A stretch of DNA of 33,236 bases from Bacteroidota bacterium (lineage in GTDB: Bacteria; Bacteroidota; Bacteroidia; UKL13-3), in assembly GCA_040385895.1 (NCBI GenBank), contig JAZKGM010000105.1, forward strand, positions 1-33,236. Reading direction: 5' to 3'. The position numbers were made by a program, and so were the translations under genes. Shown piece by piece: positions 1 through 33,236 of the stretch. The notes beneath the pieces are model-generated. The model did not search any database and was not told the origin of the DNA. It worked only from the letters and a program-made list of their open reading frames with translations. Position 1 is the stretch's first letter. The number at the start of each line of letters is the position of its first letter.

Positions 1-136
1 TGTTATCAATAGGATTATGGATTAAATAGGTTAGGTACATTGCACCTGTATATGCATCATACTCTCCTATTGTTCCTGCTGGTGTCATTCCATTAGGCAT
101 ATTCGGATATATCGTAATTAAATTTGCCACACCCAT
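1..136 (-). CDS. possible N-terminal fragment of an unidentified protein; the ORF runs off the left edge
   Basis: cat at 134-136 opens a minus-strand frame MGVANLITIYPNMPNGMTPAGTIGEYDAYTGAMYLTYLIHNPIDN with no stop before position 1. No motif recognised. Confidence 0.25.
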   Translation of the reverse strand, partial: MGVANLITIYPNMPNGMTPAGTIGEYDAYTGAMYLTYLIHNPIDN

Positions 137-1260
137 ATTCTGATCATTTAGACTCAAAAATAATATTTTAAGCCACCTTTTGTGTTAGTTGCTTATATGT
201 TATTCCCCCAAAGGCTTTTTTAAGCACTTCATCAAGCTTTGCTAACTTCGGCAACTTCTTATGATTATGGCGGAAGTCGTATTCATTAAAGTATGATTGC
301 AGGTGTTTATCACTCATGTGATGTGAAACACCGATGTACCCACGCTTAAATAATCCCCAGTACCCTTCGATAGAATTAATGTGCACGGTTCCTTTATTTT
401 TAACGTATTGACCTTTCTGATGGCTAACAAAGTCGTGGGTATATCCTTCTTGTGACAATTTTTTATATGCTCTATGGCCGTCAGAGTATATTGTTGCTCC
501 TGGCTCAATGTGCCTATCAATAAGCTTCTGCGTAATTTTCTTTCTTTCACCTTCAACAACTACAGTTTTAACCTTTCCGCCTCTTTCAATCATTCCGAAT
601 ACTGCCGTATGTGTTTCCGCTGGATCAAATCTCTTCTTCCTCTCCGTCTTTCTCTGTAGTTTCCACCTGGTGTATTCGTGCATATTTTGTGCTCTTGGTC
701 CAACAAAGGTAGCATCAACCTCAACAATGCTTTCTGGAGAAGCCATGAAAGACTTTTGCTTAAGTGCAAAACGGATTCTCCCTAACATAAACCACGCTGT
801 GCGTTGTTGTACGCCTATCTCATCTGCTAATTGAGTTGAAGCGATGCCTTTAGCCTTATTGGTAACACACCAGATAGCCTCAAACCACTTATTTAGGGGA
901 ACATGAGTTCCATGAAATATAGTTCCTACAGTTACAGTAAACTGTTTACGGCAGTGGCCGCATTTGTATAACTTAGGATTTTTAAGCTTATAGATCTTAT
1001 CAGAGGTAGCGCAATGAGGACACACAGAAGCACCGTCCCAGAGCATTATTTCCAGGTATTGGCGACAAATGAGGTCAGTATTGAACGCCTTACGGAGTTC
1101 AAATAATGAGCGGCATTGATGCAAAGATTTAATCATATGGAGTAAACTACTTTTCACCTTCAAAGCTCGGATTGCACTACGCAACCTATCTGCGATAAAG
1201 GCGGAAAAAAATTTAACATCCAATTTTCAGCGGAAACGCCCGCCAATGCTCAATGTCAAT
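137..1260 (-). mobile_element. IS1595-family insertion sequence; ends not defined
   Basis: Single transposase ORF flanked by short non-coding stretches. I could not find terminal inverted repeats by eye, so the boundaries are only the limits set by neighbouring ORFs. Confidence 0.45.
168..1136 (-). CDS. IS1595-family transposase (N-terminal Zn-ribbon plus DDE domain)
   Basis: CPHC...CGHC zinc ribbon, then VEVDATFVG, IYSDGHRAY and INSIEGYWGLFKR...FRHNH, typical of IS1595/ISXO2-like DDE transposases. The track ORF (to 1223) begins with TTG. The first ATG (cat 1134-1136, MIKSLHQCRSLFELRKAF) gives the usual ~30 aa before the Zn ribbon. Confidence 0.9.
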   Translation of the reverse strand: MIKSLHQCRSLFELRKAFNTDLICRQYLEIMLWDGASVCPHCATSDKIYKLKNPKLYKCGHCRKQFTVTVGTIFHGTHVPLNKWFEAIWCVTNKAKGIASTQLADEIGVQQRTAWFMLGRIRFALKQKSFMASPESIVEVDATFVGPRAQNMHEYTRWKLQRKTERKKRFDPAETHTAVFGMIERGGKVKTVVVEGERKKITQKLIDRHIEPGATIYSDGHRAYKKLSQEGYTHDFVSHQKGQYVKNKGTVHINSIEGYWGLFKRGYIGVSHHMSDKHLQSYFNEYDFRHNHKKLPKLAKLDEVLKKAFGGITYKQLTQKVA

Positions 1261-1698
1261 TTACAATTTTTTAAGCCACACTTGATAATTGATCCCATTT
1301 TGGCCGTTACTTATGTCTTTCATTTCACTGTTAAGTTCACCAAACCGTATAAAATTCCTTGGAACTAAACCCGATAAATCTCCTATGGGTGTTCCTTCTA
1401 AGATCAGTGAATATTGACTACCAGATGTAGTTAATTGATAGTTGCTTCTGACAGAGTTGTACATATACAAAAACGAATTAATGAAATAGAGTGTGTCGCT
1501 TCTTTCAGTAGTTTGGAAGCCATTGGACCATTTATAAAGCATCCAGGTTGTTCCAACAATGCTATCTATATCATTATTCCCAAGGGTGTCAGTTTGGACA
1601 ACTCCACCATAAGGCGGCTTATTTATTGGCTTTATTTCTTCTTTCTCGCAAGCTGAAAACCCGATAACCGCGATTGCAAGGCTTAAAATTGCTTTCAT
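1261..1698 (-). CDS. small lipoprotein, function unknown
   Basis: 145 aa. Lipoprotein signal MKAILSLAIAVIGFSAC. Its ATG lies 2 nt after the stop of the upstream frameshifted gene. Confidence 0.7.
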   Translation of the reverse strand: MKAILSLAIAVIGFSACEKEEIKPINKPPYGGVVQTDTLGNNDIDSIVGTTWMLYKWSNGFQTTERSDTLYFINSFLYMYNSVRSNYQLTTSGSQYSLILEGTPIGDLSGLVPRNFIRFGELNSEMKDISNGQNGINYQVWLKKL

Positions 1699-1700
1699 AG

Positions 1701-2173
1701 TTAGTTAATACGTTTAAAATATAATTTGTTAAAATAGGCGGTGTTTACTCCATTCAATGCCTGTCTTCTTTCTCCAGTCACAAAAGAGACTTCATTGCTT
1801 CCGATCTTGTCTATTGTTAAAACACGAGCAGATCCGTTTTCAAGCCCATATATGCGAATTGAATATCGTTCGTATGCTACTTCATAACTAATAGTTCATT
1901 GAGCTTAAAATCCTCTTCAAATTGCCAGGTTGTTTTATTCTGTGAGATAAAATCAATCGGCAGGTTTAAACCGGATAAATCCATTTGGCTATTCAATTTG
2001 GTTGGTGAAAAGTGGTTGTAATAAATCACTCCACCATTTTCCATGTTTTCAGAGTAAACTTCTCCATTAACCAGTAACCATTTTCCTTGTAATGAATATG
2101 ATTCTTGGTTTTCCTTTTTGCATGAAAATAAAAAGGAGGAGATAAATAAAAGAATGAGTGTATAACTTTTCAT
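1701..2173 (-). pseudogene. small lipoprotein gene interrupted by a frameshift
   Basis: ATG at 2171-2173 gives MKSYTLILLFISSFLFSCKK (lipobox). That frame stops at 1877-1879. A second frame is open from 1895 to the TAA at 1701-1703 (TISYEVAYERYSIRIYGLENGSARVLTIDKIGSNEVSFVTGERRQALNGVNTAYFNKLYFKRIN) and has no start codon of its own. The frame change must lie in 1880-1895. Confidence 0.6.
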
Positions 2174-2183
2174 CAGTAGAAAT

Positions 2184-3014
2184 TCAATTCGAACAGTAAT
2201 AATCACCACTACTATTTAGACATCCTGTCCTTGAATCTACATAAATCTTTATTGTTCCACCTGGAGTCGCCAATGATTCACCTGTTATCAGTCCTCTTGT
2301 TTGACTTAAGGCTATAAATGAAAGGTTAAAATATGCATCGGAATAGTTAATATTGATTGTGTTTGATATTTTAACGACAATGCTTCTGTCATTTGAATAG
2401 AACATGCGGTTAGATACGTAGTTATACAAGCTGGATTTGTCAGTAAAAACGGTTACATATCCATTACTATTTCGAAGGTTGTTTTCTTCCTGTTGTTTAA
2501 TTATGTCAAGTTGTGTATCAATACTGGTTATCTTCATATCTATTGACGCTTTAAGTGATCTGAACTCATCTACATCAACTTCATATTTTTTGCACGTTTC
2601 AATATAATTTTCAATCCTGTTTTGAATCTGATGTAATTGGTATGCGTAACTTTTAGACTGCTTTGGATCATTGGCTGTCGGTTTTTTTAGATTGTCTATC
2701 TGGCTGCGAATAGAATTTCCTTCTTCTAATAGGTTCAATTGGCTAACCCGTTTTTGAATTGATTCTAAAAGGCTCTTGTTATCATAAGTTAGTTCTTTCA
2801 TATGTGCGTTGTACCCCAAGTCTATTACATCCTTTTCCAATTGTTCTAAGCGGTTTCGCACCTGCCAGAGATTAGTTTCATTAATTGAGAGTTGGTTAAT
2901 GCTGTCGAAGCGAAGTGATAGAACTGCTTTTTGATCTTCAATTTTTGATGATTCAGAGTTGCAGGAAAGCAGGAATAGAATTGAAAAGGTCCAGAGAGAA
3001 AAAAATAATTTCAT
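2184..3014 (-). CDS. coiled-coil lipoprotein, function unknown
   Basis: Likely start is the ATG at 3012-3014 (MKLFFSLWTFSILFLLSCNSE, lipobox). About 170 aa is heptad-like Q/E/K/L-rich sequence, followed by a beta-rich C-terminal part. Stop lies 10 nt before the next gene's start. Confidence 0.7.
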   Translation of the reverse strand: MKLFFSLWTFSILFLLSCNSESSKIEDQKAVLSLRFDSINQLSINETNLWQVRNRLEQLEKDVIDLGYNAHMKELTYDNKSLLESIQKRVSQLNLLEEGNSIRSQIDNLKKPTANDPKQSKSYAYQLHQIQNRIENYIETCKKYEVDVDEFRSLKASIDMKITSIDTQLDIIKQQEENNLRNSNGYVTVFTDKSSLYNYVSNRMFYSNDRSIVVKISNTININYSDAYFNLSFIALSQTRGLITGESLATPGGTIKIYVDSRTGCLNSSGDYYCSN

Positions 3015-3051
3015 AGCGTTGTCATTTAATACCACAATTTTAAACAATGCG

Positions 3052-3063
3052 GTCATTAATGAC
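3052..3063. promoter_or_regulatory. perfect 12-bp palindrome GTCATTAATGAC in the divergent control region
   Basis: Read directly. Lies between the lipoprotein operon start (3014) and the XRE start (3116). Confidence 0.3.
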
Positions 3064-3086
3064 AACAAAAAGTTTTCTATAAAAAT

Positions 3087-3111
3087 CCACTTTTCACCTA
3101 CCTAAAAGTGG
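3087..3111. promoter_or_regulatory. inverted repeat CCACTTTT-N9-AAAAGTGG, candidate XRE operator
   Basis: Perfect 8-bp arms at 3087-3094 and 3104-3111, ending 4 nt before the XRE ATG. Confidence 0.4.
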
Positions 3112-3115
3112 GTTA

Positions 3116-3352
3116 ATGGAAGTGCCAATTCTAAAGCGTGTAGGAGAAAATATAGCAAGGATCAGAAAGGAAAAGAAGATCACTCAAATTGAACTGGGTC
3201 ACAGATGTGACTTTGACAGATCCAACATGCGTAGAATTGAAGCTGGTAGGACCAACCCGACCTTGTTAACCTTGCAAAAGATAGCTACAGCACTGGATAC
3301 AACAGTAGAAGAGATTGTAAGAATTGAGGATAAGAAGAAAAAAAATGTATAA
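3116..3352 (+). CDS. XRE/Cro-C1 family helix-turn-helix transcriptional regulator
   Basis: 78 aa. GENIARIRKEKKITQIELGHRCDFDRSNMRRIEAGRTNPTLLTLQKIATAL is a canonical HTH_3 pattern. Confidence 0.9.
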   Translation: MEVPILKRVGENIARIRKEKKITQIELGHRCDFDRSNMRRIEAGRTNPTLLTLQKIATALDTTVEEIVRIEDKKKKNV

Positions 3353-3372
3353 TACACATAAAGGATTCGAAT

Positions 3373-3669
3373 ATGTCAGCATTACAGATAGCACAAGAAA
3401 TACTTAAATATCCCAAGTACACAGTAACGTTGTCAAAGCTTGGTGGCAATGTTATTCGTTTTGGATTGGAGCCATTCGGAATACAAATTGTTATCCAAGC
3501 AGAACCCATCCCTCATGAAAAAAGGAGATGGCAAATCGAAAATAAAGAAGAGTTACATGAGGTACTGAGATTAGTTCAGCATGAGGTTATGAACGCAGAG
3601 GATTTAAACAATATAGATTTCGATGATATTCCAGAGGAATCTACTATTTATCTCGTGGTGGTGATGTAA
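3373..3669 (+). CDS. hypothetical protein (98 aa, acidic C-terminus)
   Basis: ORF starts 20 nt after the XRE stop on the same strand. No motif recognised. Confidence 0.5.
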   Translation: MSALQIAQEILKYPKYTVTLSKLGGNVIRFGLEPFGIQIVIQAEPIPHEKRRWQIENKEELHEVLRLVQHEVMNAEDLNNIDFDDIPEESTIYLVVVM

Positions 3670-3853
3670 TTAGAATATATGGTTTATTAAATACTCTTAT
3701 TATAGAATCATCCACTTCATCCAGATCTCTATCGGGTATAAACAATTTATCGGGAGCTTTAAAATGCAGTTGACTTTCTTTTTCATTAAAGATTATCTCT
3801 GAATATCCAAACTCAGTGAGTTTTTCCAATAACGTAACAATACCCTCGCTCAT
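3644..3853 (-). CDS. hypothetical protein (69 aa)
   Basis: ORF only. Its 3' end overlaps the 3' end of 3373-3669 by 26 nt. Confidence 0.4.
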   Translation of the reverse strand: MSEGIVTLLEKLTEFGYSEIIFNEKESQLHFKAPDKLFIPDRDLDEVDDSIIRVFNKPYILITSPPRDK

Positions 3854-3895
3854 AATTTCCTTTCTTTATAAATATTCCATTCCTTGTCAAAAGTC

Positions 3896-4078
3896 TTAGT
3901 TATGCCTTAAGCTTTCAACGGTGGCGTTACATTTTAATACCAGATCCTGGATTAATTCTATCTTGAGCTGTGAGCTTATCTTCTCCTTTAATACAATATT
4001 GATAGACCCTAACGTGTCTTCGTAGGTGTAATTGATATTGGAGGCAAGGCTTTTAATTTTAAGCGGACTTATCATCAT
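3896..4078 (-). CDS. hypothetical protein (60 aa)
   Basis: ORF only. In tandem with 3644-3853 and divergent from the 4149 cassette. Confidence 0.35.
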   Translation of the reverse strand: MMISPLKIKSLASNINYTYEDTLGSINIVLKEKISSQLKIELIQDLVLKCNATVESLRHN

Positions 4079-4124
4079 TGATAAATAGTCAACCGCTTTT
4101 CAATAGACTTATTGGGAGAAAAAT

Positions 4125-4132
4125 TATATTTG
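4125..4132 (+). promoter_or_regulatory. Bacteroidetes-type -7 promoter element TATATTTG (consensus TAnnTTTG)
   Basis: Exact match to the consensus, 16 nt upstream of the ATG at 4149. The same motif class sits just upstream of mutY, ftsK and the OmpA-like gene in this window. Confidence 0.4.
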
Positions 4133-4148
4133 AGCATAACATGAAACA

Positions 4149-4601
4149 ATGGATACAATAATTTGGGGAATTTCAGTAAGAGATTGGCTCGGAGTATTAA
4201 AGTTTCTATTTACTTTTCTTACGTTTATAGTTGCAGTTGTAGTGCAGCGGAAGATAAGTAGAATAAACAGACGACACCTGTTTAAAAAACTTGTACCTGG
4301 ACATATAAAAAATCTTCGCGAAATAGGAAAAAACATTAATCTATATCTTCTCCAAGGATTTAATGAAAATGGAAATTTATTGAGAAGAGAGGTTTCGAAA
4401 AGTAGGATAGAGTTAAAATACATTACCTCGAAACTAAATTATTCGAGCCGCTTCCCATTTTACTGGTGGATTTGGCGGCTTAGGCTTAATGGTCTTAAGA
4501 CAAAACAAGATGCTGATATTGCATACGATGTTATTCTTAAGTGCGAAACTGAATTAATTGCTTTACAGAAAGAGTTTAATAATAGTATTGTGTATGTTTA
4601 A
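4149..4601 (+). CDS. single-pass membrane protein, function unknown (cassette gene 1)
   Basis: 150 aa. One hydrophobic helix (WLGVLKFLFTFLTFIVAVVV) followed by a basic stretch (QRKISRINRRH) and a helical tail. Confidence 0.6.
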   Translation: MDTIIWGISVRDWLGVLKFLFTFLTFIVAVVVQRKISRINRRHLFKKLVPGHIKNLREIGKNINLYLLQGFNENGNLLRREVSKSRIELKYITSKLNYSSRFPFYWWIWRLRLNGLKTKQDADIAYDVILKCETELIALQKEFNNSIVYV

Positions 4602-4995
4602 TCAAGAAAATAAAATCCTTCAAGCCATTCAAAAATTTATAAGAGATACAAGAGATGGGACAATGACTTGGGATTCCGTTAGTAAGGTTCCATATAGTCT
4701 GTCTCCTTCGGAACAGATAAAGGAAAACTCATATGTAGCATCTTCACAGGGAAGGAAAATTCGTTTCTATAAATATTTTGCAAATGAAATAACTCCAGAT
4801 GGGGTTACAATTCTAACACCTCATTATCGATTAGAAATTCTTAGTTCTGAGACGGATAAAGTGCAGTACTCTTTTCCAGAGTATAGTGCATTGGGTGATT
4901 TACATGATTCTATCACATACAAGACATCCCGAATGGACGATTTCTTTGAAAACCTTTTAAAAGGAGAGACAAATAAGGATAACGATTTCGTGTAG
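4594..4995 (+). CDS. hypothetical soluble protein (cassette gene 2)
   Basis: The likely start ATG at 4594 lies within ATGTTTAA, so it overlaps the upstream stop (4599-4601) by 8 nt. The track ORF from 4558 is a longer alternative. 133 aa, no motif recognised. Confidence 0.55.
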   Translation: MFNQENKILQAIQKFIRDTRDGTMTWDSVSKVPYSLSPSEQIKENSYVASSQGRKIRFYKYFANEITPDGVTILTPHYRLEILSSETDKVQYSFPEYSALGDLHDSITYKTSRMDDFFENLLKGETNKDNDFV

Positions 4996-5022
4996 ATTTA
5001 TGAGCTATTTGTTTAACGTATA

Positions 5023-5778
5023 ATGGCAATAACTGATAAAACCAGGAAAATGCTTTGGGCTAAATCGGGAAACCGATGCTTTTTATGCAAGGTAGAATTG
5101 GTGCAGCAACCGGATCAATTGACTAAAAACGTAATTATTGGAGAAGAATGTCATATTGTTTCTCAAAAAAAAGATGGTCCGAGGGGATCATATTCTTATA
5201 CTGGCGATTTTGATAGTTACGATAACCTGGTTTTGCTATGTGCTAATCATCATAAAATTGTTGATGACCAAACAGAGGTTTATACAGTTGAATTTTTATT
5301 GCTTGGAAAGGGCCTGCATGAGAATTGGGTTAAGACTACACTCGAAAGGGACGTTTCGGCCTTTAATAACGATGAGTATAACATCAAAAGTTTAGCTAAA
5401 ATTAAAAATGGAAAAGCACTCGTAGATATAATAACTGGTAATCATGCGCATCAATTCGATCATGATGAATTAAAAACTAAAGAAGAAGCCGAAAAGATAG
5501 GTGGATTGTTTGATTTATTGAGAGATTGGGGCGATGTAATGTCAGATGTTAGTATGAGTGAAAGAACACAGTTGAGTGTTGATTTGAATGACGAGCTTGA
5601 TACACTAAAACAATTGGAATTTGTACTATTTGGTCTTCAAAGGAAAATGCGCATAAATGATGCGACCAAATCTCTTATAACAATCACTTATTTGGTTGCT
5701 GCAAGGCAAGACAATCCATCAATTGTAGGAGATTTTCTAATCATGAGATTCCCCAAACAGGTAAATTTTACGTTTTAA
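5023..5778 (+). CDS. HNH (His-Me finger) endonuclease with an uncharacterised ~150-aa C-terminal domain (cassette gene 3)
   Basis: CFLC ... EECHIVSQKKDGPRG ... YDNLVLLCANHHKIVDD gives the HNH catalytic H/N/H plus Cys/His zinc ligands in the first ~90 aa. The remainder is not recognisable. Confidence 0.85.
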   Translation: MAITDKTRKMLWAKSGNRCFLCKVELVQQPDQLTKNVIIGEECHIVSQKKDGPRGSYSYTGDFDSYDNLVLLCANHHKIVDDQTEVYTVEFLLLGKGLHENWVKTTLERDVSAFNNDEYNIKSLAKIKNGKALVDIITGNHAHQFDHDELKTKEEAEKIGGLFDLLRDWGDVMSDVSMSERTQLSVDLNDELDTLKQLEFVLFGLQRKMRINDATKSLITITYLVAARQDNPSIVGDFLIMRFPKQVNFTF

Positions 5779-5779
5779 C

Positions 5780-6066
5780 ATGGAACTTAAAGACTTTATA
5801 AACGTACTCTTCTCGATATTGTTAACGGAGTCGAAGAGGCAAATATAGAAAAAGACCGTTTTAGGCTCTCCAGTCAAAAACATCATGGAACTGGTGAAAA
5901 TGGACAAAAGGTAGAATTTGATGTATCGGTAATTAATGAAGCTTCTGAACATGACCTTAAAGGTGGGAAAAAGGTAGCTTTGGTAAATTTGGGAGCCGGA
6001 TCTAAAGCCACGAAATCCAACCAAAATGTACATAAAATCAAATTCGAGGTCTTTGTAAAAGAGTGA
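5780..6066 (+). pseudogene. trypco2-like small protein, readable only across a frame change (cassette gene 4)
   Basis: ATG at 5780, 1 nt after the HNH stop, gives MELKDFINVLFS... and stops at 5846-5848. The -1 frame is open over 5791-6066 with no start codon: DIVNGVEEANIEKDRFRLSSQKHHGTGENGQKVEFDVSVINEASEHDLKGGKKVALVNLGAGSKATKSNQNVHKIKFEVFVKE. From memory, the F-x-h...VEhxV...GGxKh...G...HxIKh pattern resembles trypco2 family proteins. Confidence 0.5.
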
Positions 6067-6387
6067 TTTTGAGGACTAACGCGGGAACGTACCTATTAAC
6101 CCCGGGAATTATAATGTATAGATTGTAAGTATTTTACAACTAAGAAAGTGCTTAAAAAAATTACATTATCTCAAAACACGTGTTTTTTTGGTATTTTAAA
6201 ATACATAGTGTCCAGATTTGTGAAACAAGTGTAGTAAAAATTGTTCAGGTTAATATTTCTGCAGTCCTTTGAATTGTCAAATTCAGCCTGATCCTGCTTT
6301 CTTCCAAGGCTTTTTCCCAAGATTGCCATCTTTGGCATCGTTTTTATAATAGAGTGGGTACAATACTTTTTTTCATTGATAAAATCT

Positions 6388-6428
6388 AAAAAAGCCTGTT
6401 GAGGATAGCTACCACAACAGGCTTTTTT
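6388..6428. terminator. bidirectional rho-independent terminator
   Basis: AAAAAAGCCTGTTG (6388-6401) pairs perfectly with CAACAGGCTTTTTT (6415-6428) around a 13-nt loop. A-tract and T-tract flanks serve both strands. Lies between the plus-strand island genes and the minus-strand OmpA-like gene. Confidence 0.8.
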
Positions 6429-6461
6429 AATGCGTCCGGTTTTCACCGTTTAGCTGTTTAT

Positions 6462-7313
6462 TTAATTACTATCCAGGATCTCAGCAATTTCATCCAGGTT
6501 TGGCGTTACGATAATTTCGATGCGCCTGTTCTTTCTGCGCGCTTCTGCTGTTGGCGCAGGGTCTATCGGGTAATACTCCGCACGGCCTGATGCAATAAAA
6601 CGGGCCGGGGCCACTTTGCCGGCCTTGTTCATTAAGCGGATCACCGAAGTGGCACGAAGCACACTGATGTCCCAGTTGTCTTTAAATGCTTTGCCCTTAT
6701 AAGGAATATCATCGGTATGGCCTTCAACCGTCAAGATCGTGGTGGGATCTTCATTTAATGCCGTAGAAATTTCGATAAGCGCCTGGCGGCCTTCGGGGTT
6801 CACATCCACCTTGCCTGATTGAAACAAGAGGCGTTCGTCAAGCGAAATGTACACCTTCCCCCCTACCACATGCACATTAACCCCTTTATCTTTAAAGCCC
6901 AATAAGGCATTATGCAGGCGTTCGCGGGTGGCACGCATCATCGAATCTTTACGGAACAGCACGGCTTCCAGCTCGGCAATTTTTCCGGCCGACAATTTCA
7001 GGCGGCTTGCCTGGTTTGATAATTCTTCCCGTAACCGTCTTCTTTCTGCTTCCAGTCTTGCCCGCTCAGCATCTCCCTGGTTCATATTAAGCCTGCAAAC
7101 AGAATCAATATAAGCGGAATCCCTGCGGATGCGGTCCACTTCAGCAAGCAACATCGCGATGCGTTTGTCACCAATATTATTCTTTGCCCTCAGCATCTGG
7201 TACTGGCCGTCTGAATACACCCAAAGGGCATACATATCATCATATTTGCGCTGAGATACGCAGGATGAAAGGACAAGAAGGATGGCTACTGATAAAAAAC
7301 TTTTGATGCGCAT
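6462..7313 (-). CDS. OmpA/MotB-family lipoprotein (peptidoglycan-binding OmpA C-terminal domain)
   Basis: Lipoprotein signal MRIKSFLSVAILLVLSSC, a coiled-coil middle, then TVEGHTDDIPY...NWDISVLRATSV...ASGRAEYYP...RRKNRRIEIIV. Confidence 0.9.
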   Translation of the reverse strand: MRIKSFLSVAILLVLSSCVSQRKYDDMYALWVYSDGQYQMLRAKNNIGDKRIAMLLAEVDRIRRDSAYIDSVCRLNMNQGDAERARLEAERRRLREELSNQASRLKLSAGKIAELEAVLFRKDSMMRATRERLHNALLGFKDKGVNVHVVGGKVYISLDERLLFQSGKVDVNPEGRQALIEISTALNEDPTTILTVEGHTDDIPYKGKAFKDNWDISVLRATSVIRLMNKAGKVAPARFIASGRAEYYPIDPAPTAEARRKNRRIEIIVTPNLDEIAEILDSN

Positions 7314-7339
7314 AAAATTGGAAGGTAGGGTTACCTCAT

Positions 7340-7347
7340 CAAATATA
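7340..7347 (-). promoter_or_regulatory. -7 promoter element (TATATTTG on the minus strand) for the OmpA-like gene
   Basis: Plus-strand CAAATATA is TATATTTG on the minus strand, 26 nt upstream of the ATG at 7313. Confidence 0.35.
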
Positions 7348-7408
7348 CTTTTTTCACGGAAATAAAAAAGATGGTTTGCCTGTTAACGCAGGCTTTGCCC
7401 ATACTTTG

Positions 7409-8968
7409 TTATAATTGGATCTCTTCCCCGTTACCGTTAATAAAACGGTACTCGCCAAAATGGAACGAGTTGATCGGTTTGATGTTGATCCAACGTTTAT
7501 ATTTAAGCGACCATTTCACGCGCATGGAGTTGAAAAAACCTTTGGTGAAAAACGCATAAATATACGGGTGAACTTCGATGCTGATCGCACCTTTCATGTT
7601 CATGTTCTCTAACAGGTATTTGAGCCTGTTCTCAATCTCATCCGCAATCACCACGCTGCTGGTGATCTCGCCTGTGCCTTTGCAGGTCGGGCATTTTTCG
7701 GCCGTTACCACATTCATTTCGGGCCGCACACGCTGGCGTGTGATCTGGATCAACCCGAAGGGGCTCATCGGCAGGATCTTGTGTTTTGCACGATCCGTCC
7801 TCATTTCCTCTTTCAGGCGTTCGTAAACGAGGCGCTTGTTACCGGGCGTTTTCTGGTCGATAAAATCAACCACGATAATGCCACCCATGTCCCTCAGTCT
7901 GAGCTGGCGTGCAATTTCGGCAGCCGCTTCCAGGTTCACCTTCAGTGCATTCTGGTCCTGGTTAATGTCTTTGCCCACTATGCTTCCGCTGTTCACATCC
8001 ACTACGTGCAACGCTTCCGTATGTTCAATGATCAGGTAAGAGCCGCCCATAAAGTTCACCTCTTTTCCAAAAGATGTTTTGATCTGCTTGTCAATTCCGT
8101 AATGATCAAAAATGGCTTGTTTCCCATTGTATACTTTTACGATCTTTTCCAGCTCGGGGGCTTTTTTGGCCACATAACCTTTTATCGCATTGTACAGGAA
8201 ATTATCATTCACATAGATCCCCGAAAAATCATCGTTCAGCAGGTCGCGCACCAAAGTAAGTGTACGCTCGCTTTCGCCCAGCACCTTTTGCCCCTGTACA
8301 GCCGTATTCACCTGTGAGCAAAGCTGCTCCCAGCGTTTCATCAGGTCTTTCAGGTCATTTTCCAGTTCTTCCACGCTTTGCCCTTCGGCAACCGTACGCA
8401 CAATTACACCGAAGTTTGCAGGTTTAATGCTTTGCACGAGCTTTTTCAGCCGCATGCGTTCTTCGGTTTTTACGATCTTTTTCGAAATGGAAACCACCCC
8501 GTCAAATGGCATTAACACCACATAGCGGCCGGCAAGGGATAACTGGGAAGTAAGGCGGGGACCTTTATTGGAAATAGGTTCTTTTGTAACCTGCACCACC
8601 ACCTGTTGCATGCGCTGCAACACCTGGTTTATCTTACCTGTTTTTTCAATATCGGGCTCATTATGGCCGGCATCGGGCCAGATATTGGCATTGGGATTAT
8701 TGCGCAAATTACGGATGTGCTTGAGCTGCGATTTGATCTGCGGCCCAAGGTCGAGGTAATGCAAAAACGCGTCTTTCTCATGGCCTACATCCACGAAGGC
8801 AGCGTTTAAGCCGGGCATCAGTTTATTAACTGTGCCGAAGTAAACATCGCCAACGGAAAAACTATTGTCGGCTTTCTCATGATGCAGTTCAATAAGCTTC
8901 TTGTCTCGCAACAACGCAATTTCAACTCCACCATTCTGAAGACTATTAATTACCAGTTCGTAACTCAC
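7409..8968 (-). CDS. rng: Rne/Rng-family ribonuclease (RNase G)
   Basis: 519 aa. S1 domain (GDVYFGTVNKLMPGLNAAFVDVG), EHTEALHVVDVNSG and the Zn-link CPTCKGTG. Confidence 0.93.
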   Translation of the reverse strand: MSYELVINSLQNGGVEIALLRDKKLIELHHEKADNSFSVGDVYFGTVNKLMPGLNAAFVDVGHEKDAFLHYLDLGPQIKSQLKHIRNLRNNPNANIWPDAGHNEPDIEKTGKINQVLQRMQQVVVQVTKEPISNKGPRLTSQLSLAGRYVVLMPFDGVVSISKKIVKTEERMRLKKLVQSIKPANFGVIVRTVAEGQSVEELENDLKDLMKRWEQLCSQVNTAVQGQKVLGESERTLTLVRDLLNDDFSGIYVNDNFLYNAIKGYVAKKAPELEKIVKVYNGKQAIFDHYGIDKQIKTSFGKEVNFMGGSYLIIEHTEALHVVDVNSGSIVGKDINQDQNALKVNLEAAAEIARQLRLRDMGGIIVVDFIDQKTPGNKRLVYERLKEEMRTDRAKHKILPMSPFGLIQITRQRVRPEMNVVTAEKCPTCKGTGEITSSVVIADEIENRLKYLLENMNMKGAISIEVHPYIYAFFTKGFFNSMRVKWSLKYKRWINIKPINSFHFGEYRFINGNGEEIQL

Positions 8969-9073
8969 AATTTAACAGGTATGATTAAAAAACAGCAAAC
9001 CGCTCAATACATTCGAACGGTTCACTTTTGGAAAAGATCTTTATAAAAAGACAAAGAGGGAGGTTAAGAAAAT

Positions 9074-9163
9074 TTATTTTTTCTTATGCCTGTTCTTACG
9101 AAGTCTTTTTTTGCGTTTGTGCGTTGCGATCTTATGTCTTTTTCTTTTCTTTCCGCTTGGCAT
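9074..9163 (-). CDS. 29-aa hyper-basic protein (bS22 / AURKAIP1-COX24-like candidate)
   Basis: Hand translation gives MPSGKKRKRHKIATHKRKKRLRKNRHKKK*, with 17 K/R in 29 residues. Starts 4 nt after the TPR gene stop on the same strand. Too short for the ORF track. Confidence 0.55.
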   Translation of the reverse strand: MPSGKKRKRHKIATHKRKKRLRKNRHKKK

Positions 9164-9167
9164 AGCT

Positions 9168-9986
9168 TTATAATTGGTTTAGTTTGTTAATAATATTGTC
9201 GACTTCCTTCTTCGCCTCTTTGTCTTTCACAAGAGTCTTGCAGGTCTCGTATGTTTTTATTGCTTTTTTTGTCTGGCCTGTTTTGGCGTAAACCTCTCCC
9301 AGGTAAAAATAATACTCGGGGTTAAAAGGTTGCAGCTTCACCAGCTTTTCAAAACGTTCAACAGCTTTATCAAATTGGCTGCTTTGCATCGAAAGCATGC
9401 CTAAAGTGAAGATCGCCTGAAGGTTATTTGAATCGGTGGCAACCACTTCCTTCAACATCCCCACCCCTTTCATCACATCGTTTTCGCCCTGGATAATGCA
9501 TATGGCCAATGCATTTTTAGCTTCGAGGTTTGCCGGGTTAATTTCCAGCACCTTTTCAAAAGCAAGTTTTGCATGCTGCACCGCATCGGTGATCATCAAA
9601 CTGTCGCTGCCAAAATTGGCCACATTGTAAAATTTAGAACCGGCCATATACCAGGTCATCTCTGCAGGATCCTTTTCGGCAAGCTTGTAGGTATAATAAG
9701 CACCTGCATAACTCACGTTCATCGAATCCCACAAACCGGCCAGCTTTACTAAACTTTCCTTGTTTGCTTTATCCTTCTCCAGTAACTCAACCTGGCTGAT
9801 CTGTTGAGGCTTAAGTTGTTTTTTTTGTTGTTCAATGAACTGTTCAGCATCAAATTTTACCGTTAAAGAAGAAACCCCTTTTGAGCTGCTTTGCCCAAAA
9901 GGAGTTTTGTAGCCCATAGCAAACAGGCTGATGATAACAACCAATGCTATGGTAACCAGTAAAACTTGTTTGCTGTTGAATTTCAT
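9168..9986 (-). CDS. tetratricopeptide-repeat protein with an N-terminal membrane anchor
   Basis: 272 aa. TM helix VLLVTIALVVIISLFAM, then TPR-like repeats (AKNALAICII..., YFYLGEVYAKTGQTKKAIKTYE). Confidence 0.8.
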   Translation of the reverse strand: MKFNSKQVLLVTIALVVIISLFAMGYKTPFGQSSSKGVSSLTVKFDAEQFIEQQKKQLKPQQISQVELLEKDKANKESLVKLAGLWDSMNVSYAGAYYTYKLAEKDPAEMTWYMAGSKFYNVANFGSDSLMITDAVQHAKLAFEKVLEINPANLEAKNALAICIIQGENDVMKGVGMLKEVVATDSNNLQAIFTLGMLSMQSSQFDKAVERFEKLVKLQPFNPEYYFYLGEVYAKTGQTKKAIKTYETCKTLVKDKEAKKEVDNIINKLNQL

Positions 9987-10306
9987 TAAGCTTTAGCTGC
10001 TAACTTAGCTGCTTTGGTTTTAACCGTATCGCTTCTTTTCACTTTATCTACAAAAGTTTTAGCCGGTTTAAAGCTTGGTATGTAATGTTCGTCAATCACC
10101 ATTGCGGTGTTTTTAGAAATGTTACGGGCAATTTTTTTAGCTCTCTTCTTAATAACGAAGCTACCAAAACCGCGGAAATAAACATTTTTACCCTCTGTCA
10201 TTGAGGTTCTTACTACTTTAAAGAAAGATTCTACGGCTTCTTGCACATGTGCTTTCTCAATTCCTGTTTTTGTTGCGATTTCTGCAATTACTTCTGCTTT
10301 TGTCAT
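9986..10306 (-). CDS. HU-family DNA-binding protein
   Basis: MTKAEVIAEIATKTGI...FRGFGSFVIKKRAKKIARNI...IPSFKPAKTF. Its stop overlaps the TPR gene start by 1 nt (TAATG). Confidence 0.9.
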   Translation of the reverse strand: MTKAEVIAEIATKTGIEKAHVQEAVESFFKVVRTSMTEGKNVYFRGFGSFVIKKRAKKIARNISKNTAMVIDEHYIPSFKPAKTFVDKVKRSDTVKTKAAKLAAKA

Positions 10307-10380
10307 TTTCTACGGTTTTAACTATTAATAACTTTAAAGTCAAATGATTGTGTTGTTCCCCCTTTTTGCAAAGCGGGTTG

Positions 10381-10388
10381 CAAATGTA
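10381..10388 (-). promoter_or_regulatory. possible -7 element (TACATTTG on the minus strand) for the HU gene
   Basis: Plus-strand CAAATGTA, 74 nt upstream of the ATG at 10306. Confidence 0.25.
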
Positions 10389-10438
10389 TGAATTTCAAAA
10401 CAAAATGCACTATTTGGTATAAAAAATTATCAGACCCT

Positions 10439-10446
10439 TATTTTTG
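10439..10446 (+). promoter_or_regulatory. -7 promoter element TATTTTTG for mutY
   Basis: Matches TAnnTTTG, 9 nt before the ATG at 10456. It contains the TTG that the ORF track used as a start. Confidence 0.35.
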
Positions 10447-10455
10447 CGTCATTCA

Positions 10456-11514
10456 ATGACTCTCTTAGCACCTTTAATAAAATGGTATCATGCCAGCAAA
10501 CGCGATTTGCCCTGGCGCGAAACAACTGATCCTTACCGCATCTGGTTATCGGAAGTTATTATGCAGCAAACCCGGGTCGAACAGGGTTTGCCTTACTACA
10601 ATAAGTTCGTTGATAAATACCCTACGCTCCATGCGCTGGCCAATGCCAATGACGATGATGTGATGAAGCTGTGGCAGGGACTTGGCTACTACAGCCGTGC
10701 ATCCAATATGCTTAAAACTGCACGCATCATCGAAGCGGAACACGAGGGTGTTTTCCCCGACACCTACAACAGGCTGCTTGAACTGAAAGGCATCGGACCT
10801 TATACCGCAGCAGCCATTTCCTCCTTTGCCTTTAATGAAGCGCAGGCGGTTGTTGATGGAAATGTATACCGTGTGCTCTCGCGCCTGTTTGCCATTGACG
10901 AACCCATTAATTCCTCGAAAGGAAAAAAGCTGTTTGCCGAAGTTGCCCGGGAAGTGCTCAACGAAAAAGTTCCGGCCACACACAACCAGGCCATTATGGA
11001 ATTGGGCGCCACGGTTTGCAAACCCAAACAGGCCTTATGTAATGTTTGTGTACTGCGCCTGCAGTGCGAGGCTTATAAGCAAAACCGGGTGTATGATTTC
11101 CCTGTGAAAGATAAAAAGCGCAAGCCGGTCGACCGCTTCCTGAATTATATTTTTATTAAAGATGCCAGGAACAATACCTACATCAGGCAACGTGTTGATG
11201 AAGGGATCTGGAACATGCTGTATGAGTTCCCGGTTATTGAAACCCAGGCAGCAACGGATGAAAATGAATTACTGGAACATGCTCATTTAAAAGAGCGGTT
11301 TTCGCACCAGCCGCAGCAGCTGCGCCTGCTTTTCGCATCAAAACACCAGCTCACGCACCAAACCATTTACGCTGTTTTCTGGCTGGCCGAAGGCCAAAAT
11401 ATCGTGCCGCTTAAGCCCGAAGGCTTTATTAAAATCAATTTAAACCTCATCCATAATTATGCAGTACCCCGTTTGCTTGAGCGGTTTATAAACCATATAT
11501 TGCCTCAACAATAG
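10456..11514 (+). CDS. mutY: A/G-specific adenine DNA glycosylase MutY
   Basis: LPWRETTDPYRIWLSEVIMQQTRV, GLGYYSRA, HhH (LKGIGPYTAAAI), the 4Fe-4S cluster CKPKQALCNVCVLRLQC and a C-terminal NUDIX-like domain. The ATG at 10456 is preferred to the TTG at 10444. Confidence 0.93.
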   Translation: MTLLAPLIKWYHASKRDLPWRETTDPYRIWLSEVIMQQTRVEQGLPYYNKFVDKYPTLHALANANDDDVMKLWQGLGYYSRASNMLKTARIIEAEHEGVFPDTYNRLLELKGIGPYTAAAISSFAFNEAQAVVDGNVYRVLSRLFAIDEPINSSKGKKLFAEVAREVLNEKVPATHNQAIMELGATVCKPKQALCNVCVLRLQCEAYKQNRVYDFPVKDKKRKPVDRFLNYIFIKDARNNTYIRQRVDEGIWNMLYEFPVIETQAATDENELLEHAHLKERFSHQPQQLRLLFASKHQLTHQTIYAVFWLAEGQNIVPLKPEGFIKINLNLIHNYAVPRLLERFINHILPQQ

Positions 11515-11594
11515 GTATTTAACAATTATTTCGGGTTGAAGCTTAACAGCCAAAGCTTCCTCCGGTAAAATTTCACTTTTAATTAACGCATGGT

Positions 11595-12065
11595 ATGAGT
11601 GTGAATAAAGTAATCTTAATCGGCAACCTGGGCCGCGATCCCGAACAACCGCGTGTACTTGGTGCAAATAACACCCGGAGGGTATTAACGATCAGCATGG
11701 CCACCAGCGAAACCTATACCGACAGCCGCACAGGGGAACGCAGAACAGATACCGAATGGCACCGGGTGGAGCTTTGGGATAACCTTGCCGACATTGCCCA
11801 TAAGTACCTGCACAAAGGTTCAACCATATATGTAGAAGGAAAAATACGCACCGAAAAATGGACCGACCAGAGCGGGATCGAGCGTTCGGGAATAAAAATA
11901 AGGGCAAATACATTAACTTTGCTCGGCTCGCGCAACAACAGCAATGGCAACGAAGCAGTGCAAAACACTTCGCAGCCGGCCAGCCACGCGAACAATGCAA
12001 CGCAGGCACCTAATCATGCAGGCGATGTAAACTCAGGCAGTGCCGAAGACGATCTTCCGTTTTAA
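11595..12065 (+). CDS. ssb: single-stranded DNA-binding protein
   Basis: MSVNKVILIGNLGRDPE OB fold, a disordered tail and the canonical C-terminal DDLPF. Confidence 0.95.
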   Translation: MSVNKVILIGNLGRDPEQPRVLGANNTRRVLTISMATSETYTDSRTGERRTDTEWHRVELWDNLADIAHKYLHKGSTIYVEGKIRTEKWTDQSGIERSGIKIRANTLTLLGSRNNSNGNEAVQNTSQPASHANNATQAPNHAGDVNSGSAEDDLPF

Positions 12066-12095
12066 GCCTGCTATGTTAAACCTAATAAAGTAATT

Positions 12096-13451
12096 TTGGA
12101 AAGTAGTTTATCGGCCGAACCTCCGGTCAATTTGATCTTAAGCATTATTAACCCGGCATTTTCCCCTGCCGATTTACCCACCCTGTTTATTTGTGCAGGA
12201 ATTATCGTGCTGTTCATTATGTGCTCAGCCATCATATCAAGCTCCGAAAATGCATTTTTCTCTTTGAGCAAAACACAAATAGCCGACCTCACAGAAGAAG
12301 ACGAGAGCCGCACCACACAAAGCGCCTCATACCTCATCTCGCATCCAAAACATTTACTGGCCACCATTCTCATCTCAAATACCTTTGTCAATATCTCTAT
12401 CGTGATGCTCTCCACCATTATGATGGGGTTGCTGTTCGACTTTAGTGTGAATCACTTTGTAGGTTTCCTCATCGAAGTGGTGCTGGTTACATTCATGCTG
12501 GTGTTGTTTGGCGAGGTGATGCCAAAGATCTATGCCTCGCAGAACAACATGCGTGTTGCACGCTTTGTGGCCATTCCCATGTTCACCTTAAGCAAGTTGC
12601 TTAAACCGCTGGTGTTCGTATTGGTCAGGTCAACCACCATTATTGATAAGCGGGTCACCAAAAAGGGCCACATCCTTTCGGTTGATGAGCTGACACATGC
12701 CATCGACATCACCAATGAAGAGGAAACTCCTAAAGAAGAAAAGGTCATCTTAAAGTCGATCGTCAACTTCGGGAACATCACCGTGAAGCAGATCATGCGG
12801 CAAAGGCCTGATATTACTGCAATCCGCACGGATACCCCGTTTAAACAGCTGCTGATGAAGATTAACGACTGGGGTTATTCCCGTGTACCTGTTTATACCG
12901 GCAACCTCGACAATATTTCGGGCGTGCTGAACATTAAAGACCTGCTGCCGCACATGAACAAAGGCGATGAATTCGACTGGCTTACCCTTGTGCGCAAAAC
13001 ATACTTTGTGCCTGAAAGTAAAAAGATCGATGACCTGCTGAAAGAATTCCAGAGCAAACGCGTACACCTTGCATTGGTGGTGGATGAATTTGGAGGCACG
13101 CAGGGCATCGTTACCATGGAAGATATTTTGGAAGAAATTTTTGGTGAGATCCATGATGAGTTTGACGAGGATGAGATCTTTTATTCGCGCCTCAATGAAA
13201 CCACGTACGTGTTTGAAGCCAAGATCCCGATCAACGACATGTGCAAGTTCATGGGCATTGAAACCGAAGTGTTTGATGAGGTGAGGAATGAAGCAGATAC
13301 AATTGGCGGAATGCTGCTGGAGCTGGAAGGGGAGATGCCGAAACAGGGAGATAAGATCACCTTCGACCGGTTTAAGTTTACCATTGAATCGGCTGATAAA
13401 AGAAAAATTAAACGTATAAAAGTAGAGCTGTTACATGCACAGGAAAATTAA
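12096..13451 (+). CDS. gldE: gliding motility-associated protein GldE (CNNM/DUF21 TM domain + CBS pair + CorC_HlyC)
   Basis: 451 aa with this domain order, directly upstream of and overlapping gldD as in other Bacteroidota. TTG start as given by the track, so the exact start is uncertain. Confidence 0.85.
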   Translation: MESSLSAEPPVNLILSIINPAFSPADLPTLFICAGIIVLFIMCSAIISSSENAFFSLSKTQIADLTEEDESRTTQSASYLISHPKHLLATILISNTFVNISIVMLSTIMMGLLFDFSVNHFVGFLIEVVLVTFMLVLFGEVMPKIYASQNNMRVARFVAIPMFTLSKLLKPLVFVLVRSTTIIDKRVTKKGHILSVDELTHAIDITNEEETPKEEKVILKSIVNFGNITVKQIMRQRPDITAIRTDTPFKQLLMKINDWGYSRVPVYTGNLDNISGVLNIKDLLPHMNKGDEFDWLTLVRKTYFVPESKKIDDLLKEFQSKRVHLALVVDEFGGTQGIVTMEDILEEIFGEIHDEFDEDEIFYSRLNETTYVFEAKIPINDMCKFMGIETEVFDEVRNEADTIGGMLLELEGEMPKQGDKITFDRFKFTIESADKRKIKRIKVELLHAQEN

Positions 13452-14031
13452 TCTTTTACCGGTCCCGATATTTATGGGGATAGCCTTTTTGGTATTGTTT
13501 TCCTCCTGCGAAGGTGATTATACGCCCAAACCAAGGGGCTTTCAGCGGTTTGTGTTCGAACCTAAAACGTATGTTCCGTACACCAACAAATGTGGCTTTA
13601 GCTTCGACCTGCCCGATTATGCATTGGTTGTTCCCGATTACCTGAGCGGGCAGATACACGATTGCTGGTACAATATCTATTACAAGCCCTTCAACGCCAC
13701 GCTTCATCTCAGCTACAATCCCATCCGCAACAATGCCGAATACATCAAACTCTCTGAAGATGCACGCACCCTGGTGTATAAACACACCGTGAAGGCGGAT
13801 GAGATCTATGAAACGTATATAGAAAATGCACACGTGAAAGGAATGGTGTATGAGCTGAGCGGCAATACCGCAACCAGCTTCCAGTTCTACGTAACCGACA
13901 GCACAAAGAATTACATCCGCGGGGCCTTGTACTTTAATGTACAAACCAATACCGACAGCGTGGCTCCTGTATTGGCTTATCTTGAAAAAGATATTTATAA
14001 AATGATCGAAACCCTGAGGTGGACGAAGTGA
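13435..14031 (+). CDS. gldD: gliding motility lipoprotein GldD
   Basis: Lipobox LVLFSSCEGDYTPKPRGFQRF (the PKPRG motif is typical of GldD). Overlaps gldE by 17 nt. Confidence 0.85.
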   Translation: MHRKINLLPVPIFMGIAFLVLFSSCEGDYTPKPRGFQRFVFEPKTYVPYTNKCGFSFDLPDYALVVPDYLSGQIHDCWYNIYYKPFNATLHLSYNPIRNNAEYIKLSEDARTLVYKHTVKADEIYETYIENAHVKGMVYELSGNTATSFQFYVTDSTKNYIRGALYFNVQTNTDSVAPVLAYLEKDIYKMIETLRWTK

Positions 14032-14083
14032 TCGTTCGAACAGAACATAGCCACATCACACATCACCCCTCTTCATCAATTAA

Positions 14084-14113
14084 AAACGCCATACAATTAC
14101 TTGCATGGCGTTT
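14084..14113. terminator. bidirectional terminator hairpin between convergent gldD and dnaA
   Basis: AAACGCCAT (14084-14092) pairs with ATGGCGTTT (14105-14113) around a 12-nt loop, with A/T-rich flanks on both sides. Confidence 0.6.
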
Positions 14114-14142
14114 AATATTTTATTCTTCAGAAGGTAGGGTTC

Positions 14143-15579
14143 TTATACCAGGTTTATTTTGATGCGTTTGCCGATCTCTTCAATGTCGGACTTGAATTTT
14201 TTATCTGTTTCGATCAGGTCATTCACTGTTTGGCAGGCATGGATAACGGTAGAGTGATCGCGGCCGCCAAAATGCATGCCTATTGTTTTTAACGAAGCTT
14301 TGGTCAGGTCCTTTGCATAGAACATAGAGATCTGGCGGGCCTGTACAATTTCGCGTTTACGTGTTTTCGATTTCACCAGGTCGACAGGGATGCTGAAATA
14401 ATCGCAAACCAGCTTTTGGATGAACTCGATAGAAATTTCGCGTGATGAATTTTTAACGAAGTTCTTGAGGATCTGTTTGGCCAGTTCCAGCGTTACTTCT
14501 TTCCTGTTCAGCGATGCCTGGGCCAGTAATGAAACCAATGCACCACGCAGCTCACGGATGTTGTTATTGATATTATGGGCAACGTATTCAACCACATCAC
14601 GGTTCAAGGTAATGCCGTCATTATACATCATGTGCTCCAGTATGGCTAAGCGTGTTTCAAAATCAGGCTGTTGCAGGTCGCACGATAAGCCCCATTTGAA
14701 ACGCGACAGCAGGCGTTCGTCCATACCTTTCAGGTCTTTAGGCGCACGGTCGCTGGTTAATATAATTTGTTTACCCTGTTGGTGTAAATGGTTGAAGATC
14801 GTAAAAAAGATCTCCTGTGTTTTTTGCTTGTTCTCTAAGAACTGAACATCATCCACGATCAGCACATCAATGTTCTGGTAAAAGTTGAGGAAATCCTGGT
14901 TGCTGTTATTGCGCACCGCTTCAACAAACTGGTTGGTGAACTTTTCAACCGGAACATACAGCACCACTTTGTTTTTGCTGTTCTGTTTGATCATGTTACC
15001 GATCGACTGAACCAGGTGGGTTTTGCCCAGGCCTGTTTCACTAAAGATCATCAGGGGGTTGAATGAAGTACCGCCAGGCTTGTTAGCCACTGCAAAACCT
15101 GCTGAGCGCGCAAGCCTGTTACAATCACCTTCAATAAAAGTATCAAAATTCTGGTTGGCATTCAGGTTACTGTCTATATTAACCTTTTTTAGCCCCGGTA
15201 TAATAAACGGGTTTTTTATGCTGCTTGTTAAATTAAGCGGCATGCCTATGTTCTGCGTATCTGATTTGGTATTGTTGCTACCCGGCAGGTTCACTACATA
15301 CGGGTTTGCATTATTACTGCTGTTCTCTACTATAATGTTATATTCTAACCTCGAGCCCGGACCCAGCTCCTGTTTCAATGTTTTTTTCAATAAGCTTACA
15401 TAATGTTCTTCTAACCATTCGTAAAAAAACTGGCTGGGTACCTGTATCGTTAAAATTTTATTATCAAGTTTTATTGGCTTAATGGGATCGAACCATGTTT
15501 TAAAGCTTTGTGGTGAAACATTGTCCTGGATCAGTTTTAAACAGTTATTCCAAACACTATCGGCAGATTTTTCGCTCAT
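14143..15579 (-). CDS. dnaA: chromosomal replication initiator protein DnaA
   Basis: 478 aa. Walker A (GETGLGKTHL), LIVDDVQFL, a sensor region and the C-terminal DNA-binding signature (QARQISMFYAKDLT...IGMHFGGRDHSTVIHA). Confidence 0.97.
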   Translation of the reverse strand: MSEKSADSVWNNCLKLIQDNVSPQSFKTWFDPIKPIKLDNKILTIQVPSQFFYEWLEEHYVSLLKKTLKQELGPGSRLEYNIIVENSSNNANPYVVNLPGSNNTKSDTQNIGMPLNLTSSIKNPFIIPGLKKVNIDSNLNANQNFDTFIEGDCNRLARSAGFAVANKPGGTSFNPLMIFSETGLGKTHLVQSIGNMIKQNSKNKVVLYVPVEKFTNQFVEAVRNNSNQDFLNFYQNIDVLIVDDVQFLENKQKTQEIFFTIFNHLHQQGKQIILTSDRAPKDLKGMDERLLSRFKWGLSCDLQQPDFETRLAILEHMMYNDGITLNRDVVEYVAHNINNNIRELRGALVSLLAQASLNRKEVTLELAKQILKNFVKNSSREISIEFIQKLVCDYFSIPVDLVKSKTRKREIVQARQISMFYAKDLTKASLKTIGMHFGGRDHSTVIHACQTVNDLIETDKKFKSDIEEIGKRIKINLV

Positions 15580-15620
15580 AATTTCAATACTCTTTTCGTT
15601 TGTGAAAATGGAGTATTTAC

Positions 15621-15629
15621 TGTGAATAA
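15621..15629. promoter_or_regulatory. single near-consensus DnaA box (TGTGAATAA vs TGTGGATAA) upstream of dnaA
   Basis: One mismatch to the consensus. Other box-like 9-mers in 15580-15809 have 2 or more mismatches. Confidence 0.3.
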
Positions 15630-15809
15630 AAAAATTTTTTTTAGGCGATAATTTATTTGGAAAATCCAGTTGTTACGTAACTGTTTGTTATTGTTGTTTT
15701 TTGTTTGATGAATTAAAATTTTTAACCCTGAAAAAAGTTAAAAATTTGTGTTTATAACCATGCTTTTTCTGTGTACAAAATTCATTGTATAAACAATTAT
15801 CAACGTGGT

Positions 15810-16757
15810 TTAACCGGTATTCACTGATATGTCCATGTTCAGGCCAATGCCAGTATTGACGGTGTTTTTCGCGCGATCGAAATAAAAGTCTATTCTTCCC
15901 AATTGCAGGCCTGCCCAACCTACCTGGTTAATAATCACATCTTTATTCTGTGCATTTTTCAGGGTGATCGGTTCGGGTAAAAAAGTGTGTGTATGACCTC
16001 CAATAATTAAGTCGATATTAGAAGTTTGTTGAGCCATTTTTTTATCACTCAGCTTATCCGAATTATAGTCAAATCCAAGGTGTGATAAACAGATCACCAG
16101 GTCGCATTTTTTTTCCAGCTTTAGCTCCGCTGCTATCTTATTTGCATATAAAACAGGGTCGCGGTAAACAATATTTCCGTACAGGTCATCGGGCACCAGG
16201 CCCTTTAGTTCAATGCCTACACCCAGCACGCCTATTTTTATCCCGTCTTTAGTAAACACCTTATATGGCTTTACTTTATCACTCAATAAGGTATTGTTAA
16301 AATCATAATTACAGTTAACAAACTCAAAACTGGCATGCTGAAGCTGGTTAATGATGCCTTCTATGCCGCTATCAAAGTCATGGTTACCAAGTGTTACCGC
16401 ATCATAACCCATCTCTGTCATCAGCTTATATTCAAGCTCTCCCTCAAAAAAATTAAAGTAAGGCGTGCCCTGGAAAATATCCCCTGCATCAAGCAACAAT
16501 ATGTTCTTTTCCTCTTTCCTGATCTTCTTGATAAGGGCCGAGCGCACTGCTGCGCCTCCCATACCTGCAAATTTTCCTCCGTCTAAAGGAAACGGTTCAA
16601 TGCGGCTATGCCAGTCGTTGGTATGAAGGATAGTGAGCTTAACCAGGTTATTTTTAGCGAATGCGCTTAAGGGCAACTCATTAAGTAAAGCCAGCGCACC
16701 AAAGGCGGCACCGGTCTTAATAAAATCTCTCCGGTTTATTTTATTTAATGCGTCCAT
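15810..16757 (-). CDS. metallophosphatase domain protein of a split 5'-nucleotidase (Tat signal)
   Basis: Twin-arginine signal RRDFIKTGAAFGALA. Motifs ILHTNDWHS, DAGDIFQGT, GNHDF and GGHTH. Confidence 0.9.
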   Translation of the reverse strand: MDALNKINRRDFIKTGAAFGALALLNELPLSAFAKNNLVKLTILHTNDWHSRIEPFPLDGGKFAGMGGAAVRSALIKKIRKEEKNILLLDAGDIFQGTPYFNFFEGELEYKLMTEMGYDAVTLGNHDFDSGIEGIINQLQHASFEFVNCNYDFNNTLLSDKVKPYKVFTKDGIKIGVLGVGIELKGLVPDDLYGNIVYRDPVLYANKIAAELKLEKKCDLVICLSHLGFDYNSDKLSDKKMAQQTSNIDLIIGGHTHTFLPEPITLKNAQNKDVIINQVGWAGLQLGRIDFYFDRAKNTVNTGIGLNMDISVNTG

Positions 16758-17475
16758 AGTTATCTGCTTTAAGCATGGGCCTGGTTACTTTAATGTATTC
16801 AATAATGGCATCGCGAAGCTTGTGGTTGCTAACGATGGTTTTTGCCCCGGCAAACATCGTGGCCTTATCTCCACCGTTTGCAACATAATCGGTGGTGGCC
16901 ACCCAATACGTTTTATTGTAATCGAAAGGAACGCCATTTATTAACACATTGCTTGCCGAGGAATCATTCAGCACCATGCTGATGCCGGCCACAGGCGATC
17001 CTTTCCAGCTTGCGATCCATTTAAACAGGTCCATACATTGCTGTCCGTTCAGCTCAACACTTACGATCATATTATCAAAAGGCATCAGCTCATAAATCTT
17101 GCCGAGTGTAATATCACCCTGTTCAATAGAAGGGAGCCGGATCCCGCCATAGTTCAGTACACAAAAATCAACCGGTTTATCACTTGTTTTGTTGGCGTAA
17201 TCAAGGCAGGCATCTGCCATCATGTTTCCCAAAGCCCCGTCAGGCAGCGACTTTACCAGGCGCTCCGATGTCGAACCTATTACTACGTTCATTTGCGCAT
17301 CCAGCTTTTGCTTATAGGGAGCGATCCGGTTCGCCATGGCCGTATCATACAGCTTAAGGCTATCGGCATAGATGCGGATGTTACGCTGATCGCGCCTGGT
17401 GATCTGATAGGTGCTTCCGCAGGAAACAGCCAGCAGTATATATATAATAAAGGAAATGCGGTTCAGAAAGATCAT
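16741..17475 (-). CDS. 5'-nucleotidase C-terminal domain lipoprotein
   Basis: Likely ATG at 17473-17475 (MIFLNRISFIIYILLAVSCGS, lipobox); the track start at 17490 is TTG. YGGIRLP...GDITLGKIYELMPFDN is typical of 5_nucleotid_C. Overlaps the downstream gene by 17 nt. Confidence 0.85.
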   Translation of the reverse strand: MIFLNRISFIIYILLAVSCGSTYQITRRDQRNIRIYADSLKLYDTAMANRIAPYKQKLDAQMNVVIGSTSERLVKSLPDGALGNMMADACLDYANKTSDKPVDFCVLNYGGIRLPSIEQGDITLGKIYELMPFDNMIVSVELNGQQCMDLFKWIASWKGSPVAGISMVLNDSSASNVLINGVPFDYNKTYWVATTDYVANGGDKATMFAGAKTIVSNHKLRDAIIEYIKVTRPMLKADNYGRIK

Positions 17476-17643
17476 AGCTGCAAATAACAAAAACTATACA
17501 TGCGGTGTGTGTTAAATTTAGGATTATTCTACCAATTAGAGGTTAACCACTACTAATAAGTTTTCTGTGTAATCTGTGGCAGATATTATGATAGCGACTG
17601 ATCATGAACAGGCAAGCTATTTATTTTGCAATTTTGCGCAGTC

Positions 17644-18639
17644 TCAATGCCGTACTTCGCCAAACAACTTCATCAGCTCTTTTGCTGCTTTGTATGAAGT
17701 AATGCTGCCCTCGTTAAGTTGCTGCACGTATTCATCATAAGCAATTTTCACCTGTGGATTGCTGAAAAACAATTGTTTGATGTTTTCATGAATGGTTTCA
17801 TCCATCCAGTACACAGCTTGTTTCTTACGTTTCCCGCTGAAGTAATGATTAAGCGTAGTATGGTTCTTATATTTTTCAATGATACCCCACACCGTATTCA
17901 TTCCTTCCCCTGTAAGCGAAGAGCAGGTTGTGGTTTCAGGGATCCAGCCGGCCGCATGTGGCGGCAATAAATGCATGGCGCGTTTGTATTCTATGGCTGC
18001 CAGTTTTGCTTTATCCTTATTTGTTCCATCAGCTTTGGTGATCACGAGCGCATCGGCCATTTCCATAATACCGCGTTTTATTCCCTGCAACTCATCACCC
18101 GCACCCGAAAGCATCAGTAATAAAAAGAAATCAACCATGGAGTGCACCGCAGTTTCCGATTGGCCAACGCCAACGGTTTCTACGATGATGGCATCAAAGC
18201 CTGCAGCTTCGCATAAATAGATCGTTTCGCGGGTTTTACGCGCTACACCGCCCAATGCATTGCTGGAGGGCGTGGGACGGATAAAGGCATGAGGGTGAAC
18301 CGACAGTCTTTCCATACGGGTTTTATCACCCAGTATACTGCCTCCTGATATGGAGCTGGTGGGGTCAATGGCCAATACGGCAACTTTCCTGCTGTGCGCA
18401 TCGGCTAAATAAACACCGAACTTTTCTATAAAGGAACTTTTACCTACCCCGGGAACCCCGGTAATGCCGATGCGCATGGAGTTTCCGGTTAAAGGCAAAC
18501 ACTGTGCGATGATCTGCTCTGCCAGTTCCTGGTGTGCAGGCAAGGTACTTTCAACTAACGTAATGGCCTTACTGAGCACAGCAATATTACCGGCTTTTAT
18601 TCCGTCCAGGTAATCTTGTACAGTTAGTTGTTTTAACAT
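17644..18639 (-). CDS. meaB: methylmalonyl-CoA mutase-associated GTPase MeaB/ArgK
   Basis: GITGVPGVGKSS P-loop, ETVGVGQSE and the NKAD-like ITKADG motif. Confidence 0.93.
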   Translation of the reverse strand: MLKQLTVQDYLDGIKAGNIAVLSKAITLVESTLPAHQELAEQIIAQCLPLTGNSMRIGITGVPGVGKSSFIEKFGVYLADAHSRKVAVLAIDPTSSISGGSILGDKTRMERLSVHPHAFIRPTPSSNALGGVARKTRETIYLCEAAGFDAIIVETVGVGQSETAVHSMVDFFLLLMLSGAGDELQGIKRGIMEMADALVITKADGTNKDKAKLAAIEYKRAMHLLPPHAAGWIPETTTCSSLTGEGMNTVWGIIEKYKNHTTLNHYFSGKRKKQAVYWMDETIHENIKQLFFSNPQVKIAYDEYVQQLNEGSITSYKAAKELMKLFGEVRH

Positions 18640-18850
18640 ATTATCGTTTTAGTTTGCAGATTAACCACGGGGCGACATAGCGAACACAAAGGCCAATGGT
18701 TGAAAATAGTTTATGGTTAAAAGAATTGATCATCGTTAAATCATCGCATTCCTCATCACCTTAAATGACCAAACTCTTCCTTGCCTTGAAATGATTGTCG
18801 AATCACCGCTTCATCAGATCAATAAGAGATTGCTTCACTCCGTTCGCAAT

Positions 18851-18917
18851 GACATTATCACATTTCCACATCTTCACATTCTCACATCCGATAGCTATCG
18901 GATCACATCTTCACATT
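18851..18917. repeat. 8-nt periodic CACAT array flanking an 18-bp perfect palindrome
   Basis: CACAT occurs at 18859, 18867, 18875 and 18883 (plus GACAT at 18851), then at 18904 and 18912. The palindrome ATCCGATAGCTATCGGAT is at 18886-18903. The 14-mer CACATCTTCACATT is repeated at 18867-18880 and 18904-18917. Confidence 0.7.
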
Positions 18918-21045
18918 ATTTCATTCTCCCGATCAGCTTCTTCAATATATCCTGCGCAGCAAGCGAAATAACCGTACCCGGACCGAACACCGCACTAACA
19001 CCTGCTTTAAATAAAAAGTCATAGTCCTGCTGAGGGATCACTCCTCCGGCAACCACCATCATGTCTTCGCGGCCGAATTTTTTCAATTCTTCGATCACCT
19101 GGGGAACCAATGTTTTATGTCCTGCAGCCAGGCTCGATACCCCTAAAATGTGTACGTCATTCTCCACTGCTTGCTTAGCTGCTTCGTAAGGTGTTTGGAA
19201 CAATGGCCCGATATCGACATCAAAACCCATATCGGCAAAGCTGGTGGAGATCACTTTCGCACCGCGGTCGTGCCCGTCCTGCCCCATTTTTGCCACCATG
19301 ATCCTTGGCCTGCGCCCTTCGAGGCGGGCAAATTCATCAGCCAGCCTGCGGGCTTCTTCAAAGTTTTTATCCATAGCAATTTCTGATGAGTACACGCCCG
19401 AAACAGAGCGGATAGATGCCTGGTAACGGCCGAATACCTTTTCACAGGCCATTGAGATCTCTCCTAAAGATGCATGCTTACGTGCAGCGTCTATAGCCAG
19501 GTCGAGCAGGTTTCCGTTACCGGTTTTGCAACATCCGGTAATGGCCTCTAATGCGGCTTCCACTTCCTGCTGGTTGCGTTCTGCTTTTAGTTTGTTGAGG
19601 CGTTCGATCTGCGAATCGCGCACTTTGGTATTATCCACTTCGCGGGTAACGATCTGGTCTTCTTTTTCAACCCGGTACATATTCACGCCTACTATAACAT
19701 CCTTGCCGCTATCAATACGTGCCTGTTTTTTGGCGGCTGCTTCTTCGATGCGCATTTTAGGCAGGCCCGTTTCAATGGCTTTTGCCATGCCTCCAAGCGT
19801 TTCAATTTCCGCTATCAGTTGCCAGGCTTTTTGAGCAAGCTCATGCGTTAAAGTCTCCACGTAATAGGAGCCACCCCATGGATCAACGGTTTTGCAGATG
19901 TTATTTTCCAGCTGCAAGCACAACTGTGTATTGCGTGCAATACGTGCCGAAAAATCTGTTGGCAACGCAATGGCTTCATCCAGCGCGTTGGTGTGCAGGC
20001 TTTGCGTGTGACCCAATGCTGCAGCCATGGCTTCAATATTTGTCCGGGCCACATTATTAAACGGGTCCTGCTCGGTTAAGCTCCAGCCCGAGGTCTGGCA
20101 ATGCGTGCGCAAAGCCAGCGATTTATTACTTTTAGGATCAAACTGTTTTACGATCTTCGACCACAGCATTCTTCCTGCACGCATCTTGGCGATCTCCATA
20201 AAATGGTTCATGCCTATGGCCCAGAAAAAAGACAAGCGCGGTGCAAAACTATCAATATCCAAACCGGCTTTCAAACCGGTACGGATGTATTCCAATCCAT
20301 CGGCCAGGGTGTAGGCCAGCTCAATATCGGCCGTAGCTCCGGCTTCCTGTAAGTGATAGCCCGAGATACTGATGGAGTTGAACTTAGGCATGTACTTAGA
20401 CGTGTATTCAAAAATATCGGCAATAATTTTCATGCTGGGCTCAGGGGGATACACGTACGTGTTGCGCACCATGAACTCTTTTAAAATATCATTCTGAATG
20501 GTTCCTGTGAGCTTTTCCCTTGATACACCCTGCTCTTCTGCAGCCACAATATAAAATGCAAGGATGGGCAAAACAGCTCCGTTCATGGTCATGGAAACCG
20601 ACATCACATCCAACGGGATCTGGTCGAACAGGATCTTCATATCCAGGATGGAGTCTATGGCCACACCTGCTTTTCCCACATCGCCTACCACACGTTCATG
20701 GTCGCTGTCGTAGCCACGATGCGTAGCAAGATCGAACGCAACGGAAAGCCCTTTTTGGCCGGCCGCTAAATTTTTCCGGTAAAATGCGTTGGATTCTTCT
20801 GCCGTAGAAAATCCTGCATACTGCCGGATGGTCCACGGATTAAGTGCATACATGGTGGAGTACGGCCCGCGCAAAAACGGGGCAATGCCGGCCGCATAGT
20901 TCAGGTGCTCAAAATCTTTTACATCAACTTTTGTATAGGTTGGTTTAATGTTTATCTGCTCTGCCGAAGTAAACAGTTCTTCTTCATGCTGCCTGGTTTC
21001 CGGTGAAACCGATCGATAGGGAACCTGTGTAAAATCTTTTTTCAT
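18916..21045 (-). CDS. scpA: methylmalonyl-CoA mutase large (catalytic, B12-binding) subunit
   Basis: 709 aa. TIM-barrel mutase motifs ([27 protein letters not shown]) and a C-terminal B12 domain ([11 protein letters not shown]). Confidence 0.96.
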
Positions 21046-21049
21046 TGTG

Positions 21050-22453
21050 TTAAGCGCTGTGTAATGAACTCAATCTTTCTTTTTCATTCATCGCTGATAA
21101 CCTTGTGGTATCAAGCGTTTCAACCACTTTGCCTTTCCCGGCTTCACTTCCCCAATTAATGGCTGAGGCTTTATCCTGCTTATCTTCCTGCATGTCGGGG
21201 AACTTATTTGTTCCCACCAGCACTTCTTTTCCAGTGTTAAAATTTTGCTGCTGCGCCACCGAAAAATCTTTGATCTTTTGCTGAACAAAACCGGATCTCA
21301 AGGCCTTCAACAGGCCACCCTGTTTTTCAATTTCTACAAAATAGTCCCAGGCTTTTTCGGCCAGCTGCTCGGTGAGCTCTTCTATAAAAAAAGAACCTGC
21401 CGACACATCTGCCACTTTATCGAAATAACTTTCCGCCTTAAGCACCAGTTGAATGTTTCTTGCAAGGCGTTCCGAAAACTCATGGTCTCCGGTATAAATA
21501 ATATCAAATGGTTTTACCACTAAGCTGTTGCAGCCGCCAATGCTTGCAGCCATTGCTGCAGTAGTGGTCCGCAGTAAATTATTGTGTGTATCGAACACCG
21601 TTAAATTGCGCGTAGCTGTTTCGGCATGAATATACAGTTCATTGTCGGTCCCATACTCATCCAACAAAAGCGCAAATGTTTTTCTGAATGCACGCAGCTT
21701 GGCTATTTCAAAAAAGTAGTCTGGTCCAACGGAAACATTAAGTTGAAATTTTCTGCCCAGCTTTGCCGGTTCAACTCCTTGTTCTTCAAGCCAGTTGATA
21801 TATGCGTTGGCCTGTGCCAATGCACATCCCACCTGGTAGGCAGCAGAAGCACCTGCATTGTGGTAAATGGCTGAATTGATACAAATGGTCCTGTGTGCAC
21901 ACAAAATATCCACCAGCTCCTTTTGATCTGCTGCTTCTGACTGGCGCCAGTCTCCTGTCCTCAAAAGGTTTTCAACCGGGTCGGTGTTGATGCTGATGTT
22001 TAGTGCCGATGCATCCAGGCCCTTTGAATGAACATATTTATCCAGGTTTTCACAGAATAAAACGGCATCACCTTCCACCACAAACTGCATGCTGATGTAT
22101 TCAATACCGATCTCATTCAAAAGCGTTTCCAGGTCCACGTCATGGTTCACAAAAAAGAGCATGGCGGTGGCCCCGTTATTTAATTCATGCAAGGCTTTTT
22201 TATTGCCAACGCCTGCTTCCTGTGCTTCTATTTCCACACACACTTCCCAGTCGGCATGGGTAAACAGAGGTTTACGTTCACTATATTTTGCAAGGTCTTC
22301 GGCTGTGTAAAACGGTTTGATCGTTATCCCGTCTGCCGATTTATACGTCAGCTTTTCATCAAAAGATTCCCCTTTCAGGTCTTTAACAACCTGCGCGATC
22401 CATTGCTCCTGGCTCACTTCGGGAAAGTCGCTGAATAATTTTTTATCTGTCAT
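21050..22453 (-). CDS. methylmalonyl-CoA mutase small subunit / mutase-family protein
   Basis: 467 aa. Mutase-like barrel without a recognisable DxHxxG B12 motif. Lies 4 nt upstream of the large subunit. Confidence 0.85.
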
Positions 22454-22522
22454 TATTGTGTAAGCAGTTGGCCTTTAGCTGTTGCTATGGACTATCGCCT
22501 GTAAGCTATGGTCTATTTTCTC

Positions 22523-23065
22523 CTAATCGAACAACAAATGAAATTCCTTGCGCATAAAATCAAGCGACTTATTGGTTGGAATATTGTCCATGTGCATCAT
22601 CATCTCAAAAATAGCTTTGCTCAGGTCGAGGCCCACGGCATTGTTTCCAAGGCTTCCATAGGCTGTATTGATAATGTTGATCGTTTCCTCTTTGGCAATG
22701 CGAACCATTTGCCAGGCTTGCGGGGAAATATACACCTGCTGCGAAACATTGTGGTTAAATTCGTTATTGATATCTGCAATAAGCGCAATCTTCAGCTGCG
22801 TGGCGCTGATGCCAGGCTGGCTTACACGGAAGATGAGGTTGTTGGGGCTCATGCGTTCCATCAATATCACAATGCGTTCGTAGGCCTGCAATTTTAATGG
22901 CATCACCAGCTTATTATTCTCCACTTTCAGCTCCATTTGCCTGCGGGAGTATTCATTGTCGAAAAAATTCTTAAGCATGTACTGCACAATGCCAAATACA
23001 ACTACTGCAGGAATAATGTATTTAAGCACTTCAAGCAACGACATAATATAGTCTGGTTTTTCCAT
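22523..23065 (-). CDS. hypothetical membrane-anchored protein
   Basis: 180 aa. One N-terminal helix (YIIPAVVVFGIVQYML). No motif recognised. Confidence 0.65.
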   Translation of the reverse strand: MEKPDYIMSLLEVLKYIIPAVVVFGIVQYMLKNFFDNEYSRRQMELKVENNKLVMPLKLQAYERIVILMERMSPNNLIFRVSQPGISATQLKIALIADINNEFNHNVSQQVYISPQAWQMVRIAKEETINIINTAYGSLGNNAVGLDLSKAIFEMMMHMDNIPTNKSLDFMRKEFHLLFD

Positions 23066-23231
23066 ATTCTATTGATTTTACAGATGTTAGTCCACGGTTT
23101 TAACCGATGCGGTTCGTGCGAATTTAACCACATTACGCGCTTATGCAATAAGGTGTTTTTAAAATATGGCAATAAAACTTCACGGGTGTGAAAACGTGGG
23201 TAACTAAATGCAAAATGATTACGGTGGTATG

Positions 23232-23239
23232 TAATTTTG
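23232..23239 (+). promoter_or_regulatory. -7 promoter element TAATTTTG for ftsK
   Basis: Matches TAnnTTTG, 10 nt before the ATG at 23250. Confidence 0.35.
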
Positions 23240-23249
23240 TTGAGTTACG

Positions 23250-25889
23250 ATGAAAAAAGCCAAGCAAAACATAATCAGCCCGGTAGGCAACGAATCAAAA
23301 GATTTTGAGAAGGAAGAAGTGGTTGCGCCAAAACCTGAGAAAGGCAAAAAAACAGCCAGTGAGCCGGTAAGCGGCAAGCTCGCCTTTTTAAAAGACGAAC
23401 GTTTTTTAAAGATCAGCGGGTTGGTATTGCTGTCGGTGGCCGTGTTTATGGCGTTTGCATTCGGGTCCTTTTTGTTCAGCTGGCAATACGACCAAAGCAT
23501 TGCAAAAGGCATGAGCTGGGATGTATTCCTGCAAAGCGATCCGGATGCGGCCGAAAATATTCTAGGCAAACTTGGTGCATGGGTGGCCTATGTTTTTATG
23601 TTTAAAGGTTTCGGCCTGGCTTCTTTTGCTTTTGTATTGATCTTTGGTTTGGTGGGCATCAAAATGCTGACCGATACCACTCCTCTTCCGATCTTAAAAA
23701 CAGTTCGCTACAGCTTCTTTAGCGTGGTATGGCTCTCATTGGCCTTAGGTTTGATATTTACCGATGTGTGGCAGATCCTGGGAGGTGCTTTCGGACATTT
23801 CGGGTATTTGTATTTAAAAGGATTGATCGGAACCGCAGGTGCTTCCATGGGACTGATCGTTTACCTGCTCGTATTCCTGGTAGCCGTGTTCAATATCAAA
23901 TTTTATCAACCAAAACCCGTGGTAGCCGATGTGCCTTTGCCGGTTGAAGAAAAGGAAGAGCCGTTGCCGTTAAATACACTCAACCCGCAGCACGAACTGG
24001 AAAATGAGGCACTGAACCCTGACGATTTTATACTAACAGTGAAGGAAAACGAAATAACCATTGCAGAAGAACCGGAAGCAGAACCGCTGCCGGAGCAAGA
24101 GCCTTCGCTTTCCCTGAACGAACGTTTTGCACAGCAGATCGAAGAGGAACCCACCCCTGAACCAGAGAAAGAAGAAGAAAATATCATCCCGGTTGTGCCA
24201 CTTGTAGCAGCCGGGGTGCTGGCTTCCACACTTGCCGGTGCAGCCGGTACCGCAATTCCGCCAACCGGGGTATTAACCACCGACAGCGGCCTGGTACTGG
24301 AAGTACAGGAGATACCCGAAGAAGATGAAGAAGTGACCGAAAAGCCGGAGTATGGTTCTTTGGATAGTGAATATGATCCCACGCTCGATTTCAGCAATTA
24401 CGAATTTCCTTCGCTTGAATTACTGAATGATTACGGAGGTGAAAATAAATCGACCGTAGAAACTGCCGAGCTGCAGCTCAAAACAAAGATGATCGAAGAC
24501 ACGCTGAAGAACTACAATATCGGCATCAAAAAGATCTCTGCAACCATTGGTCCCACTGTTACCTTGTATGAAATCGTTCCGCAGGATGGCGTGCGCATTG
24601 CCAAGATCAAGAACCTGGAAGATGACATTGCCTTAAGCCTTGCTGCATTAGGCATCCGGATTATTGCACCGATCCCCGGCCGCGGCACCATCGGTATTGA
24701 GGTGCCCAATGAAAAACCGGCCATGGTGAGCATGCGTTCGGCTTTAAGCAGCGCACGTTTCCAGAATGCAGACATGGACCTTCCAATCGCTTTTGGAAAG
24801 AACATTCAGAACGAAGTGTTTGTGGCCGACCTGGCTAAAATGCCCCATTTGCTAATGGCCGGTGCAACAGGCCAGGGTAAGTCGGTTGGCCTGAATGCCA
24901 TCCTGGTTTCTCTGCTCTACAAAAAACATCCTTCTCAAATTAAGTTCGTGCTGGTTGATCCGAAAAAAGTAGAGCTCAGCATTTATAAAACCATCGAGCG
25001 CCATTTCCTGGCTAAAATACCGGGTGATGCAGATGCGATCATCACCGACACCAAGCTGGTGGTGAATACGCTGAACTCTTTGTGCGTGGAGATGGATACC
25101 CGTTACGACCTGCTTAAGGATGCACAGGTGCGTAACCTGAAAGAATACAATGCCAAGTTCGTTAGCCGTAAGCTTCCACCAACGGATAAGAACCCGCACC
25201 GTTTTTTACCATACATCGTAGTGGTGATTGATGAGGTGGCTGATTTAATGATGACGGCCGGTAAGGAAGTGGAAATGCCGATCGCTCGTTTGGCCCAGCT
25301 GGCGAGGGCCATCGGGATCCATTTAATTTTAGCAACACAGCGTCCTTCTGTGAATGTAATTACCGGTATGATCAAAGCGAACTTCCCGGCACGTGTGGCA
25401 TTCCGTGTTTCTCAGAAAATAGATTCACGCACCATTCTTGATGCGAACGGGGCTGACCAGTTGATTGGTAAGGGAGATATGCTGTACACCGTGGGCAACG
25501 ACCTGGTGCGTTTGCAATGTGCCTTTGTAGATACCCCGGAAGTAGACCGCATTGCTAACTTTATTGGCAACCAGCAAGGCAAGGAACCATACCAGTTACC
25601 GGAGGTGAAAGCTGATGATGATGGGGAGAACGGACCGGCCGAGCTGGATCCGCGCGAACGTGACAGCCTGTTTGAAGAAGCCGCGCAAATAATCGTGCAG
25701 CATCAGCAAGGCTCTACTTCTTTATTACAACGCAAATTGAACTTAGGTTACAACCGCGCAGGAAGATTGATCGACCAATTGGAACGTGCCAATATTGTAG
25801 GACCTTTTAAAGGCAGTAAGGCACGCGAGGTATTGGTGAGCGATATTATGCAGCTGGAAGACCGCCTGAAGGAATTGAGGGGAGATTAA
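23250..25889 (+). CDS. ftsK: DNA translocase FtsK
   Basis: 879 aa. N-terminal TM helices, a P/E-rich linker, motor-domain Walker A (GATGQGKSV) and Walker B (VVVIDEVADL), and a C-terminal gamma winged helix (STSLLQRKLNLGYNRAGRLIDQLE). Confidence 0.96.
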   Translation: MKKAKQNIISPVGNESKDFEKEEVVAPKPEKGKKTASEPVSGKLAFLKDERFLKISGLVLLSVAVFMAFAFGSFLFSWQYDQSIAKGMSWDVFLQSDPDAAENILGKLGAWVAYVFMFKGFGLASFAFVLIFGLVGIKMLTDTTPLPILKTVRYSFFSVVWLSLALGLIFTDVWQILGGAFGHFGYLYLKGLIGTAGASMGLIVYLLVFLVAVFNIKFYQPKPVVADVPLPVEEKEEPLPLNTLNPQHELENEALNPDDFILTVKENEITIAEEPEAEPLPEQEPSLSLNERFAQQIEEEPTPEPEKEEENIIPVVPLVAAGVLASTLAGAAGTAIPPTGVLTTDSGLVLEVQEIPEEDEEVTEKPEYGSLDSEYDPTLDFSNYEFPSLELLNDYGGENKSTVETAELQLKTKMIEDTLKNYNIGIKKISATIGPTVTLYEIVPQDGVRIAKIKNLEDDIALSLAALGIRIIAPIPGRGTIGIEVPNEKPAMVSMRSALSSARFQNADMDLPIAFGKNIQNEVFVADLAKMPHLLMAGATGQGKSVGLNAILVSLLYKKHPSQIKFVLVDPKKVELSIYKTIERHFLAKIPGDADAIITDTKLVVNTLNSLCVEMDTRYDLLKDAQVRNLKEYNAKFVSRKLPPTDKNPHRFLPYIVVVIDEVADLMMTAGKEVEMPIARLAQLARAIGIHLILATQRPSVNVITGMIKANFPARVAFRVSQKIDSRTILDANGADQLIGKGDMLYTVGNDLVRLQCAFVDTPEVDRIANFIGNQQGKEPYQLPEVKADDDGENGPAELDPRERDSLFEEAAQIIVQHQQGSTSLLQRKLNLGYNRAGRLIDQLERANIVGPFKGSKAREVLVSDIMQLEDRLKELRGD

Positions 25890-25899
25890 GATTTAAGCA

Positions 25900-27027
25900 T
25901 TATAGTTTAACAAACTTTGACACTTGAATAGCGCCTCCCTGTTCTACCGATATAAAATAAACGGAAGGTAACAGATCACTGAGGTTAATGTTAAGTTCCT
26001 GGCCTGCGTCTTGTTTTACCATCATCAGCCTTCCTTGCATATCCGTAATTTTAATTACTGAAGTACCTGGCTGATCCAGTTTAAGTGTTAAGGCATTGCT
26101 TGCAGGATTAGGGTAAAGGCCAAAAAACGTTTTATTTGTTTCGGAAATACCGGAAGTAAGGTCGTAGGTATAAATCTGCCTGACATTATTATCCCAGCTA
26201 TTCCGATCGCGATTCCACCTGAAAATTTCGTATCTGATTTTCCGTTTTTCGTTATCGTATTTATTTATAATAAGCGTGCTGTTCACCCAGCCTGCAGCCT
26301 CATTACCTTGCCCTAATGCGCTATCCAGGGTATCGGTATATGTATATGATATGTGCAGATAAGCTGTCCAGCTGCTATCTTTATTATTAAAAAGTTCACG
26401 GATTTCGGTAGCTGGCCTGGCCGAACCCGGCTCGTAGGTAAATGTGTACCGGTCTCCGTTATCTAATGTATTTCCGGGTCTGTTCCAGTTCTGTTCTACA
26501 TATTGCCTTACGGTTCCGTTGCTATTATTAGAATACAACTTATACCAATCATTTTGCCATTCTGAGGAAGAGTCTTTCCAAACGTCTGAAGATAGTTTAA
26601 CCAGATAGCCGGAGCTGTCATATTCATAATTCACCCTGATATTATTTTCCCATATACCATTTGTATTATAACGTCTCGTCCAGCCTAATACCTTCCCGGC
26701 ATTGTTATAAAGCCAATAATTGGAATCAATTCTGTTCCAACTATTCGTTGTTGTGTCCCAGAGTTGCCCTGTTGATATGTCCATTTTCCGGTCCGTACGG
26801 AAGCTGCAATCAAACTGGCTGAAGTTCTGCCACGAACCATTTACAGTATTGTAGTACTTAGCTAAGTAATTGATGCCGTCTCCATTTGCGTCATACACGA
26901 CATTATCTTTTCTGTAAGTATTCCATGAACCATCCTTCCAGTTCTCGGATATTAAAGTGCCATAACTCTGGGCGTTGGCTATATTAAAGATAAAAAAACT
27001 ACATAAGAGTGTAATCGTTATTTTCAT
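25900..27027 (-). CDS. T9SS type A sorting-domain (CTD) secreted protein, function unknown
   Basis: Likely ATG at 27025-27027 (MKITITLLCSFFIFNIANA signal). W/N/Y-rich repeats. C-terminal LYPNPASNALTLKL...ITDMQGRLM...VYFISVEQGG...KFVKL. Confidence 0.85.
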   Translation of the reverse strand: MKITITLLCSFFIFNIANAQSYGTLISENWKDGSWNTYRKDNVVYDANGDGINYLAKYYNTVNGSWQNFSQFDCSFRTDRKMDISTGQLWDTTTNSWNRIDSNYWLYNNAGKVLGWTRRYNTNGIWENNIRVNYEYDSSGYLVKLSSDVWKDSSSEWQNDWYKLYSNNSNGTVRQYVEQNWNRPGNTLDNGDRYTFTYEPGSARPATEIRELFNNKDSSWTAYLHISYTYTDTLDSALGQGNEAAGWVNSTLIINKYDNEKRKIRYEIFRWNRDRNSWDNNVRQIYTYDLTSGISETNKTFFGLYPNPASNALTLKLDQPGTSVIKITDMQGRLMMVKQDAGQELNINLSDLLPSVYFISVEQGGAIQVSKFVKL

Positions 27028-27109
27028 GTGGGTTAGATTGTTCGTAACAAGTATAATCACATATACCCTAACATCCAAACGCTGTTGCCGGCATTCAATA
27101 ATGATTGGC

Positions 27110-27300
27110 TTATAGCTTCATCAGCTTTTTCCTCATGACCATATTGATCCGATACCAGCTGACCCGCTTTTGCGTTATATTGGTATGAATACGATCAATT
27201 CCACATTTGCTGCTTTATGCCTTTTTATACCCGCAAAGGTTCGGCCATTATACAGGTTTATTATAGCACGCGCCAATCCATTATTATGTCGGAGATCAAT
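27110..27300 (-). pseudogene. decayed remnant of a T9SS C-terminal sorting domain
   Basis: AGCTTCATCAGCTTTTTCCT at 27114-27133 is identical to 27607-27626, the 3' end of the M28 peptidase gene. The minus-strand translation ends ...GIDRIHTNITQKRVSWYRINMVMRKKLMKL*. An upstream piece in another frame reads ...ARAIINLYNGRTFAG. Stops and a frame change interrupt it. Confidence 0.5.
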
Positions 27301-27388
27301 ATGCTGCATGAGCATACCTCTTCAACTGTATACTTACAGGAAACCTGCCGGAAATAGTTAAACATTACTAACACTGATTAATGCATAC

Positions 27389-27411
27389 AAGCCCTTTTAA
27401 AGGGCTTTTTT
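27389..27411 (+). terminator. orphan plus-strand terminator-like hairpin
   Basis: AAGCCCTTTTAAAGGGCTT followed by TTTTT. The T-tract is present only in the plus orientation, while both flanking genes are on the minus strand. Confidence 0.4.
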
Positions 27412-27603
27412 CATGCCATTGTTACAGGTAAATGATGATGAACGTTTTAAAAAAGTCCTTCATCGCCTGGCAAAGTCCTCTTCATCGTCTTTAAAATCCT
27501 TTTGATGCGCAAAAAAGTGCATCCCCGAGGTTTTGACGGGAGAAAAAGATGAACGTATCATTAAAAGAAGTATACTAAAAGGATACCCGCGTAACCAAAA
27601 CGC

Positions 27604-28770
27604 TTACAGCTTCATCAGCTTTTTCCTGAACACAAACCCGTTCTTATCGTGCAGCAAAAGGTAATAAACACCTTTGTTTAATGCAGGTGGCAGATCAATG
27701 GCATTCAGCTCAATAAAAGAAGTATAAATAAGCTGGCCTGAAACATCTACCAGTTCGGCCTTCAACAACGCTATATGCCCCGCGTTGCTGATCTTTACCT
27801 GTGTGGTAAAAGGGTTAGGATATACATCCACCTGGTCGTTGCTGAGCCCGTATTCGTTTAAAGCCACCAGGTTATTGGAGTCCATGGCAAAATGCAAAAA
27901 AGCAGTGGTGGCAAAACGGCTTACACGCGTAAAATACGATACGTTAAAATGGGTGATCGAATCGGTATACTTATGCCAGTGCGGGGTAAAATCACCTTCA
28001 TATTCTTCGTTGATGCCGATTGCCGATAAATTATTTTGCCAGAACGAACCATGATCGGTGTTGGGATCGCCCGGGTTAATTAATCTTGGCCGTAATGGAA
28101 CATCGTATAACGCGATAAGGTCGTATGCGCGCTGTCCCATCTCTTCACTTGAGCCTGCGGGACGCGAATGGATATCAAATGAACTGTCGTTGTCGCTGTC
28201 GTACGCCACCATATCGAGGTTAATGTATCCCACCAGCTTATACTGCATGTAATCGGTGGCCGATGCATGGCTCCCGATCAGTCCCTGCTCCTCTTCGTCC
28301 CAGAACGCAAAATGCAAGGTAACCGGAAGCTGTTGTCCTGCGCACACCCTGGCCATTTCAAGAATAGCGGCCGTACCGCTTGCGTTGTCATCGGCACCCG
28401 GGCTTCCGTTCACCGCATCGTAATGTGCGCCTGCGATCATGATTTTACCGGGTCTTCTTCCTTCTATCTTTGCTATGATATTTTGTCCGGTGGGGCTAAA
28501 ATTCACTTCGCTGTATGCAATGCCCCAGCTTGTTAGTTTTTGCTTAATGAATGCTGCAGCCAGCTCGTTGCCCTCATTGATCTTATACCTGGAAGCGATC
28601 ACTTTACTGCCTTGCGGGGTTTCAATGGGCAGCAAGCCGGTGAGTTGCTTTACGTAAGTCATTAATGAATCCTGGTTCACTTGCGCAGCCAGTTGCTGAA
28701 CCAATAGATTTTGTGCAAAGAGGCACCCACCCAGGGAAAGAAAAACAATAACAAAGCCTATTTTTTTCAT
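27604..28770 (-). CDS. M28-family zinc aminopeptidase with a T9SS C-terminal sorting domain
   Basis: Likely ATG at 28768-28770 (MKKIGFVIVFLSLGGCLFA). AHYDAV, GADDNASG, FWDEEEQGLIGS, and the CTD VYPNPFTTQVKI...GVYYLLLHDKNGFVFRKKLMKL. Confidence 0.9.
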   Translation of the reverse strand: MKKIGFVIVFLSLGGCLFAQNLLVQQLAAQVNQDSLMTYVKQLTGLLPIETPQGSKVIASRYKINEGNELAAAFIKQKLTSWGIAYSEVNFSPTGQNIIAKIEGRRPGKIMIAGAHYDAVNGSPGADDNASGTAAILEMARVCAGQQLPVTLHFAFWDEEEQGLIGSHASATDYMQYKLVGYINLDMVAYDSDNDSSFDIHSRPAGSSEEMGQRAYDLIALYDVPLRPRLINPGDPNTDHGSFWQNNLSAIGINEEYEGDFTPHWHKYTDSITHFNVSYFTRVSRFATTAFLHFAMDSNNLVALNEYGLSNDQVDVYPNPFTTQVKISNAGHIALLKAELVDVSGQLIYTSFIELNAIDLPPALNKGVYYLLLHDKNGFVFRKKLMKL

Positions 28771-28834
28771 ACTACTAAGATACTTTATAAAGGAGAAAAG
28801 ATGCACGAAATAAATGCACCGCAAAGAGATTCCC

Positions 28835-30355
28835 TTACTTCAACGATTGCAGTTCCTTACCTGCCCTGATCTCGGCTGTTTCAATATATTCAGCCTTTTT
28901 ATATTTGGCTGCATTTACAAAATATGTTTTAGCCATTTGGGTGAAACCCAGTTTCAGGTAGATCTGCCCCACATATACATTTGCAAAGGGCGCAAAATGA
29001 TAAGGCGTATTATCGGGCGAGCTTTTGATAACAAGCTGATAGTATTCGGTTGCCTTACTGAACTTATTCTGCTCCTGCAATATGCGTGCATACCGGAAGT
29101 AATATTCAAGGCGCTGGTATCCGCTGGCAAACTGATCAGCCGGGCGAAGCCGGATCGTCTCTTCCGCTTTCGCGTAATACCCGCCATCAGCCAGCAAACG
29201 CGACTTTAATACAATGACATCGTGGGGTGTGTTAGCAGAGATCTCGCGTTGCAGGTTTTTATCATCTTCGTTCTGGCTCCCTCCATACCGCTTCATCATT
29301 CCATAATAGATGCGGAACTTTTCTTCATCATTATTCACCAGGTAAAACCAGGAAAGGCGTTTATACGCTTCTTTCGTGAGCACTTTGTTCTTATTCACTG
29401 AAATAAAGTGCTTGAAATAAATATCCGCATCCGCATCGAGGCGGTATAATTTACACAAGGCAAAATAATATTCCAGGGCTGCAAAGGGTTCATAATCGCT
29501 GCTTTTCGGGCGGCTTTGCAACACATTGATCGCTTCTTCTTTTTGTGCCGTTCTCATACCGGTATAGCCACGCAGGTAATTGCTCATCATATTGGTGGCG
29601 TAATCGCGCGTGCGCTGTTCACAAAATTTCCAGGCCAGCTGTTTGTCGCCAAAATTCAAATGCAGCAACACATAGTAAAAAGTGGCCGTTTGTTTATCCA
29701 GCAAAAACTCATCACTTAATTCGGTGTCAAAGTAATTTTCGAGCAGGCCCATGCCTTCGTCAAAATTGCCTTTTAAGCCGGCCACGCTTAGCACCCATTT
29801 ATAGCTTTTACCGGTTGTGCCGAGCAATGCTTTGAACATGCCTACTGTTTTAGCAGATTGTTTAAAGGAAGGGAATTTTTTCTGGTTTTCAACGGCAAGC
29901 TGGTATGCGCTCCTGAAATCGAGCATGGCGCTTACAAATTCCTCGTTCATGGCCTTGGCAAACGCAAACTGCAGGTACATTTCACTTTGCGTGTACAGGC
30001 GATAGGGGGATGTTTCCGGGATGTTCTTAGCCGCCTCAAAGCGTTGGGACTTGTTCTGGTCCATGGCTTTAAACGTGCTGAAGTCGAGGCTTGTGGCAAT
30101 GCGGTAAAAGTCAATGTAATTTTCGAGGAAGCCAATGGCCGCATTATTGGGATGGGCTTTTTTTTCTTCAGTAAGAATTTGCTGTGCCTTTGTTAAACGC
30201 AATGCAGCAATGTGTTTCTGAGCTTCAATGCAGGGTTGTGAAAAGTAAAATACAGACTGTACTTCGGCCCCGGCCATATGGAAATAAAAAAGGAACAGCA
30301 CCGTATAACACAGCGCTGTTCCTTTTTTTAATATTTTACTGTAACGACTGGTCAA
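28835..30355 (-). CDS. TPR-like helical-repeat protein, function unknown
   Basis: 506 aa. The TTG start at 30355 gives a signal-peptide-like N-terminus (KKGTALCYTVLFLFYFHMAGA/EV). The only in-frame ATG nearby is 26 codons downstream, so the start is uncertain. Confidence 0.75.
   Translation of the reverse strand: MTSRYSKILKKGTALCYTVLFLFYFHMAGAEVQSVFYFSQPCIEAQKHIAALRLTKAQQILTEEKKAHPNNAAIGFLENYIDFYRIATSLDFSTFKAMDQNKSQRFEAAKNIPETSPYRLYTQSEMYLQFAFAKAMNEEFVSAMLDFRSAYQLAVENQKKFPSFKQSAKTVGMFKALLGTTGKSYKWVLSVAGLKGNFDEGMGLLENYFDTELSDEFLLDKQTATFYYVLLHLNFGDKQLAWKFCEQRTRDYATNMMSNYLRGYTGMRTAQKEEAINVLQSRPKSSDYEPFAALEYYFALCKLYRLDADADIYFKHFISVNKNKVLTKEAYKRLSWFYLVNNDEEKFRIYYGMMKRYGGSQNEDDKNLQREISANTPHDVIVLKSRLLADGGYYAKAEETIRLRPADQFASGYQRLEYYFRYARILQEQNKFSKATEYYQLVIKSSPDNTPYHFAPFANVYVGQIYLKLGFTQMAKTYFVNAAKYKKAEYIETAEIRAGKELQSLK
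30286..30328 (-). terminator. terminator-like hairpin downstream of the Zn-ribbon gene
   Basis: AAAAAAGGAACAGC (30286-30299) pairs with GCTGTTCCTTTTTT (30315-30328) around a 15-nt loop. It overlaps the putative signal-peptide codons of the next gene. Confidence 0.35.
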
Positions 30356-30361
30356 CAGCTG

Positions 30362-31114
30362 TTATAAAGTAACTTCTTCTGCCAGTTGCGGATCAACCAA
30401 TACACGACCGCAATGCTCGCAAACCAATATTTTCTTACGCTGGCGGATGTCGGCCTGGCGCTGAGGCGGTATTTTAGAGAAACAGCCGCCACACGAATCA
30501 CGCTCGATTATAGCGATACCGATACCATTTTTAACGCTTCCGCGAATGCTATTGTAACCTTTCAATAAACGTTCTTCGATACCTTCCGAAGCTTTTTCGC
30601 GAAGTGTCATTAAACTTTTTTCTTCTTTTTCAGTTTCTTCAACGATCGTATCAAGTTCGCCCTTTTTGGTTTTAAGGTCTAACTTACGGCCTTCCAGTTC
30701 ACCTGATAAAGAATCTTTCGAAGTGATCTTTTGCTCAATATCGAACTGTGCATTTTTGATGCGTTTTTCAGCCGCCTGAACTTCCAAACCTGCAATTTCG
30801 ATCTCTTTGTTCAACGCATCGAATTCGCGGTTGTTTTTTACGTTATCAAGTTGCTTCTCGTATTTTTTAACGTTGGCTTTGGCATCCATGATTTTGGTTT
30901 TGTTTGCCGAGATCGAAGCCTCCATTTGTTTCACTTCTGCATCTAAATTTTCGCTGCGGGTTTCGAAACCTGCAAGCTCATCCTCAAGATCGGCAACCTC
31001 CATTGGAAGCTCCCCACGCACTGATCTCAATTTGTCGATCTTTGAATCGATCACCTGAAGCTTATAAAGGGCTTTCAGTTTTTGTTCTACGCTTAATTCA
31101 GCATTCGAAGCCAT
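30362..31114 (-). CDS. coiled-coil C4 zinc-ribbon protein (COG1579/DUF164-like)
   Basis: 250 aa. Long coiled coil, then CGGC...CEHCGR. Adjacent to Nif3, the conserved gene pairing. Confidence 0.85.
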   Translation of the reverse strand: MASNAELSVEQKLKALYKLQVIDSKIDKLRSVRGELPMEVADLEDELAGFETRSENLDAEVKQMEASISANKTKIMDAKANVKKYEKQLDNVKNNREFDALNKEIEIAGLEVQAAEKRIKNAQFDIEQKITSKDSLSGELEGRKLDLKTKKGELDTIVEETEKEEKSLMTLREKASEGIEERLLKGYNSIRGSVKNGIGIAIIERDSCGGCFSKIPPQRQADIRQRKKILVCEHCGRVLVDPQLAEEVTL

Positions 31115-31118
31115 ATTC

Positions 31119-32213
31119 TTAATAATAATTTATTGGGTTCGTGTTAATATTCGATAAAATGACCGCGAAAGTAGGCATTTTTTTGGTAATTTCATCGGCC
31201 AGCAGGTTAATTGTAAAAATTTCGCTCTCATAATGACCAATATCCGCGATCATGATGCTGCTTTCCGCATCAAAAAATTCATGGTACTTAAAATCGGCCG
31301 ACACAAAAGCATCTGCCCCTGCCGCCATGGCCTGTTTTAATAAAAAACTTCCCGCTCCTCCACAAACCGCTACTTTTTTAACAGGCCTGTGAAGTGAGGT
31401 AAAACGGACCAGGTTAAGATCCATGCTATGTTTAAGATGAGCCAGGAACTCTTGAGGCCCGAGTTCTTCTGCCAGTTCACCGATCATCCCGCTTCCGGTT
31501 TGCGGGTTCGCATTAGCCAGCGGAATAATATCGTAAGCCACTTCCTCGTAAGGGTGAACATTCAATAATGCTGTTATTACTTTTCCCAGCTTATGGTCGG
31601 GTACGATCACTTCAAGTTTAAACTCCGGTTCGGTATGCTGCTCATTTTTTTCTCCAACAAATGCCCTGGTATGCTCATTTCCTTTAAAAGTGCCTTTCCC
31701 TTCTCCGTAAAAACTGCACTCACTGTAGTTGCCTATATTTCCCGCACCGGAGCGAAACAATGCTGCCTGAACAGGTTCAAGATGATCTTTTGGCACATAC
31801 ACCACCAGCTTTTTCAGATCACCTTGTTTGGGCTGGAGAACACGGAGATCCTTCAATCCTATTTTTTCGGAGATTTTCGCATTTACCCCATGCAACACAT
31901 TATCTAAGTTGGTGTGAATGGCAAAGATAGCCACGTCATTTTTAATGGCTTTTATAACCGTACGCTCCACATAATTCTTGCCGTTGAGCTTCTTAAGCCC
32001 TCCAAAAATAATGGGGTGGTGTGCCACGACCAGGTTACATCCCTTTTCTATTGCTTCATCAACAACCGCTTCAGTACAATCGAGCGTTACCAGTATATTT
32101 TTTAATGCCCAGGCTGAACTGCCTGTGAGCAAGCCACAATTATCATAACTTTCCTGGTACTGGGGCGGAGCCAGTTCCTCTAAAAGATCAATTACCTGTT
32201 TTATCGTATGCAT
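31119..32213 (-). CDS. Nif3-like dinuclear metal centre protein (GTP cyclohydrolase 1 type 2 family)
   Basis: 364 aa. DNCGLL, VVAHHPIIF, IHTNLD, an inserted PII-like domain and a C-terminal ADIGHYESE. Confidence 0.9.
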   Translation of the reverse strand: MHTIKQVIDLLEELAPPQYQESYDNCGLLTGSSAWALKNILVTLDCTEAVVDEAIEKGCNLVVAHHPIIFGGLKKLNGKNYVERTVIKAIKNDVAIFAIHTNLDNVLHGVNAKISEKIGLKDLRVLQPKQGDLKKLVVYVPKDHLEPVQAALFRSGAGNIGNYSECSFYGEGKGTFKGNEHTRAFVGEKNEQHTEPEFKLEVIVPDHKLGKVITALLNVHPYEEVAYDIIPLANANPQTGSGMIGELAEELGPQEFLAHLKHSMDLNLVRFTSLHRPVKKVAVCGGAGSFLLKQAMAAGADAFVSADFKYHEFFDAESSIMIADIGHYESEIFTINLLADEITKKMPTFAVILSNINTNPINYY

Positions 32214-32225
32214 AGTTCTGTATCA

Positions 32226-33140
32226 TTAAAGTTCGGGGGAATATTCAATATCCCACATTATAATGGCCCTGTCGTCACTTCCCGACACGAGTGTTTGATC
32301 ATTCACCCATAAACATTTGTTCACGCTGCTTTTATGCCCTTCATTTCGTGCAAAATCGATCACTTTTATTAACTTCATATCCGCTGTTTGCCATAATTTA
32401 ATGGTTTTATCCATGCTTACCGTAGCAAACAGTTTTTTAGCAGGAGCTAACGCAATGTGGTTGATGTGCAAAGTGTGTGCTGGAATTTCAATTAGTGGCA
32501 AGCTTTCAGACAGCTTCCATCTTTTCAGGATGGCATCGCGCCCACCACTCAATAGTTCCACATCGTTAAGGAACGTTAACGAAAAAACCGAGTTGGCATG
32601 CGCATCTATTGTATCCAGCAATTTAAAATCGGTGGTGGAATAGATCCTTATTTTATGATCGCTGAAACCTACGGCCAGGAGGCTTTTTGAAGGATTAAGC
32701 GCCATACACCTTGCACTTTTATCAGAAGCCCTGATGCGACAAAAAATACCCATGTCGTGTTTATGCCAAACAATAACATTTCCGTCCCCCCCGGCCGAGA
32801 CCATATATTCATCCAGGGCAAGGACATCAAAAATTCCGTTCACATGGGCTTCGATATTCCGCAGCTCCCCACCCGAATTGAAATCAATAACATGTAAATT
32901 ACCCGAAGCAGTACCGCAATACAGCAGGTTCTCCCCTCCGTTAATATACAATGCATAAACCGGACGGTTAACACGCACCATCAATCGGCCGTCATTTTCT
33001 TTCTTGTTATCCCAGCCCACTACATAGCCATCGCCTCCCCCACTGAAAAACTGCTTTTTATCCGGTGCGTTGCAAAGCGTATAAACGGCATCTTTATGTC
33101 CGCTGAAATGTGATAGCTTTGTAACATTAATTAAAGGCAT
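32226..33140 (-). CDS. WD40-repeat protein
   Basis: 304 aa with repeated GH...D..V/I...W units (GHKDAVYTL, GGDGNVIVW, SMDKTIKLW, GSDDRAIIMWD). Confidence 0.85.
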   Translation of the reverse strand: MPLINVTKLSHFSGHKDAVYTLCNAPDKKQFFSGGGDGYVVGWDNKKENDGRLMVRVNRPVYALYINGGENLLYCGTASGNLHVIDFNSGGELRNIEAHVNGIFDVLALDEYMVSAGGDGNVIVWHKHDMGIFCRIRASDKSARCMALNPSKSLLAVGFSDHKIRIYSTTDFKLLDTIDAHANSVFSLTFLNDVELLSGGRDAILKRWKLSESLPLIEIPAHTLHINHIALAPAKKLFATVSMDKTIKLWQTADMKLIKVIDFARNEGHKSSVNKCLWVNDQTLVSGSDDRAIIMWDIEYSPEL

Positions 33141-33236
33141 GGCAATTGTAAAAACGTTTAGTCCGCACGAAAATACTTTTTTATTGGTTTGGAAAATTAC
33201 CGAAGACGGTGAAACCCTAAAAAATATGATCCGTTG
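33139..33236 (+). CDS. possible 5' end of a 4'-phosphopantetheinyl transferase-like gene (partial, runs off the right edge)
   Basis: ATG at 33139 gives MAIVKTFSPHENTFLLVWKITEDGETLKNMIR. The LxVWKIxE pattern resembles Bacteroidota PPTase N-termini from memory. Only 32 codons are visible. Confidence 0.3.
   Translation, partial: MAIVKTFSPHENTFLLVWKITEDGETLKNMIR

Follow-up and report, generated by a model that had tools for sequence, protein, structure and literature searches.

The window, by which we mean the whole stretch of 33,236 nucleotides that was analysed (a Bacteroidota bacterium, assembly GCA_040385895.1, contig JAZKGM010000105.1), contains at positions 4149-6066 four same-strand reading frames, named A to D here (Table 1). 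Their tight spacing, reported in an earlier note made from the sequence, was found again: the B start ATG at 4594 precedes the A stop TAA (4599-4601), giving an overlap of 8 nt, C begins after a gap of 27 nt, and the D ATG follows the end of C after a gap of 1 nt. The fourth frame is interrupted by a 1-nt deletion. The note had also proposed TATATTTG as a -7 element. Its sequence and its 16-nt distance to the A ATG are as described, but the window shows no excess of the motif TAnnTTTG (25 occurrences observed vs 35.6 expected), so that it is its position that designates TATATTTG as a candidate promoter. The terminator that the note had placed at 6388-6428 was recovered as a strong hairpin with A and T runs on either side, and probably terminates transcription in both directions, serving the convergent OmpA-family gene (6462-7313) as well. 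A single promoter-like element was found before the A-D block and a single strong terminator after it; the modules of the block are probably co-transcribed.

Table 1. Position of the genes, domains and signals in and around the A-D block (coordinates of the window).
Feature	Position	Strand	Remarks
IS1595-family transposase, far end of the island	168..1223	-	Pfam DDE_Tnp_IS1595 (3.8e-35), Zn_ribbon_IS1595
XRE-family HTH regulator, inside the island	3116..3352	+	Pfam HTH_3, E = 5.8e-12
orf60, conserved backbone gene bordering the cargo slot	3896..4078	-	78% protein identity to a 61-aa L182 gene
Variable cargo slot holding A, B, C and most of D	4102..6035	.	blastn vs L182
Candidate Bacteroidota -7 promoter element	4125..4132	+	16 nt upstream of the A ATG
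Gene A	4149..4601	+	ORF, 150 aa
Gene B	4594..4995	+	ORF, 133 aa
Gene C	5023..5778	+	ORF, 251 aa
Gene C, N-terminal domain, HNH (His-Me finger) nuclease	5023..5352	+	residues 1-110; PADLOC, PDB sequence and Foldseek matches
Gene C, C-terminal domain	5356..5778	+	residues 112-251, about 140 aa, family-specific
Gene D	5780..6066	+	95 aa after repair; frame broken at about 5800
Hairpin with A and T runs on either side	6387..6429	.	inverted repeat I3, 18-nt arms, 94% complementary

The GC content is 0.32-0.37 up to about position 6400 and 0.45-0.49 beyond; together with the neighbouring IS1595 transposase and XRE regulator genes, these values bear out the previous description of a low-GC island. 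The transposase gene and the copy in the island of the related strain L182 share 92% DNA identity. Comparison with L182 by blastn showed that the flanks of the block (3854-4101 and 6036-9000) are common to both, and that between them L182 has, in place of A-D, a ParB-like gene of 468 aa, a D12 methylase and a TM protein of 158 aa. In another related strain, L183, the site where A-D lie is empty. No Rfam family or tRNA was detected in the island, and the repeats flanking the slot provided no convincing recombination sites. Positions 4102-6035 are the slot in which the cargo of this low-GC, IS1595-associated island varies, the island itself being located at a hot spot next to the OmpA-family gene in this Bacteroidota lineage.

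Gene A encodes a small membrane-anchored protein, in which an N-terminal TM helix (residues 14-33, LGVLKFLFTFLTFIVAVVVQ, hydrophobic) is followed by a helical tail. Gene B encodes a soluble alpha+beta protein (AF2 model, pLDDT 93) that is cytoplasmic. A word-indexed homology search with A gave only the window's own protein, and so did the same search with B, a result that suggested that the two might be spurious ORFs; this was rejected, as an exhaustive HMMER search with B retrieved, at 23-36% identity, 64 remote homologues that are 101-219 aa long (mostly 116-147) and one repeat protein of 845 aa. The pair has no match in Pfam, PADLOC, NCBIfam or PHROG and no relative of solved structure: B belongs to no Pfam or PADLOC family, and its fold had no significant match among PDB structures (best E = 0.046) and one in BFVD, to an uncharacterised Siphoviridae protein (E = 1.5e-5, TM 0.62).

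The contexts of B homologues were taken one by one, no stretch of the family alignment being conserved enough for a pattern-based collection of loci. In all eight that were looked up, a same-strand gene lies immediately upstream of the B homologue, overlapping it by 4-8 nt or separated from it by at most 5 nt; this gene encodes 143-179 aa where it is complete, two of the eight being cut by a contig end. It is A-like in the seven contexts for which DNA was available (A-family HMM and family alignment), and the 179-aa gene upstream of the B homologue in L084 is 35% identical to A (E = 1e-15). None of these eight contexts contains an HNH gene near the B homologue, nor a homologue of C or D. A and B thus form a conserved pair of their own, which lies by itself, for example, between recA and a rhodanese gene in L084. 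A-B may be a self-contained, membrane-associated module of two genes, and one, anchored in the membrane, that is perhaps new.

Gene D had been described as a trypco2-like ORF at 5780-6066, where no ORF is in fact intact. The frame opened by the ATG at 5780 ends after 22 codons and the rest of the protein lies in another frame. DNA alignment with four homologues showed that one base is missing at about position 5800 (TTTAT-AAACGT vs TTTATAAAACGT), and homologues 65-78% identical to D align unbroken over residues 1-95; the copy in the window is therefore either inactivated by the 1-nt deletion or mis-assembled. Pfam Trypco2 scores this copy below its cut-off (E = 0.069, 13.9 bits vs 24.2). The trypco2-like assignment stands at the family level nevertheless, because 15 of 31 D homologues match PF19631 at E <= 0.01 (best 1.5e-7), and D is predicted to be a small beta-barrel protein of the Trypco2/Pepco type.

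D shares with the Trypco2 and Pepco proteins of protease modules (eLife 2020, PMC7159879; bioRxiv 10.1101/2025.11.14.688446) its family-level Pfam match, its small size, its beta-rich composition and a C-terminal strand motif, ...RIKF.... Pepco has a cleavable C-terminal tail that follows a conserved Ile and is removed by the protease (bioRxiv 10.1101/2025.11.14.688446). The clade to which D belongs differs in lacking such a tail: D and its closest relatives end 4-10 residues past KI[KN]F[EQ]VF, the tails of remoter homologues being of about 5-40 aa. It differs also by its context, since no trypsin-like or caspase-like protease, and no other protease for D, was found in the scanned ORFs of the island, and the 25 most frequent families among 141 neighbours of D homologues include neither of these two types. 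Upstream of D homologues, a same-strand gene lies within 30 nt in 37 of 76 cases, and these upstream genes are varied, comprising at least seven clustered families and 10 unclustered singletons. No C homologue was found in 80 D loci.

Gene C belongs to a widespread family of full-length proteins of about 253 aa, which accounts for 253 or more clusters of the protein collection, with members in Bacteroidota, Bacillota, Verrucomicrobiota, Chloroflexota and Campylobacterota. The earlier note had recognized an HNH domain in the N-terminal part of C, of the kind used by anti-phage effectors, and both statements agree with the PADLOC, PDB and Foldseek matches. The PADLOC matches (PDC-M68A, 1.4e-25; SAVED_HNH, 1.7e-24; CBASS endonuclease effectors; SduA) all lie within residues 1-121, and the PDB sequence matches include 9om4_A (SPARHA HNH-APAZ, 2.4e-21) and Cap5 (7rwk, 4.7e-10). 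Pfam HNH_2 scores 20.8 bits, below its cut-off of 21, but the HNH assignment stands because of the PADLOC and PDB sequence matches. The motif residues are C19xxC22, E41-E42-C43-H44 and N68...H77; among 30 homologues H44, N68, H77, C43, C73 and a GPR motif do not vary, and C19, C22 and E41 hardly do. By its sequence and structure matches, the N-terminus of C is an HNH nuclease of the Cap5/SPARHA clade in which the catalytic residues are intact.

Two characterized enzymes are closest to this domain. Cap5, the HNH-SAVED effector of CBASS (PDB 7rwk, 7rwm, 8fm1, 8fmf), has the same type of HNH (sequence matches at E 4.7e-10 to 1e-5) and provided the only significant Foldseek matches of the C model (only Cap5 structures at E < 1e-3, with E about 5e-6); the N-terminal helix (residues 5-14 in the AF2 model of C), the Zn-binding cysteines and the catalytic H/N/H are shared, and the PADLOC CBASS models, SAVED_HNH and endonuclease effector, match C at 1.7e-24 to 1e-7. 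However, C has no SAVED domain (profile matches end at about residue 120 and Pfam SAVED was not found), and no CD-NTase was present in the scanned island ORFs or among the commonest neighbour families of 80 C homologues. The HNH-APAZ protein of SPARHA (9om4, PMC12738770) is the best solved-structure sequence match, over residues 1-110. The spacings E41-x-x-H44 and N68...H77 of C are those of the SPARHA residues E50/H53 and N71/H80, the bridge-glutamate and catalytic residues that were mutated in that study (PMC12738770); by analogy, activation of the HNH by oligomerisation is likely to be shared. SPARHA differs from C by its APAZ domain, as the match to the 435-aa 9om4 chain ends at residue 113 and the C-terminal domains are unrelated, and by its Argonaute, which was not found in the scanned island ORFs or among the commonest families beside C homologues.

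PDC-M68 (M68A) gave the best PADLOC match, all 30 family members tested against it match, and the profile (253 positions) is about as long as the protein, but only its positions 5-126 align, which correspond to the HNH half. Similarly, the Shedu model (SduA) aligns only by its N-terminal HNH part (profile positions 19-120), and not by a DUF4263 PD-(D/E)xK nuclease domain. Septu (PtuA/PtuB) and type II Zorya (ZorE) resemble C only in the general use of an HNH as a defence effector: C has no PADLOC match to PtuB or ZorE, neither a PtuA ATPase nor ZorA/ZorB is present, and the PtuB and ZorE HNH domains have been placed apart from the Cap5/SPARHA type (PMC12738770). A, B and D matched no PADLOC model at E <= 1, so that no M68 partner was recognised among them. 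As the note had it, no named system corresponds to this gene set. Our literature search found nothing on PDC-M68 or on 'Cap5-like' HNH proteins.

The remainder of C is a domain that is kept throughout the family, with a confident AF2 model and a beta-alpha-beta-alpha-alpha-beta-beta-beta topology. It has no Pfam domain and no PADLOC match, its profile retrieved nothing from PDB sequences, including any Cap5 or SAVED chain, and it gave no structural match of its own in the Foldseek run with the full C model. We propose that it is a sensor or regulatory domain. The trigger of C is a guess, because the domain shows no recognisable ligand-binding or oligomerisation signature.

We also considered that C might act by itself as a Type IV (modification-dependent) restriction endonuclease, whose C-terminal domain would read modified phage DNA and direct cleavage by the HNH, with no abortive infection. 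C is a solitary gene that does without a methylase partner and is found in restriction-rich neighbourhoods, and fusions of HNH domains to modified-DNA readers are a known class (cited in PMC12738770). We nevertheless regard this as unlikely: the HNH groups with the oligomerisation-activated Cap5/SPARHA clade and not with McrA- or SRA-type enzymes, and Pfam, PDB sequences and Foldseek gave no similarity of the C-terminal domain to SRA, EVE, McrA-type or other readers, although a reader of a new type is conceivable.

Neighbourhoods of C were compared in 80 loci from 80 species, chosen by sequence patterns. No match to A, B or D was found in these loci by tblastn, nor, at E <= 10, with an HMM of the B family or in phmmer searches with A and D. 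Neighbour clustering revealed no conserved partner, the largest real cluster being present in 7 of the 80 loci, and no Pfam family is present in more than three of the neighbours on either side (73 upstream, 74 downstream). These neighbours include ResIII, Eco57I, AAA_15, AAA_21, RVT_1, DUF4062, AbiJ_NTD3, ThsA_Macro, nSTAND3 and integrases; C homologues sit in defence-island-like neighbourhoods. One homologue, on an E. coli plasmid, lies alone between IS1 and IS5. A remote family was also sought among the proteins of 140-185 aa encoded upstream of C homologues and was discarded, since these proteins are a mixed set, with resemblances by eye to Shedu-like, TIR-like, RT and TM proteins.

Phages commonly encode HNH nucleases, the island contains an IS1595 transposase gene and C has weak PHROG HNH matches; C might accordingly be a selfish homing or phage-packaging endonuclease, and the block the remnant of a mobile element devoid of any role in defence. 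We consider this highly improbable. C had no match in 50,697 phage genomes and only four partial matches in IMG/VR, most of them confined to the HNH region, there is no terminase, intron or intein context, and the best PHROG matches of C are of function unknown. The family is not phage-borne. As its homologues occupy defence-island-like neighbourhoods, C is probably a stand-alone sensor-nuclease made of a single polypeptide.

The earlier note had interpreted the block as a single system in which a nuclease effector is combined with an adaptor and a membrane-anchored partner, and had suggested that co-occurrence of homologues of the four genes be examined, its absence being named as an outcome that would refute this reading. 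Across about 170 related loci (80 of C, 80 of D, 13 of B), no conserved co-occurrence was found, and none of the 13 B loci contains a C homologue; this comparison includes only eight B contexts and the 80 pattern-picked C loci, so that a lineage-specific association could be missed. Such an association would be a lineage-specific defence system in which D is a Trypco2 accessory to the membrane-anchored partner A, the adaptor B and the HNH effector C. It would account for tightly spaced same-strand genes between a single -7-like element and a single terminator, for the exchange of the block as one unit relative to L182, and for the common position of D-family genes directly downstream of a partner gene. 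We find it distinctly improbable, given the lack of co-occurrence, the existence of A-B alone as in L084, the frameshift in D, and the fact that C homologues are stand-alone wherever examined. The block is, in our view, probably composed of three independent modules, A-B, C and D, carried in a swappable slot of a mobile island with no obligate system, C being a stand-alone nuclease. Two observations count against these three modules, as A-D is as compact as a true operon and was exchanged as a whole, and a single system would look alike.

A mechanism can be suggested for C as a stand-alone sensor-nuclease. The C-terminal domain would hold the protein inactive until a cue associated with infection is sensed. 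The HNH domains would then oligomerise in the manner of Cap5 and SPARHA, by means of the N-terminal helix and of E41, the bridging glutamate, and the oligomer would cleave dsDNA non-specifically, leading to abortive infection. The analysis shows the structures of the genes, the families to which they belong, their lack of co-occurrence, the organisation of the slot and the conserved catalytic residues; the defence role, the trigger and the activation by oligomerisation are inferred. Tentatively, the C family may be an unrecognised single-gene anti-phage system, in which an oligomerisation-activated HNH of the Cap5/SPARHA type is controlled by an undescribed sensor domain of about 140 aa; we hold this to be a real possibility, short of an even chance.

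These results indicate that operon-like compaction in a defence island is no evidence for a multi-gene system, as a cassette of four genes, attractive as it is, comes apart into three unrelated modules once co-occurrence is analysed. One of these, A-B, represents a conserved, uncharacterised two-gene family. The stand-alone HNH family is a target that is cheap to test: should C prove defensive, a nuclease of the Cap5/SPARHA type would be switched on in a new manner, by the C-terminal domain of C, and if the proposed control by this domain is true, it would constitute a third class of sensor for such effectors, after SAVED and APAZ/pAgo.

The earlier note had read four same-strand genes as one defence cassette: A (a small TM protein), B (a soluble protein), C (an HNH protein) and D (a Trypco2/Pepco-like small protein). 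The ORF list and the sequence agreed with the described layout and spacings for A, B, C and the ATG at 5780; the terminator placed at 6388-6428 proved to be a real hairpin, and the AT-rich surroundings with IS and XRE genes were also found, GC being 0.32-0.37 until about 6400 and 0.45-0.49 thereafter. Two claims stood in part. The -7 element is present, but the window shows no excess of its promoter-type motif (25 matches versus 35.6 expected), and the last ORF (5780-6066) does begin with an ATG, but this frame stops after 22 codons.

Features of the cargo region, and neighbour genes at loci of C homologues
Feature	Position	Strand	Description	Source
A	4149-4601	+	150 aa; residues 14-33 hydrophobic	ORF list and sequence
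B	ATG 4594 to 4995	+	133 aa; 8-nt overlap with A stop codon	
C	5023-5778	+	251 aa; 27 nt after B; motifs CxxC, GEECH, N...H	
D start	ATG 5780	+	1 nt after C	
TATATTTG	4125-4132		present in sequence	
Hairpin	6387-6429		confirmed in sequence	
IS1595 transposase	168-1223			
XRE HTH gene	3116-3352			
Neighbour genes marking C defence islands	L002:5149-5952; L040:4974-5843; L043:5085-5939; L001:5708-6553			

In Pfam, C matched HNH_2 only, below threshold. PADLOC profiles strongly matched its residues 1-121 (the candidate profile PDC-M68A, 1.4e-25; SAVED_HNH, 1.7e-24; several CBASS endonuclease effectors; SduA), and the closest solved relative was 9om4_A (2.4e-21), the HNH-APAZ effector of the short pAgo system SPARHA, followed by chains of the CBASS HNH-SAVED effector Cap5. 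The AF2 model was confident (pLDDT 87.7) and comprised an N-terminal helix, then the HNH core, then a C-terminal domain of beta-alpha-beta-alpha-alpha-beta-beta-beta topology; with this model, Foldseek against the PDB returned Cap5 structures only. Among 30 diverse members H44, N68, H77, C43, C73 and a GPR motif were invariant, and C19, C22 and E41 nearly so. In SPARHA, where they have been mutated (PMC12738770), the bridge glutamate and the catalytic residues are spaced in the same way as E41-x-x-H44 and N68-H77 of C. The HNH domain that the earlier note placed in the N-terminal part of C is thus upheld by PADLOC, PDB-sequence and Foldseek matches and by the catalytic residues conserved in the 30 members. 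The C-terminal 140 aa belong to a conserved family, since the best matches among the 253 clusters of relatives found in a protein-collection search are full-length (about 253 aa); a profile search of PDB sequences gave no match to this domain.

Scanning one genome per species yielded 80 C loci with 6-kb flanks, from Bacteroidota, Paenibacillus, Verrucomicrobiia, Chloroflexi, Campylobacterota and other groups. Neither tblastn for A, B and D nor, at E <= 10, the B-family HMM and phmmer with A and D found a match in these loci. When ORFs within 3.5 kb were clustered all against all, no conserved neighbour emerged in the 80 loci, the largest real cluster being an HsdM-like protein (7/80), and in Pfam scans of immediate neighbours every family occurred in at most 3 of about 73 loci. 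The adjoining families (ResIII, Eco57I, AAA_15, AAA_21, RVT_1, DUF4062, AbiJ_NTD3, ThsA_Macro, nSTAND3 and integrases) are typical of defence islands. C had no match in 50,697 phage genomes and four partial matches only in IMG/VR, and a selfish homing or packaging HNH is extremely improbable. Plasmid-borne relatives also stood alone, one of them on an E. coli plasmid between IS1 and IS5. The lack of a conserved neighbour, the defence-type neighbour families, the few viral matches and the lone plasmid relatives together indicate that C is in all likelihood a stand-alone gene resident in defence islands. Among the genes next to C homologues is one for a ThsA-Macro-like protein (Pfam match); reading of the sequences adds a TIR-like protein, a reverse transcriptase and a DUF4263 protein of Shedu-like type. 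Such genes are useful markers of the defence-island location of C-family genes.

Word-indexed searches with A or B returned only the window's own proteins. With B as query, exhaustive HMMER searching recovered 64 homologues (23-36% identity), mostly of 116-147 aa, with a few of 170-219 aa and one 845-aa repeat protein. In the latter (P0132), nine separate stretches match B residues 72-117, and the beta-hairpin core of B may also exist as a tandem repeat. Eight B contexts were looked up, with DNA on hand for seven. In all eight the B homologue was directly preceded on the same strand by a gene of 143-179 aa (truncated by the contig end in two cases), with a 4-8 nt overlap or a gap of at most 5 nt, and in 7/7 contexts with DNA this gene encoded an A homologue. 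The L084 protein is 35% identical to A (E = 1e-15); the family was aligned as A5, and the A profile also matched truncated copies outside its building set (E = 3.8e-6). In L084 the pair is flanked by recA and a rhodanese gene, in L091 it lies just 3' of a type II R-M pair, and no C or D homologue was found in the B-homologue loci examined. This recurrent pairing in varied contexts suggests that A-B is an independent, uncharacterised two-gene module. B is predicted to fold as a helix, an antiparallel sheet and two helices (pLDDT 93), with no significant structural match in the PDB and one in BFVD, an uncharacterised siphovirus protein; Pfam and PADLOC searches gave no family. Window A lacks about 20-25 middle residues that follow KLNYSS in the 159-179-aa homologues of A5, and may be a shortened variant.

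The Trypco2-like body of D lies in another frame than ATG 5780 and itself lacks a start codon. Because one base is missing at about 5800 relative to four homologous genes (TTTAT-AAACGT versus TTTATAAAACGT), window D is a pseudogene or an assembly error. Repaired D found 80 metagenomic loci, a sample biased because the search pattern contained MELKDFIK; the closest were 65-78% identical, in an unbroken alignment over residues 1-95. Pfam Trypco2 matched 15/31 family members (best E = 1.5e-7). [quoted passage not shown] The window D clade lacks this tail, unlike Pepco. No protease gene was found in the window, nor any protease among the 25 commonest Pfam families of 141 D-homologue neighbours, and none of the 80 D loci contained a C homologue. 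A same-strand gene lies at most 30 nt upstream in 37/76 D homologues, and these genes come from many unrelated families, suggesting that the 1-nt C-D junction is one case of a general habit of the D family.

MELKDFIK-initial Trypco2-like proteins (L094-L173) are often encoded 3-30 nt 3' of a variable upstream gene; in about nine gut-metagenome loci this is a 99-aa HTH protein, 6 nt upstream, giving a toxin-antitoxin-like look. The closest homologue (78% identity) is on an integrase-borne island (L096:3239-6919, and L097), in which a DUF1493-like 140-aa gene is followed by the D homologue and by 137- and 143-aa N-terminal-TM proteins resembling A in architecture.

Related strains share 86-92% DNA identity over the OmpA-family and RNase G genes. 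In L183 (1689-1956) a MazG-like gene directly follows the OmpA-family gene, an empty site; there L182 (8112-16335) harbours another, likewise IS1595-associated island. By blastn the window and L182 share the IS1595 end (167-2125), orf60 (3854-4101) and everything from 6036 on. In place of A-D (4101 to 6036), L182 has genes for a ParB-like protein of 468 aa, a D12 adenine methylase and a TM protein of 158 aa; of the D 3' end, about 30 nt persist there as a remnant. The site beside the OmpA-family gene (window 1-6207) appears to be an integration hot spot, and the other cargo between common flanks shows that A-D occupy a swappable slot, which is compatible with a defence hot spot and does not demonstrate joint function of A-D.

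The small gene orf60 (3896-4078, minus strand) adjoins the slot in both islands; its product shares 78% identity with a 61-aa protein of L182 and had no family in any library searched. A perfect 14-nt inverted repeat (TTTTTTAAGCACTT / AAGTGCTTAAAAAA, 216-229 and 6146-6159, about 5.9 kb apart) has its arms near both island ends, and the right-hand arm also occurs in L182; the repeat may mark an island end or have arisen by chance. In L178 (11812-20684), a more distant relative, about 9 kb of DNA are inserted between the RNase G and OmpA-family genes and carry TPR-histidine kinase, response regulator, APH, HopA1-like and LanC-like genes; the window lacks such an insertion, these two genes being adjacent.

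In conclusion, the sequence observations of the earlier note largely held, and its single four-gene system failed on the co-occurrence of homologues. A lineage-specific system of A-D is very unlikely, as A, B and D homologues are absent from C loci, C from D loci, and C and D from B loci. Three independent modules (the A-B pair, C and D) would instead share one cargo slot, and C is probably a sensor-nuclease of Cap5/SPARHA type that stands alone and has a new C-terminal domain; that C is a Type IV restriction enzyme is unlikely. What is new here is the joining of a known type of effector to a novel domain, together with an uncharacterised gene pair, A-B.
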